64,000 nt of DNA. Origin: Gemmatimonadota bacterium (GTDB lineage: Bacteria; Gemmatimonadota; Gemmatimonadetes; Gemmatimonadales; GWC2-71-9). The DNA lies in the NCBI GenBank assembly GCA_039930765.1, contig JBDTTF010000185.1:17441-81440 (forward strand), given 5' to 3'. How positions within the stretch are numbered: position 1 is the stretch's first letter; each line of letters starts with the position of its first letter. Below the pieces are notes generated by a model. That model was not told the origin of the DNA. It saw nothing but the letters and a program-made list of their open reading frames with translations, and did not search any database. The translations under genes were made by a program, and so were the position numbers. Shown in pieces: positions 1 to 64,000 of the stretch.

Positions 1-139
1 CGTACGACAGCACATCGTCGAACCGCCGCGCCTTGACGTAGGCCCCGTTTCCCGACGCCAGCCCTGCCTGCATCAGCCAGCCACCGGTCAGGAACGACCC
101 GACCGCGACCGCCACCACCATCCAGATCCGATTCTTCAT
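1..139 (-). CDS. 5' part of a secreted/membrane-anchored protein, possibly an S41 C-terminal processing peptidase (runs off the window edge)
   Basis: Manual translation from ATG at 139: MKNRIWMVVAVAVGSFLTGGWLMQAGLASGNGAYVKARRFDDVLSY. Hydrophobic N-terminus followed by a CtpA-like 'F.DVL..' segment; only 46 aa visible. Confidence 0.45.
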   Translation of the reverse strand, partial: MKNRIWMVVAVAVGSFLTGGWLMQAGLASGNGAYVKARRFDDVLSY

Positions 140-229
140 GCCTGCCTCCAGCAGAACGCCGGAATTGGACCGGCGGAAAGTTCAGTCATTGGCCACCATC
201 CCAAGCTAACCCCGGGCAGCGCCGAGCAT

Positions 230-844
230 CTACTCCAGACCTCCAATCGTCCGCCATGCTTCATTCAGCATTTCGGCGGCCGATACCGTGGCGTTGAGGT
301 GCCGGACGCCCGGACCAGTCGCGGCCAGGTACCACTGCGCCACCCGGCGATGGAACTCGCTACTCTCACGCTCGATCCGGTCCGGGTGTTTCCCCGCCGC
401 AGATTGTCGCGCGGCACCCAGCTCGGGCGGCAGGTCGAGTACCAGCGTCAGGTCGGGAACCAGTCCCGCGGTCGCGATGGCATTGAGCTCATGGACCAAT
501 CCGGCCGCCACACCCCGCCCGCCAATCTGGTAGGCCTCGGTCGAGAGCGTGAATCGATCGGACAGTACCACCGTTCCGGCCGCCAATGCGGGACGAATGA
601 CCCGGGCCACCAGATCCGCGCGGGCCGTGGCAAAAAAAAGCAGCTCCTGCCGCCCGTCCTGCTTCCACTCAGGATCGAGCAGCGCGGCACGGATTGCCTC
701 CGCGACGGGCGTACCACCTGGCTCACGTACAAGGATGCATGGCCTGCCCGTGTCGTCGATCAGGCGGAGCAGGCCCGCGGCGAGGGTGCTCTTCCCCGCC
801 CCTTCAGGCCCCTCGAGGACAATGAACCGGCCGGGGCCGTTCAT
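230..844 (-). CDS. tmk: Thymidylate (dTMP) kinase
   Basis: FIVLEGPEGAGKST P-loop, REPGGT, DRF..S..AYQ and PDLT.VLD motifs. Confidence 0.96.
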   Translation of the reverse strand: MNGPGRFIVLEGPEGAGKSTLAAGLLRLIDDTGRPCILVREPGGTPVAEAIRAALLDPEWKQDGRQELLFFATARADLVARVIRPALAAGTVVLSDRFTLSTEAYQIGGRGVAAGLVHELNAIATAGLVPDLTLVLDLPPELGAARQSAAGKHPDRIERESSEFHRRVAQWYLAATGPGVRHLNATVSAAEMLNEAWRTIGGLE

Positions 845-1194
845 CCCAGCGTGATGATCCCGCTGGTGGCGCCCTTTTCGATCCCCTGGCCGATCATCTC
901 GTTGACCTTGGTCATCATCTTGTCGAAGTTGGCCCGGGCCACCACATAGCCCTGGCCGATCGGGCTCAGCTCAAGCTCGTGCACCGCTTTTTCATACGCC
1001 TCGGTGGTGGCCGCATCGGGCATCTGCCCCGTGGCAATTACCTGGTCGACCTGCTTCGCCAGGGTCTGAATGGTCTGCAGCTTGGTCTGCGTATCCGTAT
1101 CGTCGCGCAGCACCGCCTCAGCCCGCCGCAGCGCCTTCACCTCGGGAGCCTGGCCGATCAACCGGCCCAGTTCCTCAGCCTTGTCCCAGATCAT
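841..1194 (-). CDS. YlbF/YmcA family regulator
   Basis: Starts MIWDKAEELGRLIGQ.PE; small helical protein; 4-nt overlaps with both neighbours. Confidence 0.75.
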   Translation of the reverse strand: MIWDKAEELGRLIGQAPEVKALRRAEAVLRDDTDTQTKLQTIQTLAKQVDQVIATGQMPDAATTEAYEKAVHELELSPIGQGYVVARANFDKMMTKVNEMIGQGIEKGATSGIITLG

Positions 1195-2042
1195 GCCGTC
1201 TCGCTCCTCTGCGCGAGCAGATACCGCGCGCGCCCAAATAGGTCATCCTGCACCGAAACAGACATCCAGCCGTACTCCCGCGCCAGCTCAGCGCTGGCCG
1301 CCGCGCGGCGGCAATCGAGCTCCATGGCCAGCCAGCCGCGCGGCGTGAGGTTCATCTGTCCGTCACGCAACAGTTGGCGGGTGTCAGCGAGTCCATCCTC
1401 ACCACTGGCCAGCGCGCCGCGCGGCTCATGCTCACGGACGCCGCGCTCAAGCCCCTGATATTCCGCCTCCGTCAGGTAGGGAGGATTGCTGACCAGTGCG
1501 TCGAACCGCTGGCCACGGAGCGGCGCCAGCCAATCGCCGGCGACCAGCTCAACCGGTAACCTGGTCAGCTTCCGATTGTGCCGGGCCAGCGCCAGCGCCT
1601 CGACCGATCGGTCGACCCCGATGACCTGATCGAAGTTTCCCTCGTCGGCCAGGCTGAGCGCGATACAGCCGCTGCCGGTGCCAAGGTCTGCCACGGTGCC
1701 GTGACTGACCCGGCCCAGCAGCAGCTCGACCAGCCCCTCGGTCTCGGGCCGCGGAATCAGTCCCCGTGAGTCGGACCGGAGCAGCAGGCGGCGGAACCCG
1801 GCCAGCTCCGTGACATGCGCCAGCGGCGCGCCGGCCAGACGGCGCTCCAGCAGCGACTCCATCGCGGCCTGCAGCTCGACATCCACCGACGACTCGGTCG
1901 GTTGCCACGCGGCCGCATCGGAATGACTGGCCGTTGCCCACAGCAGACGCGCCTCTCGGGCTGCCTCCTCGACCCCGGCCGACCTCAACCGACCGGCTGC
2001 GTCACGCAGCAACTGCCCGAGACGCACCGGCGCCTCAACCAT
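1191..2042 (-). CDS. prmC: Release factor glutamine methyltransferase
   Basis: LIPRPETE, DLGTGSG and SNPPY motifs; directly downstream of prfA. Confidence 0.95.
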   Translation of the reverse strand: MVEAPVRLGQLLRDAAGRLRSAGVEEAAREARLLWATASHSDAAAWQPTESSVDVELQAAMESLLERRLAGAPLAHVTELAGFRRLLLRSDSRGLIPRPETEGLVELLLGRVSHGTVADLGTGSGCIALSLADEGNFDQVIGVDRSVEALALARHNRKLTRLPVELVAGDWLAPLRGQRFDALVSNPPYLTEAEYQGLERGVREHEPRGALASGEDGLADTRQLLRDGQMNLTPRGWLAMELDCRRAAASAELAREYGWMSVSVQDDLFGRARYLLAQRSETA

Positions 2043-3093
2043 TCACCTGCTCCTCGCGGCTGGCCAGCTGCAGTGCAGCCACCAGCTCATCGATCCGGCC
2101 ATCCATCACTTCGACCAGGTTATGCACCGACAGATTGATCCGGTGATCGGTGATCCGGCTCTGGGGAAAGTTATAGGTCCGGATCTTGGCCGACCGGTCG
2201 CCGGTGCCCACCATGGCCTTGCGGTCGCGGGAACGGACAGCTTCCTGCTCCGAGATCATCCGGTCGAGCAGCCGGGCCCGCAGCACTTCCATGGCCTTGA
2301 GCTTGTTCTGCAGCTGCGACTTCTGATCCTGCTGGGAGACGACCACTCCGGTCGGCAGGTGGGTGATCCGCACGGCGCTGTCGGTGGTGTTCACGCTCTG
2401 GCCACCGGGGCCCGACGAGCGGAAGACATCGATCTTGAGATCGTTGGGATGGATGGTGACGTCGATCTCCTGGGCTTCCGGCAGCACGGCCACGGTGGCG
2501 GCGGAGGTGTGAATCCGGCCGGCATTCTCCGTTTCTGGCACCCGCTGTACCCGGTGCACGCCGGATTCCCGGCGCAGCAGCCCGAAAGCATGGGGCCCGC
2601 GCACCGCGAAGATGGCCTCTCGCACCCCGCCGGCATTGCCGTCACTCAGCGTCATCGACTCGACCTTGAATCCATGGCGCTCGGCAAACCGGGTGTACAT
2701 CCGCACCAGCTCACCGGCAAACAGGCTGGCTTCGTCGCCACCGGTACCGGAGCGCACTTCCAGGATGGCATCACGGTCGTCGTGGGGATCGCGCGGGACC
2801 AGCAGTTCGGTCAGCTCGGATTCGAGGGATTCAACCTCGGGCTGCAGCGTCGCGATCTCCCCCTTGGCCATCGAGGAGAGCTCAGGATCATCCTCGAGCG
2901 CCAGTTCCCGGGCGCCCTGCAGTTGCTGCTGGATGGTGCGGAGGCGCTCGGCCGACCGGACAATCGGCATCAGCCGGTTGTGTTCGCGACCGAGCGACTG
3001 AAGCTTGGTGGGATCCTTGGCCGTGGCGGGGTCGGCCAGCGCCTGACCGACCTCCTCCGCCCGGGCGAGCGCCTGGCGGAGAAGGGCTTCCAC
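2035..3093 (-). CDS. prfA: Peptide chain release factor 1
   Basis: GGQ motif ([15 protein letters not shown]), PET anticodon-mimic motif, RTYNFPQ; rpmE-prfA-prmC order. Confidence 0.97.
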
Positions 3094-3095
3094 CG

Positions 3096-3323
3096 TCAGC
3101 TCGGGGTGGTTTCCGCCGGCGCCTTATCGCCCTGATACCGGCGACGGAACCGATCGACCCGGCCCGCCGTGTCCATCAGCCGCTGCCGGCCGGTGAAGTG
3201 CGGATGGCACTGGGCACACACGTCCACACGCAGCGCGGTGGACGTCGAACGAGTCTCGATCACGTTCCCACAGGCGCACTGGATACTGATTTTCTGGTAC
3301 TTCGGATGGATATCGGACTTCAC
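3096..3323 (-). CDS. rpmE: 50S ribosomal protein L31, Zn-binding form
   Basis: MKSDIHPKY, CACG and CAQCHP cysteines, GRVDRF; GTG start with GGAG SD. Confidence 0.96.
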   Translation of the reverse strand: MKSDIHPKYQKISIQCACGNVIETRSTSTALRVDVCAQCHPHFTGRQRLMDTAGRVDRFRRRYQGDKAPAETTPS

Positions 3324-3380
3324 GATCGTACTCCTGAATAGTGGGCTGCTGTGCGCCAGCCCGGTGTTGGAAAGCCTTCC

Positions 3381-3410
3381 AATCTAACCGCTTACGGGTG
3401 CCCGGGGCAA
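3381..3410 (-). promoter_or_regulatory. Sigma70-type promoter of the rpmE-prfA-prmC operon
   Basis: Minus strand TTGCCC-N18-TAGATT, about 60 nt upstream of rpmE. Confidence 0.5.
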
Positions 3411-3459
3411 CCTCGAATCGTCGAGTCCGGCCCGGCTGGCCGGTCGCCCAAGACTCAAA

Positions 3460-3488
3460 TTGACTCCGCCTGAGGCTGCAAGTATCGT
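3460..3488 (+). promoter_or_regulatory. Sigma70-type promoter of the crp-like gene
   Basis: TTGACT-N17-TATCGT. Confidence 0.55.
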
Positions 3489-3525
3489 CCATGCCGATAC
3501 TTCCACCTTCACGGCCGAGGCCTCT

Positions 3526-4203
3526 CTGCCCCTCTCCTCCCTGGCCGTCCTCCGCCGGGTCCCGTTTTTCGCGGGTTTGCCCGATGAAGAGCTGGCTGCC
3601 ATCGCCGAACTGGTCCGTGAACGCGAATATCCCAAGGGAAGCGTCATCCTGTTTGCCGCCGACCAGGGGGACAGCCTGTACCTGGTCGCCGCCGGCGAGG
3701 TGAAGGTGGTCCTGATTGGTGAGGACGGCCGCGAGGTCGTGCTGTCAGTCATGGGCGAAGGCAACTTCTTCGGCGAGATGTCGCTGCTCGACGATGAGCC
3801 GCGCTCGGCCCACGTGATTGCGCTGCAGGACACCCGGCTGCTGCTGCTGCGGCGGGAAGATTTCCGCAGCCGGCTGCGGGCCTCTCCGGACCTGGCGATC
3901 GCGCTGCTGCGCGAGCTGTCACGCCGCCTCCGGCGAGCCGATGATCGGATCGGAAGTCTGGTCCTGCTCGACGTCGGCGGTCGGGTCGCCGACCAGCTGC
4001 TCCAGGCGGCGGATGAGGGCGATGGTGTCGTGATTGCCCGGCGCCTGACCCACCACCTGATCGGGCAGATGATCGGTGCCAGCCGGGAGACGGTGTCCCG
4101 GACCATGCGCGATTTTGTGGAGCGGGGCCTGATCAAGGTGAGCCGGCGCGAGATCACCCTCCTCGACCGGAAGGCACTGGAAACCACCGCCCAGCGCACG
4201 TGA
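3526..4203 (+). CDS. Crp/Fnr family transcriptional regulator (cNMP-binding domain + HTH); start uncertain (TTG 3460 or CTG 3526)
   Basis: Phosphate-binding cassette FFGEMSLLDDEPRSA; CRP-type recognition helix GASRETVSR. Confidence 0.93.
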   Translation: MPLSSLAVLRRVPFFAGLPDEELAAIAELVREREYPKGSVILFAADQGDSLYLVAAGEVKVVLIGEDGREVVLSVMGEGNFFGEMSLLDDEPRSAHVIALQDTRLLLLRREDFRSRLRASPDLAIALLRELSRRLRRADDRIGSLVLLDVGGRVADQLLQAADEGDGVVIARRLTHHLIGQMIGASRETVSRTMRDFVERGLIKVSRREITLLDRKALETTAQRT

Positions 4204-4214
4204 TGACAATCACC
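4199..4214. promoter_or_regulatory. Putative CRP-binding site
   Basis: CGTGA-TGACAA-TCACC matches the GTGA-N6-TCAC core; about 80 nt upstream of the next start codon. Confidence 0.55.
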
Positions 4215-4291
4215 CCCACCAGGTGACTGCTGGTGCGGCATTTTCGGCAGCGTCCAGCAATATTGCTCAACTGTTAGGCCACAAGGAATTC

Positions 4292-5158
4292 GTGAGCTAT
4301 TCCATCACTTTCTGGGGCACTCGGGGATCGATCCCGACGCCAGGCCCCAATACGGCGCGATACGGCGGGAATACGCCGTGCGTGGCCGTCGCCGGCCGAA
4401 TCGATCAGCTGGTGATTCTGGACGCCGGCAGCGGCATTCGGGCGCTGGGCCAGCAGCTCTCGCGAGAGGTGGCGACGGGAGCAAGTCTCGACATCCTGTT
4501 GTCGCACACCCATTGGGATCACATCCAGGGGCTGCCGTTTTTCCAGCCATTGTATGCCAAGGGAAACTCGGTCCGGATTTACGGGGCGCCGCAGGCGGGG
4601 GTGCCGCTCGAGCGTATCCTGGACCGGCAAATGGACCCGATGGTGTTCCCGGTGCCACTCAAGGCGCTGTCGGCCGACCTCAAGATCAATGAGGTCGGCA
4701 CCGGAGAATTCGAGATCGACGGCTTCCGGGTGGAGGCCTACAGACTGCGGCATCCGGGCACCACTCTGGGATACAAACTGACCCCGGTGAGCGGTGGCGC
4801 CTCGGTGGCGTATCTCACCGACAATGAGCTGGGCACCGGCGGGAACTACGATGTACCGACCGACTGGCGTGAAGGATTGGTCCAGTTTCTGGACGGTGTC
4901 CATATGCTGATCCATGACGCGATGTATCCCGATGATTTACTGGACCGTCGAGCGGGCTGGGGACATTCCAGCCCCGGACAGGCCATACGGTTGGCGATCG
5001 ACGCAGGGGTGGCTCACCTCTTGCTGTTTCATCATGAGCCGGAACATGGGGACGTTGAGCTCGATCGAGTGCTCGCCGATGCCCGTGCCCTGGCCCGACG
5101 CACTGCCCCCAAGCTCGTCGTGGATGCTGCCCGAGAAGGGTTGACGCTCAATCTTTGA
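4292..5158 (+). CDS. MBL-fold metallo-hydrolase, putative phosphodiesterase
   Basis: WGTRGSIP, YGGNT.CV, SHTHWDH, TDNE, HDAMY, GHS and FHHEP motifs; GTG 4292 with AAGGA SD. Confidence 0.88.
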   Translation: MSYSITFWGTRGSIPTPGPNTARYGGNTPCVAVAGRIDQLVILDAGSGIRALGQQLSREVATGASLDILLSHTHWDHIQGLPFFQPLYAKGNSVRIYGAPQAGVPLERILDRQMDPMVFPVPLKALSADLKINEVGTGEFEIDGFRVEAYRLRHPGTTLGYKLTPVSGGASVAYLTDNELGTGGNYDVPTDWREGLVQFLDGVHMLIHDAMYPDDLLDRRAGWGHSSPGQAIRLAIDAGVAHLLLFHHEPEHGDVELDRVLADARALARRTAPKLVVDAAREGLTLNL

Positions 5159-5172
5159 GGAGGATGCTGATT

Positions 5173-5865
5173 ATGCGCTGGCGTAACGTGCTGAACCTGA
5201 CGGCAACGGTCGCGCTGCTGACCGGCCCCCTGGCGGCCCAGGATACGAGGCCCGGTATCGCCGTGCTGCCATTCGACAACGGCGGGTCGTTCGGGCAGTC
5301 CAAGGAAGACCTGGCGGCCCTGCAGCAGGGTATTCCCGCCATGTTGATCAGCGAGCTGAGCCACAACGAGGCGGCACGCCTGGTCGATCGCCGGGACGTC
5401 AACCAGCTGCTCAACGAGCAGAACCTGGCCGCCCAGGGGCGGGTCGATGCCGCCACGGCCGCCAAGATCGGCAAGCTGGTCGGCGCCCGCTACATGATCA
5501 TGGGCGGTTTCGTCGATCTCAACGGCGATTTCCGGATCGATGCCCGGATCGTCGATGTCGAAACCAGCGAGATCATCAAGTCGGTCTCAGCCAAGAACAA
5601 GCGCGACAAACTGTTCGACCTGATCCAGTCGATCGCGACCCAGGTCATGACTGAGACCAAGCTGCCTCCGCTCTCGAGCCAGCAGGCCGCGGTCATGAAG
5701 CGGACCGTCCCGACCGATGCGCTGACGTTCTACAGCCGGGCGCTGCTGTACCAGGACCAGGGCGACAACAAGAAGGCGGAGGTCTACTTCCGCAAGGCGC
5801 TGGACGCGTTCCCCAACTTCGCGGAAGCCAACGAAGGACTGAAGAAGGTCACCGCCCCGAGCTGA
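5173..5865 (+). CDS. Secreted CsgG/HfaB/TolB_N-like domain protein with C-terminal TPR
   Basis: Signal peptide ending LAA-Q; IAVLPFDN, LVDR, A.KIGKLVGARYMI.G, ARIVDVETSEI; TPR-like AEVYFRKALDAFPNFAEA. Confidence 0.78.
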   Translation: MRWRNVLNLTATVALLTGPLAAQDTRPGIAVLPFDNGGSFGQSKEDLAALQQGIPAMLISELSHNEAARLVDRRDVNQLLNEQNLAAQGRVDAATAAKIGKLVGARYMIMGGFVDLNGDFRIDARIVDVETSEIIKSVSAKNKRDKLFDLIQSIATQVMTETKLPPLSSQQAAVMKRTVPTDALTFYSRALLYQDQGDNKKAEVYFRKALDAFPNFAEANEGLKKVTAPS

Positions 5866-5866
5866 C

Positions 5867-6652
5867 ATGCGGCGGATCATCGCCTCCTTTGGGAGGCGGC
5901 TGGCGCGCTGGTTCGCCCGGGTGGGCGCACTGGCGCGCTTCTGTTTCGAAGCGGTCGCGGCGTTCCGGACCCTGCCCGGCGCCGGACGCAGGGTTTCGGG
6001 GCGAGTGCTGGCCAACCAGCTCCGTTTCACCGCGCTGGAAGGCACCGGGCTCATCGTCCTGCTCAGCGGTATCCTCAGCTTCCTGGTGATTTCGAGCGCG
6101 GTCCGCCAGCTCGGTTCGGTCGGCGCGACCGACCTGATCGGCCAGTTGATGGTGGTGGTGATCGTCCGTGAACTGGGTCCGCTGCTCACGGCGCTGGCGG
6201 TAGCTGGCCGGAGCGGCACCGCCATTGCCGCCGAGTTGGCCACCAACAGCGTGATGGGCGAGGTCCGGGCGCTCGAAGCCATGGGAATCGAGCCGCTGCA
6301 CTACCTGGTACTGCCACGACTCACGGGCTGCATCGGGTCAGTGATGATGCTGACGGTGGTATTCGATGGTGTCGCGATCCTGGCGGGGCAGCTGGCCGCC
6401 GGTTCCAACGGCATGAGTGCTCCCCAGTACTACAGCGGCGTGCTCGCGACCCTGACCACCGGCGACATCGTGCTCTCCCTGGCCAAGGGGCTCCTCTTCG
6501 GCGCGTTGATCGGGTTGCTGCCCAGTTTTCAGGGACTCAGCGTCAAGCAGGATCCGACCGAGATTCCCCGGGCGGTCATCCGGGCCACCGTCGGCTCCAT
6601 TGCCATGATCTTCGTGACGGCCGCGGTTTTCGTGCTGATCACCGGCGCATGA
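5867..6652 (+). CDS. MlaE-family ABC permease
   Basis: VRELGPLLTAL.VAGRSGTAIAAEL and ALEAMGIEP..YLVLPR motifs. Confidence 0.92.
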   Translation: MRRIIASFGRRLARWFARVGALARFCFEAVAAFRTLPGAGRRVSGRVLANQLRFTALEGTGLIVLLSGILSFLVISSAVRQLGSVGATDLIGQLMVVVIVRELGPLLTALAVAGRSGTAIAAELATNSVMGEVRALEAMGIEPLHYLVLPRLTGCIGSVMMLTVVFDGVAILAGQLAAGSNGMSAPQYYSGVLATLTTGDIVLSLAKGLLFGALIGLLPSFQGLSVKQDPTEIPRAVIRATVGSIAMIFVTAAVFVLITGA

Positions 6653-7365
6653 GTCATCCACTCGAATTCGAAGGAGTGGCACTGGGGCGGCTGCGCCGGC
6701 GGACCCTGGCCCCCTTCGAGAGTGGCGAGCAGAGCGGCGACCCCGGGTTCTGGCTCAACGTGCCGGAGGGTCAGGTGGTGGTGGCCCTCGGCGATGAGAG
6801 CAGCGGCGTCGGGACGCTCGGCTCGGTCATCCTGGGTTTCTCGCTGGTGCCGATCGGGTCCTGCCGGGTCTTCGGGGTGGACTTGTCGACTCTGGGGCGG
6901 CGCGAGTTGCTGAGCTACCGGCGGCGCATCGGATACCTTCCGATTGGAGACGGCCTGCTGCACAATCTCTCGCTGCGCGACAACGTCCGTCTGCCGCTGC
7001 GCTACGGCAGCAACCTGCATCTCTCCGAGATCGAGGAGCGGACCGATCGCATCCTTGACCTGCTGAGGCTGACCCGGTTCAGCGGGCTCAGGCCGGCTGA
7101 CGCCAACGAGGAAGAGCGCCGCCGGGCCGCGCTGGGCCGAGCGCTGGCATTTGATCCGAAGCTGCTGGTCCTGGAGGAGCCGTTCTCGGGAATGACCGAC
7201 CGGTCTTCGGCCGAGCTGCTGTACGCCGCGCGCGGCGACGAGGGTCCCCAGCGCGGCCACCGGACCGTTTTTATCACGGGCCAGAGCCTGCCGGGGCGGC
7301 TGGTGTCCGACATCGACCGGGAGATCATGGTCGTCCGCGGCCAGGCGATCGAAGCCACCACATGA
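6649..7365 (+). CDS. MlaF-like ABC ATPase homolog with degenerate catalytic motifs
   Basis: Scaffold retained (RRRIGY, NLSLRDNV.LPL, R.ALGRALAFDPKLL.L.EP.SG). Walker A reads GDESSGVGT, signature ANEEE, Walker B LLVLEE, H-loop ITGQ. Confidence 0.8.
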   Translation: MSHPLEFEGVALGRLRRRTLAPFESGEQSGDPGFWLNVPEGQVVVALGDESSGVGTLGSVILGFSLVPIGSCRVFGVDLSTLGRRELLSYRRRIGYLPIGDGLLHNLSLRDNVRLPLRYGSNLHLSEIEERTDRILDLLRLTRFSGLRPADANEEERRRAALGRALAFDPKLLVLEEPFSGMTDRSSAELLYAARGDEGPQRGHRTVFITGQSLPGRLVSDIDREIMVVRGQAIEATT

Positions 7366-8282
7366 ATATCAGCAACCGATCCGCCGACCTCCTGCTCGGC
7401 CTCCTTACGGTGGTCGTGGTCGGTGTGCTCCTGACGGCCCTGATCTTCACCGAGGGCTGGAATGAGCGGCGGTTCAACGTGCTGCTGGTTGCCTCCTCAG
7501 CCGAGGTGCTGGAGCCGGGGGCCAAGGTACTGCTTGAAGGGCTCGAAATTGGCCGGATTACCCGGGTGATTCCGCGCGCCGACTCGGCCCACCAGACCAT
7601 GGAGTTCATCGCCACGCTTCGGCTTCGGTCCCGGTTCCCCGATGGCACCGAACTGCGACTGCCATTGGGCACCAGGGCCGAAATCACCGAGCACACCATC
7701 GGCGCCGGGGATGTTACGCTCCGCCTGCCCGCCCAGTGGGCCGGCACGGTGCACGAGGGTGATACCCTGCGGGCGGTCCACAAGCAGCCGGCGATGGATG
7801 CCATGGCGGCAACGGCGGACACCCTGGCCGCCCAACTGCGGATGGTCCTGGGCGACTCCCGGGTGCTGATGGCCAAACTCAACCAGACTGTGGATCACGC
7901 CGACCGGCTGCTGGTCACCACCGGCCCTGTGATCGGCAGCTCGCTGGCCGCACTGGATACGGTGCTGAAGCAGACCAACCGATCGCTGGCCGCCGCCGCC
8001 CAGATCCTGACTGACGAGGGGGCGCGGCTGGGTCCGATGCACGACTCGCTGGCAATGGCGTTGAGCCAGGCCCACGCCACCATGGTCAGCCTGGAGCATC
8101 TCTCCTCGCTCGGCACGACCGTGGCCAACGAGAACCGGGTCGATGTGCACACCACCCTGGTGCAGATCCGGCAGATCAGCGTGAAACTCGAGTACTATCT
8201 CGACCAGATGGGACGCAAGCCGATGCGGTTCTTCACCGGCATCCGGCCGTATCCAGCGGATACCGCGAGGCCCTCCCCGTGA
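7362..8282 (+). CDS. MlaD/MCE domain protein with long helical region
   Basis: N-terminal TM helix, L.PGAKV.LEGLEIGRI, helical C-terminal region ending KPMRFFTG; follows mlaE and mlaF homologs. Confidence 0.82.
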   Translation: MNISNRSADLLLGLLTVVVVGVLLTALIFTEGWNERRFNVLLVASSAEVLEPGAKVLLEGLEIGRITRVIPRADSAHQTMEFIATLRLRSRFPDGTELRLPLGTRAEITEHTIGAGDVTLRLPAQWAGTVHEGDTLRAVHKQPAMDAMAATADTLAAQLRMVLGDSRVLMAKLNQTVDHADRLLVTTGPVIGSSLAALDTVLKQTNRSLAAAAQILTDEGARLGPMHDSLAMALSQAHATMVSLEHLSSLGTTVANENRVDVHTTLVQIRQISVKLEYYLDQMGRKPMRFFTGIRPYPADTARPSP

Positions 8283-10222
8283 AATTTCTCCTGCTGTACT
8301 CGCCCGGCTGGCGCCCCGCTCCGGTAGCGGAGGCGCTGGCGCAGGATCAGGTCGAGTGCCGGCCGCTGGCCCCATCGGATCCGGCCGTGCTCGATGAGCG
8401 GCCGACGGTGTACCTGCTTGATCCGGCCGACCGCGATGAAGCCACTACGCCGAGGCTGGCCGCACTGGTCGAAGCTGGAGTGGCCATCGTGGCGCTGGGC
8501 GCCCTCGATGAGGAGGACCTGCCGGAAACGATGGCGCCCGAACAGCTGGCGGCCTTTGTCCGGGCGCCGGTACCGCCCCGAACCCTGCTGCTGGCGTTGC
8601 GCAGCGCCTTCAAGATTGCGGTTTCCAGAAAAGAGACCGCTCGGGCCCGGGTTGAGGCGGCCGCCCGGTTGAGCGAGCTGACGGAGCTCACCGATATCGG
8701 GATGCGGCTGACCACGGAAAAACATTACGATACCCTGCTCGACCTGATCCTGAGCCAGGCCCGGCGCATCACCCAGGCCGATGCCGGCAGTCTCTACATC
8801 GTGGAGACCTCCGAGACCGGGATCCGGCGGTTGCGCTTCAAGCTGAGCCAGAATCACAGCCGGCCCGACATCCCGTTCGTCGAAACCACCATGACCCTCG
8901 ATCACACCTCGCTGGCGGGCTACGCCGCCACCGAGGGCGAAGCGCTGGTCATCGACGACGTCTACATGCTGCCCAGCGACGTGGCCTACGCCTTCAATCG
9001 TTCATTCGACGAGCGGTACGGCTACCGCACCAAGTCGATGCTGGTCATCCCGATGCAGAACCATCAGTGCGATGTGATCGGGGTGCTGCAGCTGATCAAT
9101 CGCAAGCGGGACGGCGAGGCGGTACTGACCGACACCAATGCCGCCAACCGCCAGGTGGTGGCGTTCAGTCCTCATACCGTCAAGCTGGTCAAGTCGCTGG
9201 CGGGGCAGGCGGCAGTCTCGATTGAGAACAGCCAGCTGTACGAGTCGATCGAGCGGCTGTTCGAGGGGTTCGTCCGCGCGGCGGTCACGGCCATCGAGCA
9301 GCGTGACCCGACCACCTCAGGCCATTCCGAACGGGTGGCGTCGATGTCGGTCGGACTGGCCCAGACGGTGGACCGGGCCGGCGATGGCCAGTACTCCTCC
9401 GTTCACTTCTCACCGGAGCAGGTCAGGGAGCTGCGCTACGCCAGCCTGCTGCATGATTTCGGCAAGGTCGGTGTACGGGAACAGGTACTGGTCAAGGCCA
9501 ACAAGCTGTATCCCGCCGACCTGACGCTGATTCAGCAGCGACACGACTTCATCCTGCGGTCGGTGCAGTGGCAGTACCAAAAATCCCGGGCCGATTTCCT
9601 GGCCGAACATGGACCTGGTGCGGCCTACCTCACTCGCCTGGCCGACCTCGATGCCGAGCTGGCCCGTGAAAAGGGCCGGCTCGACCGGTTCCTGCAGATC
9701 GTGGTCGATTCCAACCGGCCATCGGTCCTGGCCGAGGGCAATTTCACCGCGCTTCAGGAATTTGCCGACAGCCAGTACAACCTGATCGATGGCGCCACCG
9801 CGCCGTTCCTGAGCGGGGACGAGGTCCGTTTCCTCAGTATCCGCAAGGGCAGCCTCGATGAGCGCGAACGACTCGAGATTGAGAGCCACGTCACCCATAC
9901 CTTCGGTTTCCTGCGCAAGATTCCCTGGACCCGCGAGCTGAGCCTGGTGCCCACGATTGCCCACGGCCATCACGAGAAACTCAACGGCTCAGGCTATCCC
10001 CGGCACGTTGGCGGCGCCGAGATTCCGATCCAGACCCGAATCATGACCATCGCCGATATTTTCGACGCGCTGACGGCCCAGGACCGGCCCTACAAGCGGG
10101 CCCTGCCGGCGCCCAAGGCGCTGGATATCATGACGGAAGAGGTCCAGGGCGGGATGCTGGATCAGGAGTTGTTTCGATTGTTCGTGGAAGGCAAGGCCTT
10201 CGAGCAGGCGCGGGCGATGTAG
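8279..10222 (+). CDS. GAF + HD-GYP domain cyclic-dinucleotide phosphodiesterase, with an N-terminal degenerate receiver-like region
   Basis: GAF (ADAGSLY, GYRTKSMLVIPM, GVLQLIN); HDFGKVG, HHEKLNGSGYP and IADIFDALTA.DRPYK. Confidence 0.92.
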   Translation: MKFLLLYSPGWRPAPVAEALAQDQVECRPLAPSDPAVLDERPTVYLLDPADRDEATTPRLAALVEAGVAIVALGALDEEDLPETMAPEQLAAFVRAPVPPRTLLLALRSAFKIAVSRKETARARVEAAARLSELTELTDIGMRLTTEKHYDTLLDLILSQARRITQADAGSLYIVETSETGIRRLRFKLSQNHSRPDIPFVETTMTLDHTSLAGYAATEGEALVIDDVYMLPSDVAYAFNRSFDERYGYRTKSMLVIPMQNHQCDVIGVLQLINRKRDGEAVLTDTNAANRQVVAFSPHTVKLVKSLAGQAAVSIENSQLYESIERLFEGFVRAAVTAIEQRDPTTSGHSERVASMSVGLAQTVDRAGDGQYSSVHFSPEQVRELRYASLLHDFGKVGVREQVLVKANKLYPADLTLIQQRHDFILRSVQWQYQKSRADFLAEHGPGAAYLTRLADLDAELAREKGRLDRFLQIVVDSNRPSVLAEGNFTALQEFADSQYNLIDGATAPFLSGDEVRFLSIRKGSLDERERLEIESHVTHTFGFLRKIPWTRELSLVPTIAHGHHEKLNGSGYPRHVGGAEIPIQTRIMTIADIFDALTAQDRPYKRALPAPKALDIMTEEVQGGMLDQELFRLFVEGKAFEQARAM

Positions 10223-10300
10223 GGGCGGATCTCGGGCGGGTCGTTGACCCGCCCGAACGACCCGCCCATACCCGCCCGGGTCGAGCCGACCCGCCGCTAC
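10219..10300. repeat. GTAG-type REP-like inverted element between convergent genes
   Basis: GTAGGGGCGG (10219-10228) and CCGCCGCTAC (10291-10300); perfect 11-bp hairpin at 10232-10256; four ACCCGCC copies. Confidence 0.5.
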
Positions 10301-11832
10301 AATCCGCGCAACGGCCGGAAGATGGCCAGCCCGAGCATCCCCGCCGACAGAACCAGCGAAAGCACACCCACCCAGTCGCCCCAGCGGACATACAGCGGAA
10401 TCAGGTCACTGGTCTCGACCGGTGCGATCACGGTTGCCCGGGACTCAAGCGCGGTCTGATGCGTCACGATGCCGAGCGGACTCACCACCTCGGTGATGCC
10501 GCTGTTGGCGGCCTGGGCAATGCCGACGCGGGTCTCGATGGCGCGCATGACCAGGTGGGCGGCGTGTTGCCCCGGCGCCGTGGTGGTGCCGTACCAGGCG
10601 TCGTTGGTGATGTTGACCAGCACCTCGGCTCCCTCACGGCGGTACCTCCGGGCCAGGTCCTCGAAGGTCGACTCGAAGCAGATGATCGTCCCGACTCGGC
10701 CAATCGGCGTCTGGTACAGTGGCGTGGCCTGGCCCCGGCCAAAGGCGCCGAAGAATTTCAGCCCTTCGAGCCAGCGCGGCGGAATGAAGGGCACCCGCTC
10801 GACCACCGGCACCAGGTAGTGCTTGGCGTAGACCGGATAGTCCTGCCATCGCCCGGCCGAATCGAAATAAAAGGCGGCATTGTAGAAGGTGCCGCGGTCC
10901 TCCGCCACTTTTCCCGGGATATAGTTGAGGCCGCCGACCAGGATGGGTGTGGCCGTTTCGCGCGCCAACCGGGAGATGGCCTCCGCGTACGCCGGGCGGG
11001 CCTGGAAGGTGGCCGGCACTGCGGCCTCTGGCCACAGGACCAGGTCCGGATGGCTTGACCTGATGGCGCTGTCGGTCTGGGCCAGCATTCCAGCCACAAT
11101 GCTGCTGCTTTCGCTCTCGACCCATTTATCGCGAAAGCCGATGTTGGGCTGGATCATCGCGACGGTGCCGGCGGTGCGAATCGGCAGTGTCCGCATCCGC
11201 CAGGTGCCGAATCCAGCGGCCACGGCAATCGTGACCGCCGTAGCCACGGCCGCCGTGCGCCAACGCCTGGGATCGAGTACGGCGAACGCGATGAGACCAT
11301 TGAGCGCCGCCAGCCAGAAGGTGACGCCGCGGGCTCCGCCGATCTCGGCCCACTGGACCAGCACCGGAAAGCCGGTCAGCGTGTGACCGAGGCCGAGCCA
11401 GGGAAACTGAATATCGGGAAAGTGTCCGATGATCCATTCCACCGTGGTCCACGCCGCCGCGAAGCCGAGCCAGCGTGGCACCCGGGGAACCCGGTGCCAT
11501 ACGAGCGTCACTGCGGCGGCCATGGCACCGGTCCAGACTGACCAGAGGAGGACGGTGGCCAGATACCCGGCCACCGATAGCGGGGTGAAGTGCCAGAGCG
11601 CCACCACCATCCAGTAGAGAAAAACGCCCTGCGCCACCACTGTGGACTTGAACGCGATGCGCGCGGCGCTCCAGACCGGATCCGCTCCGTCCGCGGCCTC
11701 GGCTATGAGGACAATCAGCGGCACGACGCAGATGAAACCGGGAATCAGCAGATTGAACGGGGGGTATGCCAGAACGGTGAGCAGTGCGTGGGTCCCGATC
11801 AGCGCCCACTGGCGGCGGCCAGCAGCGGTCAC
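10297..11832 (-). CDS. lnt: Apolipoprotein N-acyltransferase
   Basis: Multiple TM helices, FPWL.LG, QPNI, WPEAA, Y.K..LVP..E, ICFE, TNDAWYG. Confidence 0.94.
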   Translation of the reverse strand: MTAAGRRQWALIGTHALLTVLAYPPFNLLIPGFICVVPLIVLIAEAADGADPVWSAARIAFKSTVVAQGVFLYWMVVALWHFTPLSVAGYLATVLLWSVWTGAMAAAVTLVWHRVPRVPRWLGFAAAWTTVEWIIGHFPDIQFPWLGLGHTLTGFPVLVQWAEIGGARGVTFWLAALNGLIAFAVLDPRRWRTAAVATAVTIAVAAGFGTWRMRTLPIRTAGTVAMIQPNIGFRDKWVESESSSIVAGMLAQTDSAIRSSHPDLVLWPEAAVPATFQARPAYAEAISRLARETATPILVGGLNYIPGKVAEDRGTFYNAAFYFDSAGRWQDYPVYAKHYLVPVVERVPFIPPRWLEGLKFFGAFGRGQATPLYQTPIGRVGTIICFESTFEDLARRYRREGAEVLVNITNDAWYGTTTAPGQHAAHLVMRAIETRVGIAQAANSGITEVVSPLGIVTHQTALESRATVIAPVETSDLIPLYVRWGDWVGVLSLVLSAGMLGLAIFRPLRGL

Positions 11833-12839
11833 AGCGCGACGTCTTTCCCGTCAGCGGCCGAGCGGTAGATCGCGTCAAGCACCTTGTGCAGGGTGATCTG
11901 CTCCTGCTGTGCCGCCGGCCGTGCCGTGCCGCTGACCGATGCCAGGAAGTGGGCCCACTGGGCGCGAGTCGCCGCGGTGAAGGGATTCTCCCGTCCGACT
12001 GACCCGGTCGGCGCCACATCGGTCGGGACGCCGTTCAATTCCTTCCAGACGTGCAGCGGGTTGATCCCGGCGGTCCCCTTGCTGCCCCTGAGCCCGACTC
12101 CGAATCGCTCGCCCTCACCAATGTGATGCCAGGTGACGTCCACAAACAGTGAGACGCCGCCTTCGCAGGTCACAAAGGCACTGCCGGACTGCTCGACCCC
12201 TTTGTCCCGGGCCGGCTTGTCCAGTGAGGCGGAGACCCGGACCGGCACCGGACCGTTGGCCAGCCAGAGCTCCAGGTCGAGGATGGCCTGCCCCAGGTCG
12301 AGCATGGCGCCGCCGCCCGCCTCATCCTTCCGCAGCCGCCAGCCCAGCTGGGCCCGTCCGGGCCGGAAGACGTGCCAGCTGCCGCGGACACTTTCGATCT
12401 CGCCCAGTTCCCCGCTCTGCACAAAGCTCCGCACCAGCTGCACATCACTGCGGTAGCGGTGGGTGGCCGAGACCATCAGGATCCGGTCCCGCTTCTCGGC
12501 CAGCTTCAGAATCTTCTGGGCGCTGGCGGCGGTCATGGTCAACGGCCGCTCGATCAGGATGTGGAGCCCGGCGCTGAGTGCCGCCACCGCGTGGGATTCG
12601 TGGAGGTGGTTGGGGGTGCAGATCACGACGGCATCGAGATCGCCGGGCTTGAGCATGTCCTCGACGTCGTCAAAGGCGCGGGCAATCTGGAACCGGTCGG
12701 CCAGCGCCTTGGCCTTGGGAAGATCGTTGTCACAGATGGCGGTGACCTCGACGCCCTTGAGCTTGCGGAGCACCGGCAGATGGGCCACCTGGGTGATGGC
12801 GCCGGCGCCGAGAATTCCGATTCGCAGTCCGTCTGTCAT
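11829..12839 (-). CDS. Gfo/Idh/MocA family oxidoreductase
   Basis: RIGILGAGAI, ICTPNHLH, IERPL, GGGAMLDLG; start moved to ATG 12839. Confidence 0.9.
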   Translation of the reverse strand: MTDGLRIGILGAGAITQVAHLPVLRKLKGVEVTAICDNDLPKAKALADRFQIARAFDDVEDMLKPGDLDAVVICTPNHLHESHAVAALSAGLHILIERPLTMTAASAQKILKLAEKRDRILMVSATHRYRSDVQLVRSFVQSGELGEIESVRGSWHVFRPGRAQLGWRLRKDEAGGGAMLDLGQAILDLELWLANGPVPVRVSASLDKPARDKGVEQSGSAFVTCEGGVSLFVDVTWHHIGEGERFGVGLRGSKGTAGINPLHVWKELNGVPTDVAPTGSVGRENPFTAATRAQWAHFLASVSGTARPAAQQEQITLHKVLDAIYRSAADGKDVAL

Positions 12840-12852
12840 GTCGCCCTCGCTG

Positions 12853-14121
12853 CTAGTAGATCCGCTGAAGATCGGTGCCCGGAAAATAGGCCTGGAGGAT
12901 CCGGCTATACGTTTGTCCGGCCCGGGCCCTGCCGACCGCTCCCCACTGACAGAAGCCGACCCCGTGCCCCGCCCCGCCGCCATCGGCGACCAGCCCCACC
13001 AGCCGTGCCCCCTCATGCTGCTCGGTCAGGCTGAACCGGGTGCTCCTGAGCAGTGCATCCGGTGAAGGCCTCAGGACCTGTCGGATATCCGGTCCCGAAA
13101 CCGTGATGACCCGGTTGCCGATATCGATCTCGACCCGATCGGCCCGGTCAGAGGCCGTGCGGCTGACCACCCGCACCCCGCGCACATCGGTGATTTCGGC
13201 GCTGCGGGCCAGCCCTTCATCGGGCAGCGTCTGCTTCAGCGTAGTGAGCAGCGCGGCGCGGGTCCACTCCTGTCGCCAGGAGAATCGTGGCGAAATTCGA
13301 CAGTAGGCTTGGCCCTGCTCATCGAGGTCGGAGACCGAACGGAGGTAGGGACGATTGGCGTTGACGTACACCTCGGTGCCGTTGGCGGTGCGCCCGCCGC
13401 AGGTGGAATGAAAAAAGGCATCAATCAACCCGCCCTGCCAGGTCAGCACCTGGCCGCTGGTTTCACGGACCGCGGCCCAGGCCAGCGGCGTTTCGCTGCC
13501 GATCCCGCCGTAGACCTGGTCCGCCACCGTGGCGTTGAGGTCGAATCCGTCAGCCTTCCGCTTGCCCAGGTTTCTGATGGCAAAAGTGCGGGACACCACG
13601 GCCTGCGCCCGCATGGCTTCAAACTCGGAGCTGTCCCGCCGTCCCATCTCGGCCGACAGGACGCCGGCCAGGTAATTCTCGAGCCCCAGTCGATCGACCA
13701 CGGTGAGTCCGCGCGCGTCACGAATGAATTCGAGCCGGCCGCGATAGGATCGCGGCCCGATCTGGATCGAGCTGGCGGGACTGGTCGGAGCCGCGATGAC
13801 CGTGGACAGCCGGCTCGAACGCCAGCCGTCGGCGCCGATCAGCACCAAGCCTTCACGCTCTGGCGCCACGGTCCACTGGGCGGACTGAGGCAGCCCCGGC
13901 ACCAGCCCTCCATCGGCGCCGATCAGGGTGAGGGGCGCATCGGAGCGGATAGCGACGGTGACTGCCCCGGTCTGCAATCCGACCCGGATTTCCGGCTCGG
14001 TGGCTCCCTGTGGTGCAGAGACCTCGGGAGCGGGCTGATCGGGAACGGGCGGGGTGCAGGTGACGACCGCGAGCGTCAACAGCAGTGTGAAGGTTCTGGT
14101 CCACCGGAAGGAACTGGCCAC
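12853..14121 (-). CDS. SpoIID/LytB domain lipoprotein (lytic transglycosylase-like)
   Basis: YRG.L, LENYLAGVLSAEM, EA.RAQAV.SRTFA, DQVYGG, FHSTCGG, GHGVG.CQWGA; lipobox-like VVTC; GTG start 14121. Confidence 0.9.
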   Translation of the reverse strand: MASSFRWTRTFTLLLTLAVVTCTPPVPDQPAPEVSAPQGATEPEIRVGLQTGAVTVAIRSDAPLTLIGADGGLVPGLPQSAQWTVAPEREGLVLIGADGWRSSRLSTVIAAPTSPASSIQIGPRSYRGRLEFIRDARGLTVVDRLGLENYLAGVLSAEMGRRDSSEFEAMRAQAVVSRTFAIRNLGKRKADGFDLNATVADQVYGGIGSETPLAWAAVRETSGQVLTWQGGLIDAFFHSTCGGRTANGTEVYVNANRPYLRSVSDLDEQGQAYCRISPRFSWRQEWTRAALLTTLKQTLPDEGLARSAEITDVRGVRVVSRTASDRADRVEIDIGNRVITVSGPDIRQVLRPSPDALLRSTRFSLTEQHEGARLVGLVADGGGAGHGVGFCQWGAVGRARAGQTYSRILQAYFPGTDLQRIY

Positions 14122-14122
14122 G

Positions 14123-14626
14123 CTAGCTGCGGTAATTCCCGAACTTGAGTTCGATCTCGAAGTCCTGGCTGCGGAGAAAGGCAATGACCGCCTGCAGTTC
14201 ATCACGGTCGGGCGCCGAGACCCGTACTTCTTCACCCTGGATGGAGGACTGGACCTTCTTGAAACCCTGGTCCTTGATGGCCTTCACGATCTTCTTGGCG
14301 ATCTCGCTGGCAATGGCCTGGGTAAGGCCGATGGTTCGGCGCACCGAGCCGGCGGAGCCGACGATCGGATCGCCGATGACGAGGTTCTTGACCGGCACGC
14401 CGCGCTTGGTCAGCTTGCCGCGCACCACGTCGAGCAAAGCTTCCATCCGGAAGTCGTCATCGGCCAGCAGCCGGATCTCGGCCTTCTCGCGGTCGAACTC
14501 GATCTCGCACTTGGTGCCCTTGAAATCGTAGCGCTGGGCGATCTCCTTGTGGGCCTGGTTGACGGCGTTGTCAACCTCCTGGAGGTCGGCGCCGGTCGAG
14601 ATATCGAAGGAAGAGTTGCTGGCCAT
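14123..14626 (-). CDS. yajQ: YajQ family nucleotide (c-di-GMP)-binding protein
   Basis: SFDI, QEVDNAVNQA.KEI.QRYDFKG, IQGEEVRV, RDELQAVI, F.NYR. Confidence 0.95.
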   Translation of the reverse strand: MASNSSFDISTGADLQEVDNAVNQAHKEIAQRYDFKGTKCEIEFDREKAEIRLLADDDFRMEALLDVVRGKLTKRGVPVKNLVIGDPIVGSAGSVRRTIGLTQAIASEIAKKIVKAIKDQGFKKVQSSIQGEEVRVSAPDRDELQAVIAFLRSQDFEIELKFGNYRS

Positions 14627-14709
14627 GGCAGTTCGGAAGGCAGAGGGTGGAAGTAGCACAAATGTATCGGCCTGATCCTCAGGGGAGAAGCGGCGGGCCA
14701 ACTTCCCAC

Positions 14710-14738
14710 TTGACGACCCGCGGGCCAATTCCTACCTT
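14710..14738 (+). promoter_or_regulatory. Sigma70-type promoter of the met operon leader
   Basis: TTGACG-N17-TACCTT immediately upstream of the riboswitch-like element. Confidence 0.7.
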
Positions 14739-14748
14739 GCGAATGCAG

Positions 14749-14816
14749 TAGGCGGTGTATTTAGGGCAACTTGCTCCCGCCTGGGCCTCACGGTCCTACC
14801 AAAGAGCTAAAGCGCC
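14749..14816 (+). ncRNA. SAM-II-like riboswitch aptamer with an extra hairpin
   Basis: P1 AGGCGG/CCGCCT; loop with ATTT and CTTGC; 3' GCTAAAG able to form the pseudoknot; GGC/GCC second pairing; inserted GGGCC-TCAC-GGTCC hairpin; upstream of metY/metX. Confidence 0.7.
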
Positions 14817-14828
14817 GGCAGGTCGTCA

Positions 14829-14866
14829 CCCCCCGCGCGCAGCAAGGCCGGGGGGCCTTTTCTTTC
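14829..14866 (+). terminator. Intrinsic terminator-like hairpin following the aptamer
   Basis: CCCCCCG...CGGGGGG 7-bp stem followed by CCTTTTCTTT. Confidence 0.5.
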
Positions 14867-14873
14867 GGACGGC

Positions 14874-14984
14874 ATGACGAGGTCGCGAATGCTCCGGACG
14901 TCCATGTGTCGCATTGAGATGATTACCAGCTGTCGGCCCTGTCCGGGTCGGCTGCGATCTCGATGTACGCGGATGCCGGGGTAA
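14874..14984 (+). CDS. Putative Met/Cys-rich attenuator leader peptide (36 aa)
   Basis: MTRSRMLRTSMCRIEMITSCRPCPGRLRSRCTRMPG*: 5 Met and 4 Cys; stop lies about 30 nt before a terminator. Confidence 0.55.
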   Translation: MTRSRMLRTSMCRIEMITSCRPCPGRLRSRCTRMPG

Positions 14985-15016
14985 TCACACCCTCGCTCCC
15001 GTTCCCCGACGATCCA

Positions 15017-15055
15017 GTCCCGGCCCTCTCACCTCGAGCGCCGGGATTTTTGTTT
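15017..15055 (+). terminator. Attenuator terminator upstream of metY
   Basis: GTCCCGGC...GCCGGGAT stem followed by TTTTGTTT, 125 nt before the metY ATG. Confidence 0.75.
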
Positions 15056-15167
15056 ACCGGTCTGTCGAGTTCGGGACGCGGCTTCCGATTACTGGACGAG
15101 TACCGCTCACCGGGCAGCCGCCATTTCTCGAATGGCACCCGGCCGATCACCACCGATGACCTGCTGA

Positions 15168-17536
<2,369 letters not shown>

Positions 17537-17567
17537 ACCAGCGGGTCAGAGGTCCGGGGAGATGCCC

Positions 17568-18095
17568 ATGGCTGTGATCGATGAATTGCTCGTGGCCAAC
17601 CGGCGGTTCTCCGGGGCCCAGCCCCAGCACCAACTGCCGATGCCGCCGGCCCGGAAGCTGGCCGCGCTGGCCTGCATGGGTGCCAGGCTCGATCCCGCTC
17701 AGGTCCTGGGGCTGGCCAAAGGAGATGCCCACGTGATCCGCAATCCCGGTGGTCGAGCCAGGGATTCCGTCCGCTCGCTGGTGGTCTCGCAGCGGCTGCC
17801 GGGCACCACGGCAAACGCGGTTGTCCGCCACCCCGATTGCGAGACGCTGACCTTCACCAACCCAACCATCCATGCCAGGATCCAGGATGACCGCTCGGCC
17901 GACGCCAGCGACATGGACTTGCTGCCGTTCGGAAATGTCGAGGTGATTGTGCGAGAGGACCTGGCCCTGCTCCGGTACTCGACGCTGATCACGCCTGACA
18001 CCGAGATCCGGGGGTTCATCTACGACGTCAAGACTGGCGGGCTCTCCGAAGTGGACACGCCTGTTTCCACCCTCACGGCGCACATCACCCGATGA
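17568..18095 (+). CDS. Beta-class carbonic anhydrase homolog (clade D-like) with a degenerate active site; possibly decaying
   Basis: LACMGARLDP (usually CMDARL), GDAHVIRNPGGR (usually NAGG), HPDCE (HxxC Zn ligands), RGFIYDVKTG.L.EV. Confidence 0.75.
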   Translation: MAVIDELLVANRRFSGAQPQHQLPMPPARKLAALACMGARLDPAQVLGLAKGDAHVIRNPGGRARDSVRSLVVSQRLPGTTANAVVRHPDCETLTFTNPTIHARIQDDRSADASDMDLLPFGNVEVIVREDLALLRYSTLITPDTEIRGFIYDVKTGGLSEVDTPVSTLTAHITR

Positions 18096-19141
18096 CCGCA
18101 TCGGCCGCAATCCCCACGCAGACCGGAGATCTCCGCCTGGGGGCTTTCCGAACGGTCGGTGGCCAGCTGCTGCCCGACGCGCGGCTGCGCTATCGGGTGC
18201 TCGGAGATCCGGCCCTCGGCGCTGAGCGGGGCTGGAACCTGGTGTTCCACGCCCTCACCGGAAGTCATGAAGTGGACAGCTGGTGGGCCCCGCTTCTGGC
18301 GCCAGGTGCCGCGCTCGACCCGGCCTATCGCCCGCTGGTCGCCGCCAATCTGCTGGGAAGCTGCTATGGCTCAACCGGACCCTCTCCCGCCAGCTGGACG
18401 CACTCGACCCCCTTCCCTGACCTCACCACGACCGATCTCGCCCTGGCGCATGCTCCGCTGCTCACCCACCTGGGTGTCACCCGGCTGGCCCTGGCCACCG
18501 GTGGCTCACTGGGAGGAATGGTGGCGCTGGAGTGGGCCCGGCTCGCGACGGTGCCGACCGACCGCGTCGTCGTCCTGGCCGCGCCGGCCTTCAGCTCGGC
18601 GCAGTCGATCGGGTGGAATGCCGCGCAGCGAATGGCCATCGAAGCGGATCCGGCCTGGCGGGGTGGACGGTACGCAGAGGGGCAGGCACCGCGGGCGGGA
18701 CTCGCCGCCGCCCGTGCCATCGCCATGATCACCTACCGCTCGGCTCTCGAGTTCGGTCAGCGGTTCGGCCGCCGGACCGACCGAGGTGGGAAGTACGCCT
18801 TCGATGTCGAGGGTTACCTGCGCTACCAGGGGGACAAGCTGGTCGACCGGTTCGATGCGGCCAGTTACGTGCACCTGACCCGGATCATGGACAGCCACGA
18901 TGTGGGATCAATCGAACTGGCGGCCAGGGCCACCGCCGAACGGGTGGGCCAGCTGGTCGGTGTCGGGATCGACACCGACATCCTGTATGCGGCAACTGAG
19001 ATACGTGACTGGGTGGCGGCCTATCAAGCGGCGGGGGGTCCGGCAACGTACCGGGAAATCACAACAGCCTACGGCCACGACGCCTTCCTGATTGAATGGG
19101 ATCAGCTGGCGGCCATCCTGCGTGATCCGGAGCGGCGCTAG
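18092..19141 (+). CDS. metX: Homoserine O-acyltransferase
   Basis: FHALTG, NLLGSCYGSTGP, GGSLGG nucleophile, GLAAARAIAM.TYRS, RFDA.SY, GHDAFL. Confidence 0.92.
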   Translation: MTASAAIPTQTGDLRLGAFRTVGGQLLPDARLRYRVLGDPALGAERGWNLVFHALTGSHEVDSWWAPLLAPGAALDPAYRPLVAANLLGSCYGSTGPSPASWTHSTPFPDLTTTDLALAHAPLLTHLGVTRLALATGGSLGGMVALEWARLATVPTDRVVVLAAPAFSSAQSIGWNAAQRMAIEADPAWRGGRYAEGQAPRAGLAAARAIAMITYRSALEFGQRFGRRTDRGGKYAFDVEGYLRYQGDKLVDRFDAASYVHLTRIMDSHDVGSIELAARATAERVGQLVGVGIDTDILYAATEIRDWVAAYQAAGGPATYREITTAYGHDAFLIEWDQLAAILRDPERR

Positions 19142-20058
19142 GTCAGGAAGCTCTCGAGGGCCCGGGACCGGCTGACATGCCGGAGCCGGGTCAGCGCCTT
19201 TTCCTTGATCTGCCGGACCCGTTCCCGGGTAATGCCCAGCAGCGTACCGATTTCCTCCAGCGTCATCGGCTCCGGACTATCCAGCCCGAAGTACAATCGC
19301 AGAATCTTGGCTTCCCGCTCCTTCAGCGTCGCGAGGACTTCCTCGATGCCTGAGGAAAGCGCGTGCTCGAAGGTCTCGGAATCGGGGCCCGGGTTGTTGG
19401 TGTCCGGCAGATAGTCGAGCAGCCGGTTGTCCTCGCCGGGAGTGAGCGGCGCATCGAGCGAGAGATGGTTCTGCGAAATCGAGAGGGTCTTCTGGACCTC
19501 CTCGATCGTGATGTCCATGCCCTCGGCGATCTCCGCCGGCGTCGGTTCCCTGCCCAGCTCCTGCAGCAGCGCGCTCGACCGCTTGCCGATCCGGTGCAGC
19601 GTGCCGGCCCGGTTGAGCGGTACCCGGACAATCCGGCTCTGCTCGGCCAGCGCCTGCAGGATGGCCTGGCGGATCCACCAGACCGCGTAGGAGATGAACT
19701 TGATCCCCTTGGTCTCGTCGAATTTGTGGGCGGCGCGGATCAGGCCGAGGTTGCCCTCGTTGATCAAGTCGGAGAGCGAGACACCCTGGTTCTGGTATTT
19801 CTTGGCGACGGACACCACGAATCGGAGGTTGCTGCGGACCAGCTTGTCGAGTGCTTCGGCTTCACCGGTGCGGATCCGCTGGGCCAGCGTGACTTCTTCG
19901 GTCTGGGGTATCAGGGGGTAGCGGCTGATTTCACGGAGATATTGATCCAGCGATCCTTCGTCGGTTGAAGGGCCCCGCTTGCCAACGCCGACTTTCATGG
20001 GACGCATCAGACTCGACCTCTCACGGAATTCACCGGAAACAGGGGGGCTCTGTTCCAT
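19138..20058 (-). CDS. RpoD/SigA-family sigma factor, short form without region 1.1
   Basis: LDQYLREI, NLRFVVSVAKKY, DLINEGNLGL, FISYAVWWIRQAI, TRERVRQI. Confidence 0.93.
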   Translation of the reverse strand: MEQSPPVSGEFRERSSLMRPMKVGVGKRGPSTDEGSLDQYLREISRYPLIPQTEEVTLAQRIRTGEAEALDKLVRSNLRFVVSVAKKYQNQGVSLSDLINEGNLGLIRAAHKFDETKGIKFISYAVWWIRQAILQALAEQSRIVRVPLNRAGTLHRIGKRSSALLQELGREPTPAEIAEGMDITIEEVQKTLSISQNHLSLDAPLTPGEDNRLLDYLPDTNNPGPDSETFEHALSSGIEEVLATLKEREAKILRLYFGLDSPEPMTLEEIGTLLGITRERVRQIKEKALTRLRHVSRSRALESFLT

Positions 20059-20144
20059 TGGAGCACGCGGCGCATTGGGGGCGGCCGCTGGTGACGAACC
20101 TTACCCTCCGGTAGTCCCCGGCGCAACAGGTCCCGCACCAGAAC

Positions 20145-21635
20145 TCAGGAGTAGTTGTCGATCTGCGCCCGCTGCAGCGTGCCCGAGTAATCGACATAGC
20201 CGACTTTTATTTCGGAATAAAAATCGTACACCGGCCAACCCCCTTCACGATGACCGTTGCCGGTCTGTTTGACCCCGCCAAACGGCAGGTGCGCCTCGGC
20301 CCCGATTGTTGGGGCATTGATATAGGAGATCCCGGTGTCGAGATCCTGCAGCGCACGGAATGCCGAGCGGATATCGGCGGTGTAGAGCGACGATGACAGC
20401 CCGTAGCGTACGCCGTTGTTGACCTGGAGGGCCTGGTCGAGCGAATTGACCCGGAGGACTGACAGGACCGGGCCGAAGATTTCCTCCTGCTCCAGCCGAT
20501 CACCCGGCGCCACACCGGCAAAGATCGTCGGCTGGTAGAACCAGCCGTGTGCCAGCCGCGGCGCCGAGGGCCGGCGTCCGCCGGTGACCAGTTCCGCGCC
20601 TGACTGCTTCCCGATCTCGACGTACTCCTCGACCTTCTGCCGGGCGGCGGAGTGGATCAGCGGGCCGACCTGGGTGCCGCGAACGCGGCCGTCGCCCAGC
20701 TTCAGGTGGCCGACGGCAGTGGCGAGACGACTGAGGAACCGGTCGTGAATCTTGCGATGCAGAATGAGCCGGCTGGTCGCGGTGCAGCGCTGTCCCGTGG
20801 TGCCGAACGCCCCCCAGAGTACTCCATCGAGTGCCAGGTCCAGATCGGCGTCGGGCATGACGATCATCGCGTTCTTGCCACCCATCTCCAGTGACAGCCG
20901 CTTGTGCATCCTGCCGCAGGTGGCACCGATCAGCGAGCCGGTCGCGGTCGAGCCAGTGAAGGAGATCAGCGGCACCTCTGGATGTTCGACCAGCGCCCGA
21001 CCGATCGTTTCGCCGGCGCCGTGCACCAGCTGGATCACCTCCGGTGGCAGCCCCGCCTCCAGCGCCAGTTCGACCAGGCGGGTGGCGGTCAGCGGGGTGT
21101 CCTCCGCCGGCTTGAGAATGGCCGCGTTACCGCAGACCAATGCGGGAAACAGCTTCCAGGTCGGAATGGCCAGTGGAAAGTTGAACGGCGTGATGAGCCC
21201 CGCAATCCCAATCGGGCGGCGGAAGCTCATCGCCCACTTGGAGCGCAGCTCGGAGGGCACGGTGTGGCCGAACAGCCGGCGGCCCTCGGTGGCCGCGTAG
21301 TAGGCGGTGTCGATTCCTTCCTGGACATCACCACGGGTCTCGGCCAGCACCTTGCCCATCTCGCGAGTCATGCTGTCGGCCAGCGTTTCCTTATCGCGAG
21401 TCAGCAGGTCGCCGAGTCGGCGCAGTACTTCACCACGGGCAGGCGCGGGAGTGGCCCGCCAGAGCGCGAAGCCGCGGGCCGCGCTCTTGACTGCGGCGGC
21501 CAGGTCCGCCGCATCGGATTCGGGAAACCGGCCGATCAGGTCGCGCTGGTCGGCGGGGTTGCGATTGTCGAAGTAGCGGCCGGAGGCGGGGGCGGTCCAG
21601 CGGCCCGCGATGAAATTGCGGTAGGTCTTGGCCAT
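20145..21635 (-). CDS. NAD(P)-dependent aldehyde dehydrogenase
   Basis: ITPFNFP, FTGS, LEMGGKN, GQRCTA, EEIFGPV, PFGG.K.TG; ATG 21635. Confidence 0.94.
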   Translation of the reverse strand: MAKTYRNFIAGRWTAPASGRYFDNRNPADQRDLIGRFPESDAADLAAAVKSAARGFALWRATPAPARGEVLRRLGDLLTRDKETLADSMTREMGKVLAETRGDVQEGIDTAYYAATEGRRLFGHTVPSELRSKWAMSFRRPIGIAGLITPFNFPLAIPTWKLFPALVCGNAAILKPAEDTPLTATRLVELALEAGLPPEVIQLVHGAGETIGRALVEHPEVPLISFTGSTATGSLIGATCGRMHKRLSLEMGGKNAMIVMPDADLDLALDGVLWGAFGTTGQRCTATSRLILHRKIHDRFLSRLATAVGHLKLGDGRVRGTQVGPLIHSAARQKVEEYVEIGKQSGAELVTGGRRPSAPRLAHGWFYQPTIFAGVAPGDRLEQEEIFGPVLSVLRVNSLDQALQVNNGVRYGLSSSLYTADIRSAFRALQDLDTGISYINAPTIGAEAHLPFGGVKQTGNGHREGGWPVYDFYSEIKVGYVDYSGTLQRAQIDNYS

Positions 21636-21645
21636 TGAATCCGTT

Positions 21646-22107
21646 CTAGGAACACCACCAGAGGGCTGCGGACCTGGCATAGCCCATCCGCGGCAGCACC
21701 GCCGCGGCTGCCAGGACGAATCCCCACAGGGTCACCAGCAACGCGATTGAGTGAGCCAGCCCCATCCGCCGCTGCCAGCTGGTCACACTGCTCCAGAGTC
21801 CCGCCATGACCACGCCCGATACCGCGCCGAGATAGATCAAGAGGCCGACGCCGCAGCTGTTCTGGTAGGGCCACTGGGTCATCCCCGCCGCCACCGCCAC
21901 GGCAAGACCTACCCTGACCCAGGTGAACAGCGCGGCCTTGCGCCCCACCTGGATCGGGGCCGCCGGGTGGCTCCGGGCCACCGGCGCGCTGGCGGTGGCT
22001 GGCGCACCGGCCGGGAGCGCTGCCTGCTTGGGAGGCGGGGCCGGTGCCTTGGCCATCACCTTGTCGATGGCGGCCAATTCCTTGTCCCAGTCCCGCTGGT
22101 CGCTCAC
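21646..22107 (-). CDS. Hypothetical membrane protein (3 TM, Pro/Ala linker)
   Basis: GTG start overlapping the upstream stop; RDWDKELAAIDK, WPY..SCG, C-terminal WWCS. Confidence 0.7.
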   Translation of the reverse strand: MSDQRDWDKELAAIDKVMAKAPAPPPKQAALPAGAPATASAPVARSHPAAPIQVGRKAALFTWVRVGLAVAVAAGMTQWPYQNSCGVGLLIYLGAVSGVVMAGLWSSVTSWQRRMGLAHSIALLVTLWGFVLAAAAVLPRMGYARSAALWWCS

Positions 22108-23483
22108 GGCTCCTCCCGGATAATTCGCAGCCGTTCCATCTTCTTGTACATGTTGCTGCGCGGAATCTTGAGCGCCTTGGCCGTTTCCATCACGTTCCAA
22201 TCGTGCTCGCGCAGCTTGGCTTCGAGAAAGGCCCGTTCGGTATCGTCCTTGAAATCGGCCAGGGTCTCGCCATCGGCGCCGGCCATGAGGGCCTCCGCGG
22301 AGGAGCCGGCGGAAACGGCCTGTCCGGCGAATCGCGTCACATCATCAGCCGAAATTGACTTGCCCGTCGCCAGGATGAGGACTCGTTCGACGATGTTGCG
22401 CAGCTCGCGCACATTGCCCGGCCAGGCCCGGGTCTTGAGCCGCTCGAGCGCTTCCGGATCAAACGGACGGTTGGGCACTCCCGAACTCTCGGCCAGGCGC
22501 TCGGCAAAGCAGGCCACCAGGTCGGGAATGTCGCCGCGACGTTCTGACAGTGGCGGCACTTCGATCGGCACCACGTTGAGCCGGTAGTAGAGGTCTTCGC
22601 GGAAGCGGCCCGCCGCTATTTCCCGTTCCAGCGTCTTGTTGGTGGCGGCCAGGACCCGGACATCGACCTCGATCGGCTTGCTGCCGCCGACCCGGGTGAT
22701 GATCCCCTCCTGCAGCGCCCGCAGCACCTTGGCCTGTGCCGCCAGCGTCATATCGCCGATTTCATCCAGAAACAGAGTGCCGCCGTCGGCCTGCTCGAAC
22801 TTGCCGGGGCGGTCGGTCACCGCACCGGTGAAGGAACCCTTGATGTGGCCAAACAGCTCGGACTCGATCAACTCGGACGGGATGGCCGCGCAGTTGACCT
22901 CGACGAACGCCGCCGCCTTTCGGGTCGAGCGCTGATGCAGTGCCCGGGCCACCAGCTCCTTGCCGGTGCCGTTCTCACCGGTGATCAGGACCCGGGCCTG
23001 GGTGGGCCCCACCCGCTCGATCAGCTCGAGCACGTGCTTGAGTGCCTTGCTGTGCCCGGCCATTCCGTAGCGGGTGTCGACCACGGAGCGCAGCCGTTCA
23101 TTCTGAGCGGTCAGCGCGATCTGGGCCAGGGCATTCCGAAGGGTGACCAGCAACCGGTCGGTGTCGAGCGGCTTCTCGAGAAAATCGAAGGCCCCGCGAT
23201 GAGTGGCGGCGACAGCCGTCGAAATCGTCCCGTGACCGCTGATCATCACCACCAGCGCGTAGGGATCGAGCTCGCGCAACCGGGCCAGCGTTTCCATCCC
23301 ATCGAGTCCGGCCATCTTCACATCCAGCAGCACCAGATGGGGCCGATACTCGGCGTACAGCTCGAGTCCCTCGGGACCGGAGCTGGCGCCCTTCACCTGA
23401 TAGCCCTCGTACTCGAGAACCTGGCGCAGGGCCTCGCGGATACCGGACTCATCGTCGATGACCAGGATGCGGTGGGTGCTCAT
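22104..23483 (-). CDS. Sigma54-dependent response regulator (NtrC/NtrX family)
   Basis: Receiver domain (IDDE, LLDVKM), GENGTGKE, ESELFGH.KGSFTGA, LFLDEIGDM, WPGNVREL, Fis-type HTH. Confidence 0.94.
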   Translation of the reverse strand: MSTHRILVIDDESGIREALRQVLEYEGYQVKGASSGPEGLELYAEYRPHLVLLDVKMAGLDGMETLARLRELDPYALVVMISGHGTISTAVAATHRGAFDFLEKPLDTDRLLVTLRNALAQIALTAQNERLRSVVDTRYGMAGHSKALKHVLELIERVGPTQARVLITGENGTGKELVARALHQRSTRKAAAFVEVNCAAIPSELIESELFGHIKGSFTGAVTDRPGKFEQADGGTLFLDEIGDMTLAAQAKVLRALQEGIITRVGGSKPIEVDVRVLAATNKTLEREIAAGRFREDLYYRLNVVPIEVPPLSERRGDIPDLVACFAERLAESSGVPNRPFDPEALERLKTRAWPGNVRELRNIVERVLILATGKSISADDVTRFAGQAVSAGSSAEALMAGADGETLADFKDDTERAFLEAKLREHDWNVMETAKALKIPRSNMYKKMERLRIIREEP

Positions 23484-24334
23484 CGTTTGGCGGGGGGGCC
23501 GGGGGGCGGTGGGGCAGTTGCCGCGTGTGCGATACCTACCGGGGATTCCGAGAGCAGCCCGCCTCGGCGATAGCCCTTGGGATCTCGTTCGACGGCCTCA
23601 AAGCCAAGCTCGAGGAATGTCTGCTCGATCGCCGGCCAGGCCGCATCGATCACGGCAAACTGATCGGGTGCCGCCTCGATCCGAGCCTTGCCGCCGTGGT
23701 GCCGGACCCGGAGGTCACCGCTGACGCCAAGCGCACGGAGTAGTGCCTCTCCGTGTTCCACCTGGCGCAGCCGCTCGGGGGTGACCTCGAGTCCGTACTG
23801 GATCCGGCTGGAAAGACAGGGAGCGGCCGGTGCGTCCCACGTCGGGATCCCCAGCGCGCGCGCGGCGGCCCTGACCATCTCCTTGCTCCAGCCCAGTTCC
23901 GCCAGCGGCGAGCGGATCCGCTGCTCCTCGGCGGCCTTGAGCCCGGGGCGGTGCTCGGTCAGATCATCGGCGTTGGTGCCATCGAGGATGGAGACAAATC
24001 CGCGACGGCGCGCCACCTCACCCAGGCGCTGCCAGAGCTCATGCTTGCAGAAATAGCAGCGATTGGTCGGATTGGCCCGGTAAGACGGGTCCTCCATCTC
24101 GTGGGTATCGATTTCCAGCAGGGAAACCCCGAACCGCCTGGCGGTAGCCAGGGCGGCCTGGTACTGGGCCTCGGGATACGAAGGACTGCGACCGATGACG
24201 GCCAGGAACTGCTCAGGGCCCAGCGCCCCTGTGCCGGCCACCGCCAGCAGGGCCGAATCGACGCCCCCGGAATAACCGAGCAGCGCAGGACCGATGACGC
24301 CAAGGTGGGACTGGAGTTGGGCCAGGTCTGACAT
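23480..24334 (-). CDS. larE: ATP-dependent sacrificial sulfur transferase, LarE family
   Basis: SGGVDS PP-loop, NP.NRCYFCK, DGTNADD...RPG, PCLSSRI.YG, RVRHHG. Confidence 0.9.
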   Translation of the reverse strand: MSDLAQLQSHLGVIGPALLGYSGGVDSALLAVAGTGALGPEQFLAVIGRSPSYPEAQYQAALATARRFGVSLLEIDTHEMEDPSYRANPTNRCYFCKHELWQRLGEVARRRGFVSILDGTNADDLTEHRPGLKAAEEQRIRSPLAELGWSKEMVRAAARALGIPTWDAPAAPCLSSRIQYGLEVTPERLRQVEHGEALLRALGVSGDLRVRHHGGKARIEAAPDQFAVIDAAWPAIEQTFLELGFEAVERDPKGYRRGGLLSESPVGIAHAATAPPPPGPPAKR

Positions 24335-24422
24335 GCGGGAAACCTAAAACCTCCGGCCCACGCACGAAACGTCGAAAAGGGCGGGGCTTCCCTGCCCTGC
24401 ACTGGTACCTCACCTTTGGGCC

Positions 24423-24863
24423 ATGGCTGACGAAGAACGGGGCATCCGGATTTCGGCCCGACTGCTGATTCCCTGGAGCGAGCTGACCTTCCGCGCCAGC
24501 CGGGCCGGTGGCCCCGGTGGCCAGCACGTCAACACCAGCAGCACCAGGATCGAGGTGGTGTGGAACGTGGCCGACAGCACCGCGGTCGACGCATCGCAGC
24601 GGGCCCGACTGCGGCAGCGGCTGGACACCAGGCTGTCGGCCTCCGGAATCCTGAGGTTGGTCGCCAGTAACCGGCGCAGCCAGCTTCAGAACCGGGAAGA
24701 AGCCGTTGCCCGGCTGCAGCAGGTGGTGGCAGCGGCCCTGGTGGTCCCCCGGCGGCGGATTGCCACCAAACCGACGCGGGGGTCCAAGGAATCGAGACTG
24801 GATGCCAAGAAGGCCCGGGGCAGCATCAAGCGGCTCCGGGGCTCGGTTGGCCGCGACGAGTGA
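24423..24863 (+). CDS. arfB: Alternative ribosome rescue factor B (YaeJ)
   Basis: RAGGPGGQHVN, RSQLQNRE.A, basic tail R.ATKPT.GSKE.RL..K. Confidence 0.94.
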   Translation: MADEERGIRISARLLIPWSELTFRASRAGGPGGQHVNTSSTRIEVVWNVADSTAVDASQRARLRQRLDTRLSASGILRLVASNRRSQLQNREEAVARLQQVVAAALVVPRRRIATKPTRGSKESRLDAKKARGSIKRLRGSVGRDE

Positions 24864-24963
24864 GCGTCACATCCACGCCACCGACTTGATCACCGGGAGG
24901 GTCGTTGACGATTGGTTGATGCTACGATGATAGGATTGGGGCGACTTCTTCCGGATTGACCTG

Positions 24964-25272
24964 ATGATCCCCGAGCCTGCCGCTACGGACACCATCGTGA
25001 CCCGTCGCGCCGCCATCTTCCACTACCTCGAGCTGCGCCGAGCCCGAAACCCCGTCATCCTCTCCTACACGCCCGGTATTCCCTTTTCTGCTCGCCGGCC
25101 CGGGCTCGAATTGATGGTGGAATTCGACTCCGGCGGCGAAGAGGAACTCAACTGGGGTGGACTCCAGGTCGACCTCAGCCTGCTGCTGGGGTATCAGGTG
25201 GACATCCTGACCGAACCGACCCTGCCGCCGGAACAACGCGAGCGGATGCTGGCGCGGATGCGGCCGTTGTAA
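24964..25272 (+). CDS. Degenerate minimal nucleotidyltransferase (MNT)-like small protein
   Basis: C-terminal half matches the MNT pattern (L.VEF, GGLQVDLSLLLG..VDILT...L....RER.L....PL); GS and DxD motifs absent. Confidence 0.55.
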   Translation: MIPEPAATDTIVTRRAAIFHYLELRRARNPVILSYTPGIPFSARRPGLELMVEFDSGGEEELNWGGLQVDLSLLLGYQVDILTEPTLPPEQRERMLARMRPL

Positions 25273-25382
25273 AAGGACGGGCGGGCGGCAACCGAGCGCC
25301 TATTTGGGAGGCGCCAGTTCGGCGACCCGGAGGCGAGGAAGTGGCGGACCGGCGAAGCCTGAAGGCACGACGAACCCAACCC

Positions 25383-25468
25383 GCAATCCTTCCGACCTTC
25401 CAACTTCCTGCTGTCCTGCTGGGCGCGGGACAGGCTTTCCGACGATCCAACCATCCAACCCTCCGACG
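25383..25468. repeat. Short tandem octamer repeats (TCCRACNN)
   Basis: tccgacct tccaactt ... tccgacga tccaacca tccaaccc tccgacgt, flanking a CTGTCCTGC/GCGGGACAG hairpin. Confidence 0.55.
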
Positions 25469-25525
25469 TGGCGGCCATCCCCACTTTTCCTTACCTTCTC
25501 GGCCGACCCCACTCCTGAGGCCACC

Positions 25526-25990
25526 GTGACCCACGCCCTCCTGTTCCACCTGCTCTCGTTCCTGATCATCGCCGGCGGCGCGATCGGCAGCCTCACGGTC
25601 TACTTCGCGCTGCGCCGAGCCGTCCAGTCGGCGCCGGCCCAGTTGCCGGGGTTGGTGTCGATGGTGCCGCGATTCGGCCTGATGGCGCAGGTCGGAGTGC
25701 TGCTGATGATCCTGTCGGGCGTGGGGCTGATGTCGAGCCGAGGCTGGGGCGACTGGGGCCAGAACTGGCTGACCATCAAACTCCTGCTCGTCGTGCTGTT
25801 GTCGCTCAACGGCCAGCTGGTCGGCAAGCCGCTCGGCAAGACAATGGGCAAGGCACTGGCCACCAATCCCGGCCCGCCGTCCAGCATTCCCGAGGTCAAC
25901 GATTCGATCGGGAAACTGGGGTTGTTCTACTGGGTGCAGATCCCCGGGCTGCTGCTGATTATCGGCTTAGCCGTGCTCGGACCTCGCTAG
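25526..25990 (+). CDS. Four-TM membrane protein (DUF2269/CopD-like)
   Basis: GTG start with GAGG SD; LLFHL, ILSGVGL, WLTIKLLLV; four hydrophobic segments. Confidence 0.65.
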   Translation: MTHALLFHLLSFLIIAGGAIGSLTVYFALRRAVQSAPAQLPGLVSMVPRFGLMAQVGVLLMILSGVGLMSSRGWGDWGQNWLTIKLLLVVLLSLNGQLVGKPLGKTMGKALATNPGPPSSIPEVNDSIGKLGLFYWVQIPGLLLIIGLAVLGPR

Positions 25991-26025
25991 TTGCGCCTGC
26001 AGCCAGCCGGAAAGCGCACTGATCG

Positions 26026-26781
26026 GTGAAAGCTGAATTCGCCCACCTCGAGGCCACCCTCAAGGCCGTCGGCCAACGTGGGCCGGTGTTGTACCTGGCC
26101 GACTACGGCAATTGGGGAGATGGACTGATCCGGGCCGGCACCCGCCGATTCCTGGCTGACATCGGGATCGAGTATACCGAGACCCAGCATGTGAGCCGCG
26201 GCGAGCGCTGGCTGCCGTGGCGGCGGAAAGGAACGCTGCTGTATGGCGGCAGCGGGGCCTGGTGCAATTTCTGGAGCCACGGCCAGCAGACCATCCAGAA
26301 GGTCGGCCACCTCTTCGAACATGTAGTGGTGCTGCCGTCGACTTTCGAGATGAAGCTGGACCTGCCAAAGATCGACCTGTTCTGCCGCGATCGCTTTGAA
26401 AGCCAGGCCAACGCTCCCGCCGCCGTTTTCTGTCACGACATGGCCTTCTGCCTCGGCCCTCAGGACTATCCAGCCGGCACCGGCACCGGCTGGTTCCTCC
26501 GGACCGACAAGGAGAGCGCCAATCGGCTGCCGATTCCCGCCTCCAACGTCGACCTTTCCCTGCTGGGGGACCACCTGTCCCCGGCCGGCCCGTTCTTCGA
26601 GGCCATCGCGAAGTACGACGTGATCCACACCGATCGGCTGCACGTCGCCATCGGCGCCTGCCTGGTGGGGCGAGAGTTGCACCTGTACCCGGGCGGCTAT
26701 TTCAAGAATCGGGCGTTGTTCCGGTCCAGTATGGAGGGGCACTTTCCCAACGTGCATTTTCACGAGACCGCCGGTCCCTGA
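26026..26781 (+). CDS. Polysaccharide pyruvyl transferase family protein
   Basis: GNWGD.LI, YGGSG, RD..S, HDMAF, TDRLHVAI motifs. Confidence 0.82.
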   Translation: MKAEFAHLEATLKAVGQRGPVLYLADYGNWGDGLIRAGTRRFLADIGIEYTETQHVSRGERWLPWRRKGTLLYGGSGAWCNFWSHGQQTIQKVGHLFEHVVVLPSTFEMKLDLPKIDLFCRDRFESQANAPAAVFCHDMAFCLGPQDYPAGTGTGWFLRTDKESANRLPIPASNVDLSLLGDHLSPAGPFFEAIAKYDVIHTDRLHVAIGACLVGRELHLYPGGYFKNRALFRSSMEGHFPNVHFHETAGP

Positions 26782-26797
26782 GGGCGTGGCGGAGGAT

Positions 26798-27517
26798 TTA
26801 GTCGGGGCCGGGGCCGCATCGGCGCCCGCTCCAATGGCCAGCCGCCTCGTTGATGGCAACGGCGCCAGAGACCGTTGAACGATCGGACGAGAGCGTCCCG
26901 ATGAATTTGCCATCCAGCAGTTCGATCGAATCCCCCTTCACCAATCCCTGGAATGGCACCCCAAGTGACACGCTCAAACCGATTACGAGTGAATCGGTGA
27001 CCACAAGGCCGAACGAATGGCTGGCGGGCTGGCCATCCAGGGCGTAGGTCGCGCAGATGAACACCGCTCGCCCCGTCGTATCCTTGACACCGTACGCATT
27101 GCCATTCCCCGCCGGTGGACCCGAATACGTCATGGTGGCAATGATCGGGCTGCGCAACGGATGCGGCTCGTACTCCCCGAACATCACAATCGAGTCGGCG
27201 CCACTCCGATGGGCCAAGCGAAAATAATCCTCGTCATGGTAATACGAGCCGGCCAGCGGCACGGTGTGAGCCGGGCTCTGGAGGGTAGCGGTCGCCTCGA
27301 CCTCGCCACTCGCTGGCGCCAGCATCGTCGGGCCCGTTTCCGGTTCAGCGTCGTGCAACTGGACCAGGAGGCGGGTCACGCCGGTGTCGGGAAAGTTCCA
27401 GGCCAGGAGGAGCAGGCGATCGCCTGATTCGGGGGAACTGCTCGCGGTGCTGCCGCATCCGGCGGCTACCACTGCGACGAGCACCGCCAGCAAGGCGGCG
27501 CGGACACGGCACGTCAT
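26798..27517 (-). CDS. Hypothetical lipoprotein
   Basis: Signal peptide with lipobox VAAGC; beta-rich mature region; GAGG SD. Confidence 0.6.
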   Translation of the reverse strand: MTCRVRAALLAVLVAVVAAGCGSTASSSPESGDRLLLLAWNFPDTGVTRLLVQLHDAEPETGPTMLAPASGEVEATATLQSPAHTVPLAGSYYHDEDYFRLAHRSGADSIVMFGEYEPHPLRSPIIATMTYSGPPAGNGNAYGVKDTTGRAVFICATYALDGQPASHSFGLVVTDSLVIGLSVSLGVPFQGLVKGDSIELLDGKFIGTLSSDRSTVSGAVAINEAAGHWSGRRCGPGPD

Positions 27518-27648
27518 GGCAACCTCTGGTCAATGGATCCTTCACAGACGACAGCGGCCCGCACAATCGCACACCCCCGCCGCCTTATTTCGATGACGGA
27601 CAATCCGGCTCCGTGGCCTACCATCGAGCATCCCAGCCGAGAGGCCAG

Positions 27649-29199
27649 ATGCTCGCCCGCATTCACTCCGCCGCTGTACTAGGGGTCGACGCCTACATCG
27701 TTGTCGTCGAGACCGATCTCTCCAACGGACTGCCGTCGTTTGCCACGGTCGGCCTGCCTCAGGGTGCGGTCAAGGAGGGGCGCGAGCGGGTCGGCGCCGC
27801 CCTGGTCAACGCCGGCTTCTCGTATCCGCCACGACGGATCACGGTCAACCTGGCCCCGGCCGACGTCCGCAAACAGGGATCGGCCTTCGATCTGCCGATC
27901 GCGATCGGCATCCTCGTGGCCAGCGAGCAGGTCCCGGCTGATGTGGTCGAAGGACAACTGTTCCTCGGCGAGCTGGGCTTGCAGGGGGATCTCCGTCCGG
28001 TCCGTGGCGCCCTTTCGATTGCCGTCGCGGCTCGGGCGGCAGGGTTTCGCGGCGTGCTGCTGCCGTCGGCCAATGTCAGCGAAGCGGCGGTGGTGGAGGG
28101 CCTCGAAGTGCGAGGGGCTGATACGCTGGATGGACTGGTCGCTCACCTGACCGGCGCACACACCATAGATCCCACGGTGATTGACCTGGCGGCGCTGATG
28201 GCCCAGCGCACCGAGGAACTGGCAGACTTTGCCGATGTCCGGGGCCAGGCGGCGGCCAAGCGGGCCCTGGAGATTTCCGCGGCCGGCGGACACAACGTGC
28301 TCCTGCTCGGACCACCGGGCGCCGGCAAGACCATGCTGGCGCGCCGGCTGCCGACGATTCTCCCTGCGCTGACCCTCGAAGAGGCGCTGGAGACCACCAA
28401 GATCCAGAGTGTCGCGGGACTCTTGCCGGCCGGACGGGCGCTGTCCACCATTCGCCCATTCCGCGCCCCCCACCACACCATCAGCGATGCTGGATTGATC
28501 GGCGGCGGCTCCTGGCCTCGTCCGGGGGAGGTGAGTCTCGCGCACGGCGGGGTGCTGTTTCTGGATGAACTCCCGGAGTTCCGTCGCAATGTGCTCGAAG
28601 TCCTGCGCCAGCCATTGGAAGACGGGCATGTCACGTTGTCACGCGCCTCGACCAGCCTGACCTTTCCCGCCCGCTTCATCCTGGTCGGCGCGATGAATCC
28701 CTGTCCCTGCGGCTATGCCGGGGATCCGGTCCGCGGCTGTCGCTGCTCTCCCGAATCGATCGAGCGGTATCTCAGCCGGATCTCGGGGCCGCTGCTCGAC
28801 CGGATCGATATCCAGCTCGCGGTACCGACGGTGGCGTATCGTGATCTGTCCACCGGGCCGCCCGAGGAAACCAGCGCCATGGTGCGCCAGCGGGTCGACG
28901 TCGCCCGCGCCCGGCAGCAACGGCGGTTCGCCGCCCATCCCGGACTCTTTGCCAATGCCCAGATTCCGGTCCGGGAGCTCCGCCACTTCTGCGCCCTCGA
29001 TGCCGTCGGAGATGGCCTGCTGACCGCAGCAAGTACGAGGCTCGGACTCTCGGCCCGTGCCTGCCACCGGGTAGTCAAGATCGGCCGGACCATCGCCGAC
29101 ATCGAGGGAGCAGAGCAGATCGCGCCGGCGCATATCAGGGAAGCCATCCAGTACCGGGCACTGGACCGCGGGCGCCTGGGCGCCAGGGTCAGCGCCTGA
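27649..29199 (+). CDS. comM: YifB/ComM family Mg-chelatase-like AAA+ ATPase
   Basis: VGLP..AVKE..ERV, NLAPAD..K.GS.FDLPIA, GPPGAGKT, FRAPHH, PGEVSLAH.GVLFLDE, MNPCPCG. Confidence 0.94.
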   Translation: MLARIHSAAVLGVDAYIVVVETDLSNGLPSFATVGLPQGAVKEGRERVGAALVNAGFSYPPRRITVNLAPADVRKQGSAFDLPIAIGILVASEQVPADVVEGQLFLGELGLQGDLRPVRGALSIAVAARAAGFRGVLLPSANVSEAAVVEGLEVRGADTLDGLVAHLTGAHTIDPTVIDLAALMAQRTEELADFADVRGQAAAKRALEISAAGGHNVLLLGPPGAGKTMLARRLPTILPALTLEEALETTKIQSVAGLLPAGRALSTIRPFRAPHHTISDAGLIGGGSWPRPGEVSLAHGGVLFLDELPEFRRNVLEVLRQPLEDGHVTLSRASTSLTFPARFILVGAMNPCPCGYAGDPVRGCRCSPESIERYLSRISGPLLDRIDIQLAVPTVAYRDLSTGPPEETSAMVRQRVDVARARQQRRFAAHPGLFANAQIPVRELRHFCALDAVGDGLLTAASTRLGLSARACHRVVKIGRTIADIEGAEQIAPAHIREAIQYRALDRGRLGARVSA

Positions 29200-29246
29200 A
29201 AAAACCGGCGAATCATCGCCGGCCCAGCCCTGCAGACCTGCTTCAC

Positions 29247-29708
29247 TCAGCGGGGCCAGCCCGGCGGAATTTCGTGGAACAGCAGAATGATCGGCGCCAT
29301 GAGATCGGCCGCAAAGATCAGCGATTCAAGCGGCATGGTCCGGCCAGCCTCGTCATTGTCCTGGCCCAGCCGCATGGTCAGCGCCAGACGCAGCACCGGC
29401 TGGTCGAGCATCGGTGTGGGAATCAGCCTGGCGGTGGCAGCGGAAGGACCCTCTCCCAGGGCGGCCCGGGCCAGGCCTGACAGCCAGACCGGCACATCCA
29501 TCAAGCTTCGCAACAGCCGGTAGGTCAGGGTCAGCGATTCACCACCCATCGTGGCCACCCCGAACACCGGCGCATCGAACCGGCCGGTGCGGGGAAAAAT
29601 GGCCACGCCGTAGGTGAAGTTGCCACCGCGCCCCACTGCGGTATGCAGCGAATCGCGCAGCAGCTCGTAGGCGGTATCCAGGGCGGGCGGATGTGCGTCG
29701 GCAGACAT
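29247..29708 (-). CDS. Hypothetical protein
   Basis: Open frame from ATG 29708 with GAG SD, filling the gap between comM and the kinase; no motif recognised. Confidence 0.6.
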   Translation of the reverse strand: MSADAHPPALDTAYELLRDSLHTAVGRGGNFTYGVAIFPRTGRFDAPVFGVATMGGESLTLTYRLLRSLMDVPVWLSGLARAALGEGPSAATARLIPTPMLDQPVLRLALTMRLGQDNDEAGRTMPLESLIFAADLMAPIILLFHEIPPGWPR

Positions 29709-29883
29709 GGCAACTCGCGGGGTTGGCTCGACCTCAGATAGAGCAGGACCCAGGCCGCGGCCGCGCCGGTCAGAAGTGTGGCAAAGGAGGGCTGAGTGCC
29801 CCGAAGAAAAGGCCCCAGTGTGCGCTGGCGCACAGTGACGTTGTGGTGGCGCGACGCCCACGCGCCACAGCTCCACAGCCGCC

Positions 29884-32800
29884 CTACCAGATGATCCGGA
29901 TCGTGGTTCCCTCCCCCACGACGCTGGTCACCTCCACTCGCGCCTGCCAGCTCTGCACCAGCCGCTGCACGATTGCCAGGCCCAACCCGGCTCCACTGGT
30001 CGTGGTCGAAAACCGGGGTTCGAAGATCCTTGGCAGCAGCGCCTCCGCGATGCCGCGGCCATCGTCGCGCACGGTCACCGTCCGGTCTCCGACTTCGATC
30101 CGGACGGCCTGGGCCCCCGCCTCCCGGGCATTCTCAATCAGATTGACGATGACCTCCTTCACCTCATCCCGCCGGGCCGCCACCCAGCTGGCCCGGCCGC
30201 CCACGACCACGACCTCGGCACCGCCTCCCATCGTATACAGGGAGACGGTTTCCCGAATGGCCTGGCCCAGTTCCAGGCGCTCGAGTGGCAGCACGTCCGG
30301 GGCCGGGGCGGCGAAGCGGCTGAAGGCCCGGGCGATGGTATCCAGCCGGTCGATCTCACCCAGGATCCGGTCCGACGTTTCGGCCAGGGTGGCCGCAAAG
30401 CCCGGGTCGTCCTGACGGTAGATCCGGCGGAGATGCTGTACCCCGAGACGGATCGGGGTCAGCGGATTTTTCACTTCGTGGGCCACCTGTCGTGCTACTT
30501 CACCCCAGGCCAGCACTCGCTCGGCCCGTGCGACGTCAGTCACGTCGTCGAACGCCAGCACCACGCCGCCGGTCGAGGGACCCAGCGAGGAGAGCTGGCA
30601 GGTGGCACGCCGCCCGCCGATTTCAAGTTCGACCCGGCCGCTCTCAGTGCGCTCGCTCTCGCTGAATTTCCGGGCCGCGTCGATCAGCGGCTGCCACCCC
30701 GACCCTTCCGCGACCCGGAACCGCTGACCGACCATGGGTGACTCGCCCAGCAATTCGGCCGCCCGAGGGTTGGCCATCAAGACCTTACCGTCGGCATCGA
30801 GCGCCACGACCCCGGTGGCCACGTGGGCCAGCACCGCCGCCGTGCGGCGTCGAGCCTCATCGAGCTGCAGTTCGCTGGTTCGGACGTCTGCGCTCATCCG
30901 CTCGATGGCGCCGAACACCGGCTCGAACTCGAGTGGCGGCAGCGAGGTGGACAATGGCAGCCGCTCGCCGTGGCCGATCGCGGAGGCAATGCGGCCCAGC
31001 TCTTCGACCGGACGCGCCAGCGCTCGCGAGGCAACCTGAGCCCCCACGATCGCGGCGCCGAGGCCGAGCAGGGTACCGAGCAGCAGCACGAGGGCAATGT
31101 CGCGCTGGCTCTCGCGCAGGTGCACTTCGGCCGGCCGCTTGAGCGTGGCCAGCAGTCCGATGCCGCCTGGCGGCCCGGCCAGCACCACTCGATAGCCGGC
31201 CACCAGGGTTGGAGCATTGGCCGGCGTTCCCCGGGTGACTTCGATTCCATCATGCAGTGCGAGGGCGGTGAACGGATCGGGATCAACCAGCGGACGGATG
31301 AAGCCGAGATCGGCCAGCACCGGATCACTGACCGCCAGCATCCGCCCGCCGCTGTAGAGCGCGAGGGTGGCATCCAGCCGTTCACTCAGGTCCTTGAGAC
31401 TGCCTTCGATCTCGCTGGCCGGCGCCTCCATCAGGCGGGCCGCCGGCCCCATCGCGTCCCGCAGCGACTGCAGTACCAGCAGGTCTCCCGCTCGCCGGTA
31501 CTCCGCCCCCAAACGGGACATGCCCCAGATCGAGAAGCCGACGGCGGGAATGAGAAAGAACAGCGCCAGCGCGAACGCGGTACGGAACTGGAACGAACGA
31601 CCCAGCCGGCGCCAGTTGGCCAGGGACGGCGCGCCGACCGAGCCCCATTCAGCCATCAGCCAGACCAGGCCAAGTGCCAGCACATCGAGCAACACCACCA
31701 GCGCCCCACGGACCGACAGCGCGAACGGATCACGCATGTCGACCACGGCGTAAACGTGCCGGGCTCCGCCGGGAAGGGAGATTCGCCGCTCGCTTCGGAC
31801 CGACCAGCCGTCTCGCCGCCAGCGTAACTGCAGACTGTCCGCCGGCACCCCGGGGGTGGGTGGAGACAGCGAGAGTTCGTACAGCGCGGCCGACTCAGTT
31901 GGGGTGCGCAGCAGCGCCCCGAGCCGGGTCGGCCCGATCAGCCGGGTTCGGGGTCCGATGGCGGCGGTGAGCACCGTGGCACTATCCAGCCGCTGAAGCA
32001 GGACGTAGTGCAGGCCGGGCACTCTCAGCAGTCGCAGCACCTTGGGCGCACTGCCTGGATTGAAATCGCGAACCAGCCCACTCACGATCGGCGCTGGCAG
32101 GTCCAGCGCGTCGAGGCCGAGCTCGGCCTTCAAATCTCCGGCTGGAGACCACAGCGCCAGGCGAACCGGATACGCGGCGTCACCGAGGCCCGATCGCCGG
32201 TACAGCGCATATAGCGAAGTGGGGTCCGTCGGACGCGCGATCACCGCTGCGTCGGCAAAATTCATCAGCAGGGGCGCCGCCAGGGCATCGGCGTTGCCGC
32301 CGAGCTGGGATACGTCGCGTTCGGCCACCTGCAGCCGCGCCCGGAGCTCCGCACCCCACGTGACCAGCGCCGCCGCACTGCCGGCCACCAGCGCTATTCC
32401 CGCGATGGCCACTCGGCGACGGGTCGGGAGTGTGACGAGGATCAGCGCCGGGGTCCACAGGAACGGGTACCAGATCGGCCAGCCCGGCCTCGGGGACCAC
32501 GTCACCGTGCCGACGGCGGCGGCCCCGATGGCGATCACGACGCCAAGGCCAGTGATCCAGCGCGGCACCTCTCGGCTGTTGGCGCCGCGCAGCAATGCCG
32601 CCGCCAGTACGATCATCGCTGACGAGCCCATCACCAGCGCGAGTTGCCAGATCAGCCAGAGCCGAGTCGTTACCCCAGTCGAAGGGGGAGTGATTCCCCG
32701 CCCCAGTTCGCTGATCAGGTAGGGAGCGCCGATCAGCAGGACGGCCGCAAGGGCGATGGTGAACAGATTGCGCGGCAGCCGGCGTCGCCAGAGTCCGATA

Positions 32801-33864
32801 CCGACCACCGTCGCCGCGACCCCGGTGAGCAGCAGCGCCCCGGCCGAACTACTGAGCGGGCCCAGGACCGTCTGGAAGAAGGTCGCCGGTGAGAAGATCA
32901 GTCCGAGCCCCATTGCGTCAGCCACCGGGGCGCGGATTCCCAGCCACAGTGCGCCCAGCAGGACGGCCACACGGGCAAACGGAGACCCGGCGGCGATCAA
33001 CCCGAGCAATAGTCCGGCGACCACCAGCCAGCCGACGGTGGCCCGGGCCTGCCTGAGCGCGCTCTGCATCGCGGCGCCCTGATCCGGCGGTTCGGGGCAG
33101 ACCGTGAACAGGCGGCGAGCGCCGCCAGTGGTTGGCTGCTCGTAGTCGAACGGGTCGGAGCAGACCGGTCCGGGCTGCTGAGTCGAGAAATGCAGCCGAA
33201 CGCCGGTGGCCAGCTCGAATCGGTTGGCCAGGGAGCGGTTGAAGCCGCGTACGATCGGGTCGGCCCACAGCAGCACGGTGCCGATTGCGGTGCGGCCCTC
33301 ACGCATGCTGCGCTGGGTCTCGAGAATCAGGTCGTAGTGCGACCCGGTGACCAGCAGTGAATCGTCCGACAGGACCGGATATTCCTGCTGCCGGCCGGCC
33401 CAGGCCCACGGCGTTCCAGTGGTTTCGAGAATCGAGGTGCCGGCCGCAGGACCGGCAACGGGAACCGCTTGTCGCAATTGGTCAAAGGCCTGAGCCCGCT
33501 CCCCGGCCCCGGCCGCAGCCGCGACCTGCGCCAGTCGGTCGGCCAGACTCAGAGCCTCGCGGAGATCGGACGAAAGCCGGGCGGCGGCATGCCGAAGGAT
33601 CGATTCGCGCACCGCGGGCCAGTCGGTCTCGACCCGGTGGACCCGATACTGGAACCAGCCCAGCGCCAGAGGCACGACCACCAGCCAGACCGCAACCGGC
33701 GCGACCGACCGGGGCCTGTCGACCCCCCGAAACAGGGCCAGGATGGCCAATGCGGTCAGTACCGCCGCAATAGCCACCAGCGGAACAGTGGGATGGCGGA
33801 GCCATTCAGCGGCCGCGACACTGAGGACCAGGGCGGACAGGGCTATCCGGTGGCGGGAGGTCAC
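29884..33864 (-). CDS. Large multi-TM sensor histidine kinase (HAMP-PAS-HisKA-HATPase, NtrY-like)
   Basis: AWGEVARQVAHEVKNPLTPI H-box, NLIENA, DDGRG, F.P.FST...GAGLGL; very large N-terminal membrane region. Confidence 0.92.
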   Translation of the reverse strand: MTSRHRIALSALVLSVAAAEWLRHPTVPLVAIAAVLTALAILALFRGVDRPRSVAPVAVWLVVVPLALGWFQYRVHRVETDWPAVRESILRHAAARLSSDLREALSLADRLAQVAAAAGAGERAQAFDQLRQAVPVAGPAAGTSILETTGTPWAWAGRQQEYPVLSDDSLLVTGSHYDLILETQRSMREGRTAIGTVLLWADPIVRGFNRSLANRFELATGVRLHFSTQQPGPVCSDPFDYEQPTTGGARRLFTVCPEPPDQGAAMQSALRQARATVGWLVVAGLLLGLIAAGSPFARVAVLLGALWLGIRAPVADAMGLGLIFSPATFFQTVLGPLSSSAGALLLTGVAATVVGIGLWRRRLPRNLFTIALAAVLLIGAPYLISELGRGITPPSTGVTTRLWLIWQLALVMGSSAMIVLAAALLRGANSREVPRWITGLGVVIAIGAAAVGTVTWSPRPGWPIWYPFLWTPALILVTLPTRRRVAIAGIALVAGSAAALVTWGAELRARLQVAERDVSQLGGNADALAAPLLMNFADAAVIARPTDPTSLYALYRRSGLGDAAYPVRLALWSPAGDLKAELGLDALDLPAPIVSGLVRDFNPGSAPKVLRLLRVPGLHYVLLQRLDSATVLTAAIGPRTRLIGPTRLGALLRTPTESAALYELSLSPPTPGVPADSLQLRWRRDGWSVRSERRISLPGGARHVYAVVDMRDPFALSVRGALVVLLDVLALGLVWLMAEWGSVGAPSLANWRRLGRSFQFRTAFALALFFLIPAVGFSIWGMSRLGAEYRRAGDLLVLQSLRDAMGPAARLMEAPASEIEGSLKDLSERLDATLALYSGGRMLAVSDPVLADLGFIRPLVDPDPFTALALHDGIEVTRGTPANAPTLVAGYRVVLAGPPGGIGLLATLKRPAEVHLRESQRDIALVLLLGTLLGLGAAIVGAQVASRALARPVEELGRIASAIGHGERLPLSTSLPPLEFEPVFGAIERMSADVRTSELQLDEARRRTAAVLAHVATGVVALDADGKVLMANPRAAELLGESPMVGQRFRVAEGSGWQPLIDAARKFSESERTESGRVELEIGGRRATCQLSSLGPSTGGVVLAFDDVTDVARAERVLAWGEVARQVAHEVKNPLTPIRLGVQHLRRIYRQDDPGFAATLAETSDRILGEIDRLDTIARAFSRFAAPAPDVLPLERLELGQAIRETVSLYTMGGGAEVVVVGGRASWVAARRDEVKEVIVNLIENAREAGAQAVRIEVGDRTVTVRDDGRGIAEALLPRIFEPRFSTTTSGAGLGLAIVQRLVQSWQARVEVTSVVGEGTTIRIIW

Positions 33865-33902
33865 GGACTCAACTTAGCCGCCAAGGCGGTTAAATTGCGG
33901 GC

Positions 33903-34586
33903 ATGACGAGAATGCACCTCTGGAGCCGGCTGCTCGTTTTTGGCCTGTCGACCTGCCTCGCGACGACCCTCGACGCCCAGGACGGCGATCAGGCCGCCCT
34001 TTCCATTAGAGAGGCCGGCCGGCAGATCGGCCACGAGGACTTCAGCCTCCGCCCCGCCCGCCCCGGCCGCCCAGTCGGCGACAGCCTGATCACCGTGGCG
34101 CGGTACCCCGAAATCCGGCCCCAATCGACCATTACCGGAGTGCTGCAGCAGTCGACGAAAGGAGCGCCGCTTTCGCTCTCGCTGGACTATCAGAGCAGCC
34201 GCCAGGGGGAGACGATCCTGGCCAGCGTCGGCCGCAACCGGGTGACCTTGCGCCGGGTGGCCAAGGGCGCCGAATCGGCTCGTGAGCTGCCGGGTGGTGA
34301 GCTGATCGTATTGCTCGATGACAGCCTGTTCGCGACCTATCTCTCGCTGGCATCGCTGGTGCCCGACGGGCCCAGGAGCGTCACCGCTATCTTCCCCCGC
34401 ACCGCCCGCCGGGTCGCGCTGGCAGTGACCCGGTCGGCCCTTCCGGCTGCCCGGCCCGATGGCTCACGGACCCTCATCGAATTCACCGGCGAGCTTGCTG
34501 GACGGCTCTTCCTCGATCAAAGCGGGCACTTCATCCGGCTCGAACTTCCCGGCCGACAGATCGAAGTCACCCGGCTTCGCAAATAA
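33903..34586 (+). CDS. Hypothetical secreted protein
   Basis: Signal peptide ending LDA-Q; beta-strand-rich; divergent from the kinase. Confidence 0.65.
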   Translation: MTRMHLWSRLLVFGLSTCLATTLDAQDGDQAALSIREAGRQIGHEDFSLRPARPGRPVGDSLITVARYPEIRPQSTITGVLQQSTKGAPLSLSLDYQSSRQGETILASVGRNRVTLRRVAKGAESARELPGGELIVLLDDSLFATYLSLASLVPDGPRSVTAIFPRTARRVALAVTRSALPAARPDGSRTLIEFTGELAGRLFLDQSGHFIRLELPGRQIEVTRLRK

Positions 34587-34711
34587 GTTCGGGCCGGCAG
34601 TCGAGCGTGGATTTTTTCGGCTCTTGCCAGCAGCTGTACCAAGCTGAAACTTCCCGAAACCCCTTCCCGTACCACCCGCTGTCGCATCGCCCAGACTCAC
34701 AAGGAATATCC

Positions 34712-36079
34712 ATGCACCGCTGGACGACCATCGCCCTCATAGCCCTGATCCCTGCCGCGCAACTCTCGGCGCAGACCCCGGCCAATCCCGCGCCCGCACC
34801 GCTTTCCCTGACTCTGGATCAGGCGCTCCAGATCGCGCGCGCCAACAGCCCGGCCTATCAGCAGGTGCTGATCACCGCCGACCCGGCCAGGTGGGGCGTC
34901 CGAAACGCCTACGGCAGCTTGCTGCCGTCCCTCGGCGTTGGCGCCGGCTTCAGCTACACCGGTGCCGGCTCGGCCAACATCGGCAGCGGATTCACCTTCT
35001 CCACGCCGCCCCAGGTGGGATCGAACTACAACGTCGGGTTCCAGTACAACCTGAGTGGCGCCACGCTGCTGGCACCTGGGCAGCAGAAGGCTGGCCTGCG
35101 CGCCACCAACGAGCAGATCAGGGCTGGGGAAACCACGCTGATCTCCGACGTGAGCTCGCAGTATCTGACCGTCAAGCAGAGCGACGCCCAGGTCGATGTC
35201 CAGGTCCAGCAGGTGGCCCGCAACCAGCTGTTCCTGGATCTGGCCAACGCCAAGCTCCGGGTCGGCCAGGGCACGCTGCTCGAAGTCAAGCAGGCCGAGG
35301 TCAGCCTGGGCCAGGCCAAGGTCGAGCTGTTGCGCCGGCAGCAAACGGCCAGCGAGAGCAAGCTCGAATTGTTCCGGCGGATGGGAATCTCGGCGCCGAT
35401 GGCGCTCAACCTCCTGACCCTGCCGGACAGCTTCCCGGTCGTGGCGTTCGGTCCCAGTGCCGACAGCCTGCTCGAGCTCGCCGCGCAGCAGAACCCTGAC
35501 CTTCGGGCGCTGCGGGACCGGCAGAAGGCCGCGCACATCGGGCTCAAGGCGGCCAAGACCGAGTACCTCCCTTCGTTGAACGGCCAGGCCGGCTGGAGCG
35601 GCTACACCCAGAAGTTCACCAACACGACGGGGCTCGATTCGGTGACCATCGCCAACAATCACGACTTTCCGTTCCATTTCACCAGCCAGCCGTTCCAGGC
35701 GTCGGTGGGGCTGTCGCTGTCGATCTTCAACGGCTTCAGCCGGGAGCTCCGGATCTCGCAGGCGCGGCTCCAGGAAAAGGACCTTGACCAGCAGGTGCGG
35801 GCCCGCGCGCTGTTGCTCGAGTCGGATGTCCGGAGCCGGTATCTCCGGATCGAGACCGCCTATCAAGCGATCCCGGTCCAGGCCTCCAACGTGGTGGCCT
35901 CCCGCGAGCAGCTCAAGCTGGCCCAGGACCGCTATCGCCTCGGCAGCGGCAATGCGCTCGAGATTGCCGACGCCCAGAACGGGGTCCAGCTGGCCGAGGG
36001 AGACTACATCAATGCGGTGTACGCGTACCAACAGGCTATCGTCGCGCTCGAGGCGTCGGTCGGCCACTCGCTTCGCTAA
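34712..36079 (+). CDS. TolC-family outer membrane efflux protein
   Basis: Signal peptide, LTLDQALQIA..NSP, two OEP repeats (LLPSL, YLPSL), RYRLG.G..LE..DAQ. Confidence 0.9.
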   Translation: MHRWTTIALIALIPAAQLSAQTPANPAPAPLSLTLDQALQIARANSPAYQQVLITADPARWGVRNAYGSLLPSLGVGAGFSYTGAGSANIGSGFTFSTPPQVGSNYNVGFQYNLSGATLLAPGQQKAGLRATNEQIRAGETTLISDVSSQYLTVKQSDAQVDVQVQQVARNQLFLDLANAKLRVGQGTLLEVKQAEVSLGQAKVELLRRQQTASESKLELFRRMGISAPMALNLLTLPDSFPVVAFGPSADSLLELAAQQNPDLRALRDRQKAAHIGLKAAKTEYLPSLNGQAGWSGYTQKFTNTTGLDSVTIANNHDFPFHFTSQPFQASVGLSLSIFNGFSRELRISQARLQEKDLDQQVRARALLLESDVRSRYLRIETAYQAIPVQASNVVASREQLKLAQDRYRLGSGNALEIADAQNGVQLAEGDYINAVYAYQQAIVALEASVGHSLR

Positions 36080-36094
36080 CTCAGAGGATTACGC

Positions 36095-37381
36095 ATGTCA
36101 CGTCGAATGAAGCTGGGTCTCGCCTTCGGGATTCTCGTGGTCCTGATCGGCGCCGTGGTCGCCCTCTCCGCTGCCAAGAAGAACGGCAAGGCCGTCGAGG
36201 TCCGGATGGACCAGGTCGGCTCCCGGGACCTGGTCTCGGCGGTGACGGCCAGCGGCAAGATCCGACCCAAGACCTCGGTCGATGTCAGCCCCGACATCCA
36301 GGGCCGGATTACCAGGATCGGCGTGAAGGAAGGCGACCTGGTCCGAAAGGGTCAGTTCCTGCTGCAGATCGATCCGGCGCAATATGAAGCGGCGCTGGCC
36401 CGGGCCAAGGCGCTCATGGCGTCCTCCCAGGGCGACCTGATTCGCGCCAAGGCCAATATGGAACAGGCCAAGCGAATTGCAGACCGGAACGTCGAATTGC
36501 AGAAGGCAGGGACCAACCTCGTCTCCCCCGAAACCGTGGAGACCGCCACCACGAATTACGATGTGGCAGTGGCCAACTACAGCTCGTCCAAGGCCTCGAT
36601 CGACCAGGCTCAGGCGGGATTGCGGGATGCCGAGCAGGCGCTGGCCAAGACGACCCTGACCTCGCCGATCGATGGCCGGGTGGTGCGGCTGCCCAAGGAA
36701 GTTGGTGAAGTCGCGGTGCCCGGCACCTTCTCGGCCGATGTCGGCCTGTTGATGACCATCGCCGACCTGTCCGTGATCCTGGCCAAGGTGCAGGTCGATG
36801 AAACCGACGTGGTGCGGCTGCACCTCGGTGATTCGGTGCGGGTCTCGATCGATGCCTTTCCCGATACCGCGTTCGTGGGACGGGTGACCAAGATCAGCAA
36901 CAGCGCCCAGCTGACCTCGACCTCGACCGCCTCGGGTTCCAACGACAAGGCCGTGGACTTCGATGTCGAGGTGACCCTGGCCCATCCGCCGGCCGATGTC
37001 CGGCCCGACCTGTCGGCCACCGCGCGGATCGTGACCGACACCCGGAAGAACGTCCTGAGCATTCCGATTATCGCGCTCACCGTGCGGTCCAACGAAACGG
37101 TCCCCAATGAATCGGTCAAGCAGGACACCACCAAGAAGCCCGGCGACAAGAAGGATGCCGAAGGGGTGTTCGTGGTGAAGGACGGCGTGGCCAACTTCCG
37201 GCCGGTCAAGGTCGGAATTGCGGGTGACGAGTACTTCGAGGTGGTGGAAGGCCTCAAGGCGGGCGAGACGATCGTGAGCGGCAGCTACCAGGCCATCCGC
37301 GACCTGCACGATGGCACCAAGGTCAAGGCGCCCAAGGCCGACAGCGGCCAGGGCAAGAAGATGGAGATGAAGAAGTCATGA
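36095..37381 (+). CDS. MacA-like periplasmic adaptor subunit
   Basis: V.ASGKI.P, GRI..I.VKEGD.V.KGQ, SPIDG.V, VDETDV, EVVEGLK.GE.IV.G. Confidence 0.92.
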
Positions 37382-38076
37382 GCGATGCGGTGATCCAGGT
37401 CCGCCACATGACCCGCGAGTACGACATGGGGGGCGAGCTGGTTCACGCCCTCCGCGGGGTGTCGCTGCTGATCCGGCGCAACGAGTATGTGGCCATCATG
37501 GGACCCTCGGGCAGCGGCAAGTCGACGCTGATGAACATGCTGGGCTGCCTGGACACCCCGACGGCCGGCGAGTACTGGCTCAACGGCCAGGAAGTCAGCC
37601 GGATGTCGGACGATGCGCTGGCCCGGGTGCGCAACAAGGAAATCGGGTTTGTGTTCCAGACTTTCAACCTGCTGCCCCGCTCCACCGCGTTGCAGAATGT
37701 CGAGTTGCCGCTGGTGTATGCCGGCGTGACGTCGAAGGACCGGCGCAAGCGGGCCGAAGAGGCGCTGGATCGGGTCGGACTCGGTCATCGGATGGAGCAC
37801 CGCCCCAACGAACTGTCGGGCGGCCAGCGCCAGCGGGTGGCCATCGCGCGAGGCTTGGTCAATCGGCCCTCGATCCTGCTGGCCGACGAACCGACCGGCA
37901 ACCTGGACAGCACCACCAGTGATGAGATCATGGCGGTCTTCGGCGAGCTCAAGCGGCAAGGCCAGACCATCATCCTGGTCACCCATGAGCCGACCATCGC
38001 CGCCTATGCCGAACGCACCGTTGTCCTCAAGGACGGCCGGGTCGATTCGGACACCCTGAGCCAGCAGGCCGCCTGA
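37378..38076 (+). CDS. MacB/LolD-type ABC ATP-binding protein
   Basis: [40 protein letters not shown]; all catalytic motifs intact. Confidence 0.95.
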
Positions 38077-38077
38077 G

Positions 38078-39322
38078 ATGCCGTTGTTCGAAGCGGTCCG
38101 GATGGCGCTCCGGACCATCGTCTCCCAGAAGCTCAAGAGCTTCTTCTCGCTGATCGGCGTGCTGATCGGGGTCACCTTCCTGATCGCGGTCGTCTCGATC
38201 GTGCAGGGCATGAACGTGTACATGGAAGATCAGTTTGCCAACCGGCTGATCGGCCTCAACACGTTCTCGCTCCGGACCTTTCCGGGGATCCAGACCGGCA
38301 ACACCACGCGGGACACCTGGCGGGAATACATGCGCCGGCCCCGGATCAGCTACGACGATGCCGAGTACATCGAGACCCACCTGCAGACGCCCGTCATCAC
38401 CGCCCGGTATTGCTCGGACCGGATGACGCTGACCTACGGTACCAAGCAGGCCAAGGACATTGAGCTCGACGGCACCGAGCCGACCTACTTCCAGATCAAG
38501 AACATCGACCTCAGCAGCGGGCGGATCTTCAGCCAGGAAGAGGTTCGGGCCGGACTGCCGGTGCTGGTCATCGGCAGCGAGCTCGGCGAGAAGCTGTTCC
38601 AGGGCGCCGACCCGCTGGGCAAGGAAGTCCTGATCCGGGGATTGCCCTACCGGGTCATCGGCGTGGCTGCACCCCGCGGGACGCTGTTCGGCACTTTCTC
38701 GCTCGACAAATTTGCGGTGATGCCGTTCCGGGCCCCGGCCCGTCGCTACATCTGCAAGCTCAACATCCTCGACGAGCTCGAAATCAAGGCCGCCAATCCA
38801 ACGGCCATGCTGGCGGCAATGTCCGAGACTGAGGGGCTGATGCGGACCCGCCGGGGGCTCAAGCCGGGCCAGAACAACAATTTTGACCTGTCCGACTCCA
38901 AGGCCGCCCTGGAAGGCTGGAAAAAGATTGCCAAGGTCCTCGGTACGGCGCTGCCGGGACTGGTGGCCATTTCGCTGGTGGTCGGCGGTATCGTGATCAT
39001 GAACATCATGCTGATGGCCGTCACTGAGCGGACCCGCGAGATCGGAATTCGCAAGGCGCTGGGCGCCAAGCGGCGTGATATCCTGGCCCAGTTCGTGGTC
39101 GAAAGCGTGACGCTGTCGACCGTCGGTGCGGCGCTGGGCGTGGGAACCGGAATCGCGCTGGCCTTTGCGGTGCGGGCCCTGACACCGCTGCCGGCTGCGG
39201 TGGCGCCGTGGTCGATAGCCGTTGGTGTACTCCTTGGAATGCTGGTGGGCGTGGCGGCCGGTGTATATCCCGCCAGCCGGGCCTCCAAGCTGGACCCGAT
39301 CACGGCCCTCAGGGCCGAGTAA
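38078..39322 (+). CDS. MacB/FtsX-family ABC permease (type A copy 1)
   Basis: GGIVIMNIMLMAVTERTREIGIRKALGA; YPA.RASKLDPITALRAE. Confidence 0.93.
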   Translation: MPLFEAVRMALRTIVSQKLKSFFSLIGVLIGVTFLIAVVSIVQGMNVYMEDQFANRLIGLNTFSLRTFPGIQTGNTTRDTWREYMRRPRISYDDAEYIETHLQTPVITARYCSDRMTLTYGTKQAKDIELDGTEPTYFQIKNIDLSSGRIFSQEEVRAGLPVLVIGSELGEKLFQGADPLGKEVLIRGLPYRVIGVAAPRGTLFGTFSLDKFAVMPFRAPARRYICKLNILDELEIKAANPTAMLAAMSETEGLMRTRRGLKPGQNNNFDLSDSKAALEGWKKIAKVLGTALPGLVAISLVVGGIVIMNIMLMAVTERTREIGIRKALGAKRRDILAQFVVESVTLSTVGAALGVGTGIALAFAVRALTPLPAAVAPWSIAVGVLLGMLVGVAAGVYPASRASKLDPITALRAE

Positions 39323-39336
39323 GCGAGCAAACCAGC

Positions 39337-40578
39337 ATGTTCATCGGCCGGATATTCGAAGGCATCGGGATCGCGCTCGATTCGCTGCGGGCCAACAAGG
39401 TCCGGGCCTCGCTCACGATCCTCGGTGTTGCCATCGGCGTCATGGTGGTCATCGCCATGGCGTCTGCCATCACCGGCATCAATCGCAGCGTCTCGGCCCA
39501 GATCGAGACCCTGGGGCCGAAGACCTTCTTCGTATTCCGGTTCTTTCAGGCCGGCATCAACATCAGCGATGGATCGGACGAGCTGTCCCCGTGGCGGCGC
39601 AATCCCTGGCTCAAGGTCGAAGAGGCCGAGATGCTGCGGAAACTGCCCGGGATTCGAAGCGTCAACTGGGAGGAAAATTCCAACGGACCGGTCAGCGCAG
39701 GGACCGTCAACCTGAGCAGTGTCCAGGTCACCGGATTCAGCGCCGACTGGATCCTGACCTCGGGCGGCCTGATCACAGCTGGACGGAACTTCACCGACCT
39801 CGAATACGCCTCCAGCGCGCGGGTAGCGGTCATCAACGACAAGCTGGCTGACCAGCTGTTCCCCGGCCTCGACCCGATCGGCCGCCGGATCAAGGTCTTC
39901 GGCCAGCCGTTCGACGTGGTGGGATTGTACAGCGAGCCCAAGAGCCTGTTCGGCGGCAACGACGACCCGCTGATCAACATCCCCCATTCGACCTTCTCAA
40001 AGGTGGCGGAATACTGGAAGGGGTGGATGCACTTCTCGGTCATCCCCGACTCCGCCCTCACTGTCACCGAGGCGCAGGACCGGGTCACGGCGGCGCTCCG
40101 AGGCAGCCGGAGCCTCAAGCCGGCCCAGGCCAACAACTTCTCGCTGGTCAGCCAGGACAAGCTGCTGGAGAGCTTCAACAGCGTGACCAGCGGATTCTTC
40201 GTGGTGATGATCGCGCTGTCCAGCGTCGGCCTGATGGTGGGCGGGGTCGGTGTGGTGGCCATCATGATGATCTCGGTGACCGAGCGGACCCGGGAAATCG
40301 GGGTCCGCAAGGCGCTGGGCGCCACCCGGTTCGAAATCATGTTCCAGTTCCTCGTCGAGGCCGCCACCCTGACCCTGGTGGGCGGACTGGTCGGCATGGC
40401 GCTGGGCGGCCTGATTGCCTGGGCCATCCACAGTCTAACCCCGATCCCGGCCTCGATCCCGCTCTGGTCCGTCGGGGTCGCCCTGCTGGCCTCGACCATC
40501 ACCGGTGTCTGCTTCGGCCTGTATCCGGCCAACAAGGCCAGCAAGATGGACCCGGTGGAGGCGCTGCGGTACGAATAG
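39337..40578 (+). CDS. MacB/FtsX-family ABC permease (type B copy 1)
   Basis: GGVGVVAIMMISVTERTREIGVRKALGA; DPVEALRYE. Confidence 0.93.
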   Translation: MFIGRIFEGIGIALDSLRANKVRASLTILGVAIGVMVVIAMASAITGINRSVSAQIETLGPKTFFVFRFFQAGINISDGSDELSPWRRNPWLKVEEAEMLRKLPGIRSVNWEENSNGPVSAGTVNLSSVQVTGFSADWILTSGGLITAGRNFTDLEYASSARVAVINDKLADQLFPGLDPIGRRIKVFGQPFDVVGLYSEPKSLFGGNDDPLINIPHSTFSKVAEYWKGWMHFSVIPDSALTVTEAQDRVTAALRGSRSLKPAQANNFSLVSQDKLLESFNSVTSGFFVVMIALSSVGLMVGGVGVVAIMMISVTERTREIGVRKALGATRFEIMFQFLVEAATLTLVGGLVGMALGGLIAWAIHSLTPIPASIPLWSVGVALLASTITGVCFGLYPANKASKMDPVEALRYE

Positions 40579-40584
40579 GACAGC

Positions 40585-40686
40585 GTGACAGGTAACAGGT
40601 AACAGGTGAGAGGGGTCCCCCCTTCTCACCTTTTTTCGTCCCACTGAACGCCTGCGCCCTCTTACCTGTCACCCCTCACCTCTTAC
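40585..40686. repeat. Inverted tandem heptamer repeats
   Basis: gtgacag gtaacag gtaacag gtgagag (40585-40612) versus ctcttac ctgtcac ccctcac ctcttac (40659-40686). Confidence 0.7.
40604..40636 (+). terminator. Intrinsic terminator between the two permease pairs
   Basis: AGGTGAGAGGG...CCTTCTCACCT stem followed by a T run. Confidence 0.7.
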
Positions 40687-40695
40687 CTTCCTGCC

Positions 40696-41940
40696 ATGCC
40701 GTATTCAGAGGCCCTCCGCCTGGCCCTCCAATCGATCCTCCAGAGCAAGCTTCGCTCCTTCTTCACCCTGCTCGGCATCATCGTGTCGGTCGGATTTCTG
40801 GTCGTCGTCGTGGCCATCATCCAGGGGATGAACGCCTACGTCAAGGAAAACCTGACCGGGGCGATGATCGGCACCAACGCCTTCCAGGTCCGCCGCACCC
40901 CGATCGCACCCGGATTTCTCGACGACGAAACGGTCAAGATCATGAACCGGCGCCCGCTGATCTCGCGAGCAGACGCCGAGGTGGTCCAGCGGGCCCTGCC
41001 TGACGCTGAAGCCGTGTCGCTGCAGTCCGGGTGGCCTACCCCGATCTCCGACGTCATCTACCGCAACCGCACCGTCGGCGACGTCCTGGTATTCGGAGTC
41101 ACGCCGCCGTACCAGGTGGTCCAGGACTACCGGTTTGCCGCCGGAGAGCCGCTGGCCGACCCGGACGTGCGGGAGCGGCGCCATGTGGTGGTGCTGGGGT
41201 ATGACATTGCCGACAAGCTATTCGGGCCGCCAGAGCAGGCCATTGGTCGGGTAGTGCGGATCAGTGGCCAGGAACTCACCGTCAAGGGCGTCATTGCCAA
41301 GAAGGGCCGGGTGCTGGGCCAGTCGTTCGATGGCTTCCTGCTGATGCCGTTCTCGACCTTCGAATCGCTGTACGGCCGGCGCAAGACCACCGTGGTTTCG
41401 GTCAAGATGGCCGACGCCGGTCAGATCGAAGGCGCCATGGCGCGGGCCGAAGAGGCGATGCGGATCGCCCACCGGTTGCGGCCCGGCGAAGACAACGACT
41501 TCACGGTGGACAAGGCCGATGCGCTGGTGGCGTTCTGGAAACAGCTGACCGGCTGGCTGTTCAAGGCCATTCCGGCTGTGGTCTGCATCGGGATCATCGT
41601 GGGCGGCATCGTGATCATGAACATCATGCTGATGGCGGTGACCGAACGGACCCGCGAAATCGGGGTCCGCAAATCGCTGGGCGCCACCCGGCGTGACATC
41701 CGCCGCCAGTTTCTGGTCGAAGCCATCGTGCTGTCCTCGCTGGGCGGCATTTCCGGGGTCATGGGTGGGTGGCTGCTGGCCTTCCTGGTCTCTACCCTCA
41801 CCCCGTTGCCGGCCCGGATCACCTTGTGGTCGGTGCTGGTGGCACTGATCGTCGGGGCCGGAGCCGGCATCGTGTTCGGAGTCTACCCGGCCAGCCGAGC
41901 AGCGAGGCTCGATCCGATCACCGCATTGCGGAGTGAATAG
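40696..41940 (+). CDS. MacB/FtsX-family ABC permease (type A copy 2)
   Basis: GGIVIMNIMLMAVTERTREIGVRKSLGA; LDPITALRSE. Confidence 0.93.
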   Translation: MPYSEALRLALQSILQSKLRSFFTLLGIIVSVGFLVVVVAIIQGMNAYVKENLTGAMIGTNAFQVRRTPIAPGFLDDETVKIMNRRPLISRADAEVVQRALPDAEAVSLQSGWPTPISDVIYRNRTVGDVLVFGVTPPYQVVQDYRFAAGEPLADPDVRERRHVVVLGYDIADKLFGPPEQAIGRVVRISGQELTVKGVIAKKGRVLGQSFDGFLLMPFSTFESLYGRRKTTVVSVKMADAGQIEGAMARAEEAMRIAHRLRPGEDNDFTVDKADALVAFWKQLTGWLFKAIPAVVCIGIIVGGIVIMNIMLMAVTERTREIGVRKSLGATRRDIRRQFLVEAIVLSSLGGISGVMGGWLLAFLVSTLTPLPARITLWSVLVALIVGAGAGIVFGVYPASRAARLDPITALRSE

Positions 41941-41958
41941 GGTGCGGAGCTACCCCGC

Positions 41959-43197
41959 GTGATTATCCGCAACCTGGACGAAGGGTTCCGGATGGGAATC
42001 GATTCCCTTCGGACCAACAAGCTGCGCTCCGGTCTGACCATTCTCGGCGTGGTCATCGGGGTGACGACGGTGATGGCCATCGCGTCACTGGTCCAGGGCA
42101 TCCGCAGCCAGATCTTCAACGCCATCTCGGCCGCCGGCCCCACCGCCTTTTACGTCATGCGGTTCTTCTCGCAGACACCGCTCAATCCGGATCGCCTGCC
42201 ATACGAGGTCAGGATCCGGCCCGTCATCGACAATCCCGACGCCGAGGCGATGGCCCGGATACCCGAGCTCAGCTATGCCGGGATGTGGGTGCAGCTGTTC
42301 CAGCGGATGGAATACCAGGGCATCCGGACCCAGACCCTCACCGTCTTCGGGGCCGACGATCACTACATGGAAATTCAGGGTGGCACCCTGCTCCGGGGCC
42401 GGTTCTTCAACCGGGCCGAGCAGCATGGGGCCGACGTGGTAGTCATTGAGGAAGCATCGGCCGAATTCCTGTTTGGCCGGATCGACCCGATGGACCGCCT
42501 GATCCGGATCGGCGGCGTCTCACTGCGGGTCATCGGCATCTATCAACGCCCCGCCAACATCTTCGAACCGCCGGGGCAGCAGATCGGCGCCATCATTCCG
42601 TTCGAAACCGCCAAGCACAATTTCCATTATGACGAGACCAACAGCCTGTTCATCGCCGCCAAGCCGGTGAGCGGTGTCTCGGTGGCCACGGCACAGGACC
42701 GGACCATTGCGGCGCTGCGCCAGGAGCGGCGGCTGCGCCCGGGAATGCCCAACACCTTCGACCTGATCACCCAGGACCAGATCCTCGACATCGTCAGCAA
42801 CTTCACCAACTACTTCTTCGTGGCCATGATTGCGCTGTCGAGTGTGGCGCTGCTGGTCGGCGGCATCGGGGTCATGGCCATCATGATGGTCTCGGTGACC
42901 GACCGCACCCGCGAGATCGGCGTGCGCAAGGCGCTGGGGGCCACCCGCCGCGAGATCCTGTGGCAGTTCCTGGTCGAGGCGGCCACCCTCACCCTGGTGG
43001 GCGGCCTGATCGGGGTTTTCGTCGGGATCCTGAGTGGCCAGCTGCTGCAATTCGCCTTCGGGTGGAAGTCCGAGGTCCCGCTCTGGAGCGCCGTGGTGGC
43101 CACCGCGGTCAGCGTGGTGATCGGACTGACCTTCGGGATCTATCCGGCCAACCGGGCGGCCAATATGGACCCAGTTGAGGCGTTGAGGCACGAATAA
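41959..43197 (+). CDS. MacB/FtsX-family ABC permease (type B copy 2)
   Basis: GGIGVMAIMMVSVTDRTREIGVRKALGA; DPVEALRHE. Confidence 0.93.
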   Translation: MIIRNLDEGFRMGIDSLRTNKLRSGLTILGVVIGVTTVMAIASLVQGIRSQIFNAISAAGPTAFYVMRFFSQTPLNPDRLPYEVRIRPVIDNPDAEAMARIPELSYAGMWVQLFQRMEYQGIRTQTLTVFGADDHYMEIQGGTLLRGRFFNRAEQHGADVVVIEEASAEFLFGRIDPMDRLIRIGGVSLRVIGIYQRPANIFEPPGQQIGAIIPFETAKHNFHYDETNSLFIAAKPVSGVSVATAQDRTIAALRQERRLRPGMPNTFDLITQDQILDIVSNFTNYFFVAMIALSSVALLVGGIGVMAIMMVSVTDRTREIGVRKALGATRREILWQFLVEAATLTLVGGLIGVFVGILSGQLLQFAFGWKSEVPLWSAVVATAVSVVIGLTFGIYPANRAANMDPVEALRHE

Positions 43198-43203
43198 CCG
43201 GCC

Positions 43204-43277
43204 GAGGGAGGAGAGAGGAGAGAGGAGAGGGGTTGTTCGAATTGTGACGAAGTTCCATTCTCCCCTCTCCCCTCTCC
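43204..43277. repeat. Inverted tandem heptamer repeats (purine-rich arm and pyrimidine-rich arm)
   Basis: gagggag gagagag gagagag gagaggg versus cattctc ccctctc ccctctc c. Confidence 0.7.
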
Positions 43278-43350
43278 GCAGTTCAGGGTCGCCTCCGTGC
43301 AACTATTCGGATCTGACGCATCCCCCCGCAACCCCAACCGCGAGGAAAAG

Positions 43351-44274
43351 ATGCGAGGAAATACCCTGTCCCTGGCGCTGGCCCTGGCCGCCCTGATGGC
43401 CTGTCATGGTGCCCGAAAGGATGGCGAGTCCCCGGCGGGCGCCAGCCGCCAAGCGGTGAATGCAGCGCCGGTTCGGGGTGAATCCGATGCTCCCGCCGAG
43501 CTCAAGGCGGTCGGCGCCATGGCCGACCAGACCAGCGCCAGCGGTGCCAATGGCGGCTCCTGGTATTCTCGCGAGGCGAACGACCCGAGCGGCCTGGCCA
43601 CCATGATCATCCGAACCGGGCAGGCCAGCATCGAGGTCGACTCCCTGGCAGTCGCCATCGGGACCCTCAGGGGGCTGGCCGGCCGACTTGGCGGCTACCT
43701 GGCCAATACCAGCTACCAGGGTGGCCAGCACCAGTACGCCTCCGCCTCGATCGAAATCAAGGTGCCCTCAAACCGGTTCGACGACCTGCTGAGCGGCCTC
43801 TCGCCGCTCGGCAAACTGGAGTACGCCAACGTCACCTCTCAGGACGTGGGCGAGGAGTACGCCGATATCGATGCCCGGGTCACCAATGGCAAGCGACTGG
43901 AGGCCCGGTTGATCGACCTGCTGGCCAACCGGCCCGGCAAGCTGCAGGAAATCCTGGAGCTGGAACGGGAACTGGCCAGGGTCCGGGAAGAGATCGAGCG
44001 GTATGAGGGTCGGATGCGTTACCTGAAGAGTCATTCATCGCTGAGCAGCCTGACCATCTCGGTGCATGAGCCGGCGGTCCTCCAGGCCGGCTCCGAGACC
44101 GCCAGGGTATTGAGCCAGGCGCTCGACCGGGCCTGGCAGAACTTCGTCGAGCTCAATGCCCGAATGATCGCGTCACTCGGAGTCCTCTTGCCGGTGGTGC
44201 TGGCGCTGGCGGCCGCGATTGCCGTGGCGCGTCGCTGGTGGCGCGGGCGGGGCCGCATTGTGACCGCTACCTGA
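43351..44274 (+). CDS. DUF4349 domain lipoprotein
   Basis: Lipobox LMAC; MIIRTG...IEV, QDVGEEYAD..AR, LE.EL.RVR.EIE..EG..RYL; C-terminal TM helix. Confidence 0.85.
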   Translation: MRGNTLSLALALAALMACHGARKDGESPAGASRQAVNAAPVRGESDAPAELKAVGAMADQTSASGANGGSWYSREANDPSGLATMIIRTGQASIEVDSLAVAIGTLRGLAGRLGGYLANTSYQGGQHQYASASIEIKVPSNRFDDLLSGLSPLGKLEYANVTSQDVGEEYADIDARVTNGKRLEARLIDLLANRPGKLQEILELERELARVREEIERYEGRMRYLKSHSSLSSLTISVHEPAVLQAGSETARVLSQALDRAWQNFVELNARMIASLGVLLPVVLALAAAIAVARRWWRGRGRIVTAT

Positions 44275-44284
44275 CGGTCACCGA

Positions 44285-44346
44285 CGTGCAGGGACCGACC
44301 GATGGTGCCGGCGTGCCGGCGCCGACCGGCGGTCGGCCCCTACACG
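44285..44346. repeat. GTAG-type REP-like inverted repeat
   Basis: CGTGCAGGGACCGACCG (44285-44301) and CGGTCGGCCCCTACACG (44330-44346), 15 of 17 complementary. Confidence 0.6.
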
Positions 44347-44376
44347 CCGGGACCCGCTTCTATCATCTTTCACTCC

Positions 44377-45093
44377 ATGCCTGTTGACCTGTTGGCCATT
44401 GCCGCCCACCGTGACGACGTTGAACTCACCTGTGCGGGCACCCTGCTCAAGGCCAGCGACCAGGGCCACATCACCGGGATCCTGGACCTCACCGCCGGCG
44501 AGACCGGCACCCGGGGCAGCGCCTCCCTCCGGGCCCAGGAAGCCGAAAAGGCCGCGGCGATCCTCGGGGTCAAGGAGCGGAGAAATGCCGGCCTCCCGGA
44601 TGCCCACCTGGCCAACGACGAGGCCTCACGCCACGCCGTGGTCACCGAGATCCGCCACTTCGCGCCGAAGGTCGTGATCCTTCCCTACCCGCAAGGCCGC
44701 CACCCCGATCACCGAATCACCTCGGAACTGTCCCGGGATGCCTGCTTCCTGGCCGGGCTGGCCCGCTACGATGCCCCAGGCGCTCCACACCGCCCGGAAA
44801 AGATTCTCTATGCCCTCTCCTACCGCGAAGACCCGGTCAAGCCGACCTTCGTGGTGGACATCTCGGCCCAGTTCGAGCGGAAACTCGCGGCCATTCGCTG
44901 CTATGCCAGCCAGTTTGACGGCGCCACCTGGGCCGGGGAGCTCTTCCCCAATGGTCAGGATCTGTACTCGCTGGTCGGCACCCAGAACGCCCATTACGGC
45001 AGCCTGATCCGGGCCGCCTACGGCGAGCCTTTCCACACCCACGAGACGGTCCGGATCGACGACGTGGTGGCCATGGGGGTCCGGAGCCTGTAG
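44377..45093 (+). CDS. bshB1: PIG-L family deacetylase, bacillithiol biosynthesis BshB1-like
   Basis: DLLAIAAHRDDVEL.CAGTL, DLT.GE.GTRG, RHPDH, VVDIS..FE.K..AI.CY.SQF. Confidence 0.85.
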   Translation: MPVDLLAIAAHRDDVELTCAGTLLKASDQGHITGILDLTAGETGTRGSASLRAQEAEKAAAILGVKERRNAGLPDAHLANDEASRHAVVTEIRHFAPKVVILPYPQGRHPDHRITSELSRDACFLAGLARYDAPGAPHRPEKILYALSYREDPVKPTFVVDISAQFERKLAAIRCYASQFDGATWAGELFPNGQDLYSLVGTQNAHYGSLIRAAYGEPFHTHETVRIDDVVAMGVRSL

Positions 45094-45143
45094 TCGCTCG
45101 ACCCCAGGCCCCCTGCCCGCCGAAAAGCGTTATTTTCCCGCCC

Positions 45144-46322
45144 ATGCCCGAGTCCTCCGTCTATCTCGATCACGCCGCCACGACCCCGGTCCGTCCGGAG
45201 GTCCTGGAGGCCATGTTGCCATACCTCAAGGCTGCTGCCTTCGGCAATCCGTCCAGCAGCCACAAATTCGGCCGGACTGCGCGCGCCGGACTCGAGCAGG
45301 CCCGGCGCGAAGTGGCCGAAGCCGTGGGTGCCGAGCCGAGCCAGGTGTTCTTCACCTCGGGCGGAACCGAGGCGGATAACCTGGCCATCATCGGTTCCGC
45401 GCTGGCCGCCCGTGACCAGGGCAAGCCTATGCTTGCGGTCGTCACGGCCATCGAGCACAAGGCCATCCTCGCCGCGGCCCATGCGGTCTGCCACCTGGGT
45501 GGACAGGAGCGCATTCTCCCAGTCGGTACCGATGGCGTCGTCGATCTCGAGGCGCTCGATCGAATACTGGCCGAGCGGCCGGCCGTGGTCTCGGTCATGT
45601 GGGTCAATAACGAAATCGGTACGGTCCAGCCGGTCGCCGAATTGGCTCGGCGCTGCCTGGCGGCGGGCGCGGCCTTCCATACTGACGGCGTCCAGGCCTT
45701 TGGCAAGGTTCCGATCGCCTTCAGTGATCTGTCCTGTTCCATGCTGACCCTCTCCGGGCACAAGATCGGCGGCCCCAAGGGCATCGGCGCCCTGGTGATT
45801 CAGGATCGCCGGCTGCTGGAGTCGATCCTCCATGGCGGCGGTCAGCAGTTCGGGGTTCGACCAGGCACCGAGAATGTGCCAGGCGCCGTCGCGTTCGGCG
45901 CCGCATCGCGGCTCGCCGCAGCGGAGCAGGCCGCCGAGGCGGTGCGGCTGGCTGGATTGCGTGATGAACTGCTGGCCCGGCTGCGGGCCGCGATCCCCGA
46001 TCTCGTCGTCAACGCTGAGTCCGGGCCGCGGGCTCCTCACATCCTGAGCATCGCCATTCCCGGTGCTGAAAATGAGGCGATGCTGATGCACCTCGACATG
46101 CAGGGAGTCGCCGCCTCGGGCGGGTCAGCCTGTTCGACCGGTGCCGTCGAGCCTTCGCACGTGCTCACGGCCATCGGCGTGCCACGGGAGCTGGCTCTCT
46201 CTGCGCTCCGCCTCAGCCTTGGCCATGAGAGCACCATGGCTGATGTCGAGAGAGTGGTGGCGGTCTTTCCGAAGATTGTGGACCGGGTTCGCACGCTGGC
46301 GGGGGTGTTGGGGCGTGGCTGA
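45144..46322 (+). CDS. iscS: Cysteine desulfurase (IscS/NifS type)
   Basis: [47 protein letters not shown]. Confidence 0.93.
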
Positions 46323-47457
46323 GGAGATCGGGGGGGCTGAGGGTCAGCGGGGCAGTGTGATCGGATCAGCTCCACCGCGACCGGTCTCCGCAACCGGCCA
46401 GCGTGGTCGGGTACTCGTCGCAATGTCCGGCGGGGTCGACAGCTCGGTGGCGGCCGCGGCGCTGGTCGATCAGGGCTACGATGTCGTCGGCGCCACGATG
46501 AAGCTGTTCTGCTACGGCGACAGCGTGCCCGACCGGCCCTGCTGTTCGCTCGACTCGATCAATGATGCCCGGGATGTCGCCGCCAAGCTGGGGATTCCGC
46601 ATTACGTCCTCAATTTCGAGGACCGGTTCAGTCTCCACGTCATCCAGAACTTTGTCAGCGAGTACAGCCGCGGCCGCACTCCCATTCCCTGCGTGCGGTG
46701 CAACTCGTTCACCAAGTTCCGCGACCTGCTGGCCCACGCCGACGCGCTGGATTGTGAATTCCTTGCCACCGGGCATTACGCGGTGGCCAGGGATGGCGGA
46801 CTCTACCGCGGCGCCGATGCCGGCAAGGACCAGAGCTATTTCCTCTGGGGCATCGACCGGGCGGTGGTGGCCAGGATGCTGACCCCGGTCGGCAACCTGA
46901 CCAAGGCCGAAACTCGAGACTGGGCCCGGCGACTCGGTCTGGTCACCGCCGACAAGCCGGAATCGGTCGAGATCTGTTTCGTTCCCGATGACGACTACGT
47001 CGGAGTGCTGGAACAGCACCTCCCGGCCGATGCGCCGGCACTGGCGCCCGGCCCACTGGTCAGCACCAGCGGGGAGGTCATCGGCCAGCACCAGGGCTTT
47101 GCCCGCTACACCATCGGACAGCGCAAGGGATTGCCGGGCGGCTCATCGGAGCCGATGTACGTGATCGCCATCCACCCTGAGCACCGGGAAGTCGTGGTCG
47201 GGTCGGCGGCCGATCTCGACGGCAGCACGGTACGGCTGGACGAGGTGAACTGGCTGGCCGAACCGCTCCAGCCGGGCGACCAGTGCGAGATCCAGATCCG
47301 CTACCGGGCCCGGGGCATTCCTGCCACGGTTACCACGTCAGACGAGGGCACCGTATCCCTGGCGCTGTCGACGCCGGGCCGGGCCATCGCGCCGGGCCAA
47401 TCCGGGGTGCTCTACGGCGGTAGCGGTCGAGTGCTGGGCGGCGGCGTCATCGCGTGA
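46315..47457 (+). CDS. mnmA: tRNA 2-thiouridine(34) synthase (CxxC-type); start uncertain
   Basis: [51 protein letters not shown]. Confidence 0.95.
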
Positions 47458-47495
47458 CCAGGCGGATGATTCACTTTCCCGAGCCACGAGGGTTC

Positions 47496-49538
47496 ATGTC
47501 AAGGTCAGTGCGCTGGGCAATCCGAACACTGCTGTGCTGGTTGATCCTCTCGCCGGTCTCGTCCGCCTGGTCACTCCTGTCCGCCCAGCAGAAGCACCCG
47601 ATCGGCATCGACGAGTACATCGGCCTCAAGACCGTCGGGGATCCGCAACTCTCTCCCGACGGGCAGCGGGTGGCGTTTACCCTGACCAGTACGTCGCTGC
47701 AGGACAACAAGAGCGTCACCAAGATCTGGCTGGCCGACCTCAATTCCGGCCGCACCACCCAGCTCACCAGCGGCTCCGGCAGCGATCGCAATCCCCGCTG
47801 GGCCCCGGACGGCAAGTCGGTGGTGTTCATCTCGTCGCGGGAGGGTGGCGCCCAGATCTGGCGGCTGCCCCTCGAGGGCGGTGAGGCCGCCAAGCTGACC
47901 GAGACCGGCGACGGGGTCAATGATTTCCTGATGGCGCCCGATGGCAGGACCTTCTACTACACCAGCGATGTGCGCTGGCCCGATACAACCGAGATCGACC
48001 GGCGCAACGGCCGCTATCCGACTGACGCGAAGATCTGGACCGACCTGTTCTACCGGCACTGGAATGAATGGCGGGTCGGGATCCGGTCGCATCTGTTCCG
48101 GTTGGATCCCGATGATGGTCATTCGACCGACATCACGCCGATCGACCGGGACGTGCCGCCGCTCGCCCTGGGCGGCCGTGACATCGCCATTTCTCCGGCC
48201 AACACCGAGCTGGCCATCGTCTACAATCCCGACTCAGTGGTTGCCACCAGCACCAACAACGATGTCTTCCTGATGGGCGTCGACGGTGAGGGACGCCAGC
48301 CAATCACCACCAGCCGGGCCAACGACAACAGTCCGCTCTACTCTCCCGACGGCCGCAACCTGGCCTACCTGGCCATGACAGTGCCGGGATTCGAGGCGGA
48401 CCGCCAGGAGGTCATCCTGTTCGAGCGGGCCTCCGGCCGCCGGATTCCGCTGACCCCGGACTGGTCACTCAGCGTGGCCGCGATCAGCTGGGCCCCGGAC
48501 TCACGATCGATCTACGCCGAGGTCGAGGAGCGCGGCGAGCACACCTTCTATCGGATCGACATCAACGGCGGCAAGCGGTTCAAGCTGATCAGCGGCGGCT
48601 TCAACACCGCACTCCAGGTGTCCAGCCGCGGTGATCGCCTGGTCTATCTGCATTCCTCCGCGGTCCACCCACTGGAGGTCTGGACCTCGAAGATCGATGG
48701 CAAGGAAGCCCGGGCCGTCACCCACATCCATGACGAATTATTTGCCGGCCTCGACATCCGGCCATTGGAGGCCTTTGCCTTCGTGGGCGCCATGGGCGAC
48801 TCGGTCCATGGCTGGCTGATGAAGCCGCCGGGCTTTGATTCGACCAAACGCTATCCGCTGGTGTACCTGATCCACGGCGGGCCGCAGGGTGCGTGGCTGG
48901 ATCAATGGCATGGCCGCTGGAACTACGCCCTGTTTGCCGCCCGCGGATACGTGGTGGCGGCGGTCAACTTCCACGGCTCGACCGGCTATGGCCAGGCCTT
49001 CACCAATGCCATCTCCGGCCACTGGGGAGACATTCCGTACGAAGACCTGATGAAGGGGCTCGACGTCGTCGCCGCCCGGCCCTACGTCGATCCTGCCCGT
49101 CTGGGCGCCGCCGGCGCTTCCTACGGTGGCTACATGATCTACTGGATGGCGGGGCACACCGACCGGTTCAAGGTGATGGTGGCCCATGACGGCGTCTACA
49201 ACAACCTGAGCATGGCCGGCAGTACCGAGGAGCTCTGGTTCCCGGAGCACGAATTCGGCGGCACGATGCTGGACACCCAGGGACGGGCCACCATGGAGAT
49301 GTGGTCACCGGTCAACACCGTGAGTCAGTGGAAGACCCCGATGCTGATCGTCCACAGCCAGAAGGACTACCGGATCGAGTTGTCGGAAGGGCTCCAGGCC
49401 TTCACCGCCCTCAAGCTGCTCGGCGTTCCGGCCAAATTCCTTTATTTCCCGGACGAGGACCACTTTATCAGCCGGCCACGGAACCGCCGGATCTGGTGGA
49501 ACACGGTCCTCGACTGGCTGGATCAATACCTCAAGTGA
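47496..49538 (+). CDS. S9 family peptidase (acylaminoacyl/dipeptidyl peptidase) with beta-propeller
   Basis: Signal peptide, PD40-like SPDG repeats, IHGGPQ, GASYGG, D.R, FPDEDH. Confidence 0.93.
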   Translation: MSRSVRWAIRTLLCWLILSPVSSAWSLLSAQQKHPIGIDEYIGLKTVGDPQLSPDGQRVAFTLTSTSLQDNKSVTKIWLADLNSGRTTQLTSGSGSDRNPRWAPDGKSVVFISSREGGAQIWRLPLEGGEAAKLTETGDGVNDFLMAPDGRTFYYTSDVRWPDTTEIDRRNGRYPTDAKIWTDLFYRHWNEWRVGIRSHLFRLDPDDGHSTDITPIDRDVPPLALGGRDIAISPANTELAIVYNPDSVVATSTNNDVFLMGVDGEGRQPITTSRANDNSPLYSPDGRNLAYLAMTVPGFEADRQEVILFERASGRRIPLTPDWSLSVAAISWAPDSRSIYAEVEERGEHTFYRIDINGGKRFKLISGGFNTALQVSSRGDRLVYLHSSAVHPLEVWTSKIDGKEARAVTHIHDELFAGLDIRPLEAFAFVGAMGDSVHGWLMKPPGFDSTKRYPLVYLIHGGPQGAWLDQWHGRWNYALFAARGYVVAAVNFHGSTGYGQAFTNAISGHWGDIPYEDLMKGLDVVAARPYVDPARLGAAGASYGGYMIYWMAGHTDRFKVMVAHDGVYNNLSMAGSTEELWFPEHEFGGTMLDTQGRATMEMWSPVNTVSQWKTPMLIVHSQKDYRIELSEGLQAFTALKLLGVPAKFLYFPDEDHFISRPRNRRIWWNTVLDWLDQYLK

Positions 49539-49930
49539 TCCGCTCCCTGTTCGTCCGCTGGCTGATCAATACCCTGGCCATCTACCTGGCCATCCGGCTG
49601 GTGCCCGGCATCCGGTTCGACGGCGGGGCCGGCGCGCTGCTGGCAGTGGCCGTCATCTTCGGGCTGGTCAACAGCTTTCTCAGGCCGATCCTGACCCTGC
49701 TAACCTGCCCGCTGGTGCTGCTCACGCTGGGACTGTTCACCTTCGTGATCAATGCCATGCTGCTGCTGGTCACCGCTTCGCTCTCCCGGCAGCTCGGACT
49801 GGGGCTGTCGATCGACGGCTTCTGGCCTGCGTTCTTTGCCGGGATTCTGATCGGGGTGGTCAGCACGATCATCTCACTCCTGGTGGGCGAGAACCAAGTC
49901 GAGGTCAAGATGGAGCGCCACGATGGCTGA
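49535..49930 (+). CDS. Phage_holin_4_2/YvlD family membrane protein
   Basis: FGLVN.FLRPIL.LLT.P...LTLGLF..VINA, GFW.AF; GTG overlapping the upstream stop. Confidence 0.85.
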   Translation: MIRSLFVRWLINTLAIYLAIRLVPGIRFDGGAGALLAVAVIFGLVNSFLRPILTLLTCPLVLLTLGLFTFVINAMLLLVTASLSRQLGLGLSIDGFWPAFFAGILIGVVSTIISLLVGENQVEVKMERHDG

Positions 49931-50092
49931 ACCGATCAGCGTCATAAAGCATTACAGGCCATTGGCTTGTGCTCCATAGCCTGGGCCGGAACTCTCGGAC
50001 CATACCCCGGCTGGTTCGCGCCCGGAGCACCGTGACCCTCCCGTGACAGCCGCCTCCTTCCCCCCCTCCTCAGCCCATCGTAAGATCCAGCC

Positions 50093-52216
50093 ATGACCAC
50101 GGTACCCCACAGCCCCCCGATTACCCGCCTGAGCGATGCTCACTTTTCTGCCGAGCCGGACCTCCGCGAGGCTTCGCTCTATCTCAACCGCGAGCTGAGC
50201 TGGCTGGAGTTCAACCGGCGGGTGCTGCAGGAGGCGCTGGACGAGCGAACCCCACTGCTCGAGCGGGTCAAATTCTTCGGCATCTTCTCGTCCAACCTCG
50301 ACGAGTTTTTTCAGATCCGGGTCTCGGGCCTCAAGGAACAGGTCGCCGCCGGGTACGCCGAGCGGGGCAATGACGGGATGACTCCGGAAGCGCAGCTTCG
50401 GACCATCCGGTCGGTGGTCCGTGAGCAGCAGCGGCTGCACAGTGCCGGTCTCAAGGCGCTGCGTCCGGAGCTGATTCACCAGGGTGTGCACCTGCTCGAC
50501 CTCAATGAAGTCAGCGAGGCCGACCGGGCGTATCTCGACCGCTACTTCCAGGAAAATGTCTTTCCGGTGCTGACGCCTCTGGCGGTCGATCCGGTTCACC
50601 CTTTTCCGTACATTTCAAACCTCAGCCTCTCGCTGGCCGTGGTACTGGCCGGGCCCGATGGCGAGGAACGCCTGGCCCGGGTCAAGGTCCCCAAGATTCT
50701 GTCCCGCTGGGTCCCCCTCGGCCCGCCCAATCACTTCGTGCCGCTGGAGCAGCTGATCGGCGCCCACCTTGGGCAGCTCTTTCCGGGGGTGCCGCTGGCC
50801 GGCTGGTATTCGTTCCGGATTACCCGGAACACCGATATCGAAGTGGCCCAGGACGAGGCGGAAGACCTGCTCAGCGTCATTCAGGAGGAGATCCGGAATC
50901 GCCGATTCGGCTTTGTTACCCGGATCGAAGTCTCCCCGGATATGCCCGCCTCGATCCGCGACGTGCTGCTGTCGGAGTTCACCGCCGAACAGGATGTCGG
51001 GGGAGCCCCGCTCACGACCGACGACGTCTACGAGGTCGATGGCCTGCTGGACACGGCGGACTTGCTCAACTTTGCGGTGACCGACCTGCCGGAGCTGCGC
51101 GATGCGGTGTTTCAGCCCGCTCCGCCGGGCCGGCTGGCCGGCAAGCGGAATATCTTCGATGTCATTCGCGAAGGCGATCTCCTGCTCCACCACCCCTATG
51201 AGAGCTTCTCCGCCTCGGTAGAACGGTTCATTCAAACAGCGGTCGACGATCCCGATGTCGTGGCCATCAAGCTCACGCTGTACCGCACCGGGCGTGAATC
51301 CACCATTCCCCGGCTTCTGGCCCAGGCGGCCGAGCGGGGTAAGCAGGTGGCAGTCCTGATCGAACTGCAGGCCCGGTTTGACGAGGAGAACAACATCGTC
51401 TGGGCCAAGCGGCTGGAAGACGTCGGGGCCCACGTGAGCTATGGGGTAGCGGGCCTCAAGACCCACGCCAAGGTGCTCCTGGTCGTGCGGCGTGAAGGCG
51501 AGACGATGCGCCGCTACGTCCACATCGGGACCGGTAACTACCATCCCCGCACCGCTCGGCTCTACACCGACTTCGGGCTGCTCACCACCGACCCCGACCT
51601 CGGGGCGGATCTGTCCGACCTGTTCAACGTGCTGACCGGGTTTGCCGACCCGCCGGCCTACCGCAAGCTGATCGTGGCGCCCAGGGACATGCGCCGGCGG
51701 TTCCTCGAGATGGTACGGCGCGAGACCGCCTATGCCGAGCAGGGCCGGCCGGCCCGAATCGCGCTCAAGATGAATGCCCTGGTCGATCAGGACCTGATCG
51801 CGGCGCTGTACCAGGCCTCGCGGGCCGGGGTCAAGGTCGACCTCGTGATCCGCGGCATCTGCTCGCTCCGGCCCGGGATTCCGGGGGTCAGCGAGAATAT
51901 CCGGGTGGTCAGTGTCATCGGCCGGTTCCTGGAGCACTCCCGCGCCTTCTATTTCCTCAATGGCGGGGAGGAAGAGGTCTACATCGGCTCGGCCGACTGG
52001 ATGCCGCGCAACCTGGAACGCCGGATCGAGGCGGTGACTCCGATCCCAGACCCCGGCCAGCGCCGAGCGATACTCGAAATCATCGAGCTGATGCTGGAAG
52101 ACAACCGGCAGGCCTGGGATCTGCTGCCGGACGGGAGCTACATCCAGCGAAGGCCTCCGGACGGCGGACCCGAGCTGGCAACCCACCGACGGCTGATGGA
52201 ACGCAACGCGATCTGA
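50093..52216 (+). CDS. ppk1: Polyphosphate kinase 1
   Basis: NRELSWLEFNRRVL, SNLDEFF, HPFPYIS, HHPYESF, ARFDEENN, KTHAK, SADWMPRNL.RRIE. Confidence 0.97.
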   Translation: MTTVPHSPPITRLSDAHFSAEPDLREASLYLNRELSWLEFNRRVLQEALDERTPLLERVKFFGIFSSNLDEFFQIRVSGLKEQVAAGYAERGNDGMTPEAQLRTIRSVVREQQRLHSAGLKALRPELIHQGVHLLDLNEVSEADRAYLDRYFQENVFPVLTPLAVDPVHPFPYISNLSLSLAVVLAGPDGEERLARVKVPKILSRWVPLGPPNHFVPLEQLIGAHLGQLFPGVPLAGWYSFRITRNTDIEVAQDEAEDLLSVIQEEIRNRRFGFVTRIEVSPDMPASIRDVLLSEFTAEQDVGGAPLTTDDVYEVDGLLDTADLLNFAVTDLPELRDAVFQPAPPGRLAGKRNIFDVIREGDLLLHHPYESFSASVERFIQTAVDDPDVVAIKLTLYRTGRESTIPRLLAQAAERGKQVAVLIELQARFDEENNIVWAKRLEDVGAHVSYGVAGLKTHAKVLLVVRREGETMRRYVHIGTGNYHPRTARLYTDFGLLTTDPDLGADLSDLFNVLTGFADPPAYRKLIVAPRDMRRRFLEMVRRETAYAEQGRPARIALKMNALVDQDLIAALYQASRAGVKVDLVIRGICSLRPGIPGVSENIRVVSVIGRFLEHSRAFYFLNGGEEEVYIGSADWMPRNLERRIEAVTPIPDPGQRRAILEIIELMLEDNRQAWDLLPDGSYIQRRPPDGGPELATHRRLMERNAI

Positions 52217-52294
52217 GCAGATTGGGAGGCCCGACCGGCTTGCAAATAAGTGCTGGTCCTGCAACAATTCATGAACGTCCTCCGCGGAGACGGC

Positions 52295-52636
52295 ATGAAC
52301 GCTCGGGATCAACGATCGGAAGCACGGGTCAGTTACCCTCGCCCCAGCAAGTCAGGATTCCTCTTCGGTGCCCAAGCCCTCTCAGTAGTCGACCTGTCAG
52401 AACGCGGTTTTCGATTCATGACCAGCGGCGCCGCGGCGCTCACCGCTGTGGGCCAGCGCCTCTGCGGCATCGTCTGCCTCCGCCACGGCGAGACGGCGGC
52501 GGTCGCCGGCACAGTCATCCGGGTCGACGGCCAGGAAGTCGCCGTCCAGTCCGATGAAATCCCCATCCCATTCGAGTTGATCCTGGCCGAGCGGCTGTTC
52601 CTGGAAACCGGGCGGACGGGGCTGGTACTGACCTAG
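52295..52636 (+). CDS. Stand-alone PilZ domain protein (c-di-GMP receptor)
   Basis: RSEAR (RxxxR) and DLSERG (DxSxxG) motifs, G.VIRV; GGAG SD before ATG 52295. Confidence 0.78.
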   Translation: MNARDQRSEARVSYPRPSKSGFLFGAQALSVVDLSERGFRFMTSGAAALTAVGQRLCGIVCLRHGETAAVAGTVIRVDGQEVAVQSDEIPIPFELILAERLFLETGRTGLVLT

Positions 52637-52739
52637 TCGTTAGCTGGGAGCCATTGGCCGTGAGCGAGCAAGAAAAACCCCGGAAGCTCACGCTCCGGGG
52701 CTTTTTTCTAACGGCTAACGGCCAACGGCCAATGGCTAG
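52633..52739. repeat. Inverted tandem heptamer repeats surrounding a terminator
   Basis: ctagtcg ttagctg ggagcca ttggccg versus ctaacgg ctaacgg ccaacgg ccaatgg ctag. Confidence 0.65.
52671..52709. terminator. Bidirectional intrinsic terminator
   Basis: AGAAAAA-CCCCGGA-loop-TCCGGGG-C-TTTTTTCT between convergent genes. Confidence 0.85.
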
Positions 52740-53845
52740 TGAGCCAGCTCCGCCCCCTCCGCAAACCTGGCGAATGCCTCCTCCTGCTCCGGCGTGAGCT
52801 TCTCGGGCAGTTGGACCTGCACGGTCACCAGCTGATCCCCCTTGCGACCGCCCTTCTCGAGGCCCAGCCCCTTGATCCTGAACTTGCGGCCTGGCTGAGT
52901 GCCAGCGGGGATCTTGAGCAGGACTTTCTTGCCATCGAGCGTCCGGACTCGCAGCCTGGTGCCGAGTACGGCCTGGGCCAGGTTGATGGGAACTTCACAG
53001 ATCAGGTCGATCCCGTCCCGGTGGAAGAACCGGTCAGGCTGGACCTGGAAAGTGACCACCAGGTCGCCGGGCGGTTCTCCGGGCCGGTTGGAGGTGCCCT
53101 GCCCTGCCAGGCGCACCCGGCCACCACTCACGGTGCCGGCCGGCACCGTGATTGAAATGTTGCGCTCCAGCCGAACTTCGCCGGCACCCTGGCAATTGCC
53201 GCAGACCATCGACGGGACCTTGCCCTTGCCCCGGCAGCGCGGGCACGGACGGCTCACGGCGTAATTGCCCTGCCCGAAGGTCACGGCTCCGCGGCCGTTG
53301 CATTCGACGCAGGTGGTGACCTTGGCGCCGGGAGCGGCCCCGCTGCCACCGCAGACCCTGCAGGTTTCGGTGACCGGAATGCTGACGGACACCTTGCCAC
53401 CCAGCGCCGCGATCCGGAACGGCACTTCGACGACGGTCTCGATCTCGGGCCGGCCTTCGTCCCGCCGGGTCCGACCGAAGATCGATGAAAAGATGTCTCC
53501 CAGCCCGCCCAGGTTGCCCAGGTCAAACTCGGCGCCATCCCCGCCATCGGTCTCGAAGCCCGGACCGCCCCCCGCCTGACCCGGGCCCGGGCCCCGTGGC
53601 CGGCGCGGCGCGGAACTGGTAAAGGCGCCCAGCCTCCGCATCTGGTCGTACTTCTTGCGCTGCTCCGGATCGGACAGCGTCGTGTGCGCCTCGGAAATTT
53701 CCTTGAAGCGTTCGACCGCCGACGGGTTATTGGGGTTGGCATCCGGGTGGTACTGCTTGGCCAGCTTCCGGTAGACCTTCTTGATGTCGTCGGCGCTGGC
53801 ACTGTCGGGGATGCCGAGGACCTGGTAGAAGTCCCGGCTCGCCAT
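52736..53845 (-). CDS. dnaJ: Chaperone DnaJ (class A)
   Basis: HPD motif, G/F-rich region, four CxxCxGxG repeats, C-terminal domain. Confidence 0.94.
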   Translation of the reverse strand: MASRDFYQVLGIPDSASADDIKKVYRKLAKQYHPDANPNNPSAVERFKEISEAHTTLSDPEQRKKYDQMRRLGAFTSSAPRRPRGPGPGQAGGGPGFETDGGDGAEFDLGNLGGLGDIFSSIFGRTRRDEGRPEIETVVEVPFRIAALGGKVSVSIPVTETCRVCGGSGAAPGAKVTTCVECNGRGAVTFGQGNYAVSRPCPRCRGKGKVPSMVCGNCQGAGEVRLERNISITVPAGTVSGGRVRLAGQGTSNRPGEPPGDLVVTFQVQPDRFFHRDGIDLICEVPINLAQAVLGTRLRVRTLDGKKVLLKIPAGTQPGRKFRIKGLGLEKGGRKGDQLVTVQVQLPEKLTPEQEEAFARFAEGAELAH

Positions 53846-54459
53846 CAGGCGTGCCCCTCGGATGAGTACACCTGCACCCGGGCCGGCCGGATCAGGGTGC
53901 CCTTGAACCGGTACCCGGCCTGGAAGGTGGCCGCCACCGTGTGATCCCTGACGGGATCGGGTGACGGAAGTACATGCACCGCTTCGGCCACGGCCGGATC
54001 GAACGGCTGGCCGACCGGGTCCACCCGTTCGAGGCCAGCCGCTTCCAGCTCCTTGCGCAGCTTGCGATCGATCAGCACCAGCCCCTGCTGGACCACCACC
54101 GGGTCATTGGAATGATCGGCGCCAACCATCCGGTCCAGATCGTCCAGGGCCTCGAGCAGCCGGCCGGCCAGCGATCCCTGCGCCTTGTCGATCAGGTCCG
54201 CCCGCTCACGAGCTGTCCGCTTGCGGAAATTGTCGTACTCCGCCGCCAGCCGCAGATGCCGGTCCTTGCTCTGTTCCAGTTCGCTCGAAAGCTTCTGGAG
54301 CGTGGCTTCGGTCAGCTCAATCGGCGGGATACCATCCCGACCTTCAGTCGCCTCGGCAGACCCGGCCCCGAACGGCACCTCGCCCAATCCATCGTCGATG
54401 TCGTCGTCGGCCGGCTCGCGGCCGCCAAATCCCGAATTTTCAATCACTTGAGTTCTCAT
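53845..54459 (-). CDS. grpE: Nucleotide exchange factor GrpE
   Basis: LRLAAEYDNFRKR, LL..LDDLDR, G.PFDP...EAV, GY......IRPA.V.V. Confidence 0.94.
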   Translation of the reverse strand: MRTQVIENSGFGGREPADDDIDDGLGEVPFGAGSAEATEGRDGIPPIELTEATLQKLSSELEQSKDRHLRLAAEYDNFRKRTARERADLIDKAQGSLAGRLLEALDDLDRMVGADHSNDPVVVQQGLVLIDRKLRKELEAAGLERVDPVGQPFDPAVAEAVHVLPSPDPVRDHTVAATFQAGYRFKGTLIRPARVQVYSSEGHA

Positions 54460-54486
54460 CGCTGGAGAATTGACCGGAAAGGTAAT

Positions 54487-54502
54487 GGCAACGGCTGTGC
54501 CG
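54487..54502 (-). promoter_or_regulatory. Putative sigma54 (-24/-12) promoter of grpE-dnaJ
   Basis: Minus strand CGGCAC-AGCCG-TTGCC (GG-N10-GC), about 30 nt upstream of the grpE ATG. Confidence 0.6.
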
Positions 54503-54570
54503 GTCAGACCGGTCAGATTGACAGCGGGAAAGAATAGAGGCGATCGGGCGAAGGAGGGAGGGTCCGCCGC

Positions 54571-55812
54571 TCAAGCGGGGCGCAAACGTCGCAGCAGTTG
54601 AAACAGGGCATACTGGGCGGCCCGCCCCCGGATCTCGGAGCGATCTCCGGGTATGATCATCGTGGCGGTTTCCGTGACGCCGGCTACCCGGGTGGCAAAG
54701 CAGACCAGGCCCACCGGCTTCTCGGCGCTACCGCCGTCCGGGCCGGCAATCCCGGTGACAGCGGACGCCAGTTCGACCCCGAATCGAGCGGCCACCCCGT
54801 CTGCCATGGACCGGGCCGTGGCTTCGCTCACCGCCCCGTGAGTCGTCAACACCGACTCGGCAACGCCGAGTTCGGCCATCTTGACCCTGTCGTCATAGGC
54901 GATTGTCCCACCCCTGAATACCGCCGAGCTGCCCGGAATCGCGGTCAGGCGTGCGCCCAGCAGGCCACCAGTACACGACTCGGCCACCGCGAGGTGCAGG
55001 CCCTGTTCCCGCGCGGCGTCGAGGACCTCGGCCGCAAGATCGGCCTCATCTTCACCGTAGGCGTGCGCGCCGGCCAGCCTTCGGAGCCGATCGACCGCGA
55101 CCGCCAGCCTCAAGTCGGCCTCGGCAGGTTCGGCTTCCCAGCTGGTGACCCGAAGGTCGACGCCCGTCAGCCCGGGCAGATAGGCCAGCGTCACCGGGGC
55201 GATCTCGGTCTCGATCTCGCCCAGTCGCTCCGCCAGCGTCGATTCGGCAATGGCGGTGGTCCGCACGGTCCGCGAGCGCACCACGATCACCCCGCCGACC
55301 CGCTCCGCCAGGCGCGGCAGCACCTCATGCTCGAGCAGTCCACGCATTTCCCGCGGCACACCCGGCAGCATGATGGCCAGTCCCGGCCGGCCTTCCAGCC
55401 ACAGCCCTGGCGCTGTGCCCCACTGGTTGGGCAACACTCGGGCTCCCCTCGGCACCATGGCCTGGGTTCGATTCGACTCGACGACCGGACGCCGGATCCG
55501 GGCAAACCGGGCCAATACCGCCCGCCAGACGCTGTCGTCGAATTCGAGCGGAGCGTCGAACAGTCCGGCCACAGTGTGCTTGGTGATGTCGTCTCGGGTA
55601 GGACCGAGGCCGCCGGTGATCAGGACGGCGCCGGTGCGCTGCAGGGCGGAGCTGACGGCGGACTCGATGGCATCGGCCTGATCCGGAACCGAGGTACGGC
55701 GGACCACCCGTACGCCGATGGCGGCCAGTTGCCGGCCGATGTCCGCGGCGTTGGTATCAACGGTAAACCCCAGCAGCAGCTCGGTGCCGACCGTCACCGC
55801 CTCGAGCCGCAT
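54571..55812 (-). CDS. cinA: Competence/damage-inducible protein CinA (MoCF-biosynthesis domain + PncC)
   Basis: VGTELLLG..VDTN, TGGLGPT.DD.T, GTAPG, LPGVP.EM, AESCTGG, HGAVSE, TGIAGP.GG...KPVG. Confidence 0.94.
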   Translation of the reverse strand: MRLEAVTVGTELLLGFTVDTNAADIGRQLAAIGVRVVRRTSVPDQADAIESAVSSALQRTGAVLITGGLGPTRDDITKHTVAGLFDAPLEFDDSVWRAVLARFARIRRPVVESNRTQAMVPRGARVLPNQWGTAPGLWLEGRPGLAIMLPGVPREMRGLLEHEVLPRLAERVGGVIVVRSRTVRTTAIAESTLAERLGEIETEIAPVTLAYLPGLTGVDLRVTSWEAEPAEADLRLAVAVDRLRRLAGAHAYGEDEADLAAEVLDAAREQGLHLAVAESCTGGLLGARLTAIPGSSAVFRGGTIAYDDRVKMAELGVAESVLTTHGAVSEATARSMADGVAARFGVELASAVTGIAGPDGGSAEKPVGLVCFATRVAGVTETATMIIPGDRSEIRGRAAQYALFQLLRRLRPA

Positions 55813-55816
55813 CGAT

Positions 55817-56455
55817 TCAGCGCGACCGCGAGTGCAGCAGCGCCCGATAGCGGCTGAGGTAGCTCACGAACGAGGAAATGGTGAGGGCCAGCGCCACCGC
55901 CATGGCCACGGCCACGAATCCGCCGTGGAACTGGTTCCACCAGTTGGCCAACCGGTTGTGCTCCCACCCCAGCGGCTTCCGGGCATCGCGAAAGGCAAAC
56001 CACAAAATGGTGGCGCCGACGAAAATGTTCTGGAACACCGCCTTGAGTTTCCCGACCCCGGCGGCGGGGATGACGATCCCCTGCTGGTTGGCCCACCAGC
56101 GGAAGGCCGTCATGGCCAGCTCACGGCCCACCAGCAGCACGCAGACCCACAGCGGAATGCTGCCCCAGACCGGGATGTCGTACAGGTCGTGGCGGGTCCG
56201 GGAAATCCAGTAGATCGGGATGATGGTGGCAAAGAGGAGCAGCTTGTCGGCGATCGGATCCAGCAGCTTGCCGAGGTCGGTCACCATGTCGCGGCTGCGG
56301 GCCAGGTAGCCGTCCCAGACATCGGTGATGGCCGCGAACAGGAAGACCAGAAAACAGATCAGCTTGGGCCAGTAACCTTCAATGAATGGCAGGAGGGCAA
56401 TGACGGGCGTCAGACCGATTCTCACCAGGGTGAGAATGTTCGGCAGATTCCACAT
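55817..56455 (-). CDS. pgsA: CDP-alcohol phosphatidyltransferase (PgsA-like)
   Basis: NLPNILT..RI, TD.WDGYLAR, GKLLDPIADK, GKLKA..Q. Confidence 0.9.
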   Translation of the reverse strand: MWNLPNILTLVRIGLTPVIALLPFIEGYWPKLICFLVFLFAAITDVWDGYLARSRDMVTDLGKLLDPIADKLLLFATIIPIYWISRTRHDLYDIPVWGSIPLWVCVLLVGRELAMTAFRWWANQQGIVIPAAGVGKLKAVFQNIFVGATILWFAFRDARKPLGWEHNRLANWWNQFHGGFVAVAMAVALALTISSFVSYLSRYRALLHSRSR

Positions 56456-56457
56456 TA

Positions 56458-57135
56458 CTACGCACCGAGTGTCTTGAGCACCAGCTTGCTGACGGCCTTG
56501 AGCGTATCGAACACCCCGTCGCCATTCATGGCCACAGCCTCGAAGTAGGGGACCCGCTCGACCCACTGACCGTCCAGCTGCTCGATCAGGAACTCATCCT
56601 CGTGGTACGGATCGGGAGTCGTGCGCTGGCGGGCGGCATCTTCGAGGCCCCAGCCGGGGTTGAGCGCCGACTGCAGTTCCTTCAGCGTGGCAGCGTTGGG
56701 CAGGTCGCGCTTGTTGTACTGAATGACGAACGGAATGGTGGTGAGGTTGTAGCCGTGCTGGGCCATGTTGTCGTACAGGTTCTGCATGGCCTCGATGTTG
56801 GCTTCCATCCGCTCGACCTGGCTGTCGGCCACGAATACCACCCCGTCGACCCCCTTGAGGATCAGCTTGCGGGAGGCGTTGTAATAGACCTGCCCCGGTA
56901 CGGTGTAGAGATGGAACCGGGTCTTGAACCCGCGGATGGTGCCGAGGTCTACCGGCAGGAAGTCGAAGAACAGGGTGCGCTCGGTCTCGGTCGCCAGGGA
57001 AATGAGCTTCCCGCGGGCACCGGGCGCCACCTTGTTGTAGACGTATTCGAGGTTGGTCGTCTTCCCGCCGAGGCCAGGTCCGTAATAGACCAGCTTACAG
57101 TTGATCTCGCGCGAGGCGTAATTGATCATCGACAT
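56458..57135 (-). CDS. mglA: MglA-family small GTPase
   Basis: [61 protein letters not shown]. Confidence 0.95.
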
Positions 57136-57149
57136 CGGTCAGGTCCCTC

Positions 57150-57644
57150 TCACGCCCCGAAGAGCTTGTCGAGCTCGTCTTCAGCTTCGCCGACGAAGCC
57201 GCTTTCCACCTGCGCCTGGTTGTTGCCGGCGCGGGTGAACATTTCCTGGAATACCTGGGTGAGCTGATGTACGGTATTGCGGACCCGGAGCTTGACCAGG
57301 CCCAGTGTCGTGCGGTTGTCGAACAGCACCACGAGGATGACCCGCCGCGCCACGTCCGCCAGGTACATCGATTCCTTCTCACCCTGGTGGAACAGGCTGC
57401 CGAATTCGGGCTCGCCGATCATCCGGGCCAGCTGGTCGTTGGCGCTGAAGTCGGCGGCAGTCAGCGAGGCAAAGGCGGTCGGGTCGAACTCGAACGCCTC
57501 GCCGACGGTGGCCACCATCTGGCCGGTCCGGTCGACGATCAGCCCGGTGCGGGCGTTGGATTCGCGCAGAAATTCGGTCAGGATCACGTGGATCCGCGCC
57601 GAATCCTCTTCGTGAAACGACCAACTCGAAGCCCCTGCCGTCAT
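57150..57644 (-). CDS. mglB: MglB roadblock/LC7 domain protein (GAP)
   Basis: ASLTAA...A..QLA..IGE.EF..LFHQGEK.S, LVVLFDNRTTLGLV.LRV, C-terminal DELDKLF. Confidence 0.93.
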   Translation of the reverse strand: MTAGASSWSFHEEDSARIHVILTEFLRESNARTGLIVDRTGQMVATVGEAFEFDPTAFASLTAADFSANDQLARMIGEPEFGSLFHQGEKESMYLADVARRVILVVLFDNRTTLGLVKLRVRNTVHQLTQVFQEMFTRAGNNQAQVESGFVGEAEDELDKLFGA

Positions 57645-57711
57645 GCGCCTCCCTCGGCTGAGACCAGCATCGCAACACGGCGGGCCGCCGCGAGGACCAT
57701 ACCACTACTCA

Positions 57712-58302
57712 TCACGAGACGTCCTGGCGGGCCAGCAGTGCATGCGCCATGGTTACCCCGTCGACGTATTCCAGCTCACCACCGACCGGGAGCCCGCGGG
57801 CCAACCGGGTAATCCGCACTCCCGAACCCGACAGCCGCTGCTGAAGATAGGTGGCGGTGACCTCCCCTTCCATCGAGGGGTTGGTGGCCAGGATGACTTC
57901 CCGGATGCCGCCGTCCGCCACCCGCTTGAGCAGGGCATCGATCCGCAGGCGCTCGGGGCCGATGCCATCGAGCGGTGACAGCCGCCCGCCGAGCACATGG
58001 TAGCGGCCCCGGAATTCCGTCGACTGCTCGACCACCTGCATTCCGGAGGGTTCCTCGACCACGCAGATCAGTCCGGCATCACGTCGTGGATCGAGACAGA
58101 CCTCACACCGCTCCGATTCGGCCGGGGCGCCACATTCACCGCAGGGCCGGACCTTGTCACCGACCTTGAGCAGCGATTCGGCCAGACGACGGCCCCGCTC
58201 GGGTGGCAGCTGGAGCAAATGGTACGCGATCCGCTGCGCCGACTTGCGCCCCAGACCCGGCAACCGGGCCAGTTCGGTGATCAATTCCTCGAGTGCGCTC
58301 AA
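57712..58302 (-). CDS. recR: Recombination mediator RecR
   Basis: LPGLG.KSAQR, C4 Zn finger, YHVLGG.LSPLDGIGP, ATNPSMEGE.TA.Y, GGELEY.D. Confidence 0.96.
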   Translation of the reverse strand: MSALEELITELARLPGLGRKSAQRIAYHLLQLPPERGRRLAESLLKVGDKVRPCGECGAPAESERCEVCLDPRRDAGLICVVEEPSGMQVVEQSTEFRGRYHVLGGRLSPLDGIGPERLRIDALLKRVADGGIREVILATNPSMEGEVTATYLQQRLSGSGVRITRLARGLPVGGELEYVDGVTMAHALLARQDVS

Positions 58303-58306
58303 GGGG

Positions 58307-58615
58307 TTACAGCGGTGCGGCGCCGGGTGGGACCGGAACTTTCCGCAATTCGGCCTGAACCAGGTCCGCCACTCGGCGCTGGGCCTCCGCCACCGCGGAC
58401 AGTACCAGCACGCTCAGAAACTCCGCGTCATGTCCCGCAAAGGCGTCGGGGTCGATCCGGACGGACCGAATCGTACCGCGCCCGTCCGCTGTGACCCGAA
58501 CCATCCCGCCGCCGGCCTGGGCTTCCACGAGGTGGGAAGCCAGTTCGGACTCGAGTTGCTGCAAGCGACCCTGGGCCTGCTGGGTCAGCTGAAAGAACTG
58601 ATGAAGATCTGCCAT
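58307..58615 (-). CDS. ybaB: YbaB/EbfC nucleoid-associated protein
   Basis: AGGGMV.VT.DG.G....V.IDP; lies between dnaX and recR. Confidence 0.9.
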   Translation of the reverse strand: MADLHQFFQLTQQAQGRLQQLESELASHLVEAQAGGGMVRVTADGRGTIRSVRIDPDAFAGHDAEFLSVLVLSAVAEAQRRVADLVQAELRKVPVPPGAAPL

Positions 58616-58681
58616 GTTCGTCTGAGACCTGCCGGCTGATTTTGAGGAAACTAGGCCCGCCCCACTCCCCCCGCAACCCAA

Positions 58682-60343
58682 CTACTCGACGATCTCGAGG
58701 TCGAGTTCCCGGGCGGCTACCTCAAGCGACGGATCCTTGCGACCGAGCAATGCCAGGCGCTCCGCCTTGGCTTCCGATTCCGAGTATCGGCGGGCCGGCG
58801 CCTGAGCTGAACCGGCCACGGACGCCAGCTTGACCCGGACCGGGCTGACCCCGGTCAGGTCACTGAGGAGGCGGGCCAGCGCGTCGCGGGAGCGCTCCAG
58901 GGTCTCGAGGGCCATCGGGTTGCCCGCCGAAGGCGCCAGGGTCACGTCGCCGCCGGTGACCTCACTGGGGCGGGCGGATGCGAGGGCTTCACCGAGGAAC
59001 CGGCCCTGGACCCGCGCGGCGGCCACGATGTCTTCCCAGCGCTCCACCAATCCTTCGATCGACAACGGAATCGGGGCGACGTTCGACGCTGGCGGATCGA
59101 CCGGGGCGGTTCCGGCGGTCGGCCGATCGAGCGGCGGGGCCACCGGTGCGGCAGGCCGCGGAGTCGATGCGCGGGGTGGCGCGATCGGGGCGGCCGGCGG
59201 AATCGACGCGCCCGACAGCAGCTTCTCAAGACTGACCATCCGGTCGAGCAAGGCCCAGCGCAGCAACAGAGTCTCGACGAGCAGCCGGGCCTGACCGCTG
59301 CGCCGTACCCCGGCTTCGACATCAGCCAGCATCTTCAGCATCCGGAGGACGTCGCCGATTGCCAGCCGCGGCAGCTCACGCTGCAGCACCGCCCGCATGG
59401 CGTCGGTCAGTCCCTCAGGCTCGGCGCCGACCTGCAGCATCATCAGTGACCGGAGAGCATCAGCCAGGCCGCTGATGAACTGGGCCAGGTCCGCCCCCGA
59501 TCCCATCAACCGCTCGATCAGTGGGAATACGTCGGCGGCACGGCGTTCCGCTACCAGCGCCAGGACTTCTCCGTACAGCTCATCATCCACTACCCCGAGG
59601 ATCTGCCGCACCCGGTCCAGTGTGACGGTGCCCTCGCCCATGCTGAGGCACTGGTCGAGGACCGAGAGCGCATCCCGCATACCACCGTCGGCATGCCGGG
59701 CGATGAGGGTCAGGGCGTCCGGTTCGGCCTGAATCCCTTCAGCCGCGAGCACCACGACCAGCCGGGCGCGGATGGCGGTGGCGGAAATCCGCCTGAAGTC
59801 GAAGCGCTGCAGCCGGGAGAGCACCGGTGCGGCGGCCTGGGCAATCTTCTGCGGCTCGGTGGTGGCAAAGACGAACACTACCCCTGGCGGCGGCTCCTCG
59901 AGGATCTTGAGCAGCGCGTTCCAGGCTTCCCGGGTGAGCATGTGAGCTTCATCGACGATGTAGACCTTGTAATGCCCCTCGCGGGAGGCGGCGTACATCG
60001 CCCGTTCGCGCAGGTCCCTGGCATCGTCGACGCCGCGGTTGCTGGCGGCATCGATCTCGACCACGTCCAGGCTGGCCGAGCCGTTCCAGATCCGCAGGCA
60101 GTTCTCGCAGGTGCCGCAGGGCTCGCCGGGTGGCTCGACCTCCGCCTTGCGCTCGCAATTGAGCGCCATGGCGAGGATCCGGGCTGCCGTGGTCTTGCCG
60201 ACGCCGCGCGGTCCGGTCAGCAGATAGCCGTGGCCCACCCGGTCCCTGAGCACCGCGCCCCGGAGGACCTGGGCCACGTGATCCTGGACCAGCAGTTCGC
60301 TGAATCGTCGGGGGCGGTAACGGCGGGCGAGTGCGAGAGCCAT
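58682..60343 (-). CDS. dnaX: DNA polymerase III subunit gamma/tau
   Basis: LARRYRP..F, GPRGVGKTT, EIDAASNRGVDD, IVDEAHML, FATTE, GGMRDALS.LDQ. Confidence 0.96.
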   Translation of the reverse strand: MALALARRYRPRRFSELLVQDHVAQVLRGAVLRDRVGHGYLLTGPRGVGKTTAARILAMALNCERKAEVEPPGEPCGTCENCLRIWNGSASLDVVEIDAASNRGVDDARDLRERAMYAASREGHYKVYIVDEAHMLTREAWNALLKILEEPPPGVVFVFATTEPQKIAQAAAPVLSRLQRFDFRRISATAIRARLVVVLAAEGIQAEPDALTLIARHADGGMRDALSVLDQCLSMGEGTVTLDRVRQILGVVDDELYGEVLALVAERRAADVFPLIERLMGSGADLAQFISGLADALRSLMMLQVGAEPEGLTDAMRAVLQRELPRLAIGDVLRMLKMLADVEAGVRRSGQARLLVETLLLRWALLDRMVSLEKLLSGASIPPAAPIAPPRASTPRPAAPVAPPLDRPTAGTAPVDPPASNVAPIPLSIEGLVERWEDIVAAARVQGRFLGEALASARPSEVTGGDVTLAPSAGNPMALETLERSRDALARLLSDLTGVSPVRVKLASVAGSAQAPARRYSESEAKAERLALLGRKDPSLEVAARELDLEIVE

Positions 60344-60373
60344 GGCGGGCGGCAGGTAATCCAGGAAAGGAAA

Positions 60374-60475
60374 GTGCCCCAGGCACCCCGAAGCGACACC
60401 GGACATCGCTTAGCGCTGCTACCGGCAAGGTCCTGACGCGGTTCGCGCGCCAGCGCCCTTCGGACCTGAGGCGCC
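60374..60475 (-). ncRNA. ffs: Signal recognition particle RNA (4.5S)
   Basis: Minus strand GAACCGCGTCAGGACC-TTGCC-GGTAGCAGCGCTAAGCG carries the CAGG/AGCA symmetric loop in a long hairpin; typical ffs-dnaX synteny. Confidence 0.85.
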
Positions 60476-60861
60476 AGCAATATAGATGGGAACAAGGCAG
60501 GATATCCAGCCGAGGGTCGAACCAATGCTGGCGAATTGCCGGTTGGATGCTGGACGATGCCCCGGTTAAACGACCGGTTGAAAGATGCGGTGGGTCACCA
60601 ATTCGGGTTGTGATGGCCAGGGTGAACCGGCAATGGGCCGACTCAAGTCCGCCAACGGTGGCCAGCTGGGGGTGGAGCTACGTCTTGTCGTATCCAACCA
60701 ATTATTGGACAAGGGCTTATGTCCACTGCTCCCGAACCGACACCGGGGTGCTGTCGATCAGATATTAGACACCACACAGTATAGTCTTTAGTCGCCCCTC
60801 ACAAGCAGATAGCCAATTCTGTACGATCAACCGCCTAACAAATTGGCGATGGAAACAGAAA

Positions 60862-60877
60862 TGGCACCGGTCTTGCA
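60862..60877 (+). promoter_or_regulatory. Sigma54 (-24/-12) promoter of the pilin cluster
   Basis: TGGCAC-CGGTC-TTGCA, near consensus; preceded by an AT-richer upstream region. Confidence 0.75.
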
Positions 60878-60965
60878 AAATGGGTGTGCCAAGCCGGGGG
60901 AAACCCCTTGAGCACAACGTTCAAACATAATCGCCACAATCACTTACATGAATGGAGCAGAAAAA

Positions 60966-61463
60966 ATGCGTTACCTCAAGCCCGTTTCGCTCGCTGTTGC
61001 CGGTCTTCTCATGGGTGGCAATCTTTTGAACGCCCAGAGCGCCAACATCAACGCCACCGCCACCGTGCTGTCTCCGATCACCGTCACGGCGGGCTCCGCT
61101 CTGGCCTTCGGTAACGTGACCCCGGGCGTGGCCAAGACCGTCGCCGCGACCTCGGCCGCCGCTGGCTCCTTCAGCCTGGTCGGCCAGGCTAACCAGGGCA
61201 TCAACGTCAGCTTTACCCTGCCGGCCACTCTGACCGGCCCCGGCACCCCGATGCCAATGAGCGCGTGGACCGGGCTGTACAACTCCGCCAACAACCAGGG
61301 CGCCGCGGCGGCCTTTACTCCGTCGGCCAGCGCGCAGGCCGGCACTACCGCAGCGACCGGTGGCACCTTCTTCGTCTGGGTCGGCGCCACGGTGACTCCG
61401 GCCGCGATCCAGACCGCCGGCGCCTATACCGGCAGCGTGACCATGAACGTGGTCTACCAGTAA
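60966..61463 (+). CDS. DUF4402/Csu-like secreted pilin subunit 1
   Basis: Signal peptide ending LNA-Q; ATATVLSPI, L.FG.V, VGATV, C-terminal GAYTGSVTMNVVYQ. Confidence 0.78.
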   Translation: MRYLKPVSLAVAGLLMGGNLLNAQSANINATATVLSPITVTAGSALAFGNVTPGVAKTVAATSAAAGSFSLVGQANQGINVSFTLPATLTGPGTPMPMSAWTGLYNSANNQGAAAAFTPSASAQAGTTAATGGTFFVWVGATVTPAAIQTAGAYTGSVTMNVVYQ

Positions 61464-61511
61464 ACCACCGCCGATTCACACCACTGACACCTGACACGGC
61501 GGAGATTGATC

Positions 61512-62003
61512 ATGCGGAATTCAAGAATCGTTTCGATGCTCGCGGCGGGGCTGGCGATCGGCGCCAGCGCCCTCCAGGCCCAGAGTGCCACGATCTCGGT
61601 CACGGCGACCGTGCTGTCCCAGCTGACGGCCGCCGCCGGCAACCCACTCACCTTTGGGAGCGTGACGCCGGGAGTGGCCAAGACGGCGGCCGTCGCCGGC
61701 GCATCGGCCGGCTCGTTCAACCTGACCGGCCAGTTCAACACGGGGGTGCAGGTCAGCTTCACCCTGCCGACCAACCTGACCAGCGGGGCCAATACCCTGC
61801 CGATCGGAACCTGGACTGGCCTGTACAACACCGTGAATACCCAGGGCGGCACGGCGTTCACGCCGTCGGCCGGGGGCCAGAACGCGACGCTGTCGGGAAC
61901 AGGACGGTTGTTTCTGTGGCTCGGTGCCACCGTGACTCCGGCCGCAGGGCAGGCGGCGGGCGGTTACACCGGTACGGTCGTGCTCAACGTCGTCTACCAG
62001 TAA
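61512..62003 (+). CDS. DUF4402/Csu-like secreted pilin subunit 2 (paralog of subunit 1)
   Basis: Signal peptide ending LQA-Q; LTFGSVTPG, VSFTLP, WTGLYN, GGYTGTVVLNVVYQ. Confidence 0.78.
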   Translation: MRNSRIVSMLAAGLAIGASALQAQSATISVTATVLSQLTAAAGNPLTFGSVTPGVAKTAAVAGASAGSFNLTGQFNTGVQVSFTLPTNLTSGANTLPIGTWTGLYNTVNTQGGTAFTPSAGGQNATLSGTGRLFLWLGATVTPAAGQAAGGYTGTVVLNVVYQ

Positions 62004-62034
62004 CCCGAGTCAACTCCCGTCCCCGGGAATGACG

Positions 62035-62068
62035 CGCCGGTCGGGGAAGTATCTTTCCCCGGCCGGCG
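62035..62068 (+). other. Strong intercistronic hairpin without a U tract
   Basis: CGCCGGTCGGGGAAG-TATC-TTTCCCCGGCCGGCG, a 15-bp stem including two G-U pairs. Confidence 0.6.
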
Positions 62069-62099
62069 TATCAGTGACCGGCCCGACGAGGACACTCCA

Positions 62100-62561
62100 A
62101 TGGCACGCACCAGCGCACTGTTCGTCCTGATTCTGGCCCTCGGCCTGTCCCGAAGCGTTTCGGCCCAGGCCACCGTGAGCCCGCTCAGGAACCTGACCTT
62201 CGGCCCGGTGATCCAGGGCATCCCGAAGCATATCCTGCCAACGGATGCTTCACTGAGTGGCGAGTTCCAGTTCATTGCGCCGCTCAACAGCAACATCAGG
62301 ATCGCGTTCACCCTGCCGACCCGGCTGAACGGACCGACCGGCGCCACCATGCCGATCTCGTTCAACACCACCGACGGCGTAGCCCAGGGCACCGCCTCGA
62401 ACAGTGTGCCGGCAACGTTCAATCCGAAAGTGTCGAACAATTACCAGCTGATCACCAGCAACCGGATCCTGGTGTTCATCGGCGGTACGGTCAGTCCGAT
62501 CACCACGCAGCGCACGGGGAACTACACCGGAACGATCACCATGACGATCACGATTCTATGA
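62100..62561 (+). CDS. DUF4402-like minor pilin subunit 3
   Basis: Signal peptide ending VSA-Q; NLTFG.V, FTLP..L, IGGTV, GNYTGTITMTITIL. Confidence 0.72.
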   Translation: MARTSALFVLILALGLSRSVSAQATVSPLRNLTFGPVIQGIPKHILPTDASLSGEFQFIAPLNSNIRIAFTLPTRLNGPTGATMPISFNTTDGVAQGTASNSVPATFNPKVSNNYQLITSNRILVFIGGTVSPITTQRTGNYTGTITMTITIL

Positions 62562-63406
62562 TACGCTCCCGAATCCCGGGCCCGATCCGGGTCGTCCTGC
62601 TGATGCTGGCGCTGGCCAGCGAGCTGCGCGCCCAAGGTGTCGTGGTGGCCCCCCATACTGTCTTCATCGACCACCGGGCCCGGAGCGGCCAGCTCTCACT
62701 CTACAATCCCGGCAACGATCCGGTCGAAATCAGCGTGGGCATCTTCTTCGGCTACCCGGTCAGCGACTCGGCCGGCTCCTTCGAGCTCCACACCGTGGAC
62801 ACGCCGGACAGCACGATGCCGTCGGCCGCCGGCTGGATCCAGGCCTTTCCCCGGATCATCACCCTTGGCGCCCGCGAGACCCAGGTGGTCCGGCTGCTGG
62901 CCCGGCCACCGGCCGGCCTGGCCGATGGTGAGTACTGGGCCCGGCTCACGGTCAGTGCCCGTAGCCAGGCTCCCGCCGTCAGCCCGCAGAGGGATTCGGC
63001 CGGGGTATCAATCGGCCTCAATCTCGAGGTCCGTACCGTGCTGCCACTGCTGTATCGAAAGGGGCTGGTGGCCACCGGAATCCGGGTCGACTCGCTGGCA
63101 CTGGCACGGGCCCCCGGCGATTCGCTGGAGGTCCGGGCTCACCTGACCCGGTCGGGTAACAGCGCCTTTCTCGGGATGATCCGGGCGGCCGTGGTCGATT
63201 CGGCCGGCAAGTCCGTCGCCACGATCAAGAGCCCGATCGCGGTCTACTTCGATATGTCACCCCGGATCCGGGTGGCGGCGCCGCCGCTGGCGCCGGGCCG
63301 CTACCGGCTGCAACTGGAAATCGCCAGCGACCGCGACGATCTCCAGCCCAAGGATATTCTCACCATCGCACCAGTCCGGGACTCCCTCGAGGTCCGGCTG
63401 CCGTGA
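62558..63406 (+). CDS. Putative periplasmic pilus chaperone (PapD/EcpB-like, two Ig domains)
   Basis: Signal peptide; V.VAP..VFI, L.NPG..PVEI, WI..FP..ITL...ETQVVRL, L.DGEYW..L, GNSA. Confidence 0.72.
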   Translation: MIRSRIPGPIRVVLLMLALASELRAQGVVVAPHTVFIDHRARSGQLSLYNPGNDPVEISVGIFFGYPVSDSAGSFELHTVDTPDSTMPSAAGWIQAFPRIITLGARETQVVRLLARPPAGLADGEYWARLTVSARSQAPAVSPQRDSAGVSIGLNLEVRTVLPLLYRKGLVATGIRVDSLALARAPGDSLEVRAHLTRSGNSAFLGMIRAAVVDSAGKSVATIKSPIAVYFDMSPRIRVAAPPLAPGRYRLQLEIASDRDDLQPKDILTIAPVRDSLEVRLP

Positions 63407-64000
63407 GTGGAGCGAGGCGGTGGTGCGCCCTGCTGGGCGCCCTGATGCTGGTCACCGCCTCATCCCTCCCCGGGCAGACCGTGGCGTGGAATGCGCATCC
63501 CGCCGATTTTGCCCCGGCCCGCACTCAGGCTGAACCGGTGCTGGTCGAGCTGCACCTGGGCCGAATCACTTCACGGACCGTCGAAGCCTACCGCCAGAAT
63601 TCACGACTGCTGCTGCCGCTGCGCCAGCTGCTCGACCTGACCGAAATCGCCAGCACGACCGAACCGGACAGCTCGATCGCTTTCATTCTTCAGCCGGGCA
63701 ATATCCGCGGCCTGCTGCCCCGCAACCAGGAGCGGCTCGAGGCCGGTCGGAAGTCCATTCCGCTCACCACCGAAAATCACCTCCGGATCAGCGGCGACGA
63801 CTACCTGGCCACCGATGTCCTGACCGAGCTGTTCGGCACCGAGTTCCGGGTCGAGTGGAGTGAACTCGATGTGACCATCATGAGCCCCGAGGTCTTTCCG
63901 CTGGGACAGCGCACCGCGCGCGAGAGTGCCCGCCGGGGTTTTCATGGACAGGTGGATGAGACGGCGGCGCCTGACGTGCGACTGGGGCTCGACCGGCGGT
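63403..64000 (+). CDS. 5' part of a large secreted protein, putative usher-like outer membrane assembly protein (truncated by the window edge)
   Basis: GTG overlapping the chaperone stop; frame open to the window end: MSGARRWCALLG...VLVELHLGRI...LLLPLRQLLDLTEI...DDYLATDVLTELFG...FPLGQRTARE. Confidence 0.55.
   Translation, partial: MSGARRWCALLGALMLVTASSLPGQTVAWNAHPADFAPARTQAEPVLVELHLGRITSRTVEAYRQNSRLLLPLRQLLDLTEIASTTEPDSSIAFILQPGNIRGLLPRNQERLEAGRKSIPLTTENHLRISGDDYLATDVLTELFGTEFRVEWSELDVTIMSPEVFPLGQRTARESARRGFHGQVDETAAPDVRLGLDRR

Follow-up and report, generated by a model that had tools for sequence, protein, structure and literature searches.

A cyclic-nucleotide cassette of Gemmatimonadota carries an accessory mlaE-NBD-mce insert with a predicted pseudo-ATPase

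Seven co-oriented genes occupy positions 3526-10222 of the window, the whole 64,000-nucleotide stretch of DNA that was analysed, from a Gemmatimonadales bacterium. Open reading frames and translations place all of them on the + strand in the order CRP, MBL-fold, secreted TolB_N/CsgG-like+TPR, MlaE, NBD, MCE and GAF-HD-GYP (Table 1). The cluster is compact, confined to one strand and composite: a lineage-wide cyclic-nucleotide cassette holds an accessory mlaE-NBD-mce insert (the trio). Judged from its sequence, the NBD of this insert is a pseudo-ATPase retained by purifying selection.

Table 1. Positions in the window of the seven genes and of the promoter-like site upstream of them
Feature	Position	Strand	Support
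Promoter-like site TTGACT-17 nt-TATCGT	3460..3488	+	Consensus scan, 9/12 matches
CRP/FNR-family regulator, cNMP-binding domain and HTH	3526..4203	+	Pfam cNMP_binding 2.6e-26, HTH_Crp_2 1.3e-18
MBL-fold (Lactamase_B_2) phosphodiesterase-like protein, RNase Z / PhnP / cyclic-nucleotide-PDE-like	4292..5158	+	Pfam 1.2e-18
Secreted periplasmic protein: Sec signal peptide, TolB_N/CsgG/LpoB-like alpha/beta domain, one TPR	5173..5865	+	Pfam CsgG 5.6e-18, LpoB, TPR_1
MlaE-family permease	5867..6652	+	Pfam MlaE PF02405 4.9e-51, 173.8 bits
Predicted pseudo-ATPase: ABC NBD fold, all six catalytic motifs replaced	6649..7365	+	Alignment to canonical MlaF
MCE (MlaD-family) protein: N-terminal membrane helix, one MCE beta domain, ~150 residues of long helices	7362..8282	+	Pfam MlaD, TIGR00996 3.3e-11
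GAF-HD-GYP protein: alpha/beta N-terminal domain, coiled coil, GAF, HD-GYP phosphodiesterase with helical insertion	8279..10222	+	Pfam GAF 2.1e-14, HD_5 1.5e-28

The last four genes are joined by 4-nt overlaps, as originally predicted: ATGA at 6649-6652 (mlaE/NBD), ATGA at 7362-7365 (NBD/mce) and GTGA at 8279-8282 (mce/HD-GYP). We examined 80 related loci, of which 66 hold all seven genes and 14 are cut by contig ends. The seven genes are colinear on one strand in every locus with long enough contigs (66/66), and the trio always has the secreted-protein gene before it and the HD-GYP gene after it. This is the gene-neighbourhood survey that the original prediction had proposed, and the mla genes were not found apart from the crp, MBL and HD-GYP genes. 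The -4 overlap of mce and HD-GYP is kept in 64/65 loci, and that of mlaE and NBD is -4 or -1 in 54/67. Such close packing is frequent in operons and need not mean that the products touch.

In the NBD, Pfam detected only ABC_tran (6.5e-10, 40 bits), and the best PDB matches were 7d06_B (6.6e-17) and E. coli MlaF 6xbd_I (1.4e-12). The earlier description as MlaF-like was an understatement, because every ATPase motif is gone. Alignment with PDB MlaF and with both canonical MlaF proteins encoded in this genome revealed that none of the six motifs (Walker A, Q-loop, signature, Walker B, D-loop, H-loop) is retained: GxSGTGKS is replaced by GDESSGVG, Q by I/A, LSGGM by ANEEE, DE by E-E/Q/D, SGLD by SGMT and TH by TG. 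These replacements hold in 76 orthologous sequences. The position of the Walker A lysine is V/L/I in 75/76 and that of the H-loop histidine is G/S/A in 72/76, so that the set marking an ATP-hydrolysing NBD (Walker A lysine, Q-loop, LSGGQ, Walker B D-E, H-loop histidine) is lacking. The new residues are themselves conserved: E stands in place of the second G of LSGG in 75/76, E155 and G53 are each kept in 75/76, and R158 and R159 in 76/76. The former ATP site has been rebuilt with conserved GDExSGV and A-N-E-E-E followed by RRR.

Sequence evolution points to constraint on this protein. In nine close pairs dN/dS of the NBD was 0.04-0.20, similar to that of neighbouring genes (0.00-0.20), and that of MCE was 0.03-0.20 in close pairs. 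ORF extraction found intact reading frames of the NBD in 75/80 loci and of MCE in 73/80, and in two of the remaining loci, L056 and L064, the end of the contig cuts the NBD frame. NBD and MCE evolve faster than the other five proteins: their median identity to the window is 50% and 33%, respectively, compared with 58-65%. An NBD that lacks the six ATPase motifs and yet is under purifying selection gives a strong argument to the idea, put forward in the original prediction, that the MCE module has been repurposed.

The other two members of the trio are recognisable members of their families. The permease, which provides the MlaE component of an MCE/Mla-type ABC transporter, also matches TIGR00056 (9.2e-38, below the 212-bit cut-off). 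It is encoded by the third and most divergent of the three MlaE genes of the genome (174 bits versus 230 and 228) and is 34% identical to the canonical paralogue on C258; the same genome retains two canonical MlaEF sets. The MCE protein is identified as a membrane-anchored MCE-domain protein by TIGR00996, by a transmembrane helix and beta domain in the AF2 model, and by a borderline Pfam MlaD match (23.2 bits in one scan and 25.5 in another; cut-off 25.1). The AF2 model (pLDDT 65) has a helix at 3-30, strands at 37-141 and helices at 144-219 and 224-292. A search of the whole genome (marker completeness 100%) found no PF04333 or PF05494 match (MlaA/MlaC), and the Pfam scan found no STAS gene (MlaB) in the cluster. 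The absence of mlaA/B/C, which had been reported for the locus, is correct there but is not specific to it: MlaA and MlaC are missing from the whole genome, and in the part of PMC10665443 consulted EFD-only cores with an elongated helical MlaD are described as widespread and MlaA/B/C do not define the EFD core.

The original prediction saw an operon built around the MCE module. The distribution of the genes reverses this picture. An HD-GYP orthologue is present in 118/301 sampled Gemmatimonadota genomes and the NBD, a proxy for the trio, in 42/301, a census in which nine first-look candidates were scored per genome and which very divergent NBDs could escape. All 42 fall within the 118, and in the genomes searched the NBD match is single and never outside this locus. 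From the 76 genomes with an HD-GYP gene but no NBD match, 14 HD-GYP loci were chosen and fetched, and tblastn found no NBD at any of them. Eight of the 14 have rpmE followed by CRP-MBL-TolB_N/TPR-HD-GYP without the trio, one of these in a congener. One locus (L094) retains only a 5'-truncated mce, with its -4 overlap with HD-GYP kept in the scar. The others have MBL and HD-GYP adjacent (3/14) or 5 kb apart (1/14), or HD-GYP alone (1/14). A partial NBD match, covering profile positions 28-164 only, was seen in genome G141. In the HD-GYP tree, sequences from trio-less loci are nested in trio clades; the most parsimonious history has eight changes, and well-supported branches require at least six. 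The trio, acquired in one order on one or a few occasions, has disappeared at least about six times while leaving the cassette intact. The core is therefore the CRP-MBL-TolB_N/TPR-HD-GYP cassette beside rpmE, which is older and wider, and the trio is an accessory insert.

The ligand-binding or catalytic motifs of CRP, MBL and HD-GYP are kept in all orthologues aligned. CRP combines a cNMP-binding domain carrying the FGE and RSA motifs with a C-terminal HTH, as expected for the CRP/FNR family; G105, R115, S116 and A117 are invariant (65/65), and E106 is E in 64/65 and D in 1/65. It is not an E. coli CRP orthologue, as the NCBIfam CRP equivalog scored 116.6 bits, below the 266-bit cut-off. Its reading frame is open from TTG 3460, and this longer form would begin inside the promoter-like TTGACT-17-TATCGT, which lies in the divergent rpmE/crp intergenic region. 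The gene probably starts at 3526, as had been proposed, since most orthologues have GTG or TTG at the aligned position. Among 60 orthologous upstream regions, the most shared 8-mer was GTTTGACA (29/60), and the CRP-type palindrome TGTGA-N6-TCACA was found, with two mismatches or fewer, in 0/60. Thus, there is no indication that CRP regulates the operon that encodes it.

The MBL frame is open from GTG 4223. Its start is probably at 4292, because the Atlas record starts at residue 24 and the orthologue median is 292 aa. The HxHxDH metal site, as in cyclic-nucleotide phosphodiesterases, is invariant (68/68). NCBIfam matches to RNase Z (7.9e-22) and to a cyclic nucleotide-degrading phosphodiesterase (1.7e-9) were both far below cut-offs, NF041851 scored 37.5 bits against a 400-bit cut-off, and the best PDB match was RNase Z 2cbn (2.6e-10). 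PF23023 is annotated on 14-21% of the members of the Atlas clusters of this protein, a lead towards Apyc1-like cNMP phosphodiesterases. This lead was not reproduced in the Pfam scan of MBL sequences, in which the Apyc1 family matched 0/10 and PDEase_II matched 1/10 (E 0.38).

The next frame is open from TTG 5155, and the gene for the secreted protein probably starts at ATG 5173, which GGAGG precedes by 9 nt. With this start, the apparent overlap of the MBL and TolB_N genes is really a 14-nt gap. The signal peptide ends in AAQ and is followed by DTRPGIAVLPF. The earlier label of a CsgG/TolB_N-TPR secreted protein stands as regards secretion and the TPR, but the CsgG profile is covered only at positions 6-101 of 210, its N-terminal half, and the lipobox is absent; a Cys within the first 40 residues occurs in only 4/67 orthologues. 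A CsgG curli secretion channel was rejected, as the channel-forming part of the profile is unmatched and a lipobox is missing.

The GAF-HD-GYP protein matches PDB PmGH 4mcw (9.4e-30) over query residues 136-419 and 528-636; these two stretches are separated, between residues 419 and 528, by a helical insertion of ~105 residues within the HD-GYP domain. Foldseek with the AF2 model (pLDDT 84) also returned 4mcw as the top match. The phosphodiesterase motifs (HD, HHE...GYP and a downstream D...RPY) are present in the window and in 65-66/66 orthologues; H349, H392, D393, H537, H540, H564, H565, E566, G572, Y573, P574 and D593 are kept at this level. The N-terminal domain, alpha/beta in topology in the AF2 model, has no Pfam match (0/4 sequences). 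A REC domain was rejected, as Response_reg did not match at E up to 10 in 4/4 sequences. A REC domain typically has two acidic residues following beta1, the phospho-acceptor Asp following beta3 and a Lys following beta5; here D48 follows the third strand in at least 90% of sequences, and the acidic pair and Lys are absent. Genome-wide there are 13 GGDEF matches and one class III cyclase. The host is a soil bacterium.

Some known systems share parts of this arrangement. In FtsEX and BceAB-BceRS, ABC-type complexes serve signalling or mechanotransmission and their conformational state is read by partners; their ATPase is active, whereas both ATP sites are abolished here. MlaFEDB of E. coli and A. 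baumannii (PDB 6xbd, 7d06, 6z5u) shares the MlaE permease, the MlaF-type NBD, the membrane-anchored MCE and the adjacency of the genes, but the present locus has no MlaB, MlaC or MlaA, its MCE has ~150 extra helical residues, and its trio is embedded in a cyclic-nucleotide cassette. The MlaEFD-only bridge of Veillonella parvula, as described in the part of PMC10665443 consulted, has the same minimal EFD core without MlaA/B/C, and its elongated MlaD carries long alpha-helices that have been proposed to bridge the periplasm, and the MCE here is likewise long-helical; it differs in that here no C-terminal beta-barrel is predicted, the ATPase is dead and the context is one of signalling genes. PmGH (4mcw) and Tlr0485 have GAF followed by HD-GYP with the full metal and substrate motif set, and the protein of the locus adds the N-terminal alpha/beta domain, the coiled coil and the ~105-residue insertion. 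According to the portion of 10.1101/2021.11.05.467447 consulted, cAMP on the GAF domain of Tlr0485 switches on c-di-GMP hydrolysis, a published case of the cAMP-to-c-di-GMP link that the original prediction proposed. Bd1971 of Bdellovibrio, in the part of PMC6717892 consulted a cAMP-sensing c-di-GMP phosphodiesterase, also unites cAMP sensing by a cNMP-binding domain with c-di-GMP degradation in one functional unit. Bd1971 is, however, a single EAL-type protein, whereas here the cNMP-binding domain sits on a separate CRP and the phosphodiesterase is of the HD-GYP type.

What does the trio do? As an explanation of the whole, we tentatively favour an ATP-independent envelope arm of the cyclic-nucleotide cassette, while giving it somewhat less than an even chance; a role of the trio as sensor or scaffold is plausible from the sequences. 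Each ABC ATP site needs the Walker A of one subunit and the signature of the other, so a subunit that has neither would disable the two sites of every dimer it enters, even when its partner is a canonical MlaF. A MlaE2-pseudoNBD2-MCE6 assembly would then be unable to run the ATP-driven Mla cycle. The MCE tube may span the periplasm, perhaps as far as the secreted protein of the same cluster; MlaE may hold or pass a lipid-like ligand. On the cytoplasmic side, the pseudo-NBD would be an adaptor, either signalling to the cyclic-nucleotide enzymes or under their control; the chief partner would be HD-GYP, whose gene would be translationally coupled to mce. CRP would be a cAMP/cGMP-responsive regulator, HD-GYP would hydrolyse c-di-GMP or another cyclic dinucleotide under the control of its GAF and N-terminal domains, and the MBL enzyme would degrade either a cyclic mononucleotide or the linear product that HD-GYP releases. 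Repeated loss, once within a genus, means that the trio is dispensable to the cassette, which counts against the envelope arm. Two further observations were counted against it, namely the missing CRP palindrome upstream (0/60 regions) and the lack of a shift in divergence of the HD-GYP N-terminal domain after trio loss (L068 and L084, with and without the trio, are 0.86 identical; L068 and L070, both with it, 0.85).

That unchanged rate, and the losses with the cassette intact, also suit the possible if doubtful reading that the trio is only co-expressed, being a passive or otherwise energised lipid conduit or a lipid-holding complex that shares a promoter but has no physical or signalling link to HD-GYP, CRP or MBL. 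Envelope lipid handling would then be switched on under the same conditions as the cassette. The overlaps are of a kind that operons have regardless of contact, MlaE and MCE are unremarkable representatives of their families, and the part of PMC10665443 consulted describes MlaEFD-only bridges. The fixed place of the trio in 66/66 complete loci with never an NBD match elsewhere, the -4 overlap kept even in the deletion scar, and a conserved pseudo-NBD whose new invariant acidic motifs need a role of their own all argue against mere co-expression. It is improbable that the pseudo-NBD now binds a ligand other than ATP (a cyclic nucleotide, or a metal ion that bridges the acidic replacements of Walker A and signature) and is an effector through which the cassette enzymes gate the MlaE-MCE conduit. 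The former ATP site is rebuilt rather than scrambled and the trio is flanked by cyclic-nucleotide enzymes in every locus, but the new residues are mostly acidic, which disfavours direct binding of an anionic nucleotide unless metal-mediated, and a known cyclic-nucleotide-binding motif was not recognised in the pseudo-NBD. More improbable still is a decaying relic, in which what was once an Mla-type transporter has lost its ATPase and evolves under relaxed selection with no present function. Such decay would account for the lost motifs, the repeated trio losses, the remnants in L094 and G141 and the fast evolution of NBD and MCE, but the low dN/dS of both proteins, their intact frames, the conserved replacement residues and the conserved start/stop overlaps contradict it. 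Under the favoured reading as an envelope arm, the presence of a dead motor protein in a signalling cassette hints at a transporter that has been turned to an ATP-independent role.

The cluster is a composite, in which mlaE, an ABC nucleotide-binding domain (NBD) gene and an mce gene, hereafter the trio, lie within a cassette of CRP, MBL, TolB_N/TPR and HD-GYP genes beside rpmE. Pfam and NCBIfam identified seven consecutive ORFs on the + strand at 3460-10222, with a convergent lnt gene downstream. The MBL protein also gave weak matches to RNase Z, PhnP and 'cyclic nucleotide-degrading phosphodiesterase', all far below the cut-offs. The original prediction joined the last four genes by 4-nt overlaps, and all of these were read in the sequence (mlaE/NBD ATGA, NBD/mce ATGA, mce/HD-GYP GTGA). 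Its CRP start at 3526 agrees with the orthologues, most of which have GTG or TTG at the aligned position. A promoter-like TTGACT-17-TATCGT lies at 3460-3488, and its first base is that of the TTG opening the longer crp ORF. The conserved -35-like TTGAC(A/T) (3460-3465 in the window; e.g., related loci L006, L015, L028, L029) is in frame with crp, and ORF finders therefore give a spurious 'MT...' N-terminal extension in several genomes. Among 60 orthologous upstream regions, the commonest shared 8-mer, GTTTGACA, was present in 29, and allowing two mismatches, none had a CRP operator and two had an FNR operator. The half-sites scanned were the CRP/FNR consensus sequences. Seven sequencing runs containing the locus were found, all of DNA and from three studies, and none of RNA.

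Features of the window: coordinates, strand and profile matches
Feature	Coordinates	Strand	Matches and remarks
prmC	1191-2042	-	housekeeping set, upstream, divergent from cluster
prfA	2035-3093	-	housekeeping set, upstream, divergent from cluster
rpmE	3096-3323	-	housekeeping set, upstream, divergent from cluster
CRP/FNR-type regulator	start 3526	+	cNMP_binding 2.6e-26, HTH_Crp_2 1.3e-18
MBL-fold hydrolase	start probably 4292	+	Lactamase_B_2 1.2e-18
Secreted protein	start probably ATG 5173, GGAGG 9 nt before	+	CsgG profile, N-terminal half only (6-101 of 210); LpoB; one TPR
MlaE		+	4.9e-51
ABC NBD	6649-7365	+	ABC_tran 6.5e-10, 40 bits (unusually weak)
MCE protein		+	MlaD 23.2 / 25.5 bits in two scans (cut-off 25.1); TIGR00996 3.3e-11
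647-residue GAF + HD-GYP protein		+	GAF 2.1e-14, HD_5 1.5e-28
GFO/IDH/MocA oxidoreductase ORF	11829-13016	-	overlaps next ORF by ~160 nt as listed
SpoIID-domain ORF	12853-14235	-	one start of this overlapping pair probably miscalled
Histidine kinase, 1326 residues	29884-33864	-	C-terminal PAS/HisKA/HATPase only; ~1000 N-terminal residues without Pfam match at E 1e-5

The NBD is dead but under selection. Alignment with solved MlaF structures and with both canonical MlaF proteins that the genome encodes (on contigs C130 and C258) showed all its catalytic motifs to be replaced. Walker A, canonically GxSGTGKS, reads GDESSGVG (Lys to Val, Ser to Gly); the Q-loop Gln is Ile (Ala in most relatives); the signature LSGGM is ANEEE; the D-E of Walker B is E followed by a variable E/Q/D; the D-loop SGLD is SGMT; and the H-loop His is Gly. 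These replacements are not noise. Across 76 sequences (75 loci and the window), V/L/I stands in place of the Walker A Lys in 75 and G/S/A in place of the H-loop His in 72; E155 is retained in 75. dN/dS of the NBD was 0.04-0.20 across nine close pairs, and its neighbour genes were alike. Of 1.84 billion library representatives, just 39 reached E 1e-30 with the NBD; its full-length family (P0121-P0123, 274-338 bits) ranked first, followed by fragments and then by generic ABC ATPases below ~185 bits. Each ABC ATP site draws its Walker A from one subunit and its signature from the partner subunit. Thus, an NBD that lacks both abolishes both ATP sites in any dimer. Rescue in a heterodimer with a canonical MlaF was ruled out, as both sites need motifs that this NBD has lost. 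The trio fails one defining test of an Mla-type ABC transporter, an active ATPase, although it may still act as an MCE conduit.

Altered NBDs were also seen outside this family. The library protein P0148 (278 residues, annotated as MlaF) has no Walker A, LSGGQ signature or H-loop His. It raises the possibility of degenerate MlaF-like NBDs in further lineages. The P0148 gene sits on a contig of 8665 bases, and neither cluster look-up nor a metagenome scan (9 loci, all 21-40% identical) recovered its neighbourhood. Two further MlaF-like proteins, P0146 and P0151, have an intact Walker A and altered signatures (LSPAE, LSVHQ), and may be intermediate states of degeneration.

The placement of the trio is strict and its coupling tight. 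A pseudo-NBD profile found relatives in 210 species-representative genomes, and the best 80 of these loci were all from Gemmatimonadota MAGs. When the seven window proteins were searched by tblastn, the seven genes were colinear on one strand in 66 of the 80; in the other 14 the absent genes lay beyond the contig end, and order was broken in none. rpmE is divergent and upstream in 61 of the 69 loci reaching that far, and has the same position in genomes without the trio. lnt is downstream in 16 loci only, at variable distance. The mce and HD-GYP genes overlap by 4 nt in 64/65 loci, mlaE and the NBD gene by 4 or 1 nt in 54/67, and the NBD and mce genes by 4 nt in 33/70. The TolB_N/mlaE gap is 30 nt or less in 63/64 loci, and the CRP/MBL gap is wider (median 77 nt).

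The trio has also been lost repeatedly. We sampled 301 genomes evenly across the phylum, including the unpublished genomes G181 and G156, and scored nine candidates per genome for the NBD. The pseudo-NBD was found in 42: 38 of 124 genomes of family f1 plus the window's genome, all three of family f3, and none of 173 from ten other families. By genus, it was found in 21 of 127. The HD-GYP orthologue was present in 118 of the same genomes, including all 42. Of the 76 genomes with an HD-GYP orthologue and without an NBD match, 14 were hand-picked across families, not drawn at random, and the surroundings of their HD-GYP genes were inspected. Eight had rpmE, CRP, MBL, TolB_N/TPR and HD-GYP genes with nothing between the last two, including G128 from the window's own genus (HD-GYP 82% identical, 120-nt spacer). 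In one (L094), a 5'-truncated mce stands alone between the TolB_N/TPR and HD-GYP genes; it aligns to residues 65-305 of the window MCE protein, has kept its 4-nt overlap with the HD-GYP start, and is a deletion scar. The genome G141 (C1:139167-139577) has an NBD match over profile positions 28-164 only (170 bits) beside a full HD-GYP gene, which may be another decay intermediate. The MBL gene adjoins the HD-GYP gene in three loci from distant families (L090, L093, L097), with CRP, secreted protein and trio absent or elsewhere, which suggests that this enzyme pair is the oldest functional unit. In the remaining two of the 14 genomes, the MBL gene is 5 kb away and the HD-GYP gene is alone, respectively.

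A maximum-likelihood tree was inferred from 79 HD-GYP proteins, of which 65 come from loci with the trio, 13 from loci lacking it and 1 from the locus with the scar; 4 of 68 orthologues fell outside 600-700 residues and were left out. Trio-less proteins nest within trio-bearing clades: L096 with the window and L004 (support 100), L084 with L068 (97) and L086 with L070 (97). Presence and absence need a minimum of eight changes, and at least six are forced by well-supported branches. Repeated deletion is the simplest reading, because the same three genes are unlikely to have entered one site several times. The root is set by a single long-branch outgroup (L091), and the placement of other distant rows is unsure; thus, we claim no exact point of gain.

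CRP, the MBL enzyme and the HD-GYP protein keep their functional residues, in alignments that left out orthologues below 0.8 or above 1.3 times the length of the window protein. CRP keeps FGE and RSA in all orthologues, save D for E of FGE in 1 of 65; HxHxDH of the MBL enzyme is kept in all; and the HD-GYP catalytic residues are all kept in 65-66 of 66. The HD-GYP protein matches PmGH (4mcw), a GAF-HD-GYP c-di-GMP phosphodiesterase, at 9.4e-30, in two stretches split by an insertion of ~105 residues. Its AF2 model (pLDDT 84) consists of an N-terminal alpha/beta domain (1-95), a long helix (100-146), GAF, a second long helix and HD-GYP, which carries a helical hairpin insert (412-479). Foldseek ranked 4mcw first, followed by cNMP-binding GAF domains; the whole model gave only GAF/HD-GYP proteins plus, at low TM-score, the REC-GAF kinases 6oap and 6oaq. 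The N-terminal domain has no Pfam match and, on topology alone, may be receiver-like. The secreted protein has a Sec-type signal peptide without a lipobox. In the low-confidence MCE model (pLDDT 65), a membrane helix is followed by an MCE beta domain and two helices of ~70 residues each, which fits the 'elongated helical MlaD' type that PMC10665443 calls widespread. With 13 GGDEF matches and a single class III cyclase, the genome has both messenger systems; neither MlaA nor MlaC was found in it. An Apyc1 lead for the MBL enzyme was not reproduced by Pfam. PADLOC matched the cNMP-binding domain of CRP only (Pycsar effector cNMP domains) and none of the other six proteins, and a defence-system reading was rejected.

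The core would be a cassette for cAMP/c-di-GMP cross-talk. Published precedents are Tlr0485, a GAF-HD-GYP enzyme with cAMP-dependent activity (10.1101/2021.11.05.467447), and Bd1971, a cAMP-sensing EAL enzyme (PMC6717892). For the trio, ATP-driven Mla transport would be impossible, which leaves an ATP-independent envelope arm or a co-expressed passive lipid device. A decaying relic is unlikely in view of the dN/dS values. Our best reading, held tentatively, is that the trio is an ATP-independent envelope arm of the cassette, either sensor or gated conduit. That it is merely a co-expressed passive lipid device has a lesser but appreciable chance: the cassette survives without the trio, and the rate of the HD-GYP N-terminal domain does not change after trio loss, both of which count against coupling. 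A predicted complex of the pseudo-NBD with HD-GYP residues 1-146, run without controls, reached 0.00 and 0.01, where the mark is 0.32, and counts neither for nor against contact.

A further reading, rather unlikely as it stands, is that the trio is a transporter that has become a receptor, an ATP-free trans-envelope device feeding the GAF-HD-GYP enzyme. Its input would be an envelope lipid occupying the pocket of MlaE and the tube of the MCE protein, or a contact made by the secreted TolB_N/TPR protein; the signal would pass via the dead NBD to the GAF-HD-GYP enzyme, and local c-di-GMP would be set by envelope state. cAMP would be a second input, acting through CRP as well as through the GAF domain and the MBL enzyme. 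The flow may also be reversed, with cyclic nucleotides gating a conduit through the rebuilt nucleotide site.

Every domain family here is already known, and MlaEFD-only systems and GAF-HD-GYP enzymes are already described. A full-text literature search, whose coverage stops short of subscription journals, gave no paper on MCE/MlaE with HD-GYP or on MCE proteins/MlaD with c-di-GMP; for MCE together with pseudo-ATPase NBDs, it gave nothing of relevance. The searchable literature describes neither an MlaE/MCE system whose NBD lacks an ATP site, nor the insertion of such a system at a fixed place in a cyclic-nucleotide cassette, nor a natural series with the insert present or absent. MCE systems are usually viewed as lipid transporters powered by an MlaF-type ATPase. 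A homodimeric-type NBD without the canonical ATP site, kept by selection in over 200 genomes at species level (210 relatives), would show that an ATP-independent job is possible for an MlaE-MCE assembly, which bears on the open question of the ATPase role and lipid direction in Mla-type transport. For second-messenger biology, the locus provides a conserved cassette in which two phosphodiesterases are combined with a receptor of cAMP type and a periplasmic protein. This cassette occurs naturally both with the envelope module and lacking it, even among members of one genus.

Follow-up and report, generated by a model that had tools for sequence, protein, structure and literature searches.

In an envelope lipid-transport operon of a soil Gemmatimonadales bacterium, the position of MlaF is taken by a protein with the fold of an ABC nucleotide-binding domain (NBD) in which all motifs for ATP binding and hydrolysis have been replaced by conserved residues. 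This pseudo-NBD (psF) probably acts as a scaffold without catalytic function, dedicated to an accessory Mla/MCE system that runs independently of ATP; a probability of about 0.7 can be assigned to this reading. Mla and MCE systems are central to the movement of lipids between the membranes of two-membrane bacteria; their direction and energy source are debated. The psF gene belongs to a cluster of seven genes in the window (the whole stretch of DNA analysed, 64,000 nucleotides):

3460-4203, + strand: Crp/Fnr-family regulator, first gene of the cluster (cNMP_binding, 91.9 bits; HTH_Crp_2, 67.2 bits; synteny)
4223-5158, + strand: MBL-fold hydrolase, conserved cluster member (Lactamase_B_2, 67.9 bits; synteny)
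5155-5865, + strand: secreted protein with a CsgG/LpoB-like domain and TPR (PF03783, 65.5 bits; TPR_1, 28.8 bits)
5867-6652, + strand: cassette-type MlaE permease, partner of the pseudo-NBD (PF02405, 173.8 bits)
6649-7365, + strand: pseudo-NBD, psF (ABC NBD fold; all ATP-binding and hydrolysis motifs replaced by conserved residues)
7362-8282, + strand: MCE-domain protein of the needle type (N-terminal TM helix, MCE beta-barrel, three long C-terminal helices)
8279-10222, + strand: phosphodiesterase with a degenerate receiver-like N-terminus, GAF and HD-GYP (HD_5, 100.1 bits; GAF, 54.6 bits)

The full order (Crp, MBL-fold protein, CsgG/TPR protein, MlaE, pseudo-NBD, MCE, GAF-HD-GYP) was retrieved without exception wherever the locus is not interrupted by a contig end, which applies to 66 of the 80 loci examined in Gemmatimonadota; contig ends cut the remaining 14. 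All seven records listed as containing 5155-10222 are DNA or of unknown type, which carries no information on expression. The CsgG/TPR gene is located directly upstream of the cassette MlaE gene in all loci reaching that far, as is the GAF-HD-GYP gene directly downstream of the MCE gene. As in the case of MlaF, psF is encoded between the MlaE gene and the MCE gene. The MlaE stop and the psF start share a 4-bp ATGA overlap (gcgcATGAgtc), the psF stop and the MCE start share another (accacATGAata), and the GAF-HD-GYP gene overlaps the MCE stop by 4 bp. The synteny of psF is invariant and the gene, which encodes 238 amino acids, is translationally coupled, in agreement with a preliminary description of this DNA, which had claimed a full-length frame coupled to both neighbours.

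Of the three MlaE proteins of the genome, that of the cassette has the lowest score. The MCE protein is borderline on PF02470 (23.2 bits versus a cut-off of 25.1; 25.5 bits in a six-frame search) and matches TIGR00996 with an E value of 3.3e-11; its best solved relative is 13hr_I, a Mce/MlaD protein of 312 amino acids (E 6e-4, residues 5-262). Its AF2 monomer model, of which only the secondary-structure topology was used given a mean pLDDT of only 59.7, contains a helix (4-30), strands (37-140), and helices at 144-179, 188-219, and 226-284. No lipobox Cys was seen by eye in the N-terminus of the CsgG/TPR protein. The HD, HHE, and GYP motifs are present in the translation of the GAF-HD-GYP gene. 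MlaB is a STAS protein that binds MlaF, and a MlaB/STAS-like module was considered for the N-terminus of the GAF-HD-GYP protein; when the alignment was read by eye, residues 1-110 displayed a receiver-like pattern instead.

The product of psF matches Pfam ABC_tran (PF00005) with 40.2 bits (cut-off 25, residues 36-179) in a profile search. On the NCBIfam MlaF equivalog NF008809 it reaches only 52.2 bits versus a cut-off of 441, although this profile is strict for the phylum, as the canonical MlaF proteins of the same genome also remain below the cut-off (175 and 165 bits). The best solved relative is A. baumannii MlaF (7d06_B; E 6.6e-17), which served as the motif reference. Compared with this protein, Walker A (GPSGTGKTT) reads GDESSGVGT from G48 onwards, with the Lys replaced by V54 and the Ser/Thr by G55; the Q-loop (MLFQS) reads YLPIG, with the Gln replaced by I99; the signature (LSGGMNRR) reads ANEEERRR (residues 152-159); and Walker B (LIMYDEP) reads LLVLEEP, with the Asp replaced by E176. 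With the genome's own canonical MlaFs as reference, the H-loop VTHD is TGQS and its His is Q212. The D-loop Asp is missing too (T183 at this position). These replaced residues are those needed for ATP binding and hydrolysis. All five losses named in the preliminary description, namely Walker A Lys, Q-loop Gln, the signature (ANEEE for LSGGx), Walker B Asp (Glu), and H-loop His, were thus borne out. The catalytic Glu after Walker B is present in the window copy (E177), which together with the carboxylate at the Walker B position is an observation that does not sit easily with a dead motor. Furthermore, alignment indicated that psF lacks the C-terminal extension of canonical MlaFs, for which a role in MlaF-MlaF contact is described in PMC10665443.

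Such degeneration is not a general feature of the NBDs of these genomes. When 43 further ABC NBDs of the examined genomes (33 MlaFs encoded next to a canonical MlaE, plus 10 ABC proteins of other kinds) were checked for the strings, every one contained GKS or GKT as well as SGG, whereas neither GKS/GKT nor SGG occurred in any of the 20 pseudo-NBD rows of the same list. Also in the window itself, a MacB-type NBD (37378-38076) has fully canonical motifs; an in-window ABC match with a 'TGA' turned out to be this kind of ordinary MacB-type NBD, the TGA being the stop of the upstream gene. Only two MlaF-like genes are present in the genome (175 and 165 bits to NF008809), each beside its own MlaE gene and both coding for GTGKS, LSGGMRKR, YDEP, and VTHD. 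All other proteins of the genome score at most 108 bits, as generic ABC proteins do, so that an orphan MlaF was not found in this genome with the NF008809 profile. Neither MlaA (PF04333) nor MlaC (PF05494) gave a match in this genome, for which marker genes indicate a completeness of 100%.

The replacements are shared by orthologs of only 45-55% identity. Among 97 distinct orthologs and, separately, 120 further database clusters, Walker A Lys and the signature Gly-Gly were absent throughout (0/97 and 0/120 each), Q-loop Gln and H-loop His were each found in 5/97 and 0/120, and Walker B Asp in 6/97 and 3/120. Walker A Ser/Thr occurred in five of the 97 orthologs and the signature Ser in nine; the catalytic Glu was present in only 17, with Gln at its place in 46. 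The Lys position of Walker A is V, L, or I in 95/97. Similarly, the replacing residues recur (E50 in 88 orthologs, A99 in 81, E155 in 96, E176 in 82, and Q212 in 70), as do other residues of the former ATP site (S52 in 89, G53 in 94, and both R158 and R159 in 97/97). Conservation is at least 90% for each of the P-loop residues G48, E50, S52, and G53 and for the signature residue E155, and the RRR following the signature is invariant among the orthologs. Lineage-specific decay is excluded, since Walker A Lys occurs in none of the 97 orthologs and none of the 120 clusters, whether close or distant; judged from these sequences, the motif losses are not decay.

The psF gene is under purifying selection. 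In six unsaturated pairs (dS below 0.9), its NG86 dN/dS values were 0.080, 0.229, 0.118, 0.132, 0.268, and 0.196, a range comparable with those of the adjacent MCE gene (0.071-0.336) and the MlaE gene (0.010-0.234) and also like that of the flanking GAF-HD-GYP gene. This supports retention, and together with the ortholog counts and the lack of an orphan mlaF it lends support to the earlier proposal that the protein is kept for a non-catalytic role. Strong matches are confined to two Gemmatimonadales families, and the cassette is patchily distributed among relatives. No ortholog of psF was found in the same-genus genome G001, of which all but 3508 bases were searched. A third MlaE of the same-genus genome G002 belongs to a different, fragmented Mla-like locus rather than to this cassette. 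Phylogenetically, the pseudo-NBDs form a clade (support 100/97) that falls outside the one formed by the canonical MlaFs of Gemmatimonadota (99/98); its stem is very long, with about 2 substitutions per site, and long-branch effects make the placement unsure. Two candidate intermediate forms from other families (G081 and G169; weak profile matches, about 1e-31) are in fact ordinary intact MlaFs. A fully degenerate representative of another lineage (P0028) was encountered as well, and a metagenome scan gave matches of only about 22% identity.

The predicted fold of psF is intact. Its AF2 model (pLDDT 87.8, pTM 0.87) consists of a RecA-like core and a helical subdomain, and Foldseek matched it to the NBDs of MacB, MetN, LolD, FtsE, and MlaF with TM values of 0.77-0.83 (0.80-0.82 for MlaF structures, including 6xbd_I and 7d06_B). 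Together with the ABC_tran match, this confirms that the structural scaffold has been kept, as had been noted before. When a complex was predicted from two chains each of MlaE and the pseudo-NBD, its score was 0.64 versus 0.00 for the best of three controls; in the calibration of the tool, 116 of 157 solved complexes attained this mark, but only two of 215 mismatched pairs. This score concerns psF versus MlaE only, is uninformative on NBD-NBD contacts, and may derive from a likeness to solved MlaFE complexes, so that it indicates likeness rather than binding by this copy. At least 97% of the contacts agreed among three docking runs, with a partner pLDDT of at least 76. The predicted contacts involve residues 130-142 (coupling helix), 35-43, and 227-231 of MlaE, and residues 62, 64, 85, 88-98, 102-106, 115-120, 148, 150, and 164 of psF. 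Conservation of psF is highest on this predicted docking surface: 16 of 24 contact positions show at least 90% identity among the orthologs versus 39 of 178 elsewhere (Fisher p 1.8e-5), whereas the former ATP-site positions do not exceed the background (5/19, p 0.63), these position-wise statistics being descriptive only, as the orthologs are related to one another. Individual residues of the former ATP site are near-invariant all the same; a pure scaffold leaves them unexplained, and something may still bind there. The P-loop and signature together have a mean net charge of -5.1.

The permease appears to have changed along with its partner. Comparison of 100 cassette and 28 canonical MlaEs, grouped by locus of origin and counted at positions at least 85% conserved in both groups, revealed 17 fixed differences, coupling helix included. 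Five of these (39, 40, 131, 132, and 231) fall in the predicted interface, and the TEQ of the canonical coupling helix has become xGE. By these sequence comparisons, the MlaE interface co-varies with the pseudo-NBD.

Taken at its most probable, psF would be the catalytically dead, structurally intact cytoplasmic subunit of a third, accessory Mla/MCE-type system of some Gemmatimonadales. Given that the P-loop lacks its Lys and carries Asp and Glu, that the signature is rich in Glu, and that the pocket charge is about -5, it should neither bind nor hydrolyse ATP; nucleotide binding is accordingly not expected. The protein probably docks via its Q-loop and helical-subdomain groove on the coupling helix of the MlaE paralog encoded with it, giving a complex of the needle-MCE kind with a probable composition of MlaE2-psF2-MCE6. 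A permease dimer that needs an NBD-shaped partner for its assembly or stability would account for the retention of psF, which might in addition provide a docking platform for cytoplasmic partners. Whether the complex is a lipid conduit, a tether, or a sensor, its activity would then not draw on ATP turnover within the complex itself. Both this stoichiometry and the scaffold role and ATP-independent operation are what we infer from the combined evidence. The Pqi and Let MCE systems are thought to run without an ATP cycle of their own. A point against the present reading is that in no studied system is a MlaE-type permease known to function without hydrolysis of ATP.

Several other explanations have to be weighed against such a scaffold. 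That the gene is a decaying pseudogene, or an artefact of assembly or annotation, might be suspected from its low Pfam score (40 bits) and the patchy occurrence of the cassette, and is refuted by the ortholog alignment, dN/dS, and motif counts; indeed, 104 further loci contain the frame at full length, dN/dS amounts to 0.08-0.27, the fold is predicted with confidence, and orthologs only 45-55% identical bear the same substitutions, which leaves this explanation practically no room. It is highly improbable as well that nucleotide is still bound and hydrolysed by a non-canonical mechanism: the retention of E177 and the presence of Glu at the Walker B Asp position, both in the window copy, as well as the conserved P-loop glycines G48 and G53 would fit such a cryptic enzyme, but Walker A Lys and both signature glycines are never found in the 97 orthologs or the 120 clusters, the catalytic Glu is mostly lost (17/97, with Gln in 46/97), and a pocket with a net charge of about -5 should repel a triphosphate. 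The preliminary description had left the choice between a complex that is not ATP-driven and one that borrows an ATPase encoded elsewhere. The evidence favours the former, in the sense that the cassette is probably not driven by ATP through its own NBD, whereas borrowing in the style of MceG seems unlikely, because the genome has two MlaE-MlaF pairs and no orphan MlaF and because the cassette MlaE has changed at its NBD contact. One of the two intact MlaFs might displace psF or form a mixed dimer with it, just as MceG is common to Mce1-4 according to PMC13492129. Yet both MlaF genes adjoin their own MlaE; mce operons, as far as that source describes them, lack an NBD gene, while the NBD position here is filled by a protein under purifying selection; the best-conserved surface of psF is its predicted MlaE contact; and cassette-specific residues are fixed in the coupling helix and in two other contact segments of MlaE. 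The last three points weaken the analogy with MceG. By established ABC architecture, a mixed dimer would also leave one degenerate half in both composite sites.

Alternatively, the site may have been re-purposed, a possible but rather doubtful reading. The acidic P-loop (GDExSGV[D/G]), the Glu-rich signature, and the adjacent RRR might bind a divalent cation, a cyclic (di)nucleotide, or the receiver-like-GAF-HD-GYP protein, so that psF gates or reports the state of MlaE-MCE in a second-messenger-linked conduit or sensor. The conservation of E50 (88/97), S52 (89), G53 (94), E155 (96), and R158 and R159 (97/97) though catalysis is gone points this way, as do the GAF-HD-GYP gene directly downstream in every locus reaching it and the Crp-family cNMP-binding regulator that opens the cluster. 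However, the former ATP-site positions as a set are not conserved above background (5/19), gene neighbourhood by itself is weak evidence of physical contact, and the HD-GYP N-terminus, as read by eye, resembles a degenerate receiver, unlike the MlaF-binding STAS protein MlaB. That an ABC lipid transporter has become a conduit or sensor which spans the envelope and is connected with signalling by cyclic nucleotides, with a new ligand or the HD-GYP protein bound to the acidic pocket (E50, E155, RRR), can be put forward tentatively at best. If true, the MCE needle and MlaE would read the lipid state of the envelope and couple it to the turnover of second messengers, or coupling would run the other way, and two further products of the cluster, the Crp-family regulator and the MBL-fold hydrolase, would close the signalling loop.

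Several known systems share features with the cassette. The MlaF of MlaFEDB (E. coli, 6xbd/6xgy; A. baumannii, 7d06/6z5u; P. aeruginosa, 7ch8) has the same fold and gene position, between MlaE and MCE, and psF is likewise predicted to dock on the MlaE coupling helix; psF differs in that every ATP motif is replaced, the C-terminal extension is missing, and it falls outside the canonical MlaF clade. The cassette's genome further differs from the proteobacterial six-component Mla system in that MlaA and MlaC were not found in it. The Brucella Mla-Pqi chimera Mpc, the subject of PMC12436622, is said to have a comparable architecture of permease, NBD, needle MCE, and envelope partner. PqiABC and LetAB, treated in PMC13017536 and bioRxiv 10.64898/2026.09.15.751761, reportedly are MCE-based envelope systems without an ATPase subunit of their own, which corresponds to the functional state proposed for the cassette, but their inner-membrane partners PqiA and LetA belong to another family, whereas the cassette keeps MlaE and an NBD-shaped subunit. 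In CFTR and heterodimeric type I exporters, degeneration affects a single one of the two composite sites, which retains the ability to bind ATP. In contrast, both sites of the cassette, one gene supplying both NBDs, are degenerate and lack Walker A Lys, the signature, Q-loop Gln, and H-loop His; what is shared is an ABC NBD kept despite the loss of catalytic residues (PMC7756269).

The MCE system PA3211-PA3214 of P. aeruginosa, as far as the available text of PMC13631591 describes it, has the same architecture as the cassette, with a MlaE-like permease, an NBD, a needle MCE of about 310 amino acids, and an envelope partner. The length stated there for PA3213 equals the 312 amino acids of 13hr_I, the best solved match of the cassette MCE, an agreement in length only. 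In that text (PMC13631591), PA3212 is presented simply as an ATPase, with no mention of degeneracy, as opposed to the dead NBD here, and the outer partner is a PqiC-like lipoprotein, as opposed to the CsgG/LpoB-like and TPR protein encoded upstream in the cassette. The mycobacterial Mce1-4 systems (8fed) are MlaE/YrbE plus MCE systems too, and PMC13492129 characterizes MceG as an intact orphan ATPase, whereas a dead NBD is encoded within the cassette itself and an orphan MlaF was not found in its genome. The same source states that MceG also stabilises Mce complexes, a precedent for a structural role of an NBD, and that the blocker Mce1N, a non-ATPase, occupies the NBD docking site, a known way to leave a complex unpowered. 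A description of a fully degenerate NBD in the MlaF position was not found in the full-text literature searched; Dataset 1 of PMC10665443, with its list of Mla components in 1083 genomes, may be relevant to this point.

Public annotation labels the pseudo-NBD proteins as ATPases, which the present finding corrects. A MlaE-MCE system with an NBD that is conserved yet dead in both composite sites represents a natural 'ATP-off' machine, in which the non-energy contribution of the NBD (assembly, stability, or conformational locking) can be asked. Since the other subunits have evolved together with the inactive NBD, the cassette would be cleaner in this respect than Walker mutants made by engineering, and it allows a test of whether a MlaE-type permease passes or holds lipids passively. 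Finally, the invariant seven-gene cluster suggests that the handling of envelope lipids may be linked to signalling by c-di-GMP or cNMP in this soil phylum, which is abundant but poorly studied.

The pseudo-NBD, a protein with the fold of an ABC nucleotide-binding domain (NBD) and replaced ATP motifs, is encoded in a seven-gene same-strand cluster (the cassette) of the window:

3460-4203, + strand, Crp-family regulator
4223-5158, + strand, MBL-fold hydrolase
5155-5865, + strand, secreted CsgG/LpoB-like plus TPR protein
5867-6652, + strand, cassette MlaE
6649-7365, + strand, pseudo-NBD (ORF of 238 residues)
7362-8282, + strand, MCE protein
8279-10222, + strand, GAF-HD-GYP protein

Pfam ABC_tran matches the pseudo-NBD weakly (40.2 bits; cut-off 25) and the NCBIfam MlaF equivalog scores 52 bits, far under its cut-off of 441; public databases name such proteins 'ATPase subunit MlaF', 'ATP-binding cassette domain-containing protein' or similar. 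The closest solved structures are the MlaF chains 7d06_B and 6z5u_K of Acinetobacter baumannii (E ~7e-17). Every substitution that the preliminary description had read in the Walker A, Q-loop, signature and Walker B motifs was visible in alignments to solved MlaF, and the reported loss of the H-loop His was recovered by comparison with the canonical MlaFs of the same genome. Further losses concern the Walker A Ser/Thr and the D-loop Asp; the catalytic Glu (E177) is retained in this copy. Similarly, the described coupling to both neighbouring genes was found as an ATGA overlap at either junction. AF2 predicts the fold confidently (pLDDT 87.8, pTM 0.87), and the model superposes on solved NBDs with a TM of ~0.8. 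As an internal control, all 43 other ABC NBDs from these genomes possessed GKS or GKT together with SGG, as against 0/20 pseudo-NBD rows of the same list. A MacB-type NBD encoded at another place in the window is fully canonical as well; it belongs to an ordinary MacA/MacB-type trio (36095-39322) of an HlyD-family protein, this NBD and an FtsX-like permease. An 'in-frame TGA' flagged there by the genome search was rejected, being the stop codon of the upstream gene.

Canonical motifs, their counterparts in the pseudo-NBD, and retention of canonical residues among 97 distinct orthologs and among 120 listed database clusters (of 314 matching at E <=1e-20). References are solved MlaF, or the genome's own canonical MlaFs for the H-loop.
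Walker A: GPSGTGKTT to GDESSGVGT; Lys 0/97 and 0/120; Ser/Thr 5/97 and 0/120
Q-loop: MLFQS to YLPIG; Gln 5/97 and 0/120
Signature: LSGGMNRR to ANEEERRR; Ser 9/97 and 3/120; either Gly 0/97 and 0/120
Walker B: LIMYDEP to LLVLEEP; Asp 6/97 and 3/120; catalytic Glu 17/97 and 49/120
H-loop: VTHD to TGQS; His 5/97 and 0/120

The pseudo-NBD is a maintained family and not a product of decay. Indeed, the lineage-specific decay considered in the preliminary description was not borne out, as no ortholog with intact motifs was found, and conservation extends to the substituted motifs (G[D]ExSG[V/L/I], GYLPAGDGLLQNL, RPAQANEE[E/D]RRR, LV[I/V]LE and TGQ). The dN/dS check that it had proposed gave 0.08, 0.23, 0.12, 0.13, 0.27 and 0.20 for six pairs with unsaturated dS (Nei-Gojobori), similar to the adjoining MCE and GAF-HD-GYP genes, MlaE being under tighter constraint. 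Orthologs occurred in 25 of 61 related genomes (E 1e-39 to 1e-154; identity 45-96%), namely in 13/37 genomes of family f1 (the window's own included), 12/12 of f3 and 0/12 of f2; the remaining genomes gave generic ABC matches near 1e-20, so that the scores fall into two groups. When 301 genomes were sampled evenly across the phylum, 42 contained a strong match (39/125 in f1, the window's own included, and 3/3 in f3), and the 173 sampled genomes of ten other families contained none; two extra matches near 1e-31 turned out to be ordinary MlaFs. A pattern scan of species-representative genomes confirmed at least 336 relatives, of which the best 80 were all titled Gemmatimonadota, Gemmatimonadales, Gemmatimonadaceae or Gemmatimonadetes. 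The family is narrow, since a library of 1.8 billion proteins yielded few representatives at 50% identity with a high score.

All seven genes were present in 66/80 loci; the other 14 loci end at contig edges, and there were no exceptions. The genomes usually carry two canonical MlaE genes (215-265 bits), and those with a pseudo-NBD an additional third one (172-195 bits), indicating that the cassette is accessory. The two canonical MlaE-MlaF loci of the window's genome (L004 and L005) lie on very short contigs (C130, ~2.4 kb, and C258, ~4.2 kb), and contig C130 does not include the MCE gene of its system. In a genome of the same genus (G002), the third Mla-like locus (L160:2700-4600 on contig C4) is of another type and seems fragmented, with an MlaE frame that stops early and only an N-terminal piece of the NBD (GCGKST intact); oddly, this genome of 3.7 Mb in 6 contigs was scored 57% complete. 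MlaA and MlaC were searched in the window's own genome and neither was found. For the MCE protein, a low-confidence model predicts a TM helix followed by an MCE barrel and three long helices; among solved structures it is best matched by 13hr_I, a 312-aa Mce/MlaD protein equal in length to the needle-type PA3213 of P. aeruginosa (PMC13631591). The cluster (3460-10222) is rich in cyclic-nucleotide parts, comprising a cNMP-binding regulator of the Crp family, the MBL-fold hydrolase and the GAF-HD-GYP protein; the latter has intact HD, HHE and GYP motifs, and its N-terminal 110 residues look, by eye, like a degenerate receiver.

Maximum-likelihood analysis of 67 NBDs (the partial rows L035 and L038 and an unpublished locus of genome G016 being excluded) placed the pseudo-NBDs in one clade (support 100/97) on a stem of ~2 substitutions per site, separate from the clade of canonical MlaFs in these genomes (99/98). 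None of the conclusions depends on G016. What points to descent from MlaF in particular is thus the gene context and the best solved match, and not the tree. Inside the clade, the f3 sequences group together (100/100) with the f1 sequences outside, a pattern that would be compatible with predominantly vertical inheritance and recurrent loss. The window's pseudo-NBD and its ortholog from the same genus (L014 and L015) sit together on a long branch of their own (0.79 substitutions per site), the copy of this genus having diverged further than most of the family (for instance, I99 versus Ala in 81/97 orthologs, and G55 versus Asp in 46). A second degenerate lineage joins the clade on a long branch (100/98). 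It is rarer and more extreme, without recognisable P-loop, Q-loop Gln or LSGG, and occurred in 4/301 sampled genomes from three families (L040, L155, L156 and L157). In genome G024 it is represented by:

L040:1357-2037, second-lineage NBD between MlaE and an MCE gene, behind a PP2C-like gene

This locus lacks the CsgG/TPR and HD-GYP genes. The next-best single-domain representatives in the protein library (P0028, P0030, P0034, P0035, P0038, P0040, P0043, P0044, P0053 and P0056) have degenerate signatures too (e.g. LNDEL, LNEGE and LSPAE); several are without the catalytic Glu or H-loop His, most retain the Walker A GK[ST], and P0028 is fully degenerate. Hence, MlaF-like NBDs outside the pseudo-NBD family may have lost catalytic motifs as well.

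A complex with two chains each of cassette MlaE and the pseudo-NBD was predicted with a score of 0.64 (best of three controls, 0.00), a value reached in the calibration of the method by 116/157 solved complexes and 2/215 mismatched pairs; since MlaFE complexes have already been solved, this score expresses likeness and not proof. Contacts agreed by at least 97% between runs, with a partner pLDDT of at least 76. They involve MlaE residues 130-142 (the coupling helix) and pseudo-NBD residues 88-120, 148-150 and 164, the segment facing the coupling helix being the most invariant block of the family. At least 90% identity was found at 16/24 predicted interface positions versus 39/178 elsewhere (p 1.8e-5, for orthologs that are related), and the former ATP-site positions were not conserved above background (5/19). 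Cassette MlaE (n = 100) differs from canonical MlaE (n = 28) by 17 fixed differences, including an AGR insertion (39-41), a coupling-helix TEQ replaced by xGE, and positions 231-234; the predicted interface contains five of these differences. In addition, the C-terminal extension of canonical MlaF, which touches the neighbouring MlaF according to PMC10665443, is missing from the pseudo-NBD. Taken together, these findings suggest that what selection preserves in the pseudo-NBD is its docking to the co-evolved MlaE, not nucleotide chemistry, lending support to the non-catalytic role that had been proposed; the protein would be a dedicated scaffold subunit.

The preliminary description had alternatively envisaged an ATPase borrowed from elsewhere, and two intact MlaFs are indeed encoded in the genome. 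However, each adjoins its own MlaE and no orphan mlaF was found, whereas the NBD site is already filled by the pseudo-NBD and the predicted MlaE interface is private to the cassette, making such borrowing unlikely. A former ATP site remade to bind a new ligand or partner is somewhat less improbable, as E50, S52, G53, E155 and the RRR behind the signature are near-invariant, which a pure scaffold leaves unexplained, and as Crp, GAF and HD-GYP parts abound in the cluster. Cryptic catalysis is very improbable in view of the motif counts and the mean net charge of -5.1 at the former ATP site. That the gene is a pseudogene is hardly conceivable, given the dN/dS values and the conserved replacements.

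A full-text literature search turned up no report of an Mla/MCE operon whose NBD is fully degenerate, and the consulted passages of a phylogenomic survey of Mla components (PMC10665443) mention none. The cassette appears to be a novel form of the known Mla/MCE systems of the ABC type, with a motor subunit that is conserved yet dead in both sites. In PMC13492129, the NBD MceG is reported to matter for stability besides energy, and Mce1N, a non-ATPase in the NBD site, is a known means of holding an Mce complex unpowered. With the pseudo-NBD as a scaffold, the cassette complex would have no ATP cycle of its own to drive it and may be functionally nearer to the Pqi and Let MCE systems.

Follow-up and report, generated by a model that had tools for sequence, protein, structure and literature searches.

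Which signals govern transcription into metY when a short open reading frame (ORF) dense in cysteine and methionine codons lies between two terminator-like hairpins ahead of the gene? The question is raised by a window of 64,000 nt (the whole stretch of DNA that was analyzed; coordinates count from its first nucleotide, and all features described lie on the forward strand), which derives from a Gemmatimonadales metagenome-assembled genome (MAG) of a soil bacterium. A sequence-only reading of the window had placed a Cys/Met leader-peptide attenuator downstream of a distinct riboswitch-type element that has a terminator to itself, and this central idea, as a prediction from comparative analysis, holds up well. 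The explanation favored here, with a probability of roughly 0.7, is that the 553-nt leader upstream of the metY operon would carry two independent transcription-termination switches in series, a SAM-II-like switch 1 and a ribosome-mediated Cys/Met attenuator as switch 2.

The metY operon and its related leaders

The first gene of the operon (15180..16508) is metY, encoding O-acetylhomoserine sulfhydrylase (homocysteine synthase), with a match to TIGR01326 of 668.8 bits that is above the cut-off. The remainder of the operon (16505..19141) was annotated from NCBIfam matches and comprises an aspartate-kinase-like gene (16505-17536) and a metX-like gene (18092-19141), both with matches below the equivalog cut-off, together with an ORF without assignment (17385-18095) that matched no family. 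Within this genome, estimated to be 100% complete in a 335-contig assembly, no match to cysK or cysE reached the cut-off, and the best CysK-like gene reached 482.9 bits for cystathionine beta-synthase, for which the cut-off is 510. Because CysE and CysK are seemingly absent and a cystathionine-beta-synthase-like gene is present, the homocysteine made by MetY probably supplies both cysteine and methionine. Cys codons in a methionine leader make sense for this reason, since the genome seems to make its cysteine out of homocysteine.

Of 70 distinct metY leaders from relatives, 69 share the same order of features (promoter, element 1 with terminator 1, Cys/Met-rich ORF, terminator 2, metY); all of these leaders come from uncultured MAGs of a single order (Gemmatimonadales), and the counts given here are not independent of one another. 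Alignment A2 holds 68 of the 69 ORF-carrying leaders, L051 being excluded, and these 68 fall into 27 clusters at less than 70% nucleotide identity. The expectation that related leaders would carry a short Cys/Met-rich ORF alongside compensatory stem changes was confirmed in this set.

Promoter-like site and element 1

A promoter-like site at 14710..14738, with a -35 hexamer TTGACG (14710-15), a 17-nt spacer and a -10 hexamer TACCTT (14733-38), is proposed from conservation only; the pattern TTGACN-N16-18-TANNNT occurs at the equivalent place in 65 of 70 related leaders, and the consensus scanner reported no promoter when run on the window. Downstream of this site lies element 1 (14751..14816), a predicted SAM-II-like pseudoknot aptamer whose core is conserved in all 81 distinct copies. 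It consists of a P1 stem (GGCGG at 14751-55 and CCGCC at 14777-81) with a U-rich L1, a loop strand GGGCAACTTGCT that pairs with the tail in the pseudoknot model, a variable hairpin (14782-98) and a 3' strand CAAAGAGCTAAAGCGCC (14800-16). Both P1 strands were found in 81/81 copies, and the figure of only 65.7% paired for P1 in one alignment reflects a one-column MAFFT shift with the letters intact in every copy. The loop-to-tail helix of nine pairs is paired in 100% of cells; every pair is invariant, so that covariation is uninformative for it. The variable hairpin covaries and the two core helices never vary.

Element 1 shares with the SAM-II riboswitches (RF00521 and the long-loop RF01726) the P1 stem, the GAUUU and UUGC motifs, the GCUAAAG 3' strand, a hairpin inserted in the long loop and an association with genes of the metX/metY type. 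The SAM-II core letters of the window are located at 14759-63 (ATTTA, preceded by T and not G), 14771-74 and 14806-12. Unlike established members, however, element 1 lies far below the gathering threshold: the copy in relative L096 aligns end to end with RF01726, covering consensus model positions 1-60, at 18.8 bits compared to a gathering score of 44, and reaches 14.5 bits against RF00521, for which the threshold is 36. The copy in the window gave no Rfam match even at E <= 10, and the weak Rfam sRNA matches seen in the window (sX13, Atu_C7) covered the terminator hairpin only. The riboswitch posited upstream of the ORF is supported as a distinct element of riboswitch type that is followed by a terminator of its own, whereas recognition by Rfam failed in the window and is confined to sub-threshold SAM-II resemblance in relatives. 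From this resemblance and from the metX/metY genes downstream, element 1 appears to be a divergent SAM-II-type aptamer, presumably terminating transcription with SAM or a close relative bound. A terminator-forming SAM-II riboswitch has a precedent at metZ of Sinorhizobium meliloti (PMC9373788).

Terminator 1 (14829..14865) follows, with a hairpin at 14829-14855 of -19.8 kcal/mol and a T tract at 14858-65; a comparable hairpin with a T-rich tail follows 79 of 81 copies of element 1, and its stem covaries. The consensus scanner listed this terminator in part and did not list terminator 2, because the 15-nt loop region of the latter exceeds the scanner's limit. Element 1 occurs once in its own genome and was recovered from Gemmatimonadota records only. 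Since element 1 with terminator 1 stands alone before metX-like ORFs in nine loci (MetX was checked for L015 only) and before metY in L062, the two leader modules are separable.

The leader ORF and its codons

Translation of the window bore out the earlier description of a 36-codon ORF (14874-14984), which encodes MTRSRMLRTSMCRIEMITSCRPCPGRLRSRCTRMPG followed by a stop, with Met at positions 1, 6, 11, 16 and 34 and Cys at 12, 20, 23 and 31, all four as TGT. The accompanying remark that its Shine-Dalgarno (SD) sequence is weak does not hold if translation begins at the in-frame ATG at 14889, which is preceded by GAGG (14879..14882) with a 6-nt spacer. The same GAGG at equal spacing in L003 and L004 suggests that these are likely the start and SD of the ORF. 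The preferred product (14889..14984) is then the 31-aa peptide MLRTSMCRIEMITSCRPCPGRLRSRCTRMPG, with four Cys and four Met, and the putative regulatory codon zone (14904..14942) contains Met11 (14904), Cys12 (14907), Met16 (14919), Cys20 (14931) and Cys23 (14940), numbered from 14874.

This bias toward Cys and Met codons is above chance. Using ORFs of at least 300 aa from the same genome as a proxy, Cys and Met account for 0.79% and 1.78% of codons, with TGT making up 21% of Cys codons; in 66 related leader peptides (median length 32 aa) the two residues make up 15.1% and 9.8%, an enrichment in the leader frame of approximately 19-fold and 5-fold, respectively. The number of Cys residues per peptide varies from 1 to 9, and Cys is encoded by 152 TGT and 170 TGC codons across the related ORFs. 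A scan of the window's own genome for other short frames dense in Cys and Met returned 78 candidates that were inseparable from out-of-frame noise inside genes.

A start codon was assigned in 66 of 69 related leaders, with an SD-like site at 4-12 nt in 44 of the 66 (at 11-12 nt in one leader group) and none in 22. The start heuristic gave none for L005, L047 and L054; inspection by eye finds a GTG with an SD in L005, places the ATG of L047 outside the extract and puts the start of L054 at the Met of M-C. When an SD-preceded ATG or GTG upstream of the Cys cluster was considered, it was in frame with the cluster in 51/55 cases (48/52 for ATG codons). The peptide core M-C-C-R-I is conserved in relatives, and the conserved block GGGGTGGAC yields G-V-D in one group but G-W-T in another; L070 additionally carries a frameshift after the Cys cluster relative to L069. 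The differing frames therefore suggest that it is codons that are preserved in the N-terminal part and RNA in the rest. Overall, the frame and codon patterns indicate that the leader ORF is probably translated. A Pfam search with the leader peptide matched no family.

Mutually exclusive helices upstream of metY

The stretch from 14874 to 15056 folds at -84 kcal/mol (z = -4.48), and none of 200 shuffles folded as well. A terminator downstream of the ORF, as had been claimed, was recovered: terminator 2 (15016..15055) comprises a hairpin at 15016-15048 of -19.6 to -20.2 kcal/mol, with a stem of 15016-24 and 15040-48 and an inner CTC/GAG pairing, followed by the T tract TTTTTGTTT at 15047-55. Homologous hairpins are present in 69/69 ORF-carrying leaders at -19 to -36 kcal/mol, a count obtained with relaxed criteria after strict terminator detection lost many U-poor tails (several related tails are U-poor, e.g., TTTCGCAT). 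The terminator (3:4) stem is paired in 95% of cells, 56 of them with compensatory changes.

Two further helices are predicted in this leader. Region 1 (GTCGGCCC, 14932..14939) overlaps the Cys20 codon and pairs with 14945-52 in both the local and the full minimum free energy (MFE) structure; a homologous 1:2 hairpin is predicted in 68/68 relatives, and in 61 of these the first nucleotide of region 1 is no more than 2 nt away from that of the last Cys/Met codon. Region 2 (GGGTCGGCTGCGAT..., 14944..14960) is homologous to the relatives' GGGGTGGACNG.GCC, the conserved block of A2, and would act as the 5' strand of an antiterminator with region 3 (15010..15030), which is made up of the 5' flank and the 5' arm of terminator 2. 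Across relatives this 2:3 helix has 13 pairs and is paired in 87.5% of cells compared to 28-53% when slid; 6 of the 13 pairs show changes on both sides, and 0/500 shuffles reach the covariation score. In 37 of 69 leaders, the duplex outranks 95% or more of dinucleotide shuffles. In the window, region 2 forms a duplex with 15010-27 of -21.8 kcal/mol, and 11 of the 13 homologous positions pair, with two internal mismatches; within the window's genus the region 2-terminator duplex does not outperform shuffled sequence (z about -0.3 to 0; -0.28 in the window). Beyond region 2, the leader ORF extends for a median of about 29 nt.

These results on conservation, coding frame and the placement of three alternative helices are computational throughout; seven sequencing runs were found for the genome search, with no RNA run covering the locus. 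The conserved structure, as predicted from the alignments, fits a classical attenuator in which 1:2, 2:3 and 3:4 are mutually exclusive, and the folding models indicate that the operative stems in the window are likely 14932-39:14945-52 and 14944-60:15010-27.

Predicted response to ribosome position

The predictions come from equilibrium folding of truncated RNA, in which the ribosome was assumed to cover -15 to +12 around the A site. The first measure, any upstream pairing of the terminator arm, gave baselines as high as 0.9, a result of the promiscuous pairing of G+C-rich RNA, and was replaced by a region-2-specific measure; a repeat on the window's leader with another 5' end of the RNA gave high total pairing again (0.54-0.76) and a clean region-specific signal. 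By this measure, the window has an antiterminator probability of 0 when no ribosome is placed; it is 0.10-0.37 for A-site positions 14904-14919, climbs to 0.70-0.75 at 14925 or 14931 and is back at 0 for positions from 14934. Only one Cys codon (Cys20) has a position that responds fully, and the model expects no effective response to stalling at Met16 (0.10). The proposal that Met and Cys codons form the sensor is thus in agreement with the Cys/Met-rich ORFs across relatives, while for the window itself the responsive position narrows to Cys20 and its neighbors.

Of the 68 aligned relatives, 54 had a 2:3 probability below 0.1 without a ribosome, 65 reached 0.5 or more once the A site was in the cluster, and 52 were below 0.1 with the ribosome at the stop codon; all three behaviors were combined in 47. 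In 14 leaders the model has the antiterminator forming even when no ribosome is present, and in 3 its probability stays under 0.5 throughout. Cys or Met was encoded by 305 of 656 responsive codons vs. 176 of 1,481 codons elsewhere.

A model of two switches in series

Under the favored explanation, switch 1 (14751-14865) would form terminator 1 when its aptamer is bound by SAM or a close relative of it. Switch 2 (14879-15055) would operate as a classical ribosome-mediated attenuator, with the 31-codon ORF read from ATG 14889 through the Met/Cys cluster. When Cys-tRNA, and probably Met-tRNA too, is scarce, a ribosome would stall in the cluster, in the window most effectively with Cys20 (TGT 14931) in the A site; it would mask region 1 (14932-39) and leave region 2 (14944-60) free for 15010-27, allowing the polymerase to read into metY. 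Without a ribosome, region 1 would sequester region 2, and a ribosome reaching the stop at 14982 would mask region 2; terminator 2 would form in both cases. Because the terminators are in series, full expression would need low SAM together with poorly charged Cys/Met tRNA, which would amount to an AND gate. We infer the stalling, the ligand, this logic and its metabolic rationale. The odds appear even on the broader proposal that the leader is an undescribed two-sensor guard of metY, combining a lineage-specific divergent SAM-II-type riboswitch and a new class of Cys-/Met-tRNA attenuator in a series AND gate, with MetY as the only sulfur-assimilating step, feeding methionine and, via cystathionine, cysteine.

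Alternative explanations

The sequence-only reading had drawn trp/thr/his-type attenuation with other stems, a 1:2 stem between TGATTACC (14920-27) and GGTAATCA (14980-87) and an antiterminator between GCCGGGG (14975-81) and TCCCGGC (15018-24). The first pair is indeed an exact reverse complement and the second can form six Watson-Crick pairs and one G-U pair; both complementarities are exact in the window, reading the sequences by eye suggests that, with the register shifted, the ORF-end segment could pair with the terminator arm in L002-L004 as well, and a ribosome at the stop codon would mask that segment as in the classical scheme. However, the two duplexes reach -11.6 and -15.4 kcal/mol compared to -21.8 for region 2 with the terminator flank, the probability of 14968-92 pairing with the terminator arm was 0.0 in 17/17 ribosome states, and the MFE structure pairs 14976-83 with 14890-97 and leaves 14921-28 unpaired. 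No such complementarity of the stop-codon region is seen outside the genus, whereas region 2 is conserved in all groups. Therefore, the attenuation logic of 1:2 and 2:3 pairing and the switching between terminator and antiterminator are retained from that reading, folding favors other stems than those it named, and the scheme exactly as drawn is very unlikely. An attenuation-free account, in which 14874-15055 would be another structured RNA that binds a ligand or protein and ends in a terminator of its own, as a true tandem riboswitch or a protein-bound leader would, and in which the open frame owes its existence to high G+C, draws on the strong structure of the stretch, on a 3' half conserved as RNA and not as peptide, and on the ordinary occurrence of open frames of 30-45 codons at 66% G+C (an estimated ~2% stops per codon). 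It also seems improbable to a high degree, given the in-frame SD-led starts, the Cys and Met enrichment of the leader frame and the position of the Cys codons exactly against region 1; moreover, the use of both TGT and TGC at Cys positions speaks against a simple UGU motif, and no Rfam family was matched.

The peptide itself could be the functional product, a metal- or redox-active micropeptide or a peptide precursor co-transcribed with metY and without a sensory role. Cys-rich peptides of 30 aa can function and the M-C-C-R-I core is conserved, but the C-terminal two thirds switch frame between lineages and even between close relatives, the Cys count varies widely, no Pfam family was matched, and the ORF always lies between two terminators directly ahead of metY, making this the least probable of the readings weighed here, with very little in its favor. 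A sensor of Cys/Met could also act mainly through Rho-dependent termination, mRNA stability or metY translation, with terminator 2 secondary. Polycysteine short ORFs in mycobacteria are reported to act on translation by unmasking a ribosome-binding site (bioRxiv 10.1101/834739); in addition, several terminator 2 tails are U-poor, and in the window's genus the gap from terminator 2 to metY is 126-144 nt in 3/4 leaders (47 nt in L004). The structure of this spacer in the window (15056-15182) is not unusual (z = -0.40). Against such a route, every ORF-carrying leader has a strong, covarying G+C-rich hairpin with a T-rich tail, the SD of metY lies 22-57 nt downstream and outside the hairpin in most leaders, and the conserved alternative pairing is aimed at the terminator arm and not at the metY SD; such a route is very unlikely to be the main one.

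Relationship to known systems

Classical leader-peptide attenuators are known from the trp, his, leu, thr, pheA and ilv operons of Proteobacteria. The metY leader resembles them in its short SD-led ORF rich in codons for pathway products, in a region 1 that overlaps or abuts these codons, in its mutually exclusive 1:2, 2:3 and 3:4 helices and in an intrinsic terminator just before the first gene. It differs in that interleaved Cys and Met codons, instead of a single run, would be sensed, in an ORF that extends past region 2, in its position behind a riboswitch-type terminator and in its Gemmatimonadota host.

In a 2005 study, Cys-codon leader ORFs were predicted upstream of cys/cbs genes in Actinobacteria, and no conserved terminator hairpins were found in Mycobacterium (PMC1262725). 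For Mycobacterium smegmatis, a later study reports leaderless Cys-codon leader ORFs that unmask a ribosome-binding site (bioRxiv 10.1101/834739). The actinobacterial ORFs and the metY leader share several Cys codons, a position before sulfur amino acid genes and ribosome stalling as the (here predicted) sensor, whereas the metY leader ORF differs from the mycobacterial ones in being SD-led, in its admixture of Met codons, in a conserved terminator/antiterminator, in having metY as the gene it precedes and in its pairing with a riboswitch-like element. With over 130 nt, element 1 included, between the promoter-like site and the ORF, it falls outside the mycobacterial leaderless class.

Leaders that join a riboswitch to a sensing short ORF, or that carry two attenuators, offer a further comparison, with those of mgtA in Salmonella and of mgtCBR (PMC3641672) as examples. 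The mgtA leader reportedly has its short ORF embedded in the riboswitch. Like these, the metY leader would join a small-molecule signal and a ribosome-sensed amino acid signal; unlike that of mgtA, its modules are physically separate, have their own terminator each and occur independently in relatives. The SAM-I riboswitch of Xanthomonas campestris is reported also to respond to uncharged initiator tRNA and to act mainly on translation (PMC7270179). Methionine synthesis would be under SAM and tRNA-charging control in both cases, but one RNA senses both directly in Xanthomonas, whereas charging would here be read by a ribosome on the leader ORF. The terms "leader peptide" and "uORF" are both absent from a review of tandem riboswitches (PMC9481103). 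Full-text searches of literature readable without subscription found no printed description of a two-sensor metY leader.

If confirmed, the metY leader would extend ribosome-mediated attenuation with a terminator/antiterminator design to the sulfur amino acids, and the classical attenuation scheme to the Gemmatimonadota, a phylum in which, to our knowledge, almost no gene regulation has been studied. It would also provide a clean natural case of a riboswitch and a leader-peptide attenuator arranged in series as separable modules, and would point to a SAM-II-like aptamer subclass that is missed by current Rfam thresholds. In this lineage, regulation would be linked to metabolism, with Cys codons placed in a methionine leader of an organism that seemingly obtains its cysteine from homocysteine.

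Results and Discussion

The best-supported explanation for the 553-nt gap (14627-15179) that separates metY (15180-16508; TIGR01326, 668.8 bits) from a divergently oriented yajQ-like gene (14123-14626, minus strand; NF003819, 191.8 bits) is a predicted Cys/Met leader-peptide attenuator (module 2) in series with a riboswitch-type element (module 1). The underlying observation proved genuine and far exceeds what chance would give. The 36-aa ORF that a sequence-only reading had placed at 14874-14984 was confirmed by reading and translating the window; it encodes MTRSRMLRTSMCRIEMITSCRPCPGRLRSRCTRMPG followed by a stop codon, with Met at positions 1, 6, 11, 16 and 34 and four Cys codons, all TGT. 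By comparison, the genome (65.8% G+C) has 0.79% Cys and 1.78% Met codons in its long ORFs, where TGT makes up just 21% of Cys codons; therefore, the composition of the leader frame is far from background.

The region 3' of metY holds an aspartate-kinase-like gene (16505-17536; a partial match only, 343 aa, 179 bits vs. a cut-off of 376) and then a metX-like gene, and an ORF between these two (17385-18095) matched no NCBIfam family. The spacer between the second terminator and metY is 126-144 nt in three of the four leaders of the window's genus and 22-77 nt, mostly 22-57 nt, in the fourth (L004) and in other genera; in the window, this stretch (15056-15179) is unremarkable in structure (z = -0.40), with no feature found there.

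Distribution and separability of the two modules

Of 41 related genomes queried with the leader by blastn, 10 gave a match, the window's own among them, with full-length matches inside the genus and only about 14748-14865 matched in other genera. In all nine intergenic regions compared side by side, the conserved block is followed by a short frame rich in Cys and Met and by another terminator. The conserved-block pattern returned 84 stretches from a collection of species-representative genomes; all of the 80 matches listed (of 84) were titled as Gemmatimonadota, Gemmatimonadales or Gemmatimonadaceae MAGs, and every carrier found was an uncultured MAG. A search of sequencing runs turned up no RNA dataset that covers the locus. 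In total, 93 pattern-bearing loci were considered, of which 78 had metY downstream (tblastn), leaving 70 distinct metY leaders after subtraction of eight duplicates. The complete layout, including a Met/Cys-enriched short ORF, was found in 69 of these 70, the exception being a leader (L062) with the first element alone and metY 129 nt past it. Nine further loci (L015, L025, L031, L039, L043, L049, L050, L060 and L072; about 870-1020 in each) carry element 1 and its terminator immediately 5' of a MetX-like ORF, with too little space for a leader ORF; MetX identity was assigned by NCBIfam in L015 only among these nine, and the sequence of another locus, L080, is incomplete. Additionally, locus L075 has a complete two-module leader directly 5' of an aspartate-kinase-like gene. 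These arrangements show modules 1 and 2 to be separable units.

Module 1

The core of module 1 is near-invariant in 81 distinct copies, reading GGCGG-N-GATTTA-N-GGCCACTTGCT(C/A)CCGCC, a variable hairpin and CAAAGAGCTAAAG(C/A)GCC, and is present once in the window's genome. Covariation was seen in the variable hairpin and in the terminator that follows (T1), while the loop-to-tail helix predicted by RNAalifold was paired in every sequence with zero variation. T1, a hairpin with a T-rich stretch behind it, lies 3' of 79 of the 81 copies (14829-14865 in the window, -19.8 kcal/mol), and a TTGACN-N16-18-TANNNT site lies 5' of module 1 in 65 of 70 leaders.

The riboswitch claimed in the sequence-only reading stands as a conserved element with its own terminator, but its class is only SAM-II-like, with no Rfam match for module 1 in the window. 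The SAM-II long-loop model matched element 1 in two relatives (L096 and L097), and an additional, weaker SAM_alpha match was found in L096. In the latter, the long-loop score was 18.8 bits vs. a gathering score of 44 (E = 0.16, 161-nt search) and the SAM_alpha score 14.5 bits vs. 36, with the long-loop alignment covering the P1 stem, GAUUU, UUGC and GCUAAAG. Module 1 is read as a putative divergent SAM-II-type aptamer, and element 1 as a whole (14751-14865) looks like a candidate lineage-restricted, divergent SAM-II-type riboswitch missed by Rfam thresholds.

Probable translation of the leader ORF

Starts could be assigned heuristically in 66 of 69 leaders (ATG 44, GTG 21, TTG 1), with an SD-like site 4-12 nt 5' of the start in 44 of the 66. 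The resulting peptides range from 21 to 47 aa (median 32) and contain 15.1% Cys (170 TGC and 152 TGT codons), 9.8% Met and 14.6% Arg. For translation, the most telling count concerns the frame in which starts lie: SD-preceded ATG or GTG codons within 36 nt 5' of the Cys cluster are in the cluster frame in 51 of 55 cases, and 48 of 52 ATG codons 5' of the cluster share that frame, where chance would give one third. The weak SD described previously gives way to a better candidate start than 14874, the in-frame ATG at 14889, which is preceded by GAGG (14879-82) with a 6-nt spacer, the same arrangement as in two relatives (L003 and L004).

A functional peptide would be an alternative reason for retaining such an ORF, and a Pfam search of the leader peptide returned no family. 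The block GGGGTGGAC 3' of the Cys cluster is conserved in its nucleotides but varies in frame: one group reads it as ...R-G-V-D..., another as ...T-G-W-T..., and between the close relatives L069 and L070 a one-base frameshift just past the cluster replaces the entire C-terminus and moves the stop codon. Thus, the ORF is preserved as codons in its first third and as RNA in the rest, a split which matches the prediction for a sensor ORF and counts against a functional peptide. A single-base frameshift before the cluster was also observed between L017 and L009, throwing the upstream ATG out of frame with the nucleotide sequence still conserved.

Predicted alternative helices of module 2

Helix support was examined on an alignment of 68 metY leaders (27 clusters at <70% nucleotide identity), on which counts overstate independence since the sequences are related and the structure was derived from one of them. 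The terminator noted in the sequence-only reading was confirmed as a strong hairpin plus T tract at 15016-15055. Its counterparts (helix 3:4) occur in 69 of 69 leaders, begin 10-45 nt past the stop codon and have energies of -19 to -36 kcal/mol; 95% of aligned cells are paired and 56 changed on both sides. Outside the window's genus, the conserved block is the best upstream partner of the terminator 5' half in most leaders; in one large group, this pairing joins GGGGUGGACUG.GCC to GGC.CGGUUCACCC, with an energy of about -24 kcal/mol where dinucleotide shuffles give about -17 to -18. Over all 69 leaders, the 2:3 (antiterminator) duplex was matched by no more than 5 of 100 shuffles in 37. On the alignment, its 13 pairs are 87.5% paired vs. 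28-53% when slid, with six pairs changed on both sides (for example, GAGGUGGGC opposite GCCCACCUC in L068 and GGGGUGGAC opposite GUUCACCC in the large group) and a covariation score reached by 0 of 500 shuffles. Folds of the segment that spans the Cys cluster and region 2 pair the region 2 G-run with an upstream C-rich strand (helix 1:2) in all 68 leaders; in 61 of them, this region 1 strand begins within 0-2 nt of where the last Cys/Met codon starts. A short motif about 20 nt 5' of the second terminator is also conserved across groups (L014-L093, e.g., GACGACCGAGG; GACGATCCAG at 15008-15017 in the window), and in several leaders it adds to the predicted antiterminator, bringing that duplex to about 24 nt (e.g., L024, -31.5 kcal/mol).

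In the window itself, module 2 folds as one long hairpin plus the terminator (-84 kcal/mol, z = -4.48), the 5' and 3' halves of the ORF pairing with each other and GUCGGCCC (14932-39) meeting GGGUCGGC (14945-52) at the apex. The long hairpin of the free RNA (14874-14999) includes the SD and both candidate starts and would mask the SD unless the ribosome loads co-transcriptionally. The two complementarities proposed from sequence (14920-27:14980-87 and 14975-81:15018-24) are exact; however, in none of the folded ensembles does the proposed antiterminator strand, 14975-81, pair with the terminator arm. Its duplex with the arm is weaker than that of region 2 (-15.4 vs. -21.8 kcal/mol), and in the minimum free energy structure it is paired with 14890-97. 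The region 2-terminator duplex is no better than shuffled sequence in the window's genus (z about 0), and by homology 11 of its 13 positions pair in the window, with two internal mismatches; in this genus, the antiterminator is supported more by homology than by its own statistics.

Predicted response to ribosome position

Each leader was folded to the terminator loop with a 28-nt ribosome footprint (A site -15 to +12) stepped codon by codon, reading out the pairing of the terminator 5' arm with region 2; the model treats a kinetic process at equilibrium and assumes the footprint. The predicted 2:3 probability was below 0.1 without a ribosome in 54 of 68 leaders (14 had a high baseline), at least 0.5 with the A site in the cluster in 65 (three never reach 0.5), and below 0.1 in 52 when the ribosome occupied the stop codon; all three held in 47 leaders. 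Cys or Met occupied 305 of 656 responsive codons vs. 176 of 1,481 elsewhere. For the window, with codons counted from 14874, the probability was 0 without a ribosome, 0.10-0.37 at Met11, Cys12, Arg13 and Met16, 0.70 with the A site at 14925 (Thr18), 0.75 at 14931 (Cys20) and 0 from Arg21 to the stop. With start codon, SD and operative stems corrected, the attenuator-plus-riboswitch-type interpretation is retained.

Relation to known leaders and to cysteine metabolism

Leader ORFs with Cys codons have been predicted in Actinobacteria, with conserved terminators absent in Mycobacterium (PMC1262725), and those of M. smegmatis are leaderless and were shown to unmask a ribosome-binding site (bioRxiv 10.1101/834739). 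Terminator-bearing SAM-II riboswitches are known, such as that of S. meliloti metZ (PMC9373788), as are leaders combining sensors, including mgtCBR (PMC3641672) and a SAM-I riboswitch of Xanthomonas that responds to initiator tRNA as well (PMC7270179). The open-access text of a tandem-riboswitch review (PMC9481103) does not mention "leader peptide", "uORF" or "attenuat", no open-access paper was found containing both "Gemmatimon*" and "SAM-II", and searches of open-access text for methionine-codon or cysteine-codon leader peptides found nothing like the two-module metY leader.

In the host genome (completeness estimate 100%, 335 contigs), no above-cut-off match was obtained for cysK (best 310 bits vs. 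a cut-off of 351) or cysE (best 37 bits). The best CysK-like gene, of 462 aa (L098:824-2212, corresponding to G000:C195, minus strand), matches cystathionine beta-synthase end to end (TIGR01137, 482.9 bits vs. a cut-off of 510). Together, these results suggest that cysteine is made from homocysteine. If the absence of cysK and cysE and the cystathionine-beta-synthase-like identity hold, homocysteine made by MetY would feed both methionine and cysteine, and a leader reading both codons would therefore be logical.
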